Source of the DNA: the human T2T-CHM13v2.0 reference genome, Homo sapiens | Strand: one strand, 5' to 3' | Length of the DNA stretch: 64,000 bases | Assembly (NCBI RefSeq): GCF_009914755.1 | Contig: NC_060935.1 | Shown here: positions 1 through 64,000 of the stretch, piece by piece | Position numbering within the stretch: the stretch's first letter is position 1 | How the letters are laid out: the number at the start of each line of letters is the position of its first letter | Position numbers and translations under genes: made by a program | The notes under the pieces: generated by a model | Told to the model about the DNA's origin: nothing | The model's database searches: none | Seen by the model: the letters and a program-made list of their open reading frames with translations, nothing else

Positions 1-443
1 GTTCAATTCTGAGATAGGAGAAAAACCGCCCTGTGGTGGGAGGCAAGACATGTTGGCAGCAATGCTGCTTTATTATTCTTTACTCCACTGAGATGTTTGG
101 GTGGAGAGAAACATAAATCTGGACTATGTGCACATCCAGGCATAGTACCTTCCCTTGAACTTATTTGTGACACAGATTCCTTTGCTCACGTTTTCTTGTT
201 GACCTTCTCCTCACTATGACCCTGCCCTCCTACCGCATTCATCTTGCTGAGATAGTGAAAATGGTAATCAATAAATAATGAGGGAACTCAGAGAATGGTG
301 CAGGTGCGGGTCCTCTGTATGCTGAGGGCCGGTCCCCTGGGCCCACTTTTCTTTCTCTATACTTTGTCTCTGTGTCTTATTTCTTTTCTCAGTCCCTCCT
401 CCCACCTGATGAGAATTACCCACAGGTGTGGAGGGGCTGCCTC
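1..443 (+). mobile_element. HERV-K (HML-2) LTR5A/B-type LTR, 3' portion (cut by window start)
   Basis: LTR5-like blocks gagataggagaaaaaccgcc, AATAAA at 270-275 and the U5 end cccacaggtgtggaggggctg. No PBS or gag follows, so probably a solo LTR. Confidence 0.8.
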
Positions 444-2288
444 CGAATTAAGGAGCACAGCGGGCGCCTTGAGAGGGTCTTGGAGGGTCATTCGGGCGGT
501 GAGGTCTGGAGGAAAGCGGGGCGGGTTTCTTCCTCCTGAGGTACCAGGAAGATGGAGGCCACTGCAGACCGCGTGCCCCTACTAGTCCCTGCGGCCCTGG
601 GCGCTCGAACCTCGGGCCACAGCTAGGATGGGCGCGGTGGTTATTCCCTTTTCTGGAAGGAGGAAGGCTAGCAGCCTCTGGAGTTTTGATGGGGCCGACA
701 CCCCCTTAAGAGTCCAAACGAAGGCTCCTTATGAAGGCATTACTCTCATAGAGGTTCTTTGCCTTCCAGGTCTTTGACTGAGCTGGAGTCTATGATCTGG
801 ATCCTAGGAATCCCGATCTCACAACACTTTTGACCTCAAATTGAAGTGAACATCACCTTTTCCTGCTAGTAGTTGAGTAATTTGGTAATATTTATCCAAA
901 ACCTAAAAATCATGCACAATCATCTAGACCATCAAAACAGAGTAACATGGTAGTAGTAAGAGAAGTAACAATGGCAAAGGCGCCATACCATTTCCGGAGC
1001 GTTCGTGCCAGGTACATCTCCACGACCATCCCATAGGCTACCTCATTTAGGCTCATGCCCTCTATGAGACAGTATTAGCGGGGGCATGTTCTTTACATGC
1101 AACGACAGAACCAGGACAGAGGCAAACATAAAGACGCAGTGGCTTTCAGGGTCGAGCTCAGCACAGTGTTAATTCTGTCTATATTCTACTGCCCAAAGCC
1201 CAACATTGATGGGGTGGAGAGCAACTGCAAAGGCACCTGGCAACCAGTGTGTGTACAGGGAAGGGGGAAGATCTGAGAACAATTTTCCACACTCGGCCAC
1301 TGGTTCTTCCAATTCTCCAAGTACTTCAAACTAGATTAAACAGCAAACGTGTATTTAATATAGAATGTGTGTGCATTTTAATATATTGGATAGGCTATGA
1401 GACGTGACCTGGAAAAGCACTAGGCTTAGATACAATATTGCATTAAACTGCTCTGGGTCCATGAATGTGAGAATCATATTCATTCACCTCTGTTCCCCAA
1501 TGTCCAGTACAATACCTGGCACAAAGTAGGAATTAACACATCTCTTAAATGAATGAAACCATGTGGAAATGATATTATTTGTGTACCTCTTCTGTCTTCC
1601 CTATTTGAGGGCAGGGGTCAACATTTTACCCTTCATAGAATGTGGCACCGGATCTTGTAAATTGCCACCCGAAATTTATACCTTGAATAGATTATTGGAT
1701 TAATGAAAAAGCATTATACTAGGAAGAAGTAAGCCACTGTGCCTTTTTGCAGTTAGATCTGAGAGGCAGCCATCATTCAATAGAATAAGTTTGGCTTCTA
1801 GTTTCAGATGGGAATACAAATCCTCATAAGGATGTTTCTGCACAATTATTTGCTAAAGCTTTTTGTGAAATGGCGAAGATAATCTCACCTTCCCCACAGG
1901 GTTATTGAGAGTATTAAATGAAACAGACACATGTAAATGCCAAGCTCAGAGAGGAACTCAAAGCAGTACAGCAGCAGAGGTCATTTCCCTCTACACACTC
2001 CCTGCTGCTTCCGTGGGCAGACATAAGTGTTAGCCAGGCCAATGAAAGCAGTTAAGCAGCCAAGTTGGACTTTGCCAAGGGATCCCACACCACCACCACC
2101 CCTTTTAAAGGTTACTACAAAAGTAATCTTAAGAAAGTTTTATATATAATAACTGTGATATTTTTAACTTGATTGCACATCTTATCAAACAGGTATTGAT
2201 TTTCAGTGCTTTCAATGATTAAGAATAAGGGCAACAAAAAAGAAAATCTGTGTATAATATGATGAACCTGGAATTTTTGGTTTCATAC

Positions 2289-2339
2289 GTGTGTGTATAT
2301 ATATGTATATTTATGTATATATATATATATACACACACA
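2289..2339. repeat. Compound (TG)/(TA)/(CA) microsatellite
   Basis: Dinucleotide runs are directly visible. Confidence 0.9.
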
Positions 2340-3108
2340 GAGCAGTAATGGCCTTTAAAATAAATTCAAATAATGATAGAAAACAAAACATCTTCATGCA
2401 TGGTGTAATCTTTTTCCTACAAGAAGGCCTTGTTTTAAAAATGTGCATAAGGTTATGCTTTTGCATATTTTATATAATTTCTTAAAGGTATGTTATCAAA
2501 TTAATGTTTTCCAGCCAGGGTATCATATTTAAGGGTGATAGTAAATACTCCAAACACACCAGCTGTCACAAAATAATTATGCCTATGTCTATTATTGTTA
2601 TCTGTTTCTCATAAAATTAATCATAAATGATATGAATTATTGATTAAAATTAGTGTTTATAGACTATAAACCTATGAAAAGCCACAAGAGCAGTATTTTT
2701 ACATATTTTTCAAGAATTCAGATAACAGTGTAACCTTTGATTATAATAACAGAATTCATTTCTGTAGCAGAATTACAAATACAGCAATTATAAATATAAA
2801 TGATACTCCGTTAAGTCCATCCTGCTTTTAACTGTGCAACTATTTACAGCCAGAGGCAGGAATAAAAAAGGGTGTATACGTGTGGAAGAAAATTCACTCC
2901 ATGCTGTTTTTGACCTTGCGTGTAAAAAATAATTCATTACTATCAAAAGAGGCATTTTCCCAAATAAAAACAAACAAGGAAACAAAAACACAGGAAAAAA
3001 AAAAAAACTACTTACTGACCGTGACTTAAGTGTGGAGGAAAAAACCCTTTGCAGCTAATGTTGGCAAAAGTGTGTCCCCCGTAGATTTAGTCTAAGAATT
3101 AAGAAACT

Positions 3109-3374
3109 GGCCGGGCGCGGTGGTTCATACCTGTAATCCTAGCACTTTGGGAGGCCAAGGTAGGCGGGCTGCCTGAGTTCAGGAGTTTGAGACCAGCCTG
3201 GGGAACATGGCGAAATCCTGTAGTCCCAGCTACTCAAGTGGCTGAGGCATGAGAATCGCTTGAACCTGGGAGATGGAGGTTTCAGTAAGCCAAGATCATG
3301 CCACTTCACTCCAGCCTGGGTGACACAGTGAGACTCTGTCTCTAAAAAAAAAGAAAAAAGAAAAAAGAAAAAAA
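3109..3374 (+). mobile_element. Alu (S-type) with ~50 bp internal deletion of the central linker
   Basis: GGCCGGGCGCGGTGG start and A-rich tail; ggcgaaatcc joins directly to tgtagtcccagc at ~3217. Confidence 0.93.
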
Positions 3375-4136
3375 TAGCCTGTTTAATGAAGCATTGACAA
3401 GGAACCCAGGCTATGATTATAGAATAGGAGCTTCATAGTAATTGTAAGAACTCTGGTTCTTAGAAGACAAAAGTTAAATTTAATAAATAAGTTTAATGGC
3501 CAAAATATCTTTTTAAAACTTGTTTGTAGTCTTTAGAATGTGAATTTTATTTGGTTTAGATCTTACTAAGCTATATTTTGTAACTGAAATTAATACTTCA
3601 TTTTTGCCTGAAATTAGTAGAAAAAACAATAGCTAAAGTTTGCTACAGATAAATAAATGTCAATATTAGACTTTTTTTCTTTTGAAAAGGTAGGGAACTT
3701 TAATTAGTAATATAAGTTAAGAAAATGACAAAGATGTCAGATAATGAAGAAAAAATGTGACAGTAATCTTTCATCCAAAAAAAGGTTATGTTCCTATTGT
3801 CTAAAGCCAAAATATATTTCATTGCAAATATATATAAAGTTTAAGAATTGTTATTTTAGGCCCTTTCCGCAATAAGCCAACACATAACTTATCATGCCAT
3901 AAATGTTTTTAAAAGAAATATGATTAAAATTATACAAAACGACATAAAAATTTCAGAAAGAATATTGATAAATATCTTGGTACATAGTAGATTTAGTTGC
4001 ACAGATATTAGGTGGTACAAGTTTTATATCTTCTATAATAATAACTTTTTATTATCTCCTTGTGCACTAATATTTCAATATGTCAAAGTCATTTGAATAA
4101 CCTTTCTAGTAAATCTCAACTTCGTAGATTGAAAAC

Positions 4137-4760
4137 TTTTTTAAAAGCTTTATTTAAGTTTAGTGGTACATGTGCAGGTCTGCTATATAGATAAACTCAT
4201 GTCATGGGGGTTTGATGTACAGATTATTTCACCACCAAGGTATTAAGCCTAGTACCCATTAGTTGTTTTTCCCGATCCTCTCCCTTCTTCCATCCACCAC
4301 CCTCCGATAGGCCCCAGCGTCTGTTGTTCCCCTCTGCGTGTCCATGTGTTCTCATCATTTAGCTCCCACGTATAAGTGATAATATGCAGTATTTGATTTC
4401 TGTTCCTGCATTAGTTTGCCAAGAATAATGGCCTCTAGCTCCATCCATGTCCCTGTACAGGACATGATCTCATTATTTTTTATGGCTGTGTAGTATTCAA
4501 TGGTATACTGAGTTTTCTTTATCCAGCCTACCACTGATAGGCATTTAGGTTGATTCTTTGCTATTGTGAACAGCGCTGCAAGGAACATACGTGTTCGTGT
4601 GTCTTTATGAAAGAATGATTTATATTCCTTTGGGTACATACCCAGTCATGGGATTGCTGGGTTGAATGGTAGTTCTGTTTTTAAGTCTTTGAGGAATTGC
4701 CACACTGTTTTCCACAATGGTTGAACTAATTTACACTCCCACCTAGTATATAATCCTTCC
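4137..4760 (-). mobile_element. L1PA/L1PB-type 3' fragment (ORF2 C-terminus plus 3'UTR)
   Basis: ORF 4355-4639 (YPKEYKSF..TRMFLAALFTIAK..WMELEAIIL) is the L1 ORF2p C-terminus; a typical L1 3'UTR follows. Confidence 0.92.
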
Positions 4761-4875
4761 TTTTGGAAACAAATTTTATCAGTATATTCAATTCTGAACA
4801 CCCATGTTTTAGAAAATGTTAAGCCTATTGTCCTTTAATCACTATTTGCTTACACATTAAAATGTAAAACAGGCA

Positions 4876-5134
4876 AAAGAGAAAGAAGGAAGAAAGGAGG
4901 GAGGGAGGGAAGGAGAAAAGTGAGAAAGAAAGAAAGATAAAAGAAAAAAGAAAGAAGAAAGAAAGAAAGAGAAGAAATAAAGAGAAAAAAGAAAGGAAGA
5001 AAGGAAGGAAGGAATGAAGAAGAAAAGAAAAAAGAGAAAGAAAGAAGGAAAGAAAAAGAAAAAAAGAAAGAGAAAGAAAGAAAGAAAGAGAAAGAAAGAA
5101 AGAGAGAGAGAGAGAGAAAGAGAGAGAAAAGAAA
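4876..5134. repeat. (GAAA/GGAA/GA)n polypurine tract
   Basis: ~260 bp of almost pure purine repeat. Confidence 0.95.
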
Positions 5135-5269
5135 ATTTTCTCCAGATTAGAATTATTGGCTGCTATTGTTTGGATGCTGGGTACTAGCTGTGATTACCCT
5201 TTGTGAATGTAGGAATGCACAGATTCCAAAAGTGAGTCTCATAGAAAAAGTCAGCATTCAAATATGTTT

Positions 5270-5901
5270 TAAGGTTACTCTATCCAAACCCCAAAGAACC
5301 CACAGAAGATGAAGCAGTAATTTTAGCTTCTCTTGGTGTATTGTACATGCATTTAAGGCCAGTTCCTTCCTTCAAATTCCCATGTGTTTTGTAGTTACCA
5401 ACACACCTTTCAACCCTATCTGTTTATATACATCATATAGTCCTCTGTCAATTGCATAAAAGTTGTCCCCTTTGTGACTGTAATCGCCTTTTCCAATACA
5501 CATCTACTCAGAATGCAGGTCCTTAAACAGCAGGCTGCCTTGAAAACCCTCTCCAATCTTCTTCGATCATCAGCTTTGAGATGCATATTCCTAGAGCCCA
5601 TATCATCTTCTTCATCACTATCATAAACGTCTCCACATATTGATGAACGTTTGGAGAATCGATTTATGACAAGGGAGTTTACTCTTCCTGCATCCGCGGC
5701 TTCTTCGTGATTTTGTCCTAGTCACCGGGCCTATCCCACCTGCTGGGGATGCCGCCCCCTCGGAAGTGCCTGAAATCTCCCCACTTACCCAACTAGCCTC
5801 AGCGCCTCCTGTGTGCTGCAGCAGATGGCGCGCTGCAGACCCCAGCCTGGTGCCTCCGCGACTCCTCCCCAACCATGATTTACAGGCGGGGACAGCCACA
5901 T
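5270..5901 (-). pseudogene. Processed pseudogene of PRKAR2B (PKA regulatory subunit RII-beta), coding remnant
   Basis: Minus-strand translation gives collinear blocks GGGIPSR, ADAGRVNSLVINRFSKRSSICGDVYDSDEEDDMGSRNMHLKADDRRRL, LLFKDLHSE* (TAG 5504-5506), [37 protein letters not shown] and LDRVT. These match RII-beta [104 protein letters not shown] and LDRVT. No introns; frameshifts and a stop are present. The boundary above ~5760 is weaker. Confidence 0.88.
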
Positions 5902-6460
5902 TCCTGCGCCCCAACTTCCACCTCCGCTTCCTGCGCGCGCGAGACTCAAGCTGCCACAGTGGCTCTGCCGCCAGCGTCCCAGCTCCTCCCACACCCGAGT
6001 TTTTATTTCCTGCTCCCTCTCCAGCCCGGCCCAGGCCAGCCTACCGGCGACTAGGATGCTTTCGCTTTCGCTCTCGCTTTCCAATACTCGGGACTGGGGA
6101 AACCGGGAGAATAGAAGCAGGCAAGGACCGCCGTGGGCACGGGGTCAGTGAGACAGGGTCCTGCTCGCGGCGTCAAGGAGGAGCGCTGTGGGTGGGTAGG
6201 GTAGGCGCGCCCCCTCGGCCTTGCCTTTCCAACCACTCTTTTTTGCACGCCAACAGGTGTCCCCAGCGCAGCCAATCGGCTTCCGAAGTAGGTGAGTTGC
6301 TGCCTGAAGAGAAAAGACAAACTCCAGTATCTTTCATTCCATTGGCCAGACGCGCCATTCCCCAAGTGAGTTCTGTTCTCCAACCAAAGTGCTGGATTCC
6401 AAGGGACTGGAAGGGAAAGTCCCTAAAAATCACGAGTTCAGGCGTCTGAGACTTGGTGGG
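5690..6460. promoter_or_regulatory. FAM111A: CpG island, upstream bidirectional promoter of FAM111A / FAM111A-DT
   Basis: High CpG/GC content; ETS core CGGAAGTG 5761-5768; CTCF-like GCAGCAGATGGCGC 5818-5831; tandem IRF-type hexamers 6058-6081; CCAAT boxes; + strand donors AG|GTGAGT at 6291 and 6478. Confidence 0.8.
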
Positions 6461-6670
6461 AACGGACCTTCCTCTTAGGTGAGTTACTCTTTGGTTCTGG
6501 GGCTGACCTGGAGTTTTGCCAGGATTCATTGGCCGCAGCAGGATGCTGGTGGGGACAGGGTAAATAAAATCTGCACTCCTGCGGGCTTTTATTGTTGAAA
6601 GGGGCACTGACGCTCTCCCTGGAAACTTAAAAAGAACAGCCAAGTGAACGGATGTGTCTTTCTTTTGCAG

Positions 6671-6869
6671 TGCCCAAGCCTGTTCTAATTTTTAAAAACT
6701 GATGTCTATTAAGACCCAATGTTAACTTTATGAAAATGGTTCCTAAGGAGATTCACATCTCTGTGTCCGAATTCTGTGTGCAGCAAACATCATCTCAAGT
6801 GCGTTTTCCCAACTACGCTTCTTTCCAGGATAAAATACTCTAAGTGACAAATGTTGAGTACATTATCAG
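6671..6869 (+). other. FAM111A: Candidate FAM111A non-coding 5' exon
   Basis: Acceptor tttcttttgcag ending 6670; donor CAG|GTATGT at 6869/6870. Confidence 0.6.
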
Positions 6870-6882
6870 GTATGTTCACTAT

Positions 6883-7700
6883 TGTGAGAACTGAAGCCAT
6901 CTACACTCACATAGCTTGCCAACTACATTAACCTGACTTCTTATTCCATTATTTTCATCAACATACATTTACTATTTCAAGAAACTTTTGCCAGGGACCG
7001 GAAAGTTGCAAATATCTTTATTGCTTAATCCAGTATCTTCTTCAAAGATCCAACCACTCTTCAATGGAAAACATCAAAGAACAGTTTACATTCTAAGACT
7101 TTGAACCTTTACCTCAAAATCCTAGCCTTGTTTTATCTACCAATCCTAAACTTTTACCCGTAGCTGACTCAATTCTAACCAATTCCCCTCATTAAATATT
7201 AGACTTACAATGGGACTTCAAAATCTCAATACATATAGCCCAAACTTGCTCTTCCCTCTCTGAGACACCACTTAAATTCTGTCAAGTTATTGTTCTCCAT
7301 TACCTAAGTGAGCAAGAAACTTAGCTTTGTCTTATCAACAGGTTGCTTTGATATTACTGGGAGCCAACATTTGACATTCTTGGAGGCTCCAGCAAGACCT
7401 AATCAACCTCCCAACCCTCAACTCAGAATCAGTGTGTGCCCTGAAGTCCCTTCAACCTTCTTGAGGCTCTCCCTGATCTCAAAGGTGGAGAAAGTAGATC
7501 TTGCATCAGGTTGAACTCCAGTTTCTTTTTGCTCAGTTTTTCAAGCGCTGAGTTTATTTTGTCCCTAGGCATAAAGAAATCTTTCTAGGAACCCCTTTGG
7601 TTATGGGACCAGATTTTTAAAAGCTTTTTAGGCTTGGTGAAAAATCTGCCTTATCACTAGCAACACTACGACTTGTCTCTGTTCTTGTTTTTTGTTGTAC
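6883..7700 (+). mobile_element. Old ERV1-class LTR (MER34-like, ~6883-7377) plus start of internal leader
   Basis: TG...CA ends; U5-like aaacttagctttgtcttatcaacagg; followed by ttcttggaggctccagcaaga, resembling an ERV1 PBS/leader start. Confidence 0.5.
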
Positions 7701-7859
7701 TCGTGTAAAAGAAAAGTTCAAGGGAAGAGAACAGGCTCAAGTCTACTTCTCACGCTGGCTCTGGGGATTAGGAAATTCAGAAAGTTTTGTTTCAGACTGG
7801 CAGTGCTGTCTGATATAAACACAGCGTCAAGTACTGCACGCTGTAGCTACCTGAGGTTT

Positions 7860-8300
7860 AGGCCGGAAGAGGCACGGCTGATTTAAAAGTGAAAGAAAGT
7901 AACCAATTGGTTCGCAGACAACCTTTTCCCAAAAGGCGGGCGATTCAAACCCCTAGCCCCACCTGCTCCGTTTCCCGCCCAGCTGGAGCTCTGGAGCCTT
8001 TGCTTCCTCAAATACGAGCGGGAACTGCGTTGAGCGCTGGATTCCAGGCCGAGTGCTGGCGAGGCGCGCAGTGAGTGAGCACACAGGGCGCTGGGGTGCT
8101 CCGCGGGGCGCGGTCACGGGCGCGGCCGCGGCGGGCTCGAGTCCCGGCTGGGAGGAGAAGGAGCTGGGTGTCAGGAAGCCGGGGACTGACAGCGCCACCC
8201 ATCTGGGGAGCCGGGAGGACACAGGTTTTATTTTGGTAGTGCTGCAAGTCCCCTTGTGTGCTGGGGGGAGCGGGGCGGCGTGGTAGGATTGGAAGAGGCT
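7860..8300 (+). promoter_or_regulatory. FAM111A: Second CpG-island promoter and alternative first exon of FAM111A (donor at 8070/8071)
   Basis: IRF-type AAAAGTGAAAG 7885-7895; palindromic AACCAATTGGTT 7901-7912; inverted CHR TTCAAA 7944-7949; E2F TTTCCCGC 7971-7978; donor GCA|GTGAGT. Confidence 0.8.
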
Positions 8301-9130
8301 TAGAGTTGGCCTCGACCCCTGCCCTTGCCCCTGGAAAGGCAGAAAGTGGGGGTTGGGGTGCGGAGAAGCAGGAAGAGAGGGAGAGTGAAGGAGGGGAGGA
8401 AAGGGAGAGAGGAAGAGGGAGAGTGAAGGAGGGGAGGAAAGGGAGAGAGGCAGAGAGGGGGAAGGAGAGAGGGAAGGAAGGAGAGATTGAGAGACAGAGA
8501 AATTCCTAAGGGGAGCTGTCAGGTGGGCTGGACATGGGCCCCAGGCTGCACTGCTTTATCCCTTTGCTGTAGGAAGTCAAGCAAGTTCTTTAGGTAAGTA
8601 GAACCTTGATGTCAAGTATAAAACAGGGGTTGGTATAGGATAGCTAAGAGCACTTTATATTTTGATATAATCTGATTTATCCTGGATACTGAAAACAATG
8701 TAGGGAGACGGAGGATATTGGAGTGTTTTCTTAACCTCTTGCCCCTTTCCACTGTGATTGCTCAAGTACATGCAAAATTAATGTTTCTTTCTGCCCATTT
8801 TATTTTCCTTTTTTTGTCTGTGTCTATTAATCATTCCTAAAGCACCCGGATCCTCTCTCAAACTTCGTAAGATGAGACATCATGAACAGACACAGTGAAT
8901 CCCTAGATTTTCTTAATAGTTGGGCAACAAGTTCTTGCATTTAGGGATGTTGCAACATAGCCCAGTTCCGCAATTGTACATTTTCTATTTTTTTTCCTAG
9001 GTTCTCTGCTGTTTAAAAAGTATCCCTGTGGTGAGTGTATTGATATTGATAACATTTACATGACCTTTTTATTGATTATTTACTGGGGGACCTATTACAT
9101 ACAGGCAGTGTTTTAAAGGCTTTGCATATG

Positions 9131-9559
<429 letters not shown>

Positions 9560-10209
9560 CAATATATTTCTTAATCTTTATAACAAGGTTGATTCCCACC
9601 TTAAGGTGAGGAAAATGAAGGAAGAATAGTTAATTAATATGCCCAAGGTCATGCAGCTAGTAAGTGGCTACCTGATATTTGAACTCAGACAGTTTTATAA
9701 GTTCTAACATTATTTTAGCACTTCCATATTCATTATCTCATTTAGAATCATTGCTTCTTTTTACAAACAAGAAATTGAGGCTCAGAAAGGCTAAATGAAT
9801 TTCCCTAGTCAATGACTGACAGTAAACTAGAAAGCCAGGACTCTTGTTCCATAGTGGAATGGTTACGAGAGTAAACATAGCCTTTAGATAACTTCCATTT
9901 GACAAGAAATACAGGGGCTAGAACATAAGTTAAACAATGACATGAGGAAACAACCCAGGAGGTGAACATTCTATAGAGACAATTTCTCTGTTCTCTTCAA
10001 CAAATCAGTGCTTTTTCTAGAATAAAAGAGCCTTATAAGACATATAAAGGAAACTGTGTACCTCAGTTGGATCTTGGTATGAATAAATCAGTATTGTGAT
10101 TATAAAAGAAAAATTATGTAATTTTTAGAGATGGGAAGTGACCATTAGCGTTTAAATGTCATGATGTTTCTAGCTGTAACATAAATCATCTAGTAAAATA
10201 AAAGGATGG

Positions 10210-10868
10210 TGTAAGGGTAGCCAAACCCGGGTTTGGCAACTCACACCTCAAAGCCAAACATGAGAGATGAGAGTTGGTGGGAGGAAAAGCAGGTTCATTC
10301 AGAGAGCCAGCAAACTGAGAAGATGGCAGACTAGCAACCCAAAGTAGCCTCTTAAGTGAGTACAAGTTTCAGGCTCTTTATGTTAAGGGCATGGGGAAGA
10401 GAAGGGATTTACGATCAAGAGGTGACCATTGACTGGAGACATCTGAGCACCATCAAGGATCCAAGAAGGTTGGGAATGTCTTTGTCCTGATGTTCCAGTG
10501 AGCCCAAGCATTGATTTGCTGAAGAGAACAGATAAGTTGTCTCTATAGAATGTTAATTTCCTGGGCTGCTTCTACATGTTGTTGTTTAGCTTATGTTCTA
10601 GCCCCTGTATTTCTTGTCAAATGGAAGTTATCTAAAGATTATATTTATATTTGTTCTCCAGGTCACAACCCTCCTGTAAATTTTTAACAATCCATAGTTG
10701 TTTACATACTTTCCCTTTAATCCCAGAGCTAGTTTTTAAAACTACATTTTTTTTGCATATTATCTCACTGCTCTAAAATTAACCTCCCCTCCATGCATGA
10801 ATGGATAAAGACCCCGTGAACAAAAATAGAGTTCTTTATGTTAGTTCTTTTACTGTTTCACTGTTACA
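10210..10868 (-). mobile_element. Old solo LTR (MER-class, subfamily not determined)
   Basis: tgtaa...tgttaca termini; gagagttggtgggaggaaaagcagg and gagaagatggcagactag blocks typical of an antisense LTR R/U5 region. Confidence 0.55.
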
Positions 10869-11995
10869 TAAATTGGCAAAAAAATGAACAATTAACTATG
10901 TGATAGGTATGTAGAAGTTCATTATACCATTCTCTCATTTTTTCTCTAATAAATTGTTCATAATAAAAAGTCCTGAAAGTATATTCTCTGAGTTTTATGA
11001 CCTTGAGTAAAAGTTTAATCTCCCTGGGTGTTCAAGCTCTTTTGCCAGTAAAATGAGACAAATAGTACCTATCTCATAGGGTTGTAAGAATTACATGAGA
11101 TAGTTGATGAAAAGCACTTAGAACAGGGCATAGTACACCATATGCCTACTCCATTCGTTTATTGAATGTATCTTTAGAAATGTATCTTTTTCAAGGGCCT
11201 GACATGTCTCAGACATTGTTTTGAAATATTGAGGTACTAAGGACAGACATGGCTGCTGCCCTCAATGGTATTTATCTTTCTAGCGGTATTTATTACTATT
11301 GAAGATGTCACTATTTTATTTAAAGTTTGTTCATCCTCTTCTAGGGAGACATCAGAGGAGAGATAGAAGGAAAAATACCTCTTTAAACAAAAAATCTAAA
11401 GCAGCAACTAAGGTTTCTGACTATCATCCCTAGCAAACTTTCCAGATTTCTTTTTAAAATCTCATTCCAAGTTTCTTTCCTCAGCTCTATCCTCACCACT
11501 TCCCTGTAATTTTATCTCCCCTTGCCATCTTCATCTTAAATGAATAACAGATTTTAACATCAATGTAACTAGAACAGCTTTTTGAAATTTCCAACTGAAA
11601 ATTATTCTATTATTTATACTTGCATTTGAATTCCATCTCTGCCACATAGCTCTGGCCTTGGGCAGTTCGTCTACCTTCTCTAAGCTATACTTTCCCCATC
11701 AGCAAAGTGTAGCTATACCTAATTTGCATAGCATCCGCAGGAATTTGCAGCTAGAGATAATTTTCATAAAGTGTTTAGTATAATTTTCATGAAGTGCCTG
11801 ACACGCAGTGTTCTCGAAAAGAGAGCTTTTATTGTTAAGGTGATTATAGTTGGTGAATAAACTATCTATTTGCTAAGGTACCATCTCCAGGGAGAGCAAG
11901 GTTGGAGCCTAAGGGGAAAGATGGGACGCAGGACACCAGCTAATCTTTTCCTCTGTACAATTAATGACAGCTTTGAAGATACTGCTATAATTTGA

Positions 11996-12136
<141 letters not shown>

Positions 12137-12157
12137 TAAATTCTACTTATGTAATCT

Positions 12158-12497
12158 AGTCATCCCTTGGTATCCATGTGAGATTTGTTCCAGGACCTCT
12201 CTTGGATACCAAAATCCATGAATGCTCAAATTCTTCACATAACATGGCATAGTATTGGCATATAATGTATCATATCCTCCTGTATACTTTAAATCATCTC
12301 TGGATTATTTGTATTACCTAATACAAGGTAAATGCTCTGTAAAATGTTGATATACTGTATTGCTTAGGGAATAATGACAAGAAAAAAAAAGTCATGCACG
12401 TTTAGTTCAGGCACACTCATTTTTTTTTTCCCAAAATATTTTCAATCTGCAGTTGGTTGAACCCATAGATACAGAACTCACAGATACTAAAGCCTGT
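12158..12497. mobile_element. MER2 (Tigger-family DNA transposon)
   Basis: gtcatcccttggtatccat...ggttgaacccatagatacagaac matches the MER2 consensus pattern. Confidence 0.85.
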
Positions 12498-14330
12498 TTA
12501 CCAATATTAGACTTACCTATCCTTGGCATTGGGTTTTATAGTTCTTCTTGCCAAGAAATTACCTTGAGTGTTGGGCATATTAAATAAACTAAAATTGTCC
12601 TTACTTGTTTTATCCTTTCTATTTTGGGGGCGGCATGGGGAAGAGAGTTGTAATACAAATCTTGGCTATATCAAAGCAGTCTTTAATGAAAAACTATTGT
12701 AATATTTCTTGAATAACAACAAAAACTTCAATACAATATGTTACAGTAAACTATGTAATAAACCAAAATTAATACCATTTCATAGCATGAAAACATATAC
12801 CATTCCAAACGTGGCTGATCTATTCAATTGTAATTATAACCTACATTTGAATATAGTTTATAAAACAATTTTTTTAATATATTTGTTCTTACCATAACCT
12901 TGTTAGGAAGTCAGGAAGGATTCTGACAAATCTTCAATTTGTTTATTGGAGAAGAGGGAGAAAGTGAGTTGTTGCTTAAGGCAGGAATGAAGTGAAGACT
13001 TGGAGTTAAGTTTAATGACATGTAGTTGGGCCTTTTTCTACTGATTGGGCTCTGTTATCATATCAAACCATTGTATCTTTCCCTGAGTCTAAAATTCTCC
13101 TTGAATTTATCAAGAAAAAAGTTGAGGAATGGTAAACATTTGAGTATGAAGCTTACAATTTCTCAACTTGTTTTGTTTTGTCCTGGTTCTGGAAAACTAG
13201 AATATCCAAGTATCTAAAAAGTCTAAGGCAAACTTAGTTATGTTTTTCTCTATCCTATTCCATGACAGAGCTAATTACTATATCCTATTCCTCTTCCCCT
13301 TTCAGAAGTGTCTATATCTGCCCAAGAATCATTTTAATAAATAGGAAATTTATTATAGTACTCTAATAGGGTGCATGACAAAGATGTTTCTGACAGCATT
13401 AGGCTGAAGGGATGCTCTTTGAGAGTTTATATGTGAGCCCAGGGTAAATCTGCATTACCTTAAGTCCCTTTTATTTATTTATTTTTGATCTGGAATATTA
13501 GTATAAAGAAGGAAAACAAATGTTAACATATTATGTGCTAGTCATTGTGCTAGGCATTGTCATACAATGATGCTACACTTAATCTTTACAATATTCCTAG
13601 CATTGTTATTCCCAGTAGTAGTAAGGGGCATTGCTGGCATACGGACCCATATCTGCTGGTACCCATGCCATGATGAATATGACTTGGGAAAAATGTGTTT
13701 TTTAGACATAGGAAACAGACACTCTAATTTTTCACTGAGTTTCTACTATTTGATTAAGCCTCTTTATTTAATTCCTCTCCCCACCTCCACCCCCGTTTCT
13801 TAAGATAATGCGCTACAAAAATGGCAATCATAAATATAAAGTTTACAAAAAAGAATGTATACACTAGTCCAGTGGAAAATATAATTGGACTGGGAATTGC
13901 AATTTTGATACTCACTTTATTTATTGGTTATTATGTGACCCTAGAAAAGACGTCTACAAGAAAAACTTTCTGTGCCTTAGTTTCTCCATCAAAAGGATAG
14001 ATAAGTCATGTTTGTTCCTCCTTATTTTATAAACTTTGGGGATTAGTTGATGTAATAGAGAAAATAGAGTTCTTTTCATGATATATGCTGGGCAAATCAA
14101 AGTATTTATTGTTACAAATAACTACATTATAACCAAATGATTAGTTAAATAATGATTTTGTTTAATATGTAATGCTTATAATAAATTGCGGTAGCTTATC
14201 GCTGAATTCAGTATTTCAAGAACAATTTTTTTTTGCTGTAATTCATTATTGTCCTCAGGAAATATAAAAATTATATAGCTGAAGATAATAAACAAGTCCT
14301 GAAATAAAACTATTTCAAATACTAGTGGAC

Positions 14331-14637
<307 letters not shown>

Positions 14638-14923
14638 TAAGAATCTCTGTTTTTGAGGCACCTGGGAAAAAATTTTTTCTTCCCTCATATTTTTCAGAAG
14701 AATGCACTAGTGTAGTGGTACCAAGAGTTTATCTGACAGAGGTTATAGGAAGCTCCGCTTTCATTTTGGATCCCATGTCAAACACTGATTTAATATTATT
14801 CACTGGCCCTTTTAGATTGGTTCTCAGTTTCTCATAGGAATTTTGTGAATTGCATACCTGAAAAGAGAAACAAAAGACTCGGGTTGCATTCAGAGTTTTA
14901 AAGTATCTAACATTTATTTTTAG

Positions 14924-16678
<1,755 letters not shown>

Positions 16679-16821
16679 GAATTCAGTCTACTGGATTTAA
16701 GGGAATGGCTTATGGAGTTGTTATTTCATAGGCATTGAAAATGGTTTTCTAAACTCCAAAATGGTCATCTTATCAATAATAATAATATTGACCATTTCCT
16801 ATCTGCCAGGCATTTTTCTAA

Positions 16822-17185
<364 letters not shown>

Positions 17186-17878
17186 TAACTTGCCCTATTT
17201 TAAAGTCAAGCAATGGGAAGAATAACAAGATTATATAGTAATCAGTTTCATGACACTAAAAGTCATATAGTCATAGGGTTTTTTCATCTTTCATATCTTT
17301 GCCTAAATTCATTTGCTACAGTGCAGGAACCAAAACTTGTTCATCTCATGATTCCCTACATCTGACATAAGGAAAGTAAGTGCTCAGAAAAATGTGCAGG
17401 TCAATAAGTTGCAAAAGTTGGGGCTGCAATTAATGCTAACATAAGAGCTAAATGCTTGATTAGAAATGATCTCAAAACCTTTTAGAATTTCCAAAATCTT
17501 CATATTACTGAAACTGTCGGAATATATGGGTCTTGAAATTCAGAAGATGATAGTCACTCTTCCCATATTTATAGGCTATTAAGGCAAGGGATATCTTAAA
17601 CATCATATTACTTTATTTAGATTTCTACTACTCCAATTATTAATGTTATGTATTTCTCATTGTTTTACTTCTTCATGGTATTATGAAGACTATATAGATG
17701 ATTCAACCAAGCCTGCAAATCTCCCTCTTGTGGAATTCCACTGGACCCAATCTGTTTTCCATTTCCATTGCAATACTACTAAAGCCATACAATATCAAGC
17801 ACCCTCCCTCTAGGTCCAGGGACTATCACAGAAGAAGCAGGCATGTAAGATTTTAAGGACTGGTTTCGAGGGGTCGAG

Positions 17879-18308
17879 TGTAGGAAAACAGCCTGTTGCA
17901 TTGTAAGAGTGATGTCATCTTGAAGAGCAGCTGGCATGATGACTGCTGTTTGACTCCTGCATACCAAGATATTCTGCAGCAATGTCTTTAAACAGTGCCG
18001 GTAGTACAGATAACCCCTCATAAAGATGCTTATCTAACCTCCCCAGTGTTCAGGTGTTTCACAAGAAAGTCTGAGATATGACTAGCTACACGTTTTGCCA
18101 AAAATGCTTGTTATATAAAGGGTACTTTTGGGAGGGTGAGTGCCGCCATTTAGTGGCTGCTAGAAACATTGCTTCTGTTTGTAAGTTCCTATTAAATGTT
18201 TCTTTCTGAGAAACCGTATTTGTCAGCCTCTTTCTTTGGCCTCTCAGCTTCTTTGGTCTTTGGGGGTAGGTTGGGGTAGGTTTGCATTGACCTGCTCACC
18301 GTGAAACA
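17879..18308 (+). mobile_element. Solo LTR (LTR47A-like) at the 3' end of FAM111A
   Basis: TG start (tgtaggaaaacagcctgttgca), TATATAAA 18112-18119, ATTAAA 18191-18196, CA end (gaaaca 18308). Confidence 0.75.
18191..18196 (+). terminator. FAM111A: Probable FAM111A polyadenylation signal (ATTAAA)
   Basis: ATTAAA followed by U/GU-rich downstream sequence, ~1.5 kb after the stop codon. Confidence 0.65.
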
Positions 18309-19064
18309 CCTGGTGACTTTTAATGAAGAATGGCATTAGAAACCAAGATCTAGGCACTAGATATGCTCATTGCTGGTGGCGTGTTGTTTCTTTTAGGCCC
18401 CCTCAGCTGACAGGGCAAAGAAATATTTGTGTGTATATTTACCCACATATGTATATGTACACATATGTATATATGCCTTGCTTATCTGTAAATTCCAACT
18501 CCAAACAGTTGGAAGCGTGATGCCTGCCATCCCTCACACATTCACTTAATTGCTTAATCCAAGTATACATATATAGCAGTGTCAGAATTGTTAACCTCTA
18601 CCTCAATGGGAAATAATTTTATCAACTAGAATACAGTGCCTATGTGCAATTTCCCTGCTTTTAGTCTTATATATTCCATTCATTCCCAAAGTTATTTCAG
18701 TCACCCTGTTGTTTCTTACCTCCTTCAGTGACGTTTTATATGCTTATAGTACAGTTATACATAATATAATAGTTAGATTTTCTTGTCACAGTTTGAATTC
18801 TTTCCTTTGACCCCTTGACCTCCTAAATGATATTTTAATGTGTATTCATTGATTCACTCTGTGCTGTAAAGTTCTATGGGTTTTATCATACAGAATAGTT
18901 ATATCACCCTAGAAATCTGTGCTTCACCTATGTATCCCTCATATCCCTCCCCTCTCCCCTGAACCCCAGCAAAAAAAAAAAAAAATCACTGATCTTTTTA
19001 CTATCTTTATGGTTTTGCATCTTCTAGAATGCTATATAATCAGATTCTGTTTATATAGTTAGTA

Positions 19065-19480
19065 CATTTTCCACATTTTTCTTTTTTGTTGTTGGTGGTG
19101 ATTTTTCTGCTTAAGTGCTTAAATGGGTCCCATGCATAAAACTGAGGTTCTGTCGAGTGTTCCCTACCAAAAGATGGCTGCAATATGCCTTATAAAGAAA
19201 ACATATGTATTAGATAAGCTTTTCAGACAGGAGTTATGGCATTTTGGGCTGTGAGTTCAATGTTAAGGAATCAACAATATATATTAAATAAGCTGTATTT
19301 TTAACAGAAACACACATAAAGCAAGTTTATTTACTGACTTTGATGAAAATGTTGTGACCAGAAGATAATATGAATTTAACACTGTGTTACTCCTAAAGGC
19401 AATGCTTCAGTATTTGCTAATTCAATATTTGCAGCATCTTTATAGACCATAACTACCACAAATAATGAGAACTGACTGTA
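19065..19480. mobile_element. MER44 (Tigger7-derived) DNA transposon fragment
   Basis: gtgagttcaatgttaaggaatcaacaatatatattaaataag and terminal aataatgagaactgactgta. Confidence 0.8.
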
Positions 19481-19999
19481 TCATTTCAAATATGGTTTCA
19501 AGTCTAATGCCTGCCTAATCGTCACAGAGACTTAAACTTACGTGGCTTTACTGTTTATTAAATAATTTCTGACATATTATCTCAATACACATTAGAGCAG
19601 ATATTATTATACCTGTTGCCTGTGTGAGAAGGAAGTATAACTGAATTTTTACCCAAATTGGTGATATCTTGGAAAAGACTGGGACTTATATCTTGAAATA
19701 TAGCTTATTGTTCTTTCTCCTAAGAGCTAGTTCATCAGATCCAGACACTACTATGGCCATTCCTGCATCTAAAGTACACCCACCTTGGATCACTTAAGAA
19801 ATATAAGCATTTCAGAATGCAGCAAATACCTTTCTCTGATTTTCTCTTGTCCTAGCTCTCAAGACCAGGTAGCTAGAAAATTCAGCTTAGGTCTGGATTT
19901 ATCACCACTCACTCATCCAATTCCTGGTTACAGAGCTAACCCACTATCACATTCTACTCCAGATCTCTCTTTGAAATGGGATAATGGATTAAACAAGGT

Positions 20000-20447
20000 T
20001 GTAGTGGGTTTAACTGTGCCTGCCCCTAAGGGCAGGCACTATCCTCACCCTATATACCTATAAATGTGACCTTATTTAGACAAAAATGCTTTGTAGATGT
20101 AATTAAATTAAGATTCAAGAGATGAGATCATCCTGCACTTACTGGGTGAGCCCTAAATCCAGTAACGAGCATCCTTATAAGTAAAGAAGAAACACAGAGG
20201 AGAAACCGAGAAAGAAAGGCCATGTGAAGATGGAGACAGAAATTGGAGAGATACATCTACAAGCCAGGGGTTGCCAGGGATTGCCAGAGGCCACTAAAAG
20301 CTAGGAGAGAGGCATGGACAGGTTCTCCTCAAAACCTCCAGAAGGAACCAACCCTGATAACATCTTAATTTCAGACTTCTGGTCTCCAGAAATAAGAGAG
20401 TAGATTTCTGTAGTTTCAAGCCACCAAGTTTGGGGTAATTTGTTATG
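20000..20447 (+). mobile_element. MLT1 (MLT1C-like) MaLR LTR
   Basis: gtgaccttattt, ggccatgtgaagatggag, cagacttctggtctccagaa and aagccaccaagtttggggtaatttgttatg blocks. Confidence 0.85.
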
Positions 20448-20989
20448 AACTGGGTGGCTTAAAACAATTTAGTCTCTCACAGTCATGAGAGGACAGAAAT
20501 GTATAACCTGAAGTCAAGGTGTTGGCAGGGCTGTACTTTCTCCAGAAGGTGCAGTGGGGGTAAGGGCGAGTGAATTAAGGGTCCCCCACTGACCTACCTG
20601 CTAATGAGTCTGAGTGGCCAGAGGTAGAATTGAAATAAGCCACCCAAATGATTCTTTGGTTGTCACTCATGTGACTCAGTCTCCTCTGGGCAGGAACAGG
20701 AAGGGATGCTCTCATGACAATGGAGCAGCAAGCCCCACAGCCCAGCAGAAAAGCAACGTGGTTGTGGCTACTGAGTGAAGAATCCCTGAAGTTGAAATAC
20801 ATGGTGTCAGCAATAAGGACCTTGCTATTTGATATATAGCTTCGGGCGAACAAAACATTTGAAATTTATTTGATTGAATACAAACTAGTCATTCAAAACT
20901 AAAAATACATGTAGCCAATTTCCTTCCCCTTTGCCCCCCTTTAACCCATCCCTTCCCTTCTGCCTCAACCTCAGCTGCTTTTAGAGAAA

Positions 20990-23900
20990 GATAATTAGAA
21001 TGCAACTGAGATATCTCTGTCCCCAAATGGGACGGAGGCCATGCACACCTGTGTGCATATACTGGGGAACTTCAGGGAGGGAAGGGCTCAAGCTTATGGC
21101 TCTGTTGGATTCAGGTGTCCAAGTCACCATCCTACCCTGTCCTGTAAGAGAACAAGATGTTGGGCACAGGAATGGCCAAAGGCACCAAGGACTAAAGGAT
21201 GGAGCTGAGGCAGTGTACATAGGGGTAGAAAGGGATCTCTGGGCCTGGGTGTTCACCAAATACTGAGAGGTGCATGGAAAAGAACTGACACTTGTGCTTA
21301 GATTCTGACCCTGCAGCAAGGAGTTAAAGGAGGGAAAAGGCTAGCAACTAAGTTTTCTTCCCTCTCTCTCTCTGCTGTCTTCCATTTGCCACCCTAGCTG
21401 TCCTTTCCCTCTCACCCTGAACTTCCCTGGGCTCCTAGACAGGCACAATTGTTGGAGCCTGATTTTCATTATGCTCCTACAGGGGGAAAAGCAAACGAAT
21501 TCAACTGATGGAGTTTAGGTATGATTTGCTGTGAGAGAAAGAAAGCTAAAGTAACGTTATAGATGGAGCTCCTTGGGCGGATTCAAGATACCGTTGTTGT
21601 GGAATGATGTTGAGTGCCTTCACTTCCTCATCTCGTGTCAGAGAGGATCACCCTGTTCAGCAACTGCTTCCTGTGGGACATGTAGATCATCCTCTCAGTT
21701 TGTTTCCCTGTCCCCTCTCAGTAGTCTAGCAACAACAATATAGACTCTTCAAAAGAATGGGAAATCCTAGCTTTGCTTAAATACAGAAGCGCTCAGAGGC
21801 CATTTCCTAGGACAACATTGCCACCTACTGGAGGTAGCCACAAGTACACACCAATAAAGGCAGCTGTCAATTACCCTGCTGCCAAACTCTTGAGATCCAC
21901 TGCCTGACTCAAGGATGCCTCTTCCATCTGGCATCCCTTTTGGGTCTTGGGTCAACTAAGACTGGTTGACTAACAAAGGGAGAATCCAAAAGGCCAAAAA
22001 AGCAGTTAAATGAAAATGGTATATTCAAGAGCTCAGCCAGGGTGGTCTTGGCGTCACATTGGTTTTACAAGAAAAGAAAATGTCAGATGCCTTTCCGGGT
22101 GAAATGTTATCTCTTACTTTGTCACCTGAATTATGTTATTTTCCTCCAAGGAGGGTTTACTGTATCCTCCTGATACAGAGTGAAATCAGATCATTAAGGT
22201 CTGATTATCAATTAAGAGGTCTGATTATCAATCAGACCTTTTAATGATCAGATTTCAGTCATGGATAAAATCAACTTGAGACTCAGTTGTATAATGCCAA
22301 GGCTCTGTCTACCTCTGGTTGGCTTCACTTCTAGAGTGTAGCCTGGAAGGGCCCCAGCTGAGGCCTTGGGATGTTTACTAGTGTCCTCCCACTTCCTGCG
22401 TTATCGAATTCAGAACTCCAATTTTTATCTCCTCAGCACTGTAAGTCTTTAGGGCACTCTGCTCCACTTTTCACTGGATGACTCCAATGGGCACAAGGCA
22501 TGAAACTTAGTGCCATCCTTAAGGATCTAAAGGATACAGAAATGATGCTCCCTGTCATGTATGCATTTAGTTCATCAGTTGTGGAGAATGACCATTCACT
22601 ATCACAAAATCAACCAACTGGTGGGCCCAGTTGCAGCCACTGTGCCAGATGTGGAATCTTTGCTAGAGCAAATGCACATTTAATCAGGTACATGGTATGT
22701 GGCCATCAGTTGAATTAATGCATTCTCTTCTATCTCTATCAGAAAAAGGGATCATAAATAGTTCCACTCACATGGAATAGACAACAGTGTACATGTGTAT
22801 TTTTGCCCCAGGACTATATTAGATATAGTGTTCCTTCTGTTATAATATAGATAGAAAAGATTTGGACTACTTGTACTTCCTTCAGACCATCACACCTGTC
22901 TACTATATCGATGTTAACATGCTAATTAGGCCAGATGGCAAGAAGTAATCAACTACCTTGGAGGTGCCGGTACACATGCATTTCAGGTGACAGGAAATAA
23001 ACCCCGTGAGGAATCAGAGGCCCCCTAAATCAGGGGCATGCTAAGACCACCCATCCAAAGAAAAGGATGAATTATTGAATCTTGCATACCCCATGAAGAA
23101 AAAGAAAGTACACTGCCTGATAAATCTCTTTGGGTTCTGAAGGTAGCATATTCCATGCATGGGTATACTGTTTCAGCCAATTTACAGGGGATGCTATAGG
23201 CTGCCAGCCTTGAGTGGGGTCTGGATTAGGAAAGGGTCCCAGAAGATCCAAGCTATAGTGAAAACAGTACAGCTGCTTGGACCATGTGCCCTGGCTGACC
23301 CTCTGGTATCAGATGTGGGAAAAGATACCATGTGGAGTTGATAGCAAGCCCAAGTGGGAAAATTACAAGGCAAAGTTTTGGGGTTCTGGAGAAAGCCCGT
23401 GTTTTTTGCAGTGGATAGTTATATATCTTTTGAATAACAACTCCTTTTGAATTATATACTGTTTGAATATACCTTTTGGGCCCTGGTAGGGAGCACCTAA
23501 CCATGAGACATTAAGTGACTCTGCATCCAAATCTCGCCATTTTTTAGTGAGTTCTATCAGAATTATCAAGTCATAATGTCAAGTGTGGCCAAAAAACCAG
23601 TCTCTCGTATGATGGAGTTGGAATGCCTAGCATTGTGCAGCATGAGCAGGAAAGGAGACCACAAGTGAGTTGTATGACAAATGTGTGGAGCAGGCTCCCA
23701 AAGATGTTCACACCATAATCCCTGGAATATGACCATGTAGGTTATATGGGAAAAGGGAATTAAGACCGCTAATCATCTAAGTTTAAGATAGCAAGGTTAT
23801 CTTGGATATCTGGATAGCCTGATGTAAGCACGATGATTCTTAAAGGTGAGAAAAGGGAGAATCAGAGATTCAGAGGGAAACGTGACCATGAAAGAGGCAC

Positions 23901-24700
23901 AGAGAGATGCAACACTGCTGGCTTTGAAGATGGGGGAAGGGGTCATGAACCAAGAAATGTGAGTGAGCTCTAGGAGAAAGAAAAGGCAAGGAAACAGATT
24001 CTCTTCTAAACCTTCCAGAAGAGAACTGAGCCATAATGATACCTTGATTTTAGTCCAGCGAGACCCATGTCAGGTATCTGACCTATGTAGGCCTATACAT
24101 CAGCCTGGGAAACAAAGGGTAGAGGCAGGAAGGGCCCTGCTTAGCTTTATCTGTATCCCTAATAACACACTTAGGGAATTTGTGCTTCCTGTCTCTCCCT
24201 CTGCCATCCATGCCCCTGCCAGCCCCCAGGTCAGGGCTCTGTAGGATGAAAGGTCCTGATTCCCTGTGGGGGCACACTTCTGCCAGGGGACACGGAAAGA
24301 GTCCTGCTGAACTCTAAGCTATAGCTTCTGCCTGTCACTGCAAAGACTTTGTATCCAGAGACCAGTATGCAAGAAGAGTCATTGCCTGGGCTCAGGCAAT
24401 TAACCCAGTTCTTCAGGAGGAGGAAGTGCTTATGTGACACAGTAAGGGCAGGGAGAAATGTGTTTGCCACTCACATGATCCATTTGGACCCTACTTGACC
24501 AAATTTGATAGTAAACAGACAATTACACCACCATAGCTTGAAAATAGCATGGCAGCCAGGGTCTCAGACCCCTCAGAAATGAAGATTTGGGTCCTGCCAC
24601 CAGGTAAGACACCAATACTAGGAGAAGCATTACCTGAGGCTGAGGCTGATATAGAATGGACACCAGAGAAGGGAGAGAGTAAAAATCAGTTACATCCCCT
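20990..24700 (+). mobile_element. Degraded ERV-L class proviral internal sequence (protease, RT, RNaseH/integrase remnants)
   Basis: Aspartyl-protease motif ALLDSGVQVTILP (DSG 21108-21116); pol blocks SAILKDLKD (~22510), YYIDV (decayed YIDD, ~22900), GILFQPIYR (~23160) and PNNTLREFVLPV (~24160); many stops and frameshifts. Confidence 0.75.
23685..24085 (+). mobile_element. MLT1D-like LTR inserted in the ERV-L remnant
   Basis: cccaaagatgttcac, tgctggctttgaagatgg and accttgattttagtccagcgagaccc blocks. Confidence 0.75.
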
Positions 24701-25111
24701 AAATCAATTGCTGTGAGAAAAATGAGAATTCTCTCCGAAATTCCAAATAAAATAAATTCTCCCTTTATTTATTATTTTATTTATTTGAGAGAATTATCTC
24801 TCAAATTCCAGCTGTGCATTGTACCAACTGGAATTTGAAAGTGAAAAAATACCATTTATTTGAGCAATTTCCCTCCTTCCCATCCAAACTAACTTGCTGA
24901 GATTTTGATTGCATTTGCAATGAATCTGTAGAACAAGTTGGGAAGAACTGATAACTTGACAATACTGAGCCTTTCTATAAATGTACATTGACTATCTCTC
25001 CATGTATTTAGTCATTCTTTGATTTCATTTATCGGAATTTTGTAGTTTTCTTCATATAGAGCTTGTTCAGTCTTTTCAGATTTATGCCCCAGCTGTCTCT
25101 TCCCAGTGGAG

Positions 25112-25305
25112 TTGTATAGATAGTGCTATTTCTCCCAGCCACAATGTGTGACAATACACATGAAGTATCATCAGCCAGGGAAGCTCACCTGAGCTTCAGT
25201 GTCAGGGTTTTTACTGGGGGCTATTCATGTAGATATGGCTGACCTTAGTCTCCAGATCCTCCAGAAGTGGTGCTGATAATGTGTGGTCCAAGTCCACCAC
25301 TATAA
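25112..25305. mobile_element. MER21-like LTR fragment
   Basis: atgtgtgacaatacacatgaagta...ccagggaagctcacctgagc block. Confidence 0.55.
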
Positions 25306-25799
25306 ATATTAAATAAAATAGACTTCAGATCAGAGAAAATTACCAGAGACAGAGAGTGCTATTATATAATAATAAAAGGATTGATCACCTAAAAGACACA
25401 GTAATTACAGGTGTGCAAGCACAAAACAACAAAGTGACAAAATATGTTAAGCAAATCCTGATATAACTAAAAGGATAATAGGCAAATCCACAATTATAGT
25501 TAGAGAACTCAACATCCTCCTCTCTCAACAACTTATAGAACAACTATACAGAAAATCAGCCTGGATATGGAAGAACGGAACAACATGATAAACCAACAGG
25601 GTCTACTGGTCATTTATAGAACACTTCATCCAACAGTAGAGTACACATTCTTTTCAAGCACCCACAGAGTGAATACAAAGATAGATCATATCCTAGGCCA
25701 TGACACAAACCTCAACAAATTTGAAAGAGTTGAAATCATATTGAGTGTGTCCTCTGGGCTACAATGGGATCAAACTAGGAATCAATAACCTAACAATAA

Positions 25800-26128
<329 letters not shown>

Positions 26129-26894
26129 ATAGTGCGTAGGTTAAAGAAGAAGACTCAGGAGAAATTTAAAAAGACATTGAACTGAATAAAGGTGAAAATA
26201 AAGCGTCTCAAAATTTGTGGGACACAGCCAAAGCCATGGTGAGAGGAAAATCAATAGCACTAAATGCTTACATTAGGAAAGAGGAAAAGCCTCAAACCAA
26301 TAATATCAGCTTTTACTATAATAATCTAAAAAAAGAGCAAAATAGGTAGCCAAATTAAGACAATAATAAAGATAAGAGCCAAAATAAACAATGAGTTGGT
26401 TCTTTTGAAAAAAAAAATACATGAAATTGACATACTGCTTAGCGAGACTGGCAGGGAAGGAGGGAAGGAGAAAGGGAGAGGTGGGGGGAGAAAACCAAAT
26501 TGCCAATAACATCAAGAATGAAGCCATGTTATCACCACAGCCCTTGAAGATATCAAAAGTATAATAAGCACACATTATGAACAACTCCACACATAAATTT
26601 GACAACTTGTATAAAATGGACCAATCCCTTAAAAAATACAAATGACCACAACTCATCCGATATGAAATAGGTAATTTGAATAGCGCTCTATTAAGGAAAT
26701 TGAATTTGTAATTTAAAATCTTCTGAAAAAGACATCTCCAGGGCTAGATGCTTTTACTGGACAATTCTATCAAACTTTTAAAGAAGAATTAACACCAATT
26801 CTATACAGTCTGTTTCAGAAAATAGAAGAGGGTAGAAAACTTCCCAATTCATTTTTATGAAGCTAGTATTATTCTGATACCACCCCTCCCAAAA

Positions 26895-27589
26895 TGAAAG
26901 TATTAAAAGACAAACTTTAGACAAATTTAATTTAACAGAATTTTACAGAGCAAAGAACAATTCGAGAATCAGGCAACTCCACAGAACTAGAATAGATTGG
27001 GAGACACTCCAACACTGCCACTTAGTTGAAGATAATTTATGGACAGAGAAAGGAAAGTAGCTTAGAGAAAATGAAAGTGAGGTATAGAAACAGCAGCCTT
27101 GTTTCTATACAATAAGAGAGCAACTCAAATATCTAGGAGGATATTAAATGTTCCCAACAAAAAGAAATGATAAATGTTTGAGGTGGACGTATATGCTAGT
27201 TACCCTGATCTGATCACTATATATTATATGTATCAAAACATCACTATGTACCCCATAAATATGTACAATCATGTGTCAATTTTAAAATACAATTTTAGAA
27301 AGTATTTTGAAATAAAAAGTTTAAAAAAGAAGAAAAAAGAAAAGAAAAGAAACAGTTGCCTTGGCTACAGCGCAGCATTTACCTTGTTTGAACACTATTG
27401 GAACAGTTGGCCTCCTGTGAGTGGTTGAAGTATTGCTTCTGTGATTGGCTGAGACTCAGGTAGTTGCTACAAAAGTAGGCTAGTCTGTTTCCACATTCGG
27501 TTAAGTTATAGTTCACTATGTATTGAGAAACGTTTAGGTTAAACTTAAAGTATGTAAGGAGGTAGCTTTAGGCTAAGCTTAATTTAACA
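26895..27589 (-). mobile_element. MER57-like ERV1 LTR, interrupted by an L1 3'-end fragment (~27095-27350)
   Basis: Reverse complement begins tgttaaattaagcttagcctaaagctacctccttacata; the inner L1 3' end has an A tail and is flanked by agaaacag repeats. Confidence 0.7.
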
Positions 27590-27648
27590 AAAGAAAGAGA
27601 AAAGAAAACTATACACCAAGATTCTTTATAAATATAGACCACCGCCAA

Positions 27649-27815
27649 TTTTTTTTTTTTTTTTTTTTTTTTTGAGACAGGCTCTTCCTCTGTCACCCAG
27701 GCTGGAGTGCAGTGGCTCATCATAGCTCACTGTAACCTTGAAATCCTGGGCTCAAGGTACCCTTTTGCCTTAACCTCTGAAGTTGGACTACAGGTATGCA
27801 CCACCATGCCCAGCC
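27649..27815 (-). mobile_element. Alu monomer (FRAM/AluJ right arm)
   Basis: Poly-T followed by a single antisense Alu arm. Confidence 0.85.
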
Positions 27816-28261
27816 CCCTGAAAACTTTAACAAATGAAATATAGCAATATTTTATAATAATTATACACTATGACAAAGTGGGGTTTATTCCAGGGATGCA
27901 CATCTCATTAAGTATTTGAAAATCAATGCAATCCACCATATTAGCAGTCTGAAGAAACAAAATCTCATGATCATATCAATTGATACCAAAAAAGCATTTA
28001 ATAAAACTCAATATCTGTTCATGATTTAAAAAACTCTCAGAAAAATAAGGATAGAGGAAAACTTCCTCAACTTGATAAAGAACATCTAAAATGAACACCT
28101 ACAGCTATTATCACAGTTCTTAGTGAAAAACTAGATGTTATCTAAGATCAGAAACAAGGCAAGAATGTCTATTCTCACAACTGTATTAAACATAGTACTG
28201 GAAATTCCAGGTAATACAATTCTAAGTAAGGCAAGAAAAGGAAATGAAAAACATAAGGATC

Positions 28262-28616
<355 letters not shown>

Positions 28617-29646
28617 CTATTTGGAGATGACATGTAAACTCCTAAGGAATCTATAAAAGAACTCTTAGACCCAGATTTGGACTCCTTAGCAAGCTTACAA
28701 GATACTAAATAAACATACAAAAATCCATTGTATTTATATGTACCAGCAATAAGTACGTGGAACCAAAATTAAAAATAGAATGCCATTTATTAATATAATC
28801 ACTCTGAAACAAAATGAACTACTTAAGTGTACATTGAGCAAAAAATGAACTGGATAGGTATGCTGAAAACTAGAAAACACATAAAACAAAGAAGATCTAA
28901 ATAAATAGAGAAGCATATCCATATCGTGTTTATGGATTGGAAGACTTAACACAGTAAAAATATGTCAATTCTCCTCAAATTGATATACAGCTTCAATGCA
29001 ATTCCTATCAAAATCCCAGCAAGAATTTTTGCACATATAGACAAGATTATTCTAGTATTTATGTGGAAATCAAAGGATCCAGAATAGCCTAAACAATTTT
29101 GAAGAAGAATAAAGTGAGATGAATCAATCTACCCAATTTACAATAAGACATTACATAGCTTATTAATACAGCTTATTAATCAACATTGTGCAGTAGTGGT
29201 GAAGGGACAGACATATAGGTCAATGGAACAGACTAGAGAAACCAGAAATAGATCTACACAAATATGCCAGACTGATTTTTTTACAAAGACTCAAAAGCAA
29301 TTCAAAGGAGGAAGAAAAGCCTTTTCAACAAATAGCGCTAGGACAATACATCTATAGGCAAATAAACACATAAAAAGACACTCAAACCTCACTCCATACA
29401 CAAAAATTTAACTCAGAATGGATTGTAGATTTACATGGAAGTTGTAAAAGTATGAAAGTTTTAGAACAAAACAGAGGAAAAAAATATTCAAATCTTAGGA
29501 CTAGCCAAAGAGTTCTTAAAATTAACATGGGAAACAGAAGCCATTTAGAAAAAAAAAATTTGGTAAGTTGTATTTTATCAAATTAAAAAACTTTTGTTTT
29601 GTGAAAGACGCTATGAAGAGCATGGAAAACATAAGCTACAGATTGA

Positions 29647-29994
<348 letters not shown>

Positions 29995-30984
29995 TAGAAT
30001 ATAAAAAGAACTCTCTAATTTCAATAATAGAAAACAGAAACCAGCAAAAGACCTGAACAGATATCAAAGAGCATATATGGCAAATAAACGCATGGAAAGA
30101 TGTTCAACATTATTAGTCAATAAGGAAACAAGTTAAAAACAATGAAATAACTCTACACACTTACCAAAATGGCTAAAATAAAATATACTGACCAAAAAAT
30201 GATGGTGAAGATGTAGTGACCAGATCATGGGTATATTGCTGGTGAAAATTCAAAATGGTGCAGCCACTTTAGAAAACTGGCAGTTTGTTAAAAAAGCTAA
30301 ACATGCAACTACCCTATGACCTTGCCATTGTACTCCTAGGCATTTATCACAGAGAAATGGATACTTTACCTTCACACAAAAACCTGGATGAGAGTGTTCA
30401 TAGTAGCTTTATTCATAATAGCCCAAACTAGAAACAACTTATATGAACTTCCATGGATGAACAGTAAGGTGGTCCATGGATACTATGGAACACTACTTAG
30501 CAATAAAAAGAAACAAACTTCTCTTGATACACACAACTTGGATGAATCTTTAGAGAATTAAGCTGAGTGGAAAAAGCCTATCTTAAAAGATTGAATGCTC
30601 TATGATCCATTTGCATAATATTCTTGAAATGACAAAATCATAAATATGGAGAACATATTAGTTATTGCCAGGAGTTATGGACAGGATGGTAGTGGGGAGG
30701 AATTAGTGGGTGTGACCTTTTAGGGCAACATGAGAAATCCTTGTGGTGTGGAAAATGTATATTGTATACAAAATGTGTATTGTATAATGTGTGACACAAT
30801 GGTATTATATCAATAATGGAGCAGAATTGTAACCATTCTGTATCTTAACTGTGTCAATATCAGCAATGGTATTGCACTATAGTTTTCCTATAGTTTTATG
30901 GGATGTTGAGGATACACAGGCTCTGTCTGTTTCTTATAACTGCATGTGAATTTAAATTATTTTAAAATAAAAAATTAAAATGCA

Positions 30985-31345
30985 ATGCATCTTCTGCCTG
31001 GCTTTTTCTCTTGCCTCTCGTTTATTTGGAAACTAACTTCTGTGTTGTGAGAATGCCCATCAATCACATGGACAGGCCATGTGTAGGTACTTGGGCTGAT
31101 AGCCCTAGTTGAGTGCCCAGATAACAGCCAGTATCAAGCAGTAGACTTATGAATGAGCAAACCTACAGATGATTCCAGCCACCTGCTTTCCTGAGAGCTC
31201 CCTTGAGCTAATGCTGTGTGTAGCAAAGACCAGCTGTCCTTGGAAGCCCTCCCCAAAGTGCAGATGTGTTTGAAAAATAAACGCTTGCTGCTGTTTTTAG
31301 CCACCAGTTTTAGGGTGCTTTATTACATAATAATAGGTAATTGAA
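30985..31345 (+). mobile_element. MLT1H-like MaLR LTR
   Basis: cacatggacaggccatgtgtagg and tttttagccaccagttttagggtg blocks. Confidence 0.65.
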
Positions 31346-31514
31346 AAAAAAAAGGGCTTTGTCTATGAACATTCCACAGAAAAAGAAGAGAAGCGGCTTT
31401 TTCACTGAATCTTTGTGTTAGACAATGACGACCTTTTTTGAAGTATCATCAAATTGTACCTTTGAACAGTTCAAAACTGGCTTCATAGTCTCAATTAGTG
31501 AGGTTTTATTATAG

Positions 31515-31933
<419 letters not shown>

Positions 31934-32160
31934 ATGGAATTTCTGAGATTTTCAGGGTTTATGGTACAGATTATTTGAAATTAGGATTGTGTTAGAAGAT
32001 CTAAGAAATGTATATACATATATAATAATTATTTATACATAATTATAAATTATTATTTCTAATTGGGTCATGATAAACTATAAATTATCATGGATTATTA
32101 AAATACAAATATTTTACATCTATAATTTACTATTAATGTCAAGTCATACACACACAAACA

Positions 32161-33170
32161 CGAGGGGACTTCCAAAAGTTTGTGAAAAATAAAATTAAAA
32201 AACAAAATAAAAAATGTACACTTTATTTCTCAACATAAGCACCATCAAGTTCAAGATATTTTGTAGGTGATGATATGAATCATTTAGTCCATCACTAAAG
32301 AACTGAGTGTCCTGGGACCCTAACCATATCAATGCAGTTTTACTTTACTATAGAAAAACAGATGCTCTTTAAAAAATTTTTTAAGATTAGGAAACAAAAA
32401 GAAGTCAGAGGAGCCAAATCAGGACTGTACAGCAGATTAAAAGATTTTCCATCAAATTGCTCACAAAAGTGCGTTTGTTTGATGAGAGGAATGAGCATGA
32501 ACATTGCCATGGTGGAGAACGACTCTGGTGAAGCTTTCCCAGGTATTTTATCCTAAAGCTGTTGCTAATTTTTGCAAAATACTCTCATATTAGGCAGATG
32601 TTATTGTTCTCTGGCCCTCCAGAAAGTCAGTAAGTAAAATGCCTTGAGCATCTCCAAAAAATTGTTGCCATGGTCTCTGCTTTTGACCAGTGCACTTTTG
32701 CTTTGACTGGACCACTTCTACCTCTTGATAGCCATTGCTTTGGTTGTTCCTTGTCATCAGGATTATACTGGTAATGTTTCATCTCCTGTTACAATTCTTC
32801 AAAGAAATGTTTCATGATCCTGATCCCACCCATTTAAAATCTCTATTGAAAGGCCTGCTCTTGTCTGTGGCCAACCTGGGTGCAATGGTTTTGGCACCTA
32901 TCAAGGAATGGAAAGTTTAATTTCTTTGTCAGAATTGTGTAAGCTGAACCAGTTGACATATCTATGGTGTAGGCTATTGTTTTGACTGCTAATCCTTGAT
33001 CCTCTTCAGTAAGGGCATTGTCTTACCCTTCTTAGTGTCTCAAACTAGATCCTGTTCAGACATGTTATAACAAGTTAGTATGAGTTTATTTGGGTGCAAA
33101 AAAACAATTTGAACTACCAGCCTAGTTTTTTCATAATATGCATTTTCCATAAAATTTTAAAGACCCCTCT
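32161..33170 (-). mobile_element. Hsmar2 mariner transposon, internally deleted, both TIRs present
   Basis: TIRs cgaggggacttccaaaagtttgtgaaaaat and attttccataaaattttaaagacccctc; minus-strand transposase remnants VLHHGNVHAHSS and SDFFLFPNLKK. Confidence 0.88.
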
Positions 33171-34739
33171 CATTTGTGTGTATATGTGTGTATGTGTGTG
33201 TGTGTATTCACTTCCTCTTGCAAATGAATCAGACTACATACAAACCTTCTCACATGTCATAAGATATTTTTATTCTGCTGTAATACTCTGTTGTGTTTAA
33301 CATGGAAGATACAAGAAGACCAGATACAAAACTAGGCTGGACATAGGCAGGTAGGCGTCAGTTTCCTTCTGCCTTCCATTCGCCTTTCAAACAGCTCATC
33401 TAACATTTGCTGGTAGCCTGCTTATCTAGTTTAGATTTTTTTCACCTTGGAATTTCTGGCTTAGCTGGTCAGGTGCTATATTTTCGCTGGTACTTCCAAT
33501 ATCCCCTTGAATCATTACTCTTCACTTTTTGATTCATACTTACCAAGACTATAAGAAAGTTTCCTGAGTTTTGATACTTTCCATTTTTATGACTAGAAAT
33601 AAAAGTAGCCCAATAAATTTTTAAATTACTTTTTCTTCAGTTTGCCTTCTGTTTCTTTTCCAGAAAATTCTACCCCCATTTTCTCCCTTCCCTTCTTTCA
33701 CACTGAGACACTTCTACATTGCCTGTTATTGTGCCACCTCTGTGTTGTATAGGACATGCTATGGAACAGGCATTTTCTTTTGAGACAGCCCAACTAAATT
33801 TTGAATACTGGTTTCCCCTCTAACTAGCTATGTAATCTAGGGCAAATAGTTTAAATTCCTTAAGTCCTGTCATTTGTAAAATGGTAATAATAATGGCCTA
33901 TGATATAATTAGTCGAGGTATCCTTGTTTTCTTTTTGTTCTTCTAATTCTGAAACTCGACATTTTAATGAGTGGTATTGTTTAGGTTGGATTAGGAACAG
34001 TCCCCAAATAAGGGAGAGGCCGACTAGGCATTTTGGAGGCCAAGCTGTGCAAGAAGACCAGAAAGAACAAAGCTCAGAGGTTCCTTGAGCCTGGTGCCTT
34101 TAGGGGCCTGAAGAAGAACAGATCTCACACTTTTTCTTTTGCTTTGTATTTAGAACTCTGTTGGGAGAAAGATAAAGGTAGAAGGATGCAAAATTCTAAC
34201 AATGGGAGAAATGACAGCTGCAAGGAGAGGGAGGGGGAAGCAACTCTTCTAAAACATAAAAGGGTCATATGATATTTATGAAAAAATTGATTATTTCAAA
34301 AAGATTCACAATCCCATTCTCTAACACATAATCTATTTTTACTTTCCCGCATCCTATAACTTGGATCTTGATAAGACTCGATTCGTTGTTTTATGTGGTT
34401 TGCAATCTCAACAAAACAAAATTTGTGTTCTTTGACAAGGATAATGCATAATCCTGACTTCAGTCTTCCCTTTTAGTCAGAACCTACCTATTTAAGGTTA
34501 TTTTCCATATTAACTATTGATGATCAAAATAAGTCTAACTCGTGTTTTTCCTAGTGTTTCATAATTTTAGTTACAGAAACGATGCAGATAAAACTAATCT
34601 AACATGCGTCTTCCTGACTCTAGTACGTTGAATCTGGCCAGAAAAACCACATTTGCTCTCTACGTAGGTAATATAAATCCATCATTAGCGAAATTGCTGC
34701 ATCCCTTTGGACTGGGTCTCATTAGCAGAGGTTGGAGTG

Positions 34740-36170
34740 GCCACTGGCCGGCACACGACACTTTAGGCCAGCAGGGGGCGGGTAAGCTCCAGGGCACTCG
34801 CCCGAGCAGCAGGGGGCGTGTCTTCTGCTTCCTTGACGGACAGCTAAGGATGCGGGAGAGGATGAGGTAATAGGAGCCGGGGCAAGGAAGGAGTTGGGGT
34901 GCGCGCGCGTGTGTGTGCGACTGTGAGTGTGCCAGTGCGTGCGCAAGCCCCGAGACAATGCGTGTCTCCAGTTCGCGCTGCGGACACTGATCATGCTGCA
35001 TTAAGGAAAAAAAAAGAGAGAGAGAGAGAAAATTACATTTGGGGGAAGGAGGCTGCAAAGTTGCGGCTGGGCGACAGTGGTGGTCCCGGGGCCGTGTCAT
35101 GGCGGGTCGCTTCTCTGCATCAAGGAACCAGGGAAACACACGCGGGCGCGGGTTTGCCTTAGCGCCCTGCTTGGGAGGGGTGGTTCATTCTGGAAGGAAC
35201 TGAGCAGAGCCACAGGCAGGGGGAGCTCTCCCAGCGGCGGGGACTGCAATTCGTGCGGCGAAGGGGTGGGGAGGGAGGGAGAGAGGGGAGGGGACCAGAG
35301 CGTGCCATTCCGAGCGCGGCCGTGCGGCGAGATCCCACCCCGGCGTCTGCAGAGGCCGAGGCGCAACTGGTGCGAGGGCTGGGTCCTTGCCTCGCCGTCA
35401 GCCCCAGCTCGCGGCCGCCGGGGCTCGGGCCGCGCGCCCGCCGAGTGGCTTTTGCAAGGCGGGGGCCTGTTTGCAGAGAGCCGGGCATTTGCATGAAGCG
35501 ACTCGACCCCACAGAGCAGCGGCAGCAGCAGCGGACCCCGGCGGCGGCGGCGGCGCGCGGTCCCAGCCAGGCGGCCCCGGTGTCCCGGCCCCGGTGGATG
35601 CACGGCTGGGGAGGAGCCCATGGGCCGGAGCTGAGGCTGCCCGGGGCGGCGGGGCGCGGGGCAGGGGGCGCGGTCGAGGCCCGGAGGCGGCGGCGCAGGA
35701 GGAAGCGGAGGAGGTCGGGCGCTCGGGGCCCGGGAGGCGGGCCGCGCAGCGCCGCAGCCCCGGGCTCGCCATGCTCCTGGCCTCGGCCGTGGTGGTCTGG
35801 GAATGGCTGAACGAGCACGGCCGCTGGCGTCCCTACAGCCCAGCGGTGAGCCACCACATCGAGGCGGTGGTCCGCGCCGGCCCCCGCGCGGGGGGCAGCG
35901 TGGTGCTGGGCCAGGTGGACAGCCGTCTCGCGCCCTACATCATCGACCTGCAGTCCATGAACCAGTTCCGCCAAGACACGGGTGAGCCAGCCGCCCCTGA
36001 CCCCGCCCCGCCTGCTCCCACCTTCCCAACCTGCCAAGGTACCTCCCTCCCTGTGAACCCACCTTGGCCACCTAGTCGGCACTTCTGTGCAGCAGTGTCA
36101 CCAAGAGGTGGTGGTGGGAGGCGATTCACTCCGCTGAATCCTCGCAGGATCCTCCCTCCCCCTTAAACAT
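34740..36170 (+). promoter_or_regulatory. DTX4: DTX4 CpG-island promoter; candidate upstream alternative first exon with donor at 34866/34867
   Basis: Very high GC/CpG; two CTCF-like motifs at 34768-34780 and 34806-34818; donor GAG|GTAATA. Confidence 0.85.
35771..35981 (+). CDS. DTX4: DTX4 coding exon 1 (WWE1: MLLASAVVVWEWLNEHGRWRPY...)
   Basis: gccATG at 35771; WWE motif; donor CGG|GTGAGC, 211 nt, phase 1. Confidence 0.96.
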
Positions 36171-39100
36171 CCATGCAAATAGTATCAGTGTTGTGGTTTT
36201 GCAAACCCAGCTTCAACCTAGTCGGTAACAATCCACTCCCCACCCCTTTCATGCCCCCGCTTTTCAGCAGTTGGTGGCCCTAAGTCTTTCTATGTAGAAA
36301 TTCTAGGGCCGCCCCAGACTACAGGCAATCCCAGCCCTTCGCAAAGGCTTCCTGCCCTCATCCCGTGGCGGCCGGCACCTTGGCTGACCTGACCCTGTTT
36401 TGCTTCAGGCACGCTGGGGCTTGCCACACGTCCCCTCACCCCCGATCTCACTGCCTCTGCGTCTCCTGTGTGGGATGCCTCCCCGCAGCTGGGTCCTGGG
36501 TGTGGGAACTGGGGGAGGAAGAAGGGATTCCCCGGAGGTTCTCGCTACAGTCGGGTAAGGGAAGCGCCGGGCTCCCTGGGAGGAGAGACTAGGGCTGGGG
36601 TACCCTGGACGCCGCGGCATTGGCGAATGCCTCTGCTACACACTACATGCGCGGAAGCAACAGGCCGGAGCAGATGGAGAGAGGAGGGGGAGGCTCGGGG
36701 CTTCGGAATGCATGGCAGGGAAGCCGCTCCCTTTGTCTGCGGAGGAGGAGGACGCAGATTCCTAAGGAGAAACTGTCCCCAGGCTTCCTCTTGAAACCAT
36801 AGCCTGTAAGGAACCCATGGTCTCCTGGAGCGCCAAACTCCTATCTTTTCATGAGAATCAAGTTGTCACTGTAGCCAGCACAAACCCGCTTCCCAGCTGA
36901 CCTGCCTTTCCAGGTCAGAGCCAGGAAGGGAGCCTCCAGGATGGGGCCTTGGGGGGTGGGGAGTGGGGGTGCTGCCCAAGGGAGAGCAAAACTGCCTCTC
37001 TTTGCTCGGTCCTTGCTTAATCGATGACCCGGGAAGAGTTTCTGCCTCCGTCAGTGACAGGTGGGGAGGGGGCCATTGTTTCTGGAATTCTGGCTCGGCT
37101 TTCCCAAGAGTGCAACCGAGGAGCCTGGAGAGGCCGGTGTGCTGGGGAGGACGTAGAGAAGATGACTCGGAAAGGCCCTCCCCAGTGAACAGCTGTTTGA
37201 GCAGAGTCTCTCTGCTTCCTTGGAAAGCCCCCACATCCTGTGTGCTAATTAGGATTGTCATGGGAAAGGGGTATCTTTCCACCCTCATGTCCCCATCTTT
37301 AGTCATAACTCCCAGCAACCCCTTTGCCAAGGACTCTGCAGACACTGGCTGATTGAGGAGAGCTTTCTGGGGAGAGGATTCTGGAAGTGTTAGAATCTGG
37401 AGGGGCTTCAACCGTGTGTGGAGCTGAGGGAGACTGGGAGGAGCAGAGAATAGAGAGGAATGTGGGGAGATTGAGAAAGAGGATTAAGTGTGGCTGAGGG
37501 GGAGGGAGAGAATGTCATTGCGCAACTTGGGTAAAGGTTGTGGAGGTGAGGGTGGAGGCATCAGAAGGTGAGGGTGGAGGGGGTGTGTGTTGGGCGGAGC
37601 TGAGCCACGGAGGTGGGACCAGAGAGAGAGAGAGAGACCAGCAGTTAAAGCATCTGACAGGGGATTCCAGTCCTGGAAAAAAAAAAAAGCAGGTGTTACC
37701 TTTTCTATTTCAGAGTAAATCTCTACAGCATTTGGAAAACCACCCTTGTGACAGAAACGTCTCAGCCCCTTTCCCACATTTGGAAAGGGCAAAGGTGGAA
37801 TCTGTGTTTGGGGGTACTTAGGATAGGCAAGGTATCTACAAAGGTTCATGACCCTTTCTACAGAAGCGAAGTTGTAGAGAAAACTGGGTGGAAGGAAAGA
37901 AGCTACGTTTCCCAGGTCTGATCACTCTTACCTGAGGACTGCCTGGTGGTGAGCAATTTAGTCAGAGGCTGGCGCTCCCTGGACTTTAAACCTCAGGCAG
38001 AGAACTTGCCCTGAATCATTTTAAAGGCTGCCTCAGGGTGTGTTTATCATCAGACTGCTGTGGTTTCATCCGCTCATTGCTAGAGTCAGTCAGCCATCCT
38101 GAATACCTCTCTGCTGTGCGCCAGGCCCTGTGCTGGGTGCTGCGGACACTGGGCTGAATTCCCAGAAAAGCTGGGTCTGTCAGGGCGCTTGTCAAAGAAG
38201 AATAGAAGAATCTCTGGGTTTCTTAGCTCTGAGCCCCCTCCTCTCCCTTCTCCACCAACACACTCATAGTTCCTCTCAATCTCATTGATGAGGCCATGAC
38301 AGGGTAGGAACTTTAAACCAGTGGCTCCCAGGCAACCTCAGCTAAGCCCTTGCAATGTTTAATTAAATTACCCACCATCCTTAAGCCATAATTCAAAGCT
38401 GGGAACCAGAAACATCCCCATAAACAAAAGAGATCTGGAAGTCCCCTGCCCAGAGGCGATTCCTCTCCTTTTTTGTTGCCTCCTCTGTATGGGGACATTT
38501 CCTGACATGAGAGCTTTGTCTTTTTAGAAGTTGCTTGCTCTGCTGCTGATAGAGTCCTCAGGCTCTCCACTCGCCTGGGCTCCTGACCTCATCCAGCCTG
38601 TCTCCAGGGAGATGGCTGGGAGGTCCCAGACACCCGTCTGCCCGCCTCTGTTTGCCCTGGGCCCTTCTCCTTCCCCAGACTGCCTAGAGGTCTGATCTTA
38701 TTTGCATTCTATGCCAGTCTTCTCTAGGCATTTTGGGCTAGAGAATCTGGAATAAGGGTAGAGATGGGGTGAGATAGATGGGACTGGCTCTTGGCCACTT
38801 CCAAAAGCCTCGGTGGGCCCCTCTCCACCTGCCATCATTTACCTTGACTGGGTTGTCCTTTTTCTGTTGTAGGGCAGTGACTGAAGAGCTTTACTTCAGC
38901 ATCACTTTCCCCTGTACCTTTCAGCATGCCTGACCCTACCAACTCCAGGTTTTCAGTAGCAGGATGCGGAAGATCCAGGCTGAGAGTGGAGACAAACAAC
39001 TGTGGCTCTCATTCCAGGCTCACTGTTTACTCCGTGACCTTGACCAAGTCTCTAAATGGTCAGGCCTCATTTTTTTTTTTTTTTTTTAGAATGAAGAGCA

Positions 39101-42100
39101 GGCTTAAGATTTCTTCTTTCCCTCTTTTTCTTTCCTCCCATCATGCAGATCAACAGGTGAATGGGTTGGCCCCTGTGCCAGTGATGATACTGATAAGCAC
39201 AGGGTAAAGGAGCGTTCTTTCCAGCTCTGAGTTTTCTGTGCAGGTTTTGCCTTCTTTATGTCTTTTAAAGTGGTGAGAAGTGTCAGATGGAGAGAAAGAG
39301 CATGGGCTGAATTAAATGATTTGACAGAAGCTGAGTTTTAGCCCCGCCACAAAACCCTCTACCCTATGTTAGCATAGAAGTGGAGGAGGCAGGCATCATG
39401 ATGACCACATGATAATTACAATGTGCAGGATGCACCATGTGTCTGCATCATGGCAAGCACCTTGCACACACTATCTTGTTTAATCCTCACAACAATCTTA
39501 TGAAGAACCTATTATTATCCCCATTTTATAAGTAAGGAAACAAATTGAAAGTGATTAAGTTGCTCAAGGGTTTACAGCTAGTCAATGGCAGGGCCGAGAT
39601 TCTGAATTAGGTGCCCTATGTCCTATTTCTACATTCAGTAAATAGTTATGGAGCAACTATTTAGCGCAGTCACTGTTCCAGACATGTGAGATATAGCAAT
39701 AATAGAGCATCCAAATATTTCTTTGTCCTTACGGAAAATTCTGGTGGGCGTGGGGGATGCTGGTAAGAGCGGCCTGGGATTTCTTGGACCTAGCGCATGC
39801 CCTAACGGCAGTGAGTCACTTACATAGATGTGTGTAACATGCCCCAGAGACCTCAGTGCATGCCTGGAAGGCATGGCCTTCCACTTCCCAGAAGCTGAAA
39901 GGTTTTGGGTGCTTTGTAACGCAGGTGGAAAATCTGTAAAAAACTGATTTTCTTTCTCCTTCTTCATCCTTAGTTTATGAACATCCTCAATCCCTATCCT
40001 ACTGGAGCCCCTTTCCTTGGGTTACTTCACAGATTATCTGGTTTATAATACTGATTCTAGAAAAGTCGAGAACTAGCACATCCAAAATAGGGTGGTCTCT
40101 GAAAATAATCAGCGAGTAAAATCCCACCATGTCTATTGTCTCAACACTTTGGTTCTGAGGTCTGCATGCTATCTCTGACTCTCTGTAGCGTTGAATTGAA
40201 CTCAACAACTTTCCCTCCAAAACCAGCTCTTCCTCTTGACATCCCTCTGACACCATTTTACCACTTTCCCATGGTCCAAACCCAGGATTCTTTGACTCAT
40301 TCTGTCATTTAGAATCTTATTTGGGCACCTAATAGGTACAGGCACATAGACCCTGTAGCCCAACAGCTGAAATTTGAGTGTACCCATGCACCACTCAAGG
40401 TGGCCATTCACATGCAGATTCCCATGCCCAGGCCCTGGAGATGCTGGCCTGTAGGTCTCAAGGGCACTGCTGATTCAATTCATACCCCAGGAGATTCTGA
40501 CGGAGGCGATCCTCAAACCTCACTTGGAAAGCATTCAGCTACTCATGATCAAGTCTTACCCATTTTTTTCTCTGTAAGGTCTCTCCAGTTTGTCACCTTC
40601 TTTTCATTTTCTATGCCAACACCTCTCCACTCACCTGGAACTAATGGACAGAGTGGCTCTGGTCTTGCCCCTCTTTTCTTAACAAACTTCACTGGCTCTT
40701 CATTGATTACAAATTAAATCTATCATAGTCTGACATTTCAGACCTTCCATACCCTCTCTGGCTCTAACATATCTTTCCAGGATTGTCTTCTTCTATGCCT
40801 TATATTTCCCTCCAATCTGCCAAACAGAGGCTACCTCTATCCTCATGCATTCCTTTAGAGTTCTCTGACACCCTTCACCCCCCCAGCTAGCCTTGAGGTC
40901 CCTTCTTCTGAAACACTGTCCTTTGCCATTTTTACCTCTCAAAATTCTTTTTGTTATACGAGTCCATGCCATTTGTTATTCATTTCTTAAAACATTCTCC
41001 ACACCTTGAAATGCTTTCCAAACCATCATTACTTCATTTATTGAATCAATATTTTGGAGTGCCTAGGACATGCAGGCATAGAGAATACAGCCATGAGCAC
41101 ATACCTTGATGCCCACTCTCATGGTACTCACTCTCTAGTGAAGGGGACAGATATTCATCAAATTAGCCACACAAATACATATGTAACTGCACATTGAGAT
41201 GAATGCTATTAAAATTTTTTTAAAAGGAACAAGAATTTCACCTGGCCAGGACTGCCCAGGGGGCCTCCTTGAAGAAATAAGCTCTTCCTGTGGGAAGAGC
41301 TATGGAAAAGATGCCAGAGTTTTGGGGAGGAACCAGCATTGTGAAGAGGCCCAGAATCAGAGAAGCCTGGCAATGAGGAGAGATTGAAGGCCAGTGTAGC
41401 TGAAATGTGGGCAGTTAGGCTATGAGGGGGCCATGTATGTTGGTGGGTAGGGGGGATTTAGATTTCAACCTAATGGGAAGTCATGGAAGGGATTTACGCA
41501 GGGAAGGGACATGGTCAATTTTCCTGCCAACATGCATTTTGTTGGCATTCTCCTTGTGATACGTTCTGCCTCATAAATAGTCATTCACACACTTGTCTTC
41601 TAACCCTGTTTCAGACTGAAAGCTAATTGAGGAATGCTTGAATCTGCATTCCCCATAGCAGTTAATGAGTGCTCAGGGATATGTGATAAATGATTAAATA
41701 TTAAAGTAGCCAGAAGTCTTCAATCAGTCACAGCAGTTTCTGGAGCCCTTGCAACTGCCAGACACTGCATTAGGCACTAAGAATGCAAAGAGCTCCACAG
41801 TGGCATTCCTGCACCCACTTAAGGCAGGATGGTATGAAAAATGTTGCTGAAACATTGGTGCACATCAGCATAGTCAAGCTACACAGCTCAGGCTTCCTGA
41901 GGGTGGGGCCTGGGCTGGGAGAACATTTTAAGAAATGGATGGAAAATGGCTTGAGACCTGAATGGTAAGGAGAATTTCAATAGGTAAAAATGGCAAAAGA
42001 GGCCATTTCAGTAGAAGGGACCTAGCGAATTGTGGGGAAGGGAGTCAGGGAACTCTGGGGGAATGCATGAGGATAAAAGGGGCCTCTGTCAGGCAGGAAT

Positions 42101-42431
42101 AGAAGAAAACACAGAGACTGAGGAAGACAAACCTAGAAAGGTATATTATAGATCCATGGCATAGTTTCCAGAAGTTCTGGGACAACTCTCAGGCATCTCC
42201 AGGATTGATAACAGTATTGTGTTTAAAAAAAAAAAAAAAGTCTTTTAGGCAAATCTGTGAGGGGGTTAATTGCACAGTCCCTGCCACCCTGGAGAGAATA
42301 TAAAATAGTGCCATTTAAACTCTCTAAACTTAATTTCCTCATTTGTGAAAGGTATTTCTAGGATTGCTATGAAATTTACGTGGGATATGTGAGGTGCTTT
42401 GTAAGTAATAAAGATTGTGCAAATACCAATT

Positions 42432-43029
42432 TGAGAGCAGCAGAAGGCAGCCAAATGACTAGGCAGATAGGGGCAGGTCCCCAGTGAAACCTCACTTTCA
42501 AGCCAAAAACAGCCTGAAGGCTGAAAGACTGGACTGCTGGTCCAAGATAAAACCCGCAACCCAGAGTGAGAACTTCTGTTCCTGTTTTTGTACCCTTTCC
42601 CAATTGATTCTTTCTGAATAATGCCTTTTAACCAATCAAATGTTGCCTTTTCCAGTACTACCTACAGCCTGCCCCTCCCCTATTCTGAGCTTATAAAAGC
42701 CCCAGACTCAGCCACATTGCAGGGACTTTCCCACTTTTCGGTAGGGGCACCACCCCTGGGTCCCCTCTCTGCTGAAAGCTGTTTCATCACTCAATAAAAC
42801 TCCCCACCTTGTTCACTCTTCGATTGTCAGCATATCCTCATTCTTCTTGGGTGTGGGACAAGAACTTAGGAACTGGTGTGCAGCCAAACTTGGCCCAGGT
42901 GGGCAGAGTGGGCGAGTCATCTCTTGCCATCTCCTGCAGCAGGTTGTGTGGCCGAGTGAGGCCCAGGCAGGGTGTTGCCAGCCAGAGGTCCCTGGCTTGA
43001 AAAGTGACCGAGAAGAAAATCCTGTGTCA
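42432..43029 (+). mobile_element. ERV1 solo LTR (MER61-like) in DTX4 intron 1, sense orientation
   Basis: TG...CA ends; CCAAT 42632-42636, TATAAAA 42692-42698, AATAAA 42793-42798. Confidence 0.8.
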
Positions 43030-44914
43030 GTTATATAGAAACTTTTTCTCTCTCTCTTTCTTACACCCCCTACCACCCTACACACATACACACACAGACA
43101 CACACACACACACACACCCTCACACACCCTGAGCTAAACCTTCTCCATGGTTTCTCCATCCTGCTTAGACATATAATAGAAAATAAATTACAAAAATAAT
43201 CACCAATTTTCATTGAGCTCTTGCCATGGTGACAGGTGCTATTTTTGAGTTTTACATTCATTTCTTCATTTAATCCTCAAATCCACCCTTTGAAGTCACT
43301 ACCCAGGACCCAAACAGATGAGGAAACTGAGGCTTAATCACACAGCTGGAAGGGACAAAACCACCCCTATTGGCCCCAAAGCCCATACTCTTTGTTCCCC
43401 AGCAAGCTGCGCACTTAGGAAGGAAATGGAGGCAAACCAGGGAACTATTGTCTCCCCCTCCCCTGCCCCCACCATCCTGATACCCCCATGTTCCCCAGCA
43501 GAGGCCATGGTGATGAATAGGGGATTGTTCTGCTTCTCCCTTGTGTCTCTGAATGTTGATGTTTTGGGTCATTAAGGAGCTTGGAGATGGGGTGGGGGGC
43601 AGGTTATGACCCTGGCAAAGGCCTGAATAGCCATTGTTTCTTTTCTTCCCCCCTTGAATGGGATTCTGTCCCCAGTCTTGGTGTATCCCTCTGGGTTGGA
43701 GGAGGGGTGGGTCAGAGGCTGGTGAAGGCAGCCTTTTCTCACCACTTTGATGGATAGAGCTTAAGCTGACAGATGCAGAGATTCCAGCATCCCAGGGGCC
43801 CTCCCCGACCTCCCCACCCTGCCCTGAGCTAGACATCTTTAGCCTTAATGTTGACACCATGAAATGAGCCCTGGTTGAGGATGAGTCAGGATTCAGGTTT
43901 TGAGTGAGGGAGAAAGAGGCAACAGTTACAGGTTCAGTTCCCTTACAGTCCTGCCAGTTCATATCTGCTGTACCATTACCCTGTAATAACCCTGACCTCT
44001 TCCCGGCCCCAAAGTGAGACTCTGAAAATTAAGACAATCCTACCTTTAGGAGGGTTTTAGCTTCTTAAAGAAAGACATCAGATAAATATAAAATTATTCT
44101 CATGACCATTGAGAATGTTACTTTTGCTACTGATATAAGATTTAATGTTGGGAAATATGAGAGAGTTCTCCCAACCTGATTTCCCTTCTTCTCATAGTAA
44201 CACACCATTTTTTTTTTGGACAGCATTTATAAATGTATAGAGATCCAGCTCCCTCACAGCCACTTCTGGGCAGCCTTCCCGCATGCAGGCAGAGTCTTCC
44301 CTCAGTCCTCTAGGCTTCCACAGCCCTGTATTCTTTTCCTCATGACTCTTGGCACAAGAGCATTTAGAGGAACAGAGGAGAAGGAATATGATCATTATGA
44401 GCACCTACTGTGTGTCAAGGGCTTTACATGCCTTAGTGCATTCATAGGGTTCACATGAAATCCAGAACCTCGCATGTACAAATACATATTTGCTGAATAA
44501 ATAAGTGAGTCATATTTAGTTTGTACAAAAACTCTAGGAAGGAGTTATCCTGTTTCCCAGGAGGGAAAGGGAGGCTGAGAGGTTCTATATTAGCTAGTAA
44601 ATGGAATGAATTTGTCTGCAAACCAAGATGTCCCGACTGCAAAGCAGGAGGCAGTCTTTCTGCTACCTTACCTTATACTGCCACCCATATCCTTCATGCT
44701 GTAACTCATCTGCTTCTACCCTGGTTGGACTATAGACATCTTAAAGGGAGAAATGAGTTTCATTCAAAGCTGGCACTTCAGGCAGTGTCATGCCCAGTAC
44801 ACAGTAGGACTTGTTTCATGTTTGCCATTATGGCAATGGCATGACTTGTTAATGTCTTGCCACTCAGTGTAATTGCATGCTGACTCTGACCTCTCCCCTA
44901 TCCCACCCTGGCAG

Positions 44915-45638
44915 GAACTCTCCGCCCAGTTCGCCGCAACTACTACGACCCCTCCTCGGCCCCTGGGAAGGGCGTGGTGTGGGAGTGGGAGAACGACAAT
45001 GGCTCCTGGACGCCCTACGACATGGAAGTGGGCATCACCATCCAGCATGCCTATGAGAAGCAGCACCCCTGGATCGACCTCACTTCCATTGGCTTTAGCT
45101 ACGTAATTGACTTCAACACCATGGGCCAGATCAACCGTCAGACCCAGCGCCAACGCCGCGTCCGCCGGCGCCTCGACCTCATCTACCCCATGGTCACAGG
45201 GACCTTGCCTAAGGCTCAGTCCTGGCCAGTCAGCCCTGGGCCAGCCACCTCGCCCCCCATGTCCCCCTGCTCCTGTCCCCAGTGTGTCTTGGTGATGAGT
45301 GTTAAGGCAGCCGTGGTCAATGGCAGCACTGGGCCCCTACAGCTGCCAGTGACCCGCAAGAACATGCCGCCTCCTGGAGTGGTCAAGCTACCCCCACTGC
45401 CAGGCTCTGGGGCCAAGCCACTGGACAGCACAGGCACCATTCGAGGCCCACTGAAGACCGCCCCATCGCAGGTGATCCGGAGACAAGCCTCCAGCATGCC
45501 CACTGGGACAACCATGGGCTCTCCTGCCAGTCCCCCAGGACCCAACAGCAAGACCGGAAGGGTGGCCCTGGCCACCTTGAATCGTACCAACCTGCAGCGA
45601 CTGGCCATTGCCCAGTCCCGGGTGCTGATCGCCTCTGG
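44915..45638 (+). CDS. DTX4: DTX4 coding exon 2 (WWE2 and proline-rich region)
   Basis: Acceptor ggcag ending 44914; TLRPVRRNYYDP..VWEWENDNGSWTPYDM; donor TGG|GTAAGT; 724 nt. Confidence 0.97.
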
Positions 45639-45896
45639 GTAAGTGCTTCCACAGCTGCCTCAGAGCATTTACTCAGGGTAGAGATAGGCTACAGCAGATC
45701 TTCTGGATCAGAAGGAGGGGCTGCCAAGACTTAAGCTTCTCATCTTGTGCTGACCCCTGGCTGCAGGTGAAGGTGGTGCACCTGGCTGCAGGTGTGGTGG
45801 ATAAGGGAGGGTTTGATGCTTGGCCTCTGATCTGGACTCTGGTTGAGACTTTGGCTCTTCCTAGCCATATGATTTAGGACCAGATCCCTAACGTCA

Positions 45897-46142
<246 letters not shown>

Positions 46143-49100
46143 TTAATAACATTAATTGAACTCCCACTATATTGTAGTTTGGGGCTTTACATCTCATTTA
46201 ATCCTTGCAACAACTCTATGAAGTAGGCAAGTAGGCATTATCCCCATTTACAGATGAAGACAGTAGATGTTCGCTTGTTCAAGGGTACATAGCTAATCAT
46301 TGGCAGAGAATGGGATTCAGACTTTAGGACATCTGACACTAGAGCCCAGATTCTGACTCTGCTGTGCTCCTCTTCTACCAAGTACCTACCACAATGCCCA
46401 GCATTCAGTAGGTGCAAAATGAGAGTTTCTTTCCCGTAGTCTCTCTGGAAGCCAGAGAGGTGACTCCAAATTGGAATACCGGCCTATTTTTAGTGATGAC
46501 TTATTATGTGCCAGGCACTTTCCATACATTGTCTCAGTTATTTCTGTGACAACCTGTTGATGCTGTAGGTCCTGTTTGTATTGGTTTTTGTGTTCTTGAT
46601 TTTCCTGATCATAAAATCGAAGTGACCCAGATCCATATGGTGGCTGCAACCTTTGCCTGCCAGCCCCTGGTTTCTTAGCATCTCACAGCCACCCAATCTT
46701 CCCTTTCTGTCTCCAGAGAGGCCTGGCTCTGCCTGTGGCCCCTGATCCCAGCTGATCCGGATGGTTTTCAATTGCATTGGGTGCCTAAGTCTGAAAGTCC
46801 AGGCTGCTCTAAGAAGGTGGTTTTGGTACTCAGCTGGGTCCCTGCACACAGAGGTTTGGCACTGGGAGGAGGAATGAAGGAGGGTACACCACAGAGTGGG
46901 AAGAGTGCCGAGTTGGAAATCCAGAGGCCCAGCCCCTACTCCTACCTCTGTCACTGGGGTGAGCCACAGAATCTTTGCAAGATCCAGTGGCCTTACCTAC
47001 TGCATGGAGTTATCGTGAAAACCTCCACTAAGGGAGTTGGCCTCTTGGCAGTGCATTCTCTTACTCTGTGATCTAAGTGTTAAGCACAGACATCCTGCTC
47101 AGAATTGATTTCCCAAGGAGAAACAGAGCTCATGTGTTATGCAATAGGGGTTGGAACCCAGGTTTTGGCCTCCTGATCCACTGTTCTTTTGGCTAAAGCC
47201 CAGCTCCTCATTGTACACAAAGGCAGTTTATAACAGGCAAAATGCTGGTGAGATGCATGAGATTTTCATGACTTCCCCTGAGATGGCAGAAGTATTTGGG
47301 AGCAGAGAATGGATGGCTAAACCTTGCTGCTGCTTAATTTCTCCCCGATTTCACACAGCACCATCCTGGGGGCCTCTAACAGAGTTCCAGGGTGATTGCT
47401 AGCATGGAGGAGGGAGGCTCCTGTGCTGGGTAAGAACCCGTCCTCCAGAAACTAGGACTGTCTGGGCTTGAACCCAAGTGCCTTGCTGTGTCAGTTGGGG
47501 CAAGATTTGCATCCTCTGTCTTCAGTTTCCTCATCTGTAAGATGGGATAGTAATAGTAACTTCCTTTTACAGTTGTCTTAAGTTCAAATGACATACTAAG
47601 TGTATAGACTTAGCACAGTGCTTGACACATAAGAGTTCAGTCAGTATAGGCTGCTGTCATTGTGATTGCTGTTATTATTGTTAACAGGTGTCCATGTAGG
47701 GGAAGTCAAAGCTGAGTAGGGTCTGACATCCCACCTTGTCTCTGGTGCCCTTGACAAATGCCAAGTGACTTCATTTCCATCACTGAGGGAGAGGCACCCA
47801 GGTGGCTTTGAATCTCGATGAGGGAGTGGAGTCAGCAGCTTTATCTATCTTCTTTATTTCCTCTGCCCGCTCATAGAATTGGGGCTAGAGAATGGGTGGA
47901 GGTCTGAGCAGTACAGTTTCAAAAGGGCTATAGAAACAAGTTGTTTTCTTTTTTTTCTCTCTACTCTGTTTTCCTGATGAGGGAGGCCCCTGCCTACTCC
48001 TCTCGATCTTCCAGCCCTTTGCTTTTCACCTCTTACCACCTCCCTCACCCCCAATCCCATCTTCTCCTCCAGCCTTTCTTGGCCATTTAATTAGCGTGTT
48101 TATTCCCTTTGTCTGGCATTGCCATCGACCTTCTGTCATTGCAGGGCCCCTTTCCCCCTCCTCTCTCTGCCCATGACCTCTTCCAGCAACTTTCCCACGG
48201 AAAAAGGAAGACCAGGGAGGGCGGGAGGAGTGGGATGAAGAGAAAGGTTTGGGGGCAGGAACAAAAGATCCTGTGAATTATTCAGAGACAGAAGCAGGGG
48301 TTTTCTAAAGGGAAGCAAGAAGGGGGCTGTGCAGTGGAGGCAAGCGTCACCCCTCTAGCCCCCTCCTCTAGAGCTGAGGATTCTCTGTCTCCAGCTAGGC
48401 CTCAGTTGCCGTAGAGACAAGATCCTTGTCCTGCTGGAGGATTCCTGGACTGGTGCATAACTCCGAGAAAAACACTGCTTCTCATCATGGTGACTGCAGA
48501 GATATACTCCCTCCCTCAAAACTCCTTTCTCTGCCACCTTGCCAGCTCTCTTCTCTTGTCTTAGTTTTATGTTTTAGCGACAGAAACAAAAGACCCTCCA
48601 TATCAGGGAACAGGCCAACTGAATGGGGGCAGGGGGTGTCTTATGATTGGCCAAGCAGTGGTTAGGACAGACAGTTTTGGCTGATGGAGTTGCCTGAAGG
48701 ATGTGAGATGCATGCCTGCCATTGGGTTGCAGTTTTCTAGGAGAGCTCAGGCTTTTGAAGCTGAGGCCCCAAAAGGGTGTGACCAGCTGGGACTTCATGG
48801 GCTGTTCTCCAAGGTTTAACCAGTAATAGTGGGGGAGGTGAGATCAACCGTCTCAAGTACTGCCCAGCACTCAACTTTATGCTGGATACCCATGACCTCG
48901 AGAATCAGAAAATTGGAATATTAGAGCAGAAAACGTCTTTATTCAGCCCAATGCCCCTTTTATACTTGGGAGGTAAAAGCATAAACAGTCACCCAAACTT
49001 GCACAGGGCTCAGCTGTTTACAGTTAGTTGACCTAGTTCCTAAATCCTCACAGGGACCCCATGGGGCAGACATTTAGGATGCCCTGTTCACGGCTGTGGT

Positions 49101-51269
49101 AACTTAGATATGGTCAACAGAACGCAGAGAGGCTGTGCGGCTCTCCCAAAGGCAAAGCAGGTCAGTGCTGAGCGGGGCTAAAACAAAGACTCCCTGACTC
49201 CAGTGCAGAGCTCCTTCCATTACACGGTTCTGGATTTCACAAGCAAATATACCCCTTCTCCCCAGACCCCTCCTTCCCAGAGCCCAGTGACAAGCCTACC
49301 CGCCATGTCATTCCTCTCCTCAAGTGGCAGGGACATGTATCTCTCCCACCTGTTGAACCCATAGTCTTCTTGTGTGTCCCAGGTCCACATGCGGGCCCTT
49401 CCCTCCCTCTCTCCACATCTTGCCCCTGAGTTCTTGAGCTGCCTGAAATGTGTGGTGTTCTGGGGATTGGATTATTTCCTGGTTGGCCAGATTGGGTGTG
49501 GAAACCTGCCAGTCCAGTTTATGGGAACAAAGGTGGCTTTTGTCACCCAGATCACAGCTACTTATCAGCTGGAGTGGGGGCTCTGAAGATGGCGAGGGAG
49601 AAGGTAGGTGCAGGTCTGGGTTCTGAGTGCTGCCCCCTGCTGGGGAGCTGGGAGCAGGACACAGGAAGCCGGGTCTTTTCCCCAAACCTCTCCAGAAAGA
49701 GCTGGGCGAGGAGAATCGGCCATAAGTGGAGGACTCAGGGCTTGGGTGGCCATTTTTTTCTCAGATATTGGTGGGAAGTTGTCAGCCAGTTTCCGTAGCG
49801 TCTTCTAACCCAAGACCCTCACAGTTTTACAGATGGGGAAATTGAGGCTCAGAAAAGTTAACTACCTTAGCGAGAAACTCCTGGCAGGGATGGGACTTGC
49901 ACCTGATTTTCCTGACTGCCCATCCACCATACCATGCCTGGCCCTGGGGAGCAGGTCACAGAGTCCAGAAACAAGTCCATTCTTCTTTTCTTGGCCCAGT
50001 GGCCCTTGTTTTGTATTCAGCTTTCTCCTCCATCCTCCCATCCTGGTTTGATTTATCCTGGGGACAGTTTCAGAAGAAAAGCGGCTTTGGGTGGCCTGGT
50101 GAGACACAAACATTCCCATTCCCACATCTGTTCTTTCACATCCATCTCCCAGCATTGGTGCACATGTCATCATCCCTGGGAAGGGACAGAGCCCCAGGCA
50201 GGCTCAAAGTAGGTTAGAGCTGGGGAAGAACCTCCCTTACAGGCATGAGGGGCAGAGACAGACCCCACTGCTTGGCATGGAGGTCCCGTTGCAGCTTTCC
50301 CCATTCCTAGTGGTGGGTTTATTCATTACGCTCTCTGAGTTTCTGGTCTATGTTTGCAGTGTGGGATGTTATAAGGATTACGTAAACACAAGAGCCTGGC
50401 ATAGTAAATGGGCTCTGGTGCCAGATTTTCTGGCTTAGCTGTGTGATCTTACCAAGTTTCCTTAACCTCTCTGTGCCTCAATGTAGTTGTCTCTAAAATG
50501 GTGTTAATGACTGCACCTCTTGCATAGGATGTTGGAAGGATCAGACAGGTTTATATGCTGTGAGCAGTTGGAGCCACTGTTGGGGGGAGGTGAGCTCTGT
50601 GCATGTTGGTAACTGTAACATGTGAGTGAAGAAGGGCCATGAGCCATGTGTTCACTGCTGACCCCCAGCATCGGGAATAGCAAACAACACAAAGTAGGGC
50701 TCAATAAACACTTTTTGGATGGATAAATCAATACATAAATATTCTTTTTTTCCTCCTCTTGCTTTCCCAGCACCATCCTGCCCCCACAGCAGAGCTGTTG
50801 GCTTTGCAGGCTGTCTGCCTCCTGGAGTCATCTGTGACCGGGTCCATTAGCCTCTCCAAGCCCAGCTGCAGGAGTGTGGGTGACAGAGAGGATGGCGCAA
50901 GACCCAGACCCATGTGTCCCATATTTTCCAAGTCAGCGCTGTGGGAGGGCCGCGCCTTTCCCAGGCAGCTGTGCCATCTCCTCTCCAGCCTGGCTGGAGT
51001 TGCTGGGGAGAAGGACAGAAAGGGGAGGAGGCTTTGCCTAATATTTATATATGTCTCAGGGAAAAGGAGAAGTGACAGCTGTTCTAGCAGTGGTTCCAAA
51101 TGTTAGGCTGGGGATTGCTACATCTGCAGCTTCTCAGGAGCTTTGGGAAATGCAGCTTCTCGTGCTCCACAGGTGGATATTCTGGTCTGGATCTGGGACC
51201 TTGTCCTTCTAAAAACATCTTAGGTGACTCTTTTGTACACCCTGGTTTGAACTTGCTTCTTTGTTTTTT

Positions 51270-51820
51270 CATCCTTCAACAAATATCAATTGAATGCCTA
51301 CTAGTGCCTGGCTCTGAACAAAACAGACAAAGATATTTTGCCCTTTGTAGAGCCTAGATTCTAGAAGGGGGCATAATAAGCAATAATTTCTTTTAAAGGA
51401 TCCTAAGTAGAGCAGGAGTCCTGGCGTGGGATGGAGGGGTGGGTAGCAATATTCAATACTATGGTCTCAGGAACCTCACCTGATAGGTAGGATTTAAGCC
51501 AGGACTGAAGGAGTTGTAGGAGGAAACTAAGCAGTTGTCTGGTGGAAGGGCATTTTGGGTACAGGGAACAGCATATGCAAAGGCTCTGAGGCAGGAGTGC
51601 ACCTGGCTCCTTGAGAGCTGAGTGATATGAGAGGAAGCAAGATGAATAAGAGAAGCTGGGTGGCAGTGTTGGCAGATCGTGCTGGGCTCTGTAGGCCTTG
51701 CTAGGACTTTAACTTTGACTCTGAGTGAACTGAGGAACATAGTTCTGAGGTTCTGAGTGGTGGCATGACATGGCCTGACTTAGGTTTTGAAGATGTCACT
51801 TCCTGCTGTCTGCTGTGTTA
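51270..51820 (-). mobile_element. L2 LINE fragment
   Basis: cagggaacagcatatgcaaaggctctgaggcagga and ggactttaactttgactctgagtg are typical L2 blocks. Confidence 0.65.
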
Positions 51821-51910
51821 AGCACTTAACTGCATTTTATTAGAATTAAATACTGGTCCATTTTGTTCCACGTGTCAAAATGACATTGTATCTGCTCTTT
51901 CCTTTCACAG

Positions 51911-51972
51911 GGTCCCCACAGTCCCAGTGAAGAACCTAAATGGGTCCAGTCCTGTCAACCCTGCCTTGGCAG
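51911..51972 (+). CDS. DTX4: DTX4 coding exon 3 (VPTVPVKNLNGSSPVNPALA)
   Basis: tttcacag acceptor and CAG|GTAAGA donor; 62 nt, frame-consistent. Confidence 0.93.
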
Positions 51973-52337
51973 GTAAGAGAAACCCCAGGATGCTCTGGGT
52001 TAAGGTAGAGAAATCAGAGTGATGAAATAGGTCATGAGCATTTGTGGAAAAAAAGGAGAGAATCTAGATATTAATGAAAGCAAATGGTGATTTTAGGAAT
52101 TGCATGGGAAGGGTATGAAGAGTTTGGAAGAGAACTGATTACTAAAAGGAAAGCATGCAATTGAAGATAAGTGAGTGAATGAATAAGTTTCTGGGGAAAG
52201 TACAGGGTAGAGAATCCAGGAATTATGAGAACTTTCTGCTGGAAAGGAGGAGAGTAGGTTAATGGGGAAAGAGGAATTTGGGGAATGTTGAGAGCTAAGT
52301 CTCCAGTCTTTCCTCACCCATGCCCTGCCCCTTCCAG

Positions 52338-52499
52338 GAATCACTGGGATCCTCATGAGTGCAGCGGGGCTGCCTGTGTGTCTCACCAGGCCACCAAAGC
52401 TGGTCCTACACCCACCCCCCGTCAGCAAGAGTGAAATAAAATCCATCCCAGGGGTTTCCAACACAAGCCGCAAGACCACCAAAAAACAAGCCAAGAAAG
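52338..52499 (+). CDS. DTX4: DTX4 coding exon 4 (ITGILMSAAGLPVCLTRPPK...KKQAKK)
   Basis: ccttccag acceptor and AAG|GTACCA donor; 162 nt. Confidence 0.93.
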
Positions 52500-54289
52500 G
52501 TACCAGCCTCTTGTCTCGTGGGGTACTGAGAGTCAAAGACTTGGCTGTCAGCCCTGAGTCTGCCTCAACCTCCAAGGGTCATAGCCACGGCTTCACCCTC
52601 TGTGCCTCAATTTCTGCATCTGTAAGTGGGCCTAACCAGTAAATCTTGACGATTATACCACAGCTGATGTGTATGGATCAGATGGAAACACCTTGAGAAA
52701 TAAAAATATACAATGCAAAAGTATAGAAACATAAAAATATAAGGCGTGGTACAAAGAAAATATGTTAGAAGAGAAAGATGACTTTGGCATTGGAACCAAA
52801 ACAGACTGGATTCAAATCGTACCTTTGTTTCTTGCAAGTTGTGTGACCACATGGAGCCCCTATTTTCTCATCTTTATAATGAAGTAAAAATAGTCACAAC
52901 TGGTATAACTGGTATCCAGCAGGTATATCCTGGAATGCATCCATGACAGTTAGGAAGTAGTCCCTGTCCTGTGTCCCCCTAGAACCTACAGAAATCTCTG
53001 CTCTGAAATCCTCCTTTAGGAACCCCCTCCTACCTGCAGGCAATCCGGCAAATAAGGGGTCAATATCTGTACCTTCCTAGCACTGCAGGACCCCAGCTTA
53101 GCTCTGTGGCTTGTCTTTCTGGTCACTGGCATTAGTTGTTAAATTTGACCATCTCCCTAAGCCCCAATCTTGCAGGCTTGTGAAGTTTAAATTGGATCAT
53201 GTGTGTGTTGCACTTAGCCCAGGGCCTGGCAAGAAATAGGCTCTTAATTACTAGAGCTTAATTCTTACAAGAGAAGCAGGGCAACTGGAGGAAAGGGCCT
53301 GCATCGAAGCTTTTGGCTGTTGCATGATCCACTTCCTCAAACCCTTGTCCTACTTTTCCAGTCCGTCAAGATTTCCCTGCTTAAATGAGCTCAATTGCCT
53401 TGCTCATAGTCTTATCGGAAATAACAGCATTTTACACTTTCCCACTCTTCCTGTTATTATTAATAGTGCATATCGGGCCCTTATCTGGCAGAGAGCTAAA
53501 GGGCAGTACATCCATTTGCTCATTCAATTGTCAAAGCAACCCTTTGAGGTAGTGCTATTGCTCATCCCCATTTCATAGGTGAGAAAACAGAAGCTTAGAG
53601 AAATTAAGGGAGTGGCCCAAGGTAGCACTGATCATTTTTCAGGTTATATCATCCCATCCTCTACCTTCAGGTTGGGCTACCTTTTAAGAGTCCAGTCCCC
53701 TGAAAAAAATCCCTAAATCATTGCAGCCCATCAGGATGCTTCCCAGAGGATCACCCTTCCCCTGCTGCAGGACTGTGCTGGCTGGCAGTGACAGTGCCAT
53801 CCACAGCCAGGAAAGATTGTTCTGGAGTCGTGGGTCATAACTTCCTTGTTTCCCATAAAAATAATCACACTTTGACACCACATTATAAATTGAGACTACA
53901 CTTAGCAAATTGTAAAATGAAGGTGGTAAGACTGCCTAACATCTATTTAACGTGTAACAGTTTGCAAAGTGCTGTTATCAAATCATTTGATTATAAGGAA
54001 GAGAAACCCACTCAACTCTTCTCAATTAAAAAAGTGGTTTGTTGAAAATAGGCAGAGAGATGTCAGAAAAGGGACTGCAAGAAATAAAGCCTTCTCGTCA
54101 AACCATCTCACTAGCTTTTCCACAATCCATACTCTCTTCCATGTTCTTAACTTAAATTGCAGAAGGAATTCCTCCCCTTTTTGCTTTTAACTTGCCTGAT
54201 AACGTCCCCCTCTACCATGTCTAGCACGACAAGGCTGTTTGATCTCTTACCTCTGCCTTGGTGGCCCACTGAACCTCCTGTCTCTGCAG

Positions 54290-54351
54290 GTAAAACCCCA
54301 GAGGAAGTGCTAAAAAAATATCTACAGAAAGTCCGGCACCCACCAGATGAG
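54290..54351 (+). CDS. DTX4: DTX4 coding exon 5 (KTPEEVLKKYLQKVRHPPDE)
   Basis: tctctgcag acceptor and GAG|GTGAGT donor; 62 nt. Confidence 0.93.
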
Positions 54352-54660
54352 GTGAGTTCAGGGTTAGAAGAGCGGGATTCACCTCTCCATCACCCACAAG
54401 CATTTCCTCTTCTGCTGTTGGTTTCTACAGGATATGGCGGGGGCTGCATTCCAAGTTCTCATGGATACAGAACTGGTCAGAACTGACACTGAGGGTTCAA
54501 GGTCCATGGTCCAGAGCTGCAGCTGCACCTCAATCTCTCCCGCCTCCCCCTTCAGCATAGTGCTGGTTGTTTTTAAGCTACCTTAACATGACAGTCTCAA
54601 TTTAGGAAAAACAGTGTGATAAGCCACAAGAACTCACCTTAAAATGGGTTTGATACAGAA

Positions 54661-54867
54661 CAGTGGTTCTCAACCAGAGACAATTTGGCCCCTGAGGGAA
54701 CATTTGGCCATGTCTGGAGACATTTTTGGTCGTCATTATTCTCAGGACCTTGTGAGTAGAGCAGAGGCCAGGGATGGTGCTAACCACCCTACAATGCCCA
54801 GGACAGTCCTCACAGCAAAGAATTGTCCTCCCCAAAATGTAAATAGTTCTGAGGTTTAGAAACCCTG
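54661..54867. mobile_element. MER20 (hAT-Charlie)
   Basis: cagtggttctcaac...agaaaccctg termini; atttggccatgtctggagacattttt. Confidence 0.85.
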
Positions 54868-55273
54868 TTGGACATTTATTTAAATAGCCGTCCCTCTGGT
54901 ACAGTTAAAATACAATTCCTTTACATTCCTTAAAAATTCACCTTAAGTAAAGCTCCTCAGTGGGCTTGTTGACAGTATTTGTTTCCTCCATAAGCCGTTG
55001 AAGGACAAAACAGAAGGACAGTGCATTGTTATAGCCCTCACGATTATGATAATTTAGATGATGAGCCCAAGTTAATCAGTACCAGGAATTATTTCAGGAC
55101 GTTGTTGTGTAAAGACAAAACGATATTTAGATTCCAGAAAGCACTTACACCCTGATTTGTGGGTGTTTTAGAAGAGAAGTGGTAAGAGCTCATCTGACCT
55201 CTGAGATCATGTGGAAATCTCCCAGGCTGAGTGAGAGCTGACAGCCTCTCTGCTGTGTCTCCTCCCTCCCCAG

Positions 55274-55426
55274 GACTGCACCATCTGTATGGAACGCCTC
55301 ACGGCCCCCTCAGGCTACAAGGGCCCGCAGCCTACGGTAAAACCTGACCTGGTAGGGAAGCTGTCCAGATGCGGCCACGTCTACCACATCTACTGCTTGG
55401 TTGCCATGTACAACAATGGGAACAAG
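55274..55426 (+). CDS. DTX4: DTX4 coding exon 6 (RING-H2: CTIC...CGHVYHIYC)
   Basis: cccccag-type acceptor ending 55273 and AAG|GTCAGT donor; 153 nt. Confidence 0.96.
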
Positions 55427-58383
55427 GTCAGTGCCAGCCTATGGGGCTCCTGCCACCCTTCACACTGGGCTCTGGAGTAGCAAGATGGTGAAGGCCCTTT
55501 AGGGCCCTTGCTCAAGTGATCTGGGAAGTCTTAGAGGTTATCCCTAGGCAAGAGTGATGATCTTGGCTGTTCTCAGCAGGATCAGTTCTTTACTAAATTA
55601 CAGTGCTGGTAAGACCTGTCTTCACCTTCCCTTTTGGGCTGTGCTATCTAATTCTCCATCTTCGGTGTCAGGTCTAAGAGTGGGGTAGGTTTTGCCCCTG
55701 AGGGTTCTGAGGGGAGTGGCCCATTGTCATGGCCCATTGCTAGGTGAAGTGTGCTCCCATCAGTGAGAGAGAAGGAAGTTCTTATCACAGCGCTAGACCC
55801 ATGGTGAGTATTCGTTCATACCATTGTAAATGGGTTTCCCAATCACCCTTTCTTCCCCAGGGTTAGTGATTTTCAGCTACAATTTTCTTTGGACAATTTC
55901 AAAACACCCTTGATTGGCCCTTCAAAGGTACTAAAGACTGTTGCCAAAGTACACCTGGTAATCCCTGCCCTAGAATCCCACTGTTGGAAGAGGGGAAGGC
56001 TGTTTGGGATGCTTGTCTTGTCTATTATCTGACAATGCAATGGTATCCCCTCATTAGAGCTGGTTCTTTGGAATCTGGAAGACTCCATAGGTGATCATTC
56101 TCTCCTTACAGTGTCTGAGCATTTCCTAAGTCATTGACTCATGTTCTTTCGTGTACCTGAGATAACTTTTACTCCCTATTTCCATGAGTACTTATTTCTC
56201 CAGGCCAAGCTTAGATTACATCAGAGTCTGAGATCTCCCTGATAGCTCCCAACCTCTCACTAAGCAAGAAGTATGTCTGGATTATACGTCTGTCTGGTCT
56301 GGTCTATACGTCTCTTACTGTGGGAAAGAAGTAGAGGTAAGAGAGGTGGGAGACCTGAGCTTGAATCCTGGCTTATTAGCTGAATGACCTTGGACAAGGT
56401 TTTCCAATCTCTGAGAGAGACTTTCCATCTGGAAAATGGAGATTAAAACTATACCTACTTTATGGGGTCTTATGCTATTATTATTCAAATTGATATCGCC
56501 TTTGTATTAAAGGCTGTAATTTTTTCCTTCATCTTCATGTAGCCTATTTGATTGAAGTTCCCAAAGTGCTTTCTTGGTGTCCCTGAGAGACATGCTTATA
56601 GTGGTGGTCAGTCATTGATGGGGGATGCAAATCTGGATCACTTGCTCACTTTCCCAACCCTGGGCTAAAAGGATTCATTGGGATCTTGCATTTCAAGAAG
56701 TTATTTTGGGCTTAAAGGGGTTTCTTAGCACATTTGTTCCCTATTTGATGTCTATATTCAAGAAGAATATGGTAACTCTACATTTATTTCCATGGGGCTT
56801 TCAAAAATGTTTCTCAAGAGTCTATGCTTTATTCTCTTTTGCACTAATACTTTGAAGCATGTGTTTTTATTTTATCAAACACATGAGAGAAAAGGGCCCA
56901 AGAAGAAAGGAGTGATTCACCCTAGGTCATGAAGCAAGTCAAGGCCAAAGCAGAAAGTGGGAACCTGGTTTCAGAGAATAGTCACCCTGAATACGAGCTA
57001 TTGCTTTAAGCGAGTAGACTGGAGAAGTCCCTAAATAGCTCAGCAGAGGATCCCTGTCTTCCCGAGGAGTTGGGGATGTCCTGGCAAGCTTTCATCCCAG
57101 CTGCGCAGCAGCACATTTTACACACGTTGCTCCCAGCCCATGCGCCTTCCTTCTCTTTGCCCCTCCTTTTTGCGAGCCTGGGAATAGGATTCGGTGTCCA
57201 GGCCCTCCTCCAGGCAGCACCTCACCAGGTCCTGCAGTGAAACCGTCACCCTGTACACCCCTGCATCCAGAACTGCCTCTTCCCACTAATGGAGCCACCG
57301 AGTTGCAATGCAAAGCTGGGGGTTTAAACAGACCCCACACCCTGACAAGCAGGAAGTCCTTTAATCTTGCTGTGCCTCGATTTTCCTCTCTACAAAAAGG
57401 GGCTAATAATTTCTTCCAGGCCATTGTCAGAAGCTAAAGCCTAAATGAAACAAGAAATATTAAACTCTTTATAGTATGATTTAAAGCACTATAATTACTG
57501 GCATCATTCTCTCTTCTAGGTATTTGTGCAGACCTTACACTCTATCCTTCTAAGCAAATTCATAGCTATTCTTCAAGGACCATTTTCTTAAAGTTATCCT
57601 CATTTACTCCAGCTCTTAGTGGCCAATTTCTCTTTTCATAGCAGTAGTTTCCAAACCTGTATGAGCATCAGTCTTTCCATGGAAATTATAAAAATGCTAA
57701 TAACATTTAGATACACCACATGCTAAGATCTTCCTATAGATTATCTCATTTAATTCTCCCAACAACCCGATGAGACAGATATTTTTTATCCTTCTCCTAT
57801 AAGGGAAACTGAGACTCAGAGAAGTTAATTAATTTGTCCAAGGTCACACAGCAGTCAGATGGCAGAGCTAAGAATTACGTCTAGGCAGTCTGATTTTCAC
57901 ATTCACAGCCTGAAACATTATGCTTTGCAGCTTCCCAGTTCTTACTCAGTGGACCCGATGTGGTGCCCAGGCATCTGTGTGATTAACAAGCTCTGTGGGT
58001 GATTCTGATGCTCAGGAACTGGGCAGTTGCTGCTCTCCAGGTCTTTCTGTCTGTTCCACCCATTTGGTACTGAGTGGCTGAATAATGACTCCCTGTGTAG
58101 GCTCCTGCCCTAGAGAGCTGGTCCCCTCCTCAGGGACAGGGGCTTCTCTTACATATCCCTCAGCATGGAGCATGGGACCAGTTGTGGAATTTACCTCCTA
58201 TTACTTTGGAGAAAGCAGAAATAGCCTAGGTGACTGGGCTGGGAGGGAAAAACTAAGATCTATCACTCACCAGGGTGCATTTTGTTCCCCTGGCCCTTCA
58301 TCTCTGGTACCTTTTGGGACTGGGTGGGAAAGTTATTACCAAAACTGTTTCCCAATCTGGCTCTTCTGGCCTTGGCCCCTCAG

Positions 58384-58545
58384 GATGGAAGTTTGCAGTG
58401 TCCAACCTGCAAGACCATTTATGGGGTGAAGACAGGCACCCAACCTCCAGGGAAGATGGAGTACCACCTCATCCCCCACTCCTTGCCTGGCCACCCAGAC
58501 TGCAAAACCATCCGGATCATCTACAGCATCCCCCCCGGCATTCAG
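58384..58545 (+). CDS. DTX4: DTX4 coding exon 7 (RING end CPTC; start of Deltex C-terminal domain)
   Basis: cctcag acceptor; [25 protein letters not shown]...PPGIQ; donor CAG|GTGAGC; 162 nt. Confidence 0.96.
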
Positions 58546-58699
58546 GTGAGCCTTTCTCTCAGGTGAGCCTTTCTGTCACCCCTTGGTTTTTATTGTTCTA
58601 TGTGTTTGTAGGTAAAAAGTTACATATGAAGAGTCTCCTTCCCACACTTTTCCGCCATCTACCCAGCCTTGCCCGCTGACACTACATCCCCCGACTCAA

Positions 58700-59110
58700 C
58701 ACTATTGTTCTGACTTTCCTATGTATCCTTCCAGGATTCTTTGTGCACACACAACAGAAAATCGCATCCACCCTTCCCTTTTTTTTTTCACAAACAGTGA
58801 CATTTAGGCACATTGTTTGGCACCCTGCGCTTTTCAGTTAACAATGTAGTCTGTAGATCTTTCCACATCAGTATAGAGAGAGCTTCCTCGTTCTTGTGTC
58901 TGTGTAATCATCCATTGTATAAATGTACCACTATTTGCATTCAGCAGTCTCCATTTGATGGGCATATGGATTGTTGCCAATCTTTGGCTACAACAAATAA
59001 TGCTGGAATGAATAACCTTGTACACATGTGAATATATCTGTAGAATAATTTTCCAGAAGTGGAATTTCTTTGTCAAACGGTATTTGCACTTGTAATTTGA
59101 TAGCTATACT
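58700..59110 (-). mobile_element. Old L1M(E) 3' fragment
   Basis: tccattgtataaatgtaccac, ttgatgggcatatggattgttgccaa and aataatgctggaatgaataacc blocks. Confidence 0.7.
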
Positions 59111-59738
59111 TGGCTTTGATTTTGGTGGGCATTTCTTTCCTCTTTTGATTCTCTGAAAGACAGTCCTGAAGAACAAATCTGAACACTATTCCTGCCAGTA
59201 AATACAAATGTGGCACCTTCCTTCACACAATGAAGCTTTTTCTGAGTGTTCTGGGCCGTTGACTGTATGCATTTCTTTAGCAAATATTAATTCTTCTATC
59301 CTCTTTTCCTCCCTCCTAGTTTTCTTCTTCCATTTTGTCTTTTATTTAACAAACATGGAGTGTGGATTATGGTCCAGACATGTTCTAGACATTGGAGAAG
59401 CAATGAGCAAAGTAGACGCAATCCTTGCTCCTTGAAGCCCCTATTCTAGTGGGGCCAGGAAGGCCATAAAGGAAACAAATGAATAAACAAGGTACCTCCA
59501 GATAGTGATCATCGATGTGGAGGAAATAAAACAGGAAGTTGTGATAGCCTGTAAAAGAAGTGAATAATTCATAGTTCTTCCTGGAGGGGCTTACCAGCCA
59601 GTCAGGGGAAGATAAATGTACATCACTAATAAAACCTCTGAGATGCAACGTAGACAAAGTGAGAACACAGGCCTTCAAAGTCCAATGGACCTGGGTTCCC
59701 CTTCCTAGCTGAGTCTTTATTAGCTGGTGCCTTCAGCC

Positions 59739-60199
59739 CAGGGGTTCCCAACCCTCAGGCCACAGAAGGGGCCGCACAGTAGGAGGTGAGTGATGGGTGA
59801 GCCAGTAATACCACCTGTGCTCTGCCTCCTGCCAGATAAGTGGCAGCCTTAGATTCTCATAGGAACACAAACTCTATTGTGAACTGTGCATGTGACGGAT
59901 CTAGGTCGTGCACTCCTTATGAGAATCTAATGCCTGATGATCTGTCACTGTCTCCCATCATGCCCAGATGAGGCCATCTAGTTGCAGGGAAACAAGTTCA
60001 GGTATCTCACTGATTCTTCATTATGGTGAGTTGTGTAATTATTTTGTTATATATTGCAATGTAATAACAATAGAAAGAAAGTGTGCAATAAATGTAATGC
60101 TCTTGCATCATCCCAAAACCATCCCCCACCACCCCGGTCCATTGAAAAGTTGTCTTGCACAAAACCAGTCCCTGGGGCCAAAATGGTTGGGGACAGCTG
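59739..60199. mobile_element. MER1A (hAT-Charlie)
   Basis: caggggttcccaacc...ggttggggacagctg TIRs; ttagattctcatagga and tatgagaatctaatgcctgatgatctg. Confidence 0.88.
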
Positions 60200-62859
60200 T
60201 TTTAGACAACAGGCCCTTGACCTTTTGGAGCCTGATTTCTTCACCTGCCCAGCCAGGAGCCCAATTGGCAGAGGTTTGGTGAGAATGGGAAATAACGTTT
60301 GCCTATGCATATTGAAGAATGAGCACAGTACCAAGGTGCTCAATACCTGGTCGTCAACATCATTTTAGGTCCTGCTTGTCATGGTAAAGAGGAGGGCTTA
60401 TATCTGTCTGTCTGTCTGGAAGGGTTAGAGGAGACTTTCTAGTGCAGGGAATTGTCTAGTTGAGTCTAGAAAGACATAAAAAAATGGAGGAGAACATTTT
60501 TAGTGGGAGGAGGTAAGAGGGTTGTAGAGGAAAAATTTGAGTATCAAAGGGCAAGAAGGAAGGGTTTAATTTGGGGCTCAAGACTCGCAAGGAAGTAGAG
60601 GGAGGAAGCATGAAGGAGATGGAGGGAGAAGACTAGGCCGTGAGGGAGGTTGCAGCCAGATCATAGAAGGCATTGAGTACCAGGGCGGGGGTCGTGGATT
60701 TTAATCATCAGTTATTGGATGTGCAGTTAGGAATATGGACCATTGTGTGAATGGAATTATGCTCTAGGAAGGCTAGTCAGGCAAAAGAGTCGGGGATGGC
60801 CAGAGGAAAGAAGACCAATTAAAAGGCCACTGCCACAGTCCAGGCCTTAGGAATGGGGCTCGAACAAGGGAAGGCCGGGATAAGGAAGAGAGAGATATGG
60901 TTGGATATGGGGTCAGGTGAGACTTCTGGAGTGTCTCAGAGGCAATGAGTCAAGGTGATACAGACATGAATGAAAAAACAGGACTTGGGAGAAACAGACG
61001 ATGTTCTGGTGAGCAGTAGAACAGACTGAAGCTTGCAAAGACAAACGTGGGGCTACCATTTCCTCCAGGATTAAAGAGCAGAGAGCCCACACTAGGGGAT
61101 ACAGGTGGTGCATGCTGCCTTGACGGGTACCACGGTGGCTCCTCCTGAAAAACCCAAGCTCGTATCAAGGGAAATGCAGCTCTCCACTGTTAGGATCTAC
61201 ATTCATCCCTGAGTGTAAGTAGCAGGACACTCAGTGCCATGTCATTCAAGTTTCCAGGGACCACACAGGCATGCGCTTCTGTGAGGAGTCGAGACCTTCA
61301 AGCTCTGCATTCACTGCAGAGAACTATTCCCTTGGGGAGAAACTCTGGGTTGGGCTGAGGCAGAGTCGTGACTGCTCCACTTAGCAACGAGCTGGGAGGG
61401 CACAGCCGTGTTGGGTCAGTGCCAGGCAGGCGTCTGAGTTGGCCACACAAGCGGCAGTCGAAGGCAGATCAGGAGCAGTCAGAGCCGTGGTTAGAACTGG
61501 CCTTTCAGTCAGGCAACTTGATTTAGAAACAGCTGGGGCCATGGGAAGGTTGTAAATTTGTAGTGATTTCCTGTAAATGTCAAATTCATAAATGTTGGAT
61601 TCTGCATCTCCGAGAAGGCGTTGTTGCTTCTTTCAGCTCACGGTGACTGCTCCCTTCTCTGAGACCCCATTGCATTTACCATGTCAAACCATAGGTGATC
61701 TTGAATCATGTTAACTATTTAAGAAAATGGAAAGCCACAGAATTTCTTATCATTTTGGAACCATGGTCCATAATAAGAGAAAAAGAAAAATCTGGGTTTT
61801 TTTCTTGCAGTTTTTTCATTCATTTGTTCTTCCACACTCGTTCATTTATTCAGGCAGGATGTATTTGCTGATCATCTACGTGAGAACTTGTGCCAAGAGC
61901 TGCATGGAAGTATCAGTTTTATACTGGTTGAATCTAGAAGGGGTTTTTAAAGAGGGTTCCATCCCTCAGGGGGTCAGGGATCCTCAGAAATTATAGACAA
62001 ACCTTTGTATGGGGAGGAGGGGATTTGGTCATTGTTACCGGGAGAAAATTTGCCGCTTTTCATGAGCTTCTCAAAGAGGCCTGTGGACTCATTCTGGGCA
62101 CTGATTAGGAAACCTGTTCTCACTCAATTGTGCTTCAGTTTTTTTCTCACCAAGTGGCCTGAGACTGCCTACTTAATAGGGTATTGGGTGGCAATAGTTG
62201 AAATGCTGTTAGAAGATTTTTAGTCCTGACTATCCCAATTCCTATTGTTAAAGAAGAAAACAAACAAAAACCCATGAGGACAAAGGAGAAAATCCACAAG
62301 AATCATTCAGAAAATTCTGTTGGCATGGCTCATAGCTTGGAGGCACTTTCTTTATTCTGAGTAGTTAAAAATCCAGAGTGTGCCTCAGGAAACCTGGGCT
62401 TCAATTTTAGCAGAGCCACTAATATTACAGAAGCCACATATCTTCTCTGCACTGCAGATTTCTTCTTTTGTAAGACAATAGATGATGAAGATGATGGACA
62501 ATGATGTTAAACATTTACTGAGCTCTTACTACTCATCAGGCACCACTCACTTAACATTTATAACAGCCCCATAAGGGAAGGACTCTGCGTCATTCCTGTT
62601 AGAGAGATGGGGAACAAAAGCCCCAAGAGAGGGTTCCAGCTAATGCAGTGGGAGGTAGCAGCTCTGCATCCAAACCCAGGTCTAAGGACACAGAAACACG
62701 TGCTAAATGACCACTCACAGTGCTTTTTGGGTCTGTTCTCTGTTGAAGCTTTATGGGAATTATTATTGTCATTATTATTGAAATTAGTCACAGCCTAACC
62801 CCGCTCTTATCAGAAATATTTTGAAAAATGCCATTTGCTTGCTTGCTTTCTGCTTTCAG

Positions 62860-62949
62860 GGACCGGAACACCCGAATCCTGGGAAGAGTTTCAGCGCCCG
62901 AGGCTTCCCACGACACTGTTACCTTCCGGACAGCGAGAAAGGGAGAAAA
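62860..62949 (+). CDS. DTX4: DTX4 coding exon 8 ([30 protein letters not shown]); gene continues past the window
   Basis: tgctttcag acceptor and AAA|GTAAGA donor; 90 nt. Exons 1-8 total 1626 nt (542 codons) in one open frame. Confidence 0.96.
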
Positions 62950-63169
62950 GTAAGACCGGAAGTTTCCACATAGAACTAGGTTTTAGAATAGATCGGGCAG
63001 TTTACTTCTATGTCAAGGCCTAAAGTTTTGCTTCTTACAATGCACAGACCAAAGAGAACTGTGTCTCTTTTAAGTCTAGATGCACACAGTAACAAGGTCA
63101 AATTTGAGTCAACCATAGGTGGGGTGGCTACGATTAGAATTAGGTGGGTGGGAGTGGACATTTAGTTTG

Positions 63170-63530
63170 TGTATTAGCCTGTTCTCACGCTGCTAATAAA
63201 GACATAAATGAAACTGGGTAATTTATGAAGGAAAGAGGTTTAATTGACTCTCAGTTCCACGTGGCTGGGAAGTCCCCAAAATCATGGCAGAAGATGAAAG
63301 GCAACTCTTATATGGTGGCAGTCAAGAAAGAATGAGAGCCAAGTGAAAGGGGAAACCCCTTATAAAACCATCAGATCTTGTGACACTTATTCACTACCAT
63401 GAGAACAGTATAGGGGAAACTGCCCCCATGATTCAGTTATCTCCCACTGGGTCCCTCCCACAGCATGTGGGAATTATGGGAACTACAATTCAAGATGAGG
63501 TTTGGGTGGGGACACAGCCAAACCATGTCA
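63170..63530 (-). mobile_element. THE1 MaLR solo LTR with 5-bp TSD
   Basis: tgtattag...aaccatgtca; TSD gtttg at 63165-63169 and 63531-63535. Confidence 0.92.
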
Positions 63531-64000
63531 GTTTGTTTCCTCTCTCGGGTATTAGTGGCAATAATTCATCTATTTTAAGATCCTGTGTCTAGAGCCCTGC
63601 TGCTTAAACGCTGGTCCTGGGACCAGCGCCAGTGGCACCACATAGGAGCTTGATAGAAATGCAGAACCAGAAGCCACTTCATCTTAACGAGATGCGTAGC
63701 TGATCTGACAACACATTGAAGCTGGAGAAACACTGGTCTGGGATAGGGATCTTAATATGTAGATTATTTTCTTTGTATGTACTTTCATATTATTTGACTT
63801 TTTCCCAAAAGGGCAGAGAAAACAATCATTGGGTTTCTGGATTCCTAGTGATTCATGATTAGGCTTCAGTGGTTCTATGAACTCTAAAATTAGAATAAAA
63901 AATTTATGTTTGTATTTCTATGGATGAGGCCAGAAAATCATTGGATTTTCAAAATCTTTCCCGATCTCAAAAGGAGTAGGAACCATTGATCTAAAGGGAG

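What the first reader, a model, noticed from the sequence alone, without database searches (positions are those of the whole stretch)
2120..5901. Cryptic PRKAR2B retrocopy lying head-to-head with FAM111A
Seen: minus-strand translation across frameshifts gives about eight collinear peptide blocks of the PKA RII-beta subunit. They include the inhibitor site (RFSKRSSIC vs RFTRRASVC), the acidic linker and the cAMP-binding domain A cassette ([10 protein letters not shown]). The blocks run without introns across what are several exons in the parent (from memory), so this is a processed copy. The second cAMP-binding domain appears deleted. The AT-rich DNA down to ~2120 resembles the parent 3'UTR as I recall it. 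The ORF track shows only a fragment (5416-5601). Later Alu and old L1 insertions imply an ancient event. I am not aware of an annotation for it.
Basis: partly seen in the sequence, partly recalled or inferred. Interest (0 to 1): 0.9.

Follow-up and report, generated by a model that had tools for sequence, protein, structure and literature searches.

The report
Old PRKAR2B processed pseudogene beside FAM111A
This is a dead, very old intron-less copy of the PKA regulatory-subunit gene PRKAR2B that RefSeq already lists in part, and a small piece of it now serves as part of the first exon and the splice site of the non-coding RNA FAM111A-DT.

Summary
On the minus strand, window 5868-5259 aligns as one block to the spliced PRKAR2B mRNA. 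The block runs from codon 17 in exon 1 to 28 nt into exon 7 (E 2e-54, 76% identity in ungapped columns). All 6 exon junctions it crosses are joined without intron. Window 4852-2112 is collinear with the parent 3'UTR, from base +138 to the parent's poly(A) site. About 625 nt of mRNA are missing, which includes the whole second cAMP-binding domain. In their place lie a 130-nt unrelated low-copy element and a (CTTT)n array. An L1 3' end with its own target-site duplication and an Alu were inserted later. The copy is dead: 22 frame-breaking indels and at least 10 stops in every frame. It is old: K2P 0.25-0.42 in six of seven aligned blocks. It is not unannotated, because RefSeq LOC100422399 covers 5261-5804. 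That is 544 of the roughly 3,757 bp footprint. One detail is new. The last 80 nt of FAM111A-DT exon 1 and its GTAAGT donor are PRKAR2B-derived, and exon 2 is an antisense-Alu exon inside the copy. The finding is real, ordinary and already known in kind.

The parts
5259..5868 (-). PRKAR2B-derived coding part. It runs from codon 17 of exon 1 through exons 2-6 to 28 nt into exon 7 (about residue 257), with all exons joined without introns.
   Evidence: One BLAST HSP 5699-5271, E 2e-54. Local alignment 5868-5259 is 76.0% identical over 599 ungapped columns. 6 of 6 exon junctions are contiguous. Shuffle z 108.
5134..5263 (-). Unrelated 130-nt segment that starts exactly where exon-7 homology stops. 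It is a low-copy dispersed element with a relative on chr6.
   Evidence: No similarity to the missing part of the mRNA (z 0.6). It is 76-80% identical to G000:C6:113211331-113211465.
4853..5134 (.). Simple repeat, (CTTT)n on the minus strand and (AGAA)n on the plus strand.
   Evidence: Tandem Repeats Finder rows 4886-5135, period 4, 54 copies. The hub's table masks 4851-5144.
4761..4852 (-). PRKAR2B 3'UTR bases +138 to +239 (chr7 108475762-108475863).
   Evidence: Score 33-35 against shuffles of 12.1 +/- 1.5, z 13.7. 86% identity over 87 ungapped columns.
4137..4764 (-). Later insertion of an L1 3' end (ORF2 C-terminus, 3'UTR, A-rich tail). About 14 nt of the retrocopy's 3'UTR are duplicated on both sides, at about 4765-4778 and 4122-4135.
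   Evidence: ORF 4355-4645(-) matches LINE-1 ORF2p residues 1176-1270, E 5e-30. It matches three L1 copies in the chr7 introns at 60-76%. Both flanks align to chr7 108475850-863.
3787..4135 (-). PRKAR2B 3'UTR bases +226 to +617.
   Evidence: BLAST 4106-3803, E 1e-20 against 160 kb. z 15.6. In the reverse search, the parent 3'UTR finds window 3803-3935 as one of only 4 matches in the whole genome.
3399..3786 (-). Stretch inside the copy that no longer aligns to the 3'UTR. Window 3635-3781 is 76% like a segment 6.5 kb away on chr11, so it is probably an inserted element.
   Evidence: z -0.6. Match to chr11:59083115-59083258, with no match to the PRKAR2B mRNA.
3102..3382 (+). Alu inserted into the copy. 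FAM111A-DT exon 2 (3131-3341, minus strand) is an antisense-Alu exon. Its acceptor is the T-run plus AG at 3343-3342, and its donor is CAG|GTATGA at 3131/3130.
   Evidence: Read directly. Exon coordinates and repeat mask come from the hub's table. Many Alu-like hits in the chr7 introns. The Alu name and consensus are recalled.
2713..2983 (-). PRKAR2B 3'UTR, weakly preserved block (chr7 108476676-108476952).
   Evidence: Score 40 against shuffles of 21.7 +/- 3.2, z 5.8. 68% identity over 256 ungapped columns.
2343..2664 (-). PRKAR2B 3'UTR, strong block (chr7 108476970-108477308).
   Evidence: BLAST E 3e-23 against 160 kb. z 20.3.
2112..2274 (-). Last part of the PRKAR2B 3'UTR, ending at the parent's poly(A) site (chr7 about 108477543). 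No A tail is left.
   Evidence: z 4.9; alignment. Two young retro-fragments on chr6 and chr8 end at 3'UTR bases 1914-1921, which fixes the poly(A) site. No similarity beyond, in 2099-1800 (z -0.3).
5789..5982 (-). FAM111A-DT exon 1. Its last 80 nt (5868-5789) and the donor G|GTAAGT (5789/5788-5783) lie in PRKAR2B-derived sequence.
   Evidence: Exon coordinates from the hub's table; donor read. The alignment shows no GT at that place in the parent (GGGCAGGACC against GGGTAAG in the copy).

Best explanation
A nearly full-length PRKAR2B mRNA was reverse-transcribed and inserted on the minus strand about 160 bp upstream of what is now the FAM111A start. This is the L1-type retroposition that makes processed pseudogenes.

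The copy once ran from at least codon 17 to the parent's poly(A) site. It then decayed as neutral DNA:
- It gained many indels and stop codons.
- It lost about 625 nt of mRNA: the rest of exon 7, exons 8-11 and the first 137 nt of the 3'UTR. That span includes the second cAMP-binding domain. A 130-nt foreign element and a (CTTT)n array now lie there.
- An L1 3' end, a further ~150-nt element and an Alu were inserted into its 3'UTR part.

It encodes no protein. Its only present role is passive. It lies in the divergent transcription unit of the FAM111A CpG-island promoter. So 80 nt of it form the end of FAM111A-DT exon 1, a mutation-made GTAAGT inside it is that exon's splice donor, and the rest is intron 1 plus an Alu-derived exon 2.

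Shown: the homology, the lack of introns, the reach to the poly(A) site, the disablements and the order of the L1 insertion. Inferred: L1 machinery as the agent, the age, and that the donor arose after insertion.
For: Identity of the parent:
- The chr7 locus encodes RII-beta. Its exon 1 translation hits RII-beta chains at E 7e-57 and RII-alpha at 1e-13 or worse.
- The joined exons give a 418-aa open frame.

No introns:
- Contiguous window blocks map to chr7 exons that lie 5-52 kb apart.
- 6 of 6 junctions are joined exactly.

3'UTR:
- Collinear blocks have shuffle z of 4.9 to 20.3.
- The chain runs from chr7 108475762 to 108477543.
- In the whole-genome reverse search, the parent 3'UTR has 4 matches, one of which is this window.
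- Homology ends where two young retro-fragments show the mRNA to end.

Death of the gene:
- 28 indel events, of which 22 are not a multiple of 3.
- 10, 11 and 10 stops in the three frames.
- 0 Pfam families for 4 of 4 peptides tested.

Age and order of events:
- K2P is 0.25-0.29 in the coding part and 0.31-0.42 in four 3'UTR blocks. One 87-site block gives 0.15.
- The L1 came after the copy, because both of its flanks repeat the same ~14 nt of the parent 3'UTR.
Against: - No poly(A) tail is left after 2112.
- No significant target-site duplication was found. The best candidate is a 9-mer at 5995-5987 and 2091-2083, and 40 of 500 shuffles reach its score.
- The 5'UTR and the first 16 codons are not detectable (z 1.0), so the true 5' end is unknown.
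- Window 3743-3399 does not align to the parent (z -0.6).
- The whole-genome search with window 2100-3095 returned only simple-repeat hits and not chr7. Only 40 of 116 candidates were scored.
- An internal gap rather than a 5' truncation is not what retroposition itself produces, so it needs a second event.
Confidence: 0.95

Rival explanations
1. The copy is limited to about 5259-5868, and the AT-rich DNA from 4852 to 2112 only resembles the PRKAR2B 3'UTR by shared base composition.
For: - Identity is low, at 60-64% over gapped BLAST columns.
- Two sub-stretches show nothing or little: 3743-3399 has z -0.6, and 2282-2146 has BLAST E 0.75 against the 160 kb.
- The genome-wide search with 2100-3095 did not list chr7.
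Against: - Dinucleotide-preserving shuffles give z 15.6 and 20.3 for the two main blocks.
- All blocks have the same order and strand as in the parent, and they end at its poly(A) site.
- Both whole-genome searches (parent 3'UTR as query, and window 3400-4136 as query) find each other among 4 and 3 matches.
- The L1 flanks duplicate one parent 3'UTR site.
Confidence: 0.02
2. It is an expressed retrogene that makes a truncated RII-beta-like protein or peptide, for example a pseudosubstrate or inhibitor-site fragment that binds the PKA catalytic subunit.
For: - The longest frame (5416-5721, 101 aa) keeps a recognisable inhibitor-site region.
- The locus is transcribed in the same direction as part of FAM111A-DT (hub's table).
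Against: - That frame lies in intron 1 of the annotated lncRNA, which spans 5788-3342.
- Its translation contains no methionine ahead of the matched region.
- The copy carries 22 frame-breaking indels and at least 10 stops in each frame.
- No Pfam domain is detected.
- Transitions and transversions are about equal (73 and 71), and the coding part has diverged about as much as the non-coding 3'UTR part. Both fit neutral decay.
Confidence: 0.01
3. It is a DNA-level (segmental) duplication of part of PRKAR2B rather than a copy made through RNA.
For: No poly(A) tail or target-site duplication can be shown.
Against: - Exons spread over 106 kb of chr7 lie joined, base to base, within 610 bp.
- No intron sequence of the 160-kb parent locus matches the window outside common repeats.
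Confidence: 0.005

Closest known systems
LOC100422399 (RefSeq: protein kinase cAMP-dependent type II regulatory subunit beta pseudogene)
   Same: It is the same object on the same strand. Its span 5261-5804 lies inside the coding-derived part found here.
   Different: RefSeq gives it no exons and only 544 bp. The alignments here add 5805-5868 at the 5' end. They also add the 3'UTR-derived blocks between 4852 and 2112, broken by an L1, an Alu and other insertions. The total footprint is about 3,757 bp.
PRKAR2B, the parent gene (G000 chr7, 11 exons, 418 aa)
   Same: 76% identity over exons 1-7 and 68-86% over the 3'UTR blocks. The order is the same and the 3' end is the same.
   Different: The copy has no introns. 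The first 16 codons and the 5'UTR are not detectable. Residues from about 258 to 418 (the second cAMP-binding domain) are absent. The frame is destroyed.
Young PRKAR2B 3'UTR retro-fragments on chr6 (10860731-10861362) and chr8 (5484727-5484817)
   Same: They come from the same parent mRNA and share its 3' end.
   Different: They are 94% and 90% identical and strongly 5'-truncated (635 and 91 nt). The chr6 one still has its ~14-nt target-site duplication and a short A run. The chr11 copy is far older and nearly full length.
Retrocopies transcribed from a neighbour's bidirectional CpG-island promoter, and antisense-Alu exonisation (general knowledge, recalled; no paper read for this)
   Same: The copy lies head-to-head with a CpG-rich promoter (GC 0.62-0.68, CpG o/e 0.7-0.9 at 5800-6300). 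Part of it is in the divergent transcript. Exon 2 uses the usual antisense-Alu splice sites.
   Different: Only 80 nt of the copy are exonic, and nothing shows that this piece matters for the lncRNA's reported activity.

Membership tests
Processed pseudogene (retrocopy) | Homology to the mature mRNA of a parent gene located elsewhere in the genome | tested here: met
   The chr11 window aligns to the chr7 PRKAR2B exons and 3'UTR.
Processed pseudogene (retrocopy) | Exons joined exactly, with no introns | tested here: met
   6 of 6 junctions crossed (e1/e2 to e6/e7) are contiguous. The parent introns there span 5-52 kb.
Processed pseudogene (retrocopy) | The copy reaches the parent's polyadenylation site and carries an A tail | tested here: inconclusive
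   Homology ends at chr7 about 108477543, which is the site defined by two young retro-fragments. Only four A's follow in the window.
Processed pseudogene (retrocopy) | Flanking target-site duplication | tested here: inconclusive
   The best candidate is a 9-mer, and 40 of 500 shuffles reach its score. The 5' end is also uncertain.
Processed pseudogene (retrocopy) | Loss of coding capacity | tested here: met
   22 frame-breaking indel events. 10, 11 and 10 stops per frame. The longest frame is 101 aa.
PKA type II regulatory subunit (functional protein) | N-terminal dimerisation/docking domain | tested here: not met
   DNA homology starts at codon 17 and is broken by deletions. There is no significant tblastn HSP before aa 58 at this site. 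No Pfam hit for 5785-5901.
PKA type II regulatory subunit (functional protein) | Inhibitor (autophosphorylation) site RRxS | tested here: not met
   It reads RFSKRSSIC where the parent has RFTRRASVC. The paired arginines have become KR. Whether KR still binds was not tested.
PKA type II regulatory subunit (functional protein) | Two tandem cyclic-nucleotide-binding domains | tested here: not met
   Domain A survives only in pieces spread over two frames with stops. Domain B (aa 258-418) is absent. 0 Pfam families.

The most novel reading that the evidence does not exclude
The retrocopy did more than land beside FAM111A. It founded the divergent transcription unit.

Under this reading its true 5' end is near 5986. 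The non-significant 9-mer repeat at 5995-5987 and 2091-2083 would then be the remains of its target-site duplication. The whole of FAM111A-DT exon 1 (start 5982) would be PRKAR2B-derived, and the mutation-made GTAAGT donor at 5788 turned a dead pseudogene into the spliced lncRNA. That lncRNA is reported to activate FAM111A (PMC10475779; abstract and searched passages seen).

A regulator of a replication and antiviral protease gene would then be a domesticated PKA-subunit pseudogene.
Probability: 0.12. Interest if true: 0.4.

Novelty: already known. Interest (0 to 1): 0.15.

Why it matters
It matters little for biology at large. The human genome holds thousands of processed pseudogenes, and this one is already in RefSeq.

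Three practical points remain:
- **Annotation:** the RefSeq entry covers only about a seventh of the real footprint. About 2 kb of 'intergenic/intronic' DNA upstream of FAM111A is explained as decayed PRKAR2B 3'UTR.
- **FAM111A-DT:** this lncRNA has a published role in liver cancer. Its first-exon end and splice donor come from PRKAR2B-derived sequence, and its second exon comes from an Alu inside the copy. Neither PRKAR2B nor 'pseudogene' occurs in that paper's main text.
- **Probe and primer design:** probes, primers or short reads for the PRKAR2B 3'UTR or exon 6 have distant relatives here and closer ones on chr6 and chr8.

Tried and rejected
- **The search for homologous proteins**, 101-aa frame, 'longer' proteins: 92 candidates, none at E <= 0.001. 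It gave no reference protein, so I derived the parent from the genome instead.
- **Pfam** on 4 PRKAR2B-like peptides and on 2 L1 peptides: 0 families each. The L1 was named from PDB instead.
- **Rfam** on window 1-7000: 0 matches.
- **5' extension to 5901 or into a 5'UTR:** not significant (z 1.0).
- **Homology of 5258-5145 to the missing exons:** not significant (z 0.6). A weak 71-column alignment to exon 9 was rejected.
- **Homology beyond 2112:** none (z -0.3).
- **Target-site duplication of the retrocopy:** not significant.
- **A copy beside FAM111B or elsewhere:** the whole-genome search with 5261-5901 found only the window itself and parent exon 6. This is limited by the tool's sensitivity at about 75% identity.
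- **Whole-genome search with 2100-3095:** swamped by a (TA/CA)n stretch.
- **Literature.** These searches cover main text only, and no supplementary files were opened:
  - 'LOC100422399': 0 papers.
  - 'PRKAR2BP': 0 papers.
  - 'PRKAR2B' + 'retrocop': 0 papers.
  - 'FAM111A' + 'retrocopy': 0 papers.
  - 'PRKAR2B' + 'pseudogene': 42 papers, 15 listed, none about this locus by title or abstract start. I opened one, PMC10787177, by searched passages only, and it is unrelated.

Full report
**What was checked.** The window is human chr11 (T2T) and the whole assembly could be searched. A search with window 5261-5901(-) found, besides itself, one place on chr7 at 76% identity. I fetched 160 kb around it. 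From open frames and splice sites I derived an 11-exon gene whose joined exons give a 418-aa frame. Its exon 1 translation matches PDB chains named 'cAMP-dependent protein kinase type II-beta regulatory subunit' at E 7e-57. RII-alpha chains reach only 1e-13 or worse. This is the parent, PRKAR2B.

**The coding part.**
- The 101-aa frame 5416-5721(-) matches RII-beta chains at E 6.5e-12 and RII-alpha at 0.006. The inhibitor-site region is aligned there.
- Against the joined parent mRNA, window 5699-5271 is one BLAST HSP (E 2e-54).
- A local alignment extends it to 5868-5259, which is mRNA 444-1162. That runs from codon 17 to 28 nt into exon 7, with 455 of 599 ungapped columns identical.
- The score is 189.5, against 14.3 +/- 1.6 in 100 dinucleotide shuffles.
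- All 6 exon junctions crossed are contiguous in the window. In the parent the same exons are 5-52 kb apart. It is therefore a copy made from spliced RNA.
- tblastn of the parent protein against the whole window gives 4 HSPs at this site, in three minus frames, not eight. It gives none there for aa 256-418.
- The copy has 28 indel events, 22 of them frame-breaking, and 10, 11 and 10 stops in the three frames.
- Pfam finds nothing in 4 of 4 peptides tested.

**The 3'UTR part.** The parent's stop codon is at chr7 108475622-24. The following window blocks align, collinearly and on the same strand, to the sequence after it:

| Window block | chr7 match | Support |
|---|---|---|
| 4852-4761 | 108475762-863 | z 13.7 (tested as 4850-4765) |
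| 4135-3787 | 108475850 onward | z 15.6 (tested as 4136-3744); BLAST E 1e-20 against all 160 kb |
| 2983-2713 | 108476676-952 | z 5.8 (tested as 3095-2665) |
| 2664-2343 | 108476970-7308 | z 20.3; BLAST E 3e-23 |
| 2274-2112 | 108477340-543 | z 4.9 (tested as 2282-2100) |

- The best unrelated, non-repeat hits in the 160 kb score E 1e-4 or worse, in AT-rich or dinucleotide stretches.
- Searching the parent's 1,936-nt 3'UTR against the whole genome gives 4 matches: itself, chr6, chr8 and window 3803-3935.
- Searching window 3400-4136 against the whole genome gives 3 matches, one of which is the chr7 3'UTR.
- The chr6 and chr8 matches are young, 5'-truncated retro-fragments (94% and 90%). They end at 3'UTR bases 1914-1921, and the chr6 one still has a ~14-nt direct repeat and a short A run. 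They fix the mRNA's 3' end at chr7 about 108477538-545.
- The window's homology ends at that same point, at 2112, and nothing aligns beyond it (z -0.3).

**What interrupts the copy.**
- Parent mRNA 1163-1787 is missing, about 625 nt. That is the rest of exon 7, exons 8-11 and 137 nt of 3'UTR.
- Exon-7 homology stops at 5259. From there, a 130-nt segment (5263-5134) begins that is 76-80% like a place on chr6 and unlike PRKAR2B. A (CTTT)n array follows it.
- Window 4764-4137 is the 3' end of an L1. Its frame matches LINE-1 ORF2p residues 1176-1270 at E 5e-30.
- The DNA just before and just after the L1 both align to chr7 108475850-863. That is a ~14-nt target-site duplication, so the L1 entered the copy after the copy was made.
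- Window 3743-3399 does not align to the parent (z -0.6). Window 3635-3781 is 76% like a segment 6.5 kb away on chr11, so it is probably another insertion.
- Window 3102-3382 is a plus-strand Alu. I read this; the name is recalled, and the stretch is masked in the hub's table.

**Ends.**
- The 5' boundary that can be shown is 5868. Window 6100-5869 against the parent's upstream region and first 20 codons is at chance (z 1.0).
- No A tail remains.
- The best candidate target-site duplication is a 9-mer whose score 40 of 500 shuffles reach.

**Age.**
- K2P distance to the parent is 0.29 for the whole coding part and 0.26 for exons 2-7. Leaving out the parent's CpG sites gives 0.27 and 0.25.
- Four 3'UTR blocks give 0.31-0.42. 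One 87-site block gives 0.15.
- From memory, not from any call, the human lineage has accumulated about 0.17 neutral substitutions per site since the human-mouse ancestor.
- The parent's coding sequence is conserved. On that basis most of the 0.25-0.29 lies on the pseudogene branch, and the insertion would predate or lie near the eutherian radiation.
- This is inference. No other mammalian genome was available to test it.

**Relation to known annotation and to FAM111A-DT.**
- The hub's RefSeq table already lists LOC100422399, a PRKAR2B pseudogene, at 5261-5804(-). The object is therefore not new. The annotation misses 5805-5868 and the whole 3'UTR-derived part.
- The same table gives FAM111A-DT exon 1 at 5789-5982(-) and exon 2 at 3131-3341(-).
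- Reading, exon 1 ends in G|GTAAGT at 5789/5788. In the alignment that place is PRKAR2B-derived, and the parent has no GT there. The donor therefore seems to have arisen by mutation in the dead copy (inference from a gapped alignment).
- Exon 2 uses the T-run plus AG and the CAG|GTATGA of the antisense Alu.
- So 80 of the 194 nt of exon 1 come from the copy. Intron 1 is the rest of the copy.
- The region 5800-6300 is CpG-rich: GC 0.62-0.68 and CpG o/e 0.7-0.9. This fits a bidirectional promoter shared with FAM111A, whose start is at 6030.
- PMC10475779 reports that m6A-modified FAM111A-DT activates FAM111A. I saw the abstract and searched passages only. Its main text contains 0 occurrences of 'PRKAR2B', 'pseudogene' or 'retro'.
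- Its m6A sites (501, 779, 881) lie beyond the first two exons, which total 405 nt, so they are outside the copy.

**Literature.** See Tried and rejected for each search. None of them found a paper on this locus. The searches cover main text only, and no supplementary files were opened.

**Verdict.** The retrocopy reading is right, and the claim that it is unannotated is wrong. It is an ordinary, old, dead processed pseudogene. The one detail worth keeping is that it supplies the end of exon 1 and the splice donor of FAM111A-DT.

Noticed in passing
L020 (G000:C6:10860731-10861362, minus): A young 5'-truncated retro-fragment of the PRKAR2B 3'UTR (94%, 3'UTR bases 1280-1914). It still has a ~14-nt direct repeat on both sides and a short A run, and it lies next to an Alu.
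   Followed up: partly
L021 (G000:C8:5484727-5484817, minus): A 91-nt retro-fragment of the extreme 3' end of the PRKAR2B mRNA (90%), followed by an A-rich stretch.
   Followed up: partly
window 5134-5263 and L035 (G000:C6:113211331-113211465): A 130-nt element of unknown family, 76-80% alike in the two places. In the window it starts exactly at the break in exon 7 of the retrocopy.
   Followed up: partly
window 3635-3781 and L032 (chr11:59083115-59083258, window coordinates -2885 to -2742): Two 76%-alike ~150-nt segments on the same strand, 6.5 kb apart. One lies inside the retrocopy and the other at the 3' end of FAM111A-DT. Neither is like PRKAR2B. They may be a local duplication or an unnamed repeat.
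   Followed up: partly
window about 5878-6005: The 'FAM111A promoter' qPCR primers printed in PMC10475779 map, by eye, inside FAM111A-DT exon 1. That is just 5' of the PRKAR2B-derived part, so the amplicon is the lncRNA's own first exon.
   Followed up: no
window 2285-2345 and 2962-3008: A (TA/CA)n stretch and an A-rich 15-mer array lie inside the 3'UTR-derived part. The first one swamped the whole-genome search.
   Followed up: no

What the first reader, a model, noticed from the sequence alone, without database searches (positions are those of the whole stretch)
5690..6100. FAM111A upstream CpG-island promoter appears partly built from the retrocopy's GC-rich first exon
The left half of the island overlaps sequence matching PRKAR2B exon 1 (GGGIPSR at ~5740-5759, RHQ/LQH-like remnants at ~5810-5860, possible relic ATG at 5901-5899). 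CpGs survive here while the rest of the copy is CpG-depleted. ETS (5761-5768) and CTCF-like (5818-5831) motifs lie inside the former coding sequence. Inference: a retroposed mRNA donated or extended a bidirectional promoter for a replication-fork/antiviral protease gene.
Basis: partly seen in the sequence, partly recalled or inferred. Interest (0 to 1): 0.8.

Follow-up and report, generated by a model that had tools for sequence, protein, structure and literature searches.

The report
PRKAR2B pseudogene relic flanks FAM111A promoter
The decayed front end of an ancient copied PRKAR2B messenger RNA forms the outer edge of the FAM111A promoter's CpG island and part of the first exon of the neighbouring non-coding RNA, but the two transcription start sites lie outside it, so it probably landed beside the promoter and did not create it.

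Summary
A PRKAR2B processed pseudogene lies on the minus strand, head-to-head with FAM111A. Homology to parental exon 1 runs to about 5868, past NCBI's limit of 5804 (shuffle tests 0/500 and 1/500; natural GC-matched windows 1/392). Beyond 5868, homology to the parental start codon or upstream sequence is at chance level (231/500, 97/500). The "relic ATG" is therefore unsupported.

The copy is also longer than annotated: 3'UTR pieces run down to about 2146.

The relic (5690-5868) is the shore of the island. It holds 11 of 43 CpGs and about 29% of a loosely drawn island. Both annotated start sites (5982 minus, 6030 plus) lie in sequence with no PRKAR2B homology.

Only 4 of 25 parental CpGs survive at aligned positions. 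The rest of the copy is CpG-poor because the parent is.

New here: 80 nt of FAM111A-DT exon 1 and its GTAAGT splice donor are relic-derived.

Best reading (0.6): the retrocopy landed beside an existing promoter and was absorbed into its unmethylated, transcribed flank. "Donated the promoter" is not excluded (about 0.13). No other mammalian genome was available. This is a known kind of arrangement and of modest interest.

The parts
5690..5868 (-). Relic of PRKAR2B exon 1 (parental codons ~18-102), with frameshifts and deletions. It forms the distal shore of the CpG island.
   Evidence: 139/179 aligned columns identical, 83 gap columns. (0/500 and 1/500 shuffles). (1/392 natural GC-matched windows). 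(tblastx hit of 5726-5758 to parental exon 1).
5258..5689 (-). Relic of PRKAR2B coding exons 2-5, intronless. This is most of the NCBI-annotated pseudogene LOC100422399.
   Evidence: E 6.5e-12 to RII-beta chains, residues 90-148. (5513-5590 to L024 4277-4358; 5258-5420 to L026 2390-2536). (those parental stretches are coding exons).
2146..4106 (-). Collinear pieces derived from the PRKAR2B 3'UTR (4033-4106, 3803-3935, 2146-2504). They are interrupted by an Alu (3102-3382) and other sequence, and are not part of the annotated pseudogene.
   Evidence: matches to L027 5874-7484. (parental stop codon ends at L027 5624, so these are 3'UTR).
5869..6029 (.). Core of the bidirectional promoter, including the FAM111A-DT start (5982, minus) and reaching the FAM111A start (6030, plus). 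No detectable PRKAR2B homology.
   Evidence: Start sites come from the hub's RefSeq table. (231/500, 97/500). (single copy in the genome). (the published ChIP amplicon is 5878-6005).
5789..5982 (-). FAM111A-DT exon 1. Its last 80 nt (5868-5789) are relic-derived, in sense orientation.
   Evidence: Exon coordinates come from the hub's table. Relic extent.
5783..5788 (-). GTAAGT splice donor of FAM111A-DT exon 1. It lies inside the relic and aligns to parental GCAGGACCT (codons G55-W58).
   Evidence: Sequence; alignment; exon end from the hub's table.
5801..6400 (.). CpG island 1 by 200-nt windows (GC>=0.5, o/e>=0.6). A looser island of 5690-6300 has 43 CpGs and o/e 0.72.
6030..6120 (+). FAM111A exon 1 (non-coding), carrying a tandem IRF-like motif at 6058-6069.
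   Evidence: Hub's table.
5818..5831 (+). CTCF-like motif GCAGCAGATGGCGC (1 mismatch to a recalled consensus) inside the relic. It is absent from the aligned parental sequence.
   Evidence: 7 matches against 0.74 expected in the window.
5760..5767 (+). ETS-like TCGGAAGT inside the relic. It is absent from the aligned parental sequence, and such matches occur at the chance rate.
   Evidence: 27 matches against 25.5 expected.
3131..3341 (-). FAM111A-DT exon 2: an exonised antisense Alu that sits inside the retrocopy's 3'UTR-derived part. AG at 3343-3342, GT at 3130-3129.
   Evidence: hub's table.

Best explanation
An old, heavily decayed processed pseudogene of PRKAR2B lies on the minus strand from about 5868 to about 2146, head-to-head with FAM111A. 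It is probably of early placental age.

The most likely history is that it inserted next to a CpG-island promoter FAM111A already had. Its GC- and CpG-rich exon-1 end came to lie about 160 bp upstream of the FAM111A start site, inside the promoter's unmethylated and divergently transcribed flank.

That position has kept the relic island-like in composition. It also made the relic part of the upstream antisense transcript. FAM111A-DT starts 114 nt upstream of the relic, reads 80 nt into it in sense orientation, and splices out at a GTAAGT donor that evolved within former PRKAR2B codons 55-58. The rest of the copy is intronic, apart from an exonised Alu.

Shown here:
- the homology and its limits;
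- the composition of copy and parent;
- the overlap with the annotated exon and splice donor.

Inferred:
- the order of events (promoter first, retrocopy second);
- protection from methylation;
- any regulatory contribution of the relic to FAM111A.
For: - Extent of homology: significant to 5868 and at chance beyond it. Both start sites and 32 of 43 CpGs lie outside the relic (and the hub's table).
- Processed origin: parental exons spread over about 117 kb of chr7 (L003/L016, L024, L026, L027) are collinear within 3.7 kb here, with a seamless exon 1/2 junction.
- Age: K2P is 0.229 over 519 aligned sites in 5 best HSPs, with 44 gap columns. An Alu is inserted inside the copy.
- Older gene: FAM111 orthologues exist well outside placentals, and the A/B duplication is placed after the marsupial split (PMC9798293, passages). 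The gene therefore predates the copy.
- Paralogue: FAM111B has a ~1-kb CpG-island promoter at its start site with no PRKAR2B relic. A distal CpG-island promoter is thus plausibly ancestral to the family.
- Power of the negative result: with divergence calibrated to the exon-1 relic, a full-length 5'UTR relic would score at or under the observed 18 in only 2.7-8.7% of 300 simulations.
- Known pattern: retrocopies head-to-head within 2 kb of a gene are described as using the gene's pre-existing bidirectional promoter. Inherited parental promoters account for only about 3% of expressed retrocopies (PMC4772013, passages).
Against: - No orthologous sequence from any other mammal could be examined, so the order of events is inferred, not shown.
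- The parental 5'UTR, if it was retroposed, would map to roughly 5869-6100, exactly where both start sites lie. Its length of ~244 nt is my own estimate from recalled gene coordinates. The simulation does not exclude a relic there that diverged faster than the coding part (28.7% of runs at or under the observed score at substitution level 0.42; 56% at 0.46).
- FAM111A has a second, denser CpG island (7801-8300) at alternative first exons. The gene would therefore not have been promoterless without island 1, which leaves room for island 1 being a later gain.
- The FAM111A and FAM111B promoters share no detectable DNA homology, so common ancestry of the two islands is assumed, not shown.
- Genome-wide searches do not link the exon-1 relic to PRKAR2B. 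The assignment of 5761-5868 rests on targeted alignment and collinearity.
- No poly(A) tail or target-site duplication was found, so the true 5' end of the insertion is unknown.
Confidence: 0.6

Rival explanations
1. The retroposed PRKAR2B mRNA brought about 550 nt of very CpG-rich 5'UTR and exon 1. This nucleated a new unmethylated CpG island, from which divergent transcription arose. The result was a new upstream promoter for FAM111A (start 6030) and FAM111A-DT (start 5982). The 5'UTR part has since diverged beyond recognition.
For: - The parental upstream and exon-1 sequence is extremely CpG-rich (GC 0.83 with 39 CpGs in 244 nt; GC 0.72 with 26 CpGs in 257 nt).
- The relic continues without a break in composition into the island.
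- The expected position of a full-length 5'UTR coincides with both start sites.
- FAM111A has another CpG-island promoter 2 kb downstream carrying recalled-consensus E2F, CHR and CCAAT motifs. Island 1 could therefore be an added promoter.
- That CpG-rich DNA can by itself set up promoter-like chromatin is my recollection of the literature and was not read here.
Against: - There is no homology beyond 5868 (231/500 and 97/500). Calibrated simulations make this unlikely for an equally diverged relic (2.7-8.7%).
- 6100-6400, half of the strict island, lies beyond any plausible 5'UTR.
- FAM111B has a relic-free CpG-island promoter.
- Inherited parental promoters are rare, about 3% (PMC4772013).
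Confidence: 0.13
2. The similarity of 5761-5868 to PRKAR2B codons 18-60 is a chance match between GC-rich sequences. The retrocopy ends at about 5760-5804, as annotated, and contributes almost nothing to the island.
For: - Genome-wide DNA, protein and Pfam RIIa searches do not recover this stretch.
- The alignment needs many gaps, and alternative registers exist.
- One shuffle of 500 and one natural window of 392 reach the observed score.
Against: - The match is on the right strand, in the right order, and directly adjoins the secure part of the copy.
- z = 4.5 against shuffles. The reversed-query and opposite-strand controls scored 12 and 13 against the observed 22.
- The single natural window that equals it lies at another RIIa-like locus (L012).
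- NCBI's own annotation already reaches 5804.
Confidence: 0.1
3. The order of events is as in the best explanation, but the relic is more than a passenger. Motifs that arose in it after insertion (the CTCF-like site at 5818-5831, the ETS-like site at 5760-5767) now contribute measurably to FAM111A or FAM111A-DT regulation.
For: - The CTCF-like match is one of 7 in the window against 0.74 expected.
- RefSeq lists an experimentally derived enhancer element at 5798-6247 that overlaps the relic (hub's table).
- FAM111A-DT, whose exon 1 and splice donor use the relic, is reported to activate FAM111A (PMC10475779, passages).
Against: - ETS-like matches occur at the chance rate.
- No binding or deletion data were available here.
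- The published ChIP/ChIRP amplicon (5878-6005) lies outside the relic.
- The reported m6A sites at transcript positions 501, 779 and 881 lie beyond exons 1-2 (194 + 211 nt).
Confidence: 0.25

Closest known systems
Retrocopies head-to-head with a gene that use its bidirectional CpG-island promoter (Carelli et al. 2016, PMC4772013; their example is HTR7P1 beside HEBP1)
   Same: The copy is head-to-head and its detectable 5' end lies 162 nt from the neighbour's start site. It is transcribed in sense from the divergent start site of a CpG-island promoter.
   Different: The copy here is a dead, fragmented pseudogene. Only 80 nt of it are exonic, and the transcript is a spliced lncRNA that leaves the copy through a donor evolved inside it. 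The copy's own GC-rich end has become part of the island's flank.
Retrocopies that inherit a promoter from the parental transcript (Carelli et al. 2016, about 3% of expressed retrocopies)
   Same: CpG-rich sequence from the parental 5' end was carried along and remains island-like.
   Different: The start sites here lie outside the detectable parental sequence. No homology to the parental 5'UTR or promoter was found.
Imprinted retrogenes with their own CpG-island promoters inside host genes (Mcts2/H13, Nap1l5/Herc3; PMC1796624 and PMC3467052, seen as search listing and abstracts only)
   Same: A CpG island associated with a retroposed copy influences transcription of a neighbouring or host gene.
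   Different: Those are intact, expressed retrogenes lying within introns. Here the copy is dead and upstream, and no imprinting or methylation data were examined.
Pseudogene- and Alu-derived exons of lncRNAs; promoter upstream divergent transcripts
   Same: FAM111A-DT exon 1 is partly pseudogene-derived and exon 2 is an exonised antisense Alu. The transcript is divergent from a CpG-island promoter.
   Different: Nothing unusual. The only particular point is that the first splice donor was created inside former coding sequence of PRKAR2B.

Membership tests
Processed pseudogene (retrocopy) of PRKAR2B | Collinear homology to several parental exons with the introns absent | tested here: met
   Exon 1, the L024 exon, the L026 exon and the 3'UTR in L027 span about 117 kb on chr7 and are collinear within 5868-2146 here. 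The exon 1/2 junction is seamless.
Processed pseudogene (retrocopy) of PRKAR2B | Located away from the parental locus | tested here: met
   The parent is on C7:108.36-108.48 Mb and the copy is on C11:59.09 Mb.
Processed pseudogene (retrocopy) of PRKAR2B | Poly(A) tail at the 3' end | tested here: not met
   Homology fades near 2146, just past the parental AATAAA at L027 7442. No A-run is visible there. Decay over roughly 100 Myr is a sufficient explanation.
Processed pseudogene (retrocopy) of PRKAR2B | Flanking target-site duplication | tested here: inconclusive
   The best direct match between the two flanks is a 9-mer (2083-2091 and 5987-5995), reached by 65 of 300 shuffles.
Processed pseudogene (retrocopy) of PRKAR2B | Disabled reading frame | tested here: met
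   The remnants lie in at least three frames and are separated by stop codons. 83 gap columns occur in the exon-1 alignment. No match was found to the coding sequence after the L026 exon (about the last 40% of the protein).
CpG island (Gardiner-Garden and Frommer criteria, recalled: >=200 bp, GC>=0.5, o/e>=0.6) | Composition thresholds over >=200 bp | tested here: met
   5801-6400 passes in every 200-nt window. The relic alone (5690-5870) has GC 0.65 and o/e 0.62, but the window 5700-5899 has o/e 0.54.
Bidirectional promoter | Two divergent start sites less than 1 kb apart | not testable with these tools
   RefSeq models in the hub's table give 5982 (minus) and 6030 (plus). No CAGE or other start-site data were available. 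On the plus strand GC skew turns from negative to about zero or slightly positive near 6000, which is consistent with divergent transcription.
Retrocopy using a neighbour's pre-existing bidirectional promoter (Carelli category) | Head-to-head orientation within 2 kb of a protein-coding gene | tested here: met
   The relic's 5' end (5868, minus strand) lies 162 nt from the FAM111A start at 6030 (hub's table).
Retrocopy using a neighbour's pre-existing bidirectional promoter (Carelli category) | The promoter predates the insertion (present in outgroups without the copy) | not testable with these tools
   No other mammalian genome is held. Indirect evidence only: the relic-free CpG-island promoter at FAM111B and the older age of the gene family (PMC9798293).
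Retrocopy-inherited (parent-derived) promoter | The start site lies in sequence homologous to the parental transcript | tested here: not met
   5871-5960 and 5871-6100 against the parental start and upstream sequence scored at chance (231/500 and 97/500). Power is limited.

The most novel reading that the evidence does not exclude
After the FAM111A/B duplication in an early placental ancestor, a full-length PRKAR2B mRNA retroposed about 2 kb upstream of the ancestral cell-cycle promoter of FAM111A (the 7801-8300 island). Its roughly 550 nt of CpG-dense 5'UTR and exon 1 seeded a new unmethylated island. That island became today's main FAM111A start site and gave rise to the regulatory lncRNA FAM111A-DT. 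Only the coding part of the donated sequence is still recognisable.
Probability: 0.13. Interest if true: 0.6.

Novelty: new member of a known kind. Interest (0 to 1): 0.3.

Why it matters
FAM111A is a replication-fork protease, an antiviral restriction factor and a disease gene. FAM111A-DT is reported to activate it. It is useful for anyone dissecting this promoter to know that part of the lncRNA's first exon, its first splice donor and the promoter's distal flank come from a dead PRKAR2B copy. The pseudogene is also about 3.7 kb long, not the annotated 544 bp.

If the rarer reading were true, and a retroposed CpG-rich 5' end created the main promoter of a neighbouring gene, it would be a clean example of promoter birth from an mRNA copy. 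The present evidence leans against that reading, and the arrangement otherwise belongs to a described class.

Tried and rejected
- **Genome-wide searches.** Four searches failed to connect the exon-1 relic with PRKAR2B: Pfam RIIa, the relic DNA, parental exon-1 DNA and parental exon-1 protein. Only targeted alignment does so. No second PRKAR2B exon-1 copy exists in the genome to serve as a CpG-decay control.
- **Target-site duplication.** The search gave a chance-level result. By eye, a TAAA-started stretch at the 5' junction weakly resembles one near 2107. I did not test it and give it no weight.
- **Poly(A) tail.** None was found.
- **FAM111B comparison.** There is no DNA homology between the FAM111A promoter or island 2 and the FAM111B region (best E 0.21 and 1.3). 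Only the coding exon aligns. The boundary of the duplication and any common origin of the promoters could therefore not be established.
- **First power simulation.** It was too optimistic: simulated scores of 66 against the observed 32. I recalibrated it.
- **tblastx for the missing C-terminal coding part of the copy.** It found nothing beyond the known pieces.
- **Rfam scan of 1-8000.** No match.
- **Bacterial promoter/terminator scan.** It does not apply to a human promoter and is ignored.

Full report
**What is there**

The window is T2T chr11:59,086,001-59,150,000 and the assembly could be searched. The parental gene PRKAR2B was located on contig 7. Its exon 1 lies in locus L003, with the ATG at L003 1480 and the exon ending at 1786. 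It encodes [24 protein letters not shown]...GGGTPSKG...AGAFN. I fetched the remaining 120 kb of the gene as L016-L027.

The copy is on the minus strand of the window and is collinear with the parental mRNA:

| Window (minus strand) | Parental match |
|---|---|
| 5868-5690 | exon 1, L003 1530-1786 |
| 5721-5416 | a frame reading HEEAADAGRVNSLVINRFSKRSSICGDVYDSDEEDD..., matching solved RII-beta chains at residues 90-148 (E 6.5e-12) across the exon 1/2 junction |
| 5590-5513 | coding exon, L024 4277-4358 |
| 5420-5258 | coding exon, L026 2390-2536 |
| 4106-4033, 3935-3803, 2504-2146 | 3'UTR, L027 5874-7484 |

- The parental stop codon ends at L027 5624, so the last group is 3'UTR.
- The processed pseudogene therefore spans about 3.7 kb (5868 to about 2146), not the 544 bp (5261-5804) of the RefSeq row.
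- It is interrupted by an Alu (3102-3382), another repeat (about 4136-4745) and a purine-rich simple repeat (4851-5144).
- No match was found to the coding sequence after the L026 exon, about the last 40% of the protein.
- No poly(A) tail or target-site duplication is recognisable.

**How far the exon-1 homology goes**

| Window segment | Compared with | Observed score | Null mean | Shuffles reaching it |
|---|---|---|---|---|
| 5690-5760 | parental 1660-1786 | 19.0 | 10.3 | 0 of 500 |
| 5761-5870 | parental 1480-1674 | 22.0 | 12.4 | 1 of 500 |
| 5871-5960 | parental 1200-1540 | 11.5 | 11.4 | 231 of 500 |
| 5871-6100 | parental 1000-1540 | 18.0 | 16.0 | 97 of 500 |

All four rows come and use dinucleotide shuffles.

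- For 5761-5870, the reversed-query and opposite-strand controls scored 12 and 13.
- Against 392 natural 110-nt windows of matched GC content, 1 reached a score of 22. These windows came from the rest of the window and from 14 other loci, on both strands. The one that matched lies at another RIIa-like locus.
- The homology therefore reaches about 5868 (parental codon ~18).
- The proposed relic ATG at 5901-5899 has no support.
- Genome-wide searches do not recover the exon-1 relic. The claim for 5761-5868 rests on strand, order, adjacency and the targeted tests.

I checked the power of the negative result by simulation. I calibrated the substitution level (about 0.34-0.38) so that simulated exon-1 relics score like the real one (32). 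A relic of the parental first 50 coding nt plus about 244 nt upstream would then stay at or under the observed 18 in 2.7-8.7% of 300 runs. At substitution levels of 0.42 and 0.46 the figures are 28.7% and 56%. The 244-nt 5'UTR length is my estimate from recalled gene coordinates.

**Composition**

| Region | Length | GC | CpGs | o/e |
|---|---|---|---|---|
| Loose island, 5690-6300 | 611 nt | 0.63 | 43 | 0.72 |
| Relic, 5690-5870 | 181 nt | 0.65 | 11 | 0.62 |
| Parental exon 1 (1530-1786) | 257 nt | 0.72 | 26 | 0.79 |
| Matched parental exons and 3'UTR | | 0.31-0.45 | 0-4 | |

- By 200-nt windows the island is 5801-6400, and the window 5700-5899 fails with o/e 0.54.
- The copy's contrast between its GC-rich 5' end and the rest is inherited from the mRNA. 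It is not a sign of differential decay.
- The alignment shows 25 parental CpGs. Of these, 12 fall in deletions, 4 are kept, 3 are now TG or CA, and 6 have other fates. 7 of the relic's 11 CpGs do not align to parental CpGs.
- A CpG density of 0.62-0.63 at K2P >= 0.23 from the parent suggests long-term protection from methylation. K2P was measured over 519 sites in the 5 best HSPs, which biases it low. Protection is expected whichever way the island arose.

**Relation to transcripts**

- The annotated FAM111A-DT start (5982) lies 114 nt upstream of the relic's end on the minus strand. The FAM111A start (6030) is 48 nt further on, on the other strand.
- The last 80 nt of FAM111A-DT exon 1 (5982-5789) are relic, in sense orientation.
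- The exon ends at a consensus GTAAGT donor (5788-5783). This aligns to parental GCAGGACCT, codons 55-58.
- Exon 2 (3341-3131) is a classic antisense-Alu exon inside the copy's 3'UTR part, with AG at 3343-3342 and GT at 3130-3129.
- Pu et al. report that FAM111A-DT binds and activates the FAM111A promoter (PMC10475779, passages). Their promoter amplicon maps to 5878-6005, just outside the relic.

**Motifs**

- The ETS-like site at 5760-5767 is a 1-mismatch match. Such matches occur at the chance rate: 27 in the window against 25.5 expected.
- The CTCF-like site at 5818-5831 is a 1-mismatch match to a recalled consensus. Such matches are rarer than chance would give: 7 against 0.74 expected.
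- Neither motif is present in the aligned parental sequence, so both arose after insertion. Binding was not testable.

**Which came first**

For a pre-existing promoter:
- The start sites and 32 of 43 CpGs lie outside the relic.
- 5871-6500 is single-copy in the genome.
- 6100-6400 lies beyond any plausible 5'UTR.
- FAM111 genes are far older than the copy, and the A/B duplication is placed after the marsupial split (PMC9798293, passages).
- FAM111B has a ~1-kb CpG island at its start site (L028 5501-6500) and no PRKAR2B relic within the 36 kb searched.
- Head-to-head retrocopies using a neighbour's bidirectional promoter are a described class. Parent-inherited promoters are rare, about 3% (PMC4772013, passages).

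Against, or leaving it open:
- No other mammalian genome was available.
- The FAM111A and FAM111B promoters share no DNA homology. Only the coding exon aligns.
- FAM111A has a second, denser island at 7801-8300, at alternative first exons. It carries recalled-consensus E2F, CHR, CCAAT and ETS motifs. Island 1 could therefore be a later addition.
- My rough age estimate places the insertion in the same broad interval as the duplication. That estimate compares K2P >= 0.23 with a recalled ~0.17 substitutions per site in the human lineage since the human-mouse split.

**Verdict**

- Retrocopy landed beside an existing promoter: 0.6.
- Retrocopy donated the promoter: 0.13.
- The 5761-5868 match is chance: 0.1.

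A search for papers holding PRKAR2B, pseudogene and FAM111A found none. The specific link to FAM111A-DT exon 1 does not appear in the searched library, but the kind of arrangement is known.

Noticed in passing
window 2146-4106 (minus): The PRKAR2B processed pseudogene continues into 3'UTR-derived pieces (4033-4106, 3803-3935, 2146-2504), well beyond the annotated 5261-5804. The whole copy is about 3.7 kb and lies mostly inside intron 1 of FAM111A-DT.
   Followed up: yes
window 7801-8300: A second, denser CpG island (GC up to 0.71, o/e up to 0.96) sits at the alternative FAM111A first exons (7983/8036). It carries recalled-consensus motifs typical of cell-cycle promoters: TTTCCCGCC (7971-7979), TTCAAA/CHR (7944-7949), CCAATTGG (7903-7910), CCGGAAGA (7863-7870) and an IRF-like AAGTGAAAGAAAGT (about 7886-7900). 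This may be where the reported DREAM binding occurs. It has no homology to the FAM111B region or to island 1.
   Followed up: partly
window 6058-6085: A tandem IRF-E-like repeat lies in FAM111A exon 1, 28 nt or more downstream of the start site. On the minus strand it reads GAAAGCGAAAGC and continues GAGAGCGAAAGG-like. It is the only exact match to the recalled GAAASYGAAASY pattern in 64 kb (0.13 expected). This fits published IRF2-dependent FAM111A expression (PMC8691090, title and abstract).
   Followed up: partly
window 3131-3341 (minus): FAM111A-DT exon 2 is an exonised antisense Alu. A poly-T tract provides the polypyrimidine tract and AG, and the donor is GT at 3130-3129.
   Followed up: yes
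window 4851-5144: About 300 nt of pure purine (GA/GAAA-type) simple repeat on the plus strand (GC skew up to 1.0) lies between the coding and 3'UTR parts of the copy. It could form non-B DNA. It stands where the missing part of the PRKAR2B coding sequence (about its last 40%) would be.
   Followed up: no
window 34768-34781 (+) and 49630-49643 (-): Two exact matches to the recalled CTCF core consensus lie in convergent orientation, bracketing the 5' part of DTX4.
   Followed up: no
window 3635-3772; L031 3115-3247 (window -2885 to -2753): A 77%-identical repeat pair in the same orientation, one copy inside the retrocopy's 3'UTR region and one near the far end of FAM111A-DT. The repeat family was not identified.
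   Followed up: no
L031 5201-5400 (window -799 to -600); L028 1501-1800: Small CpG-rich patches lie outside the window: one inside the FAM111A-DT span and one about 4.7 kb upstream of the FAM111B start. Neither was examined.
   Followed up: no
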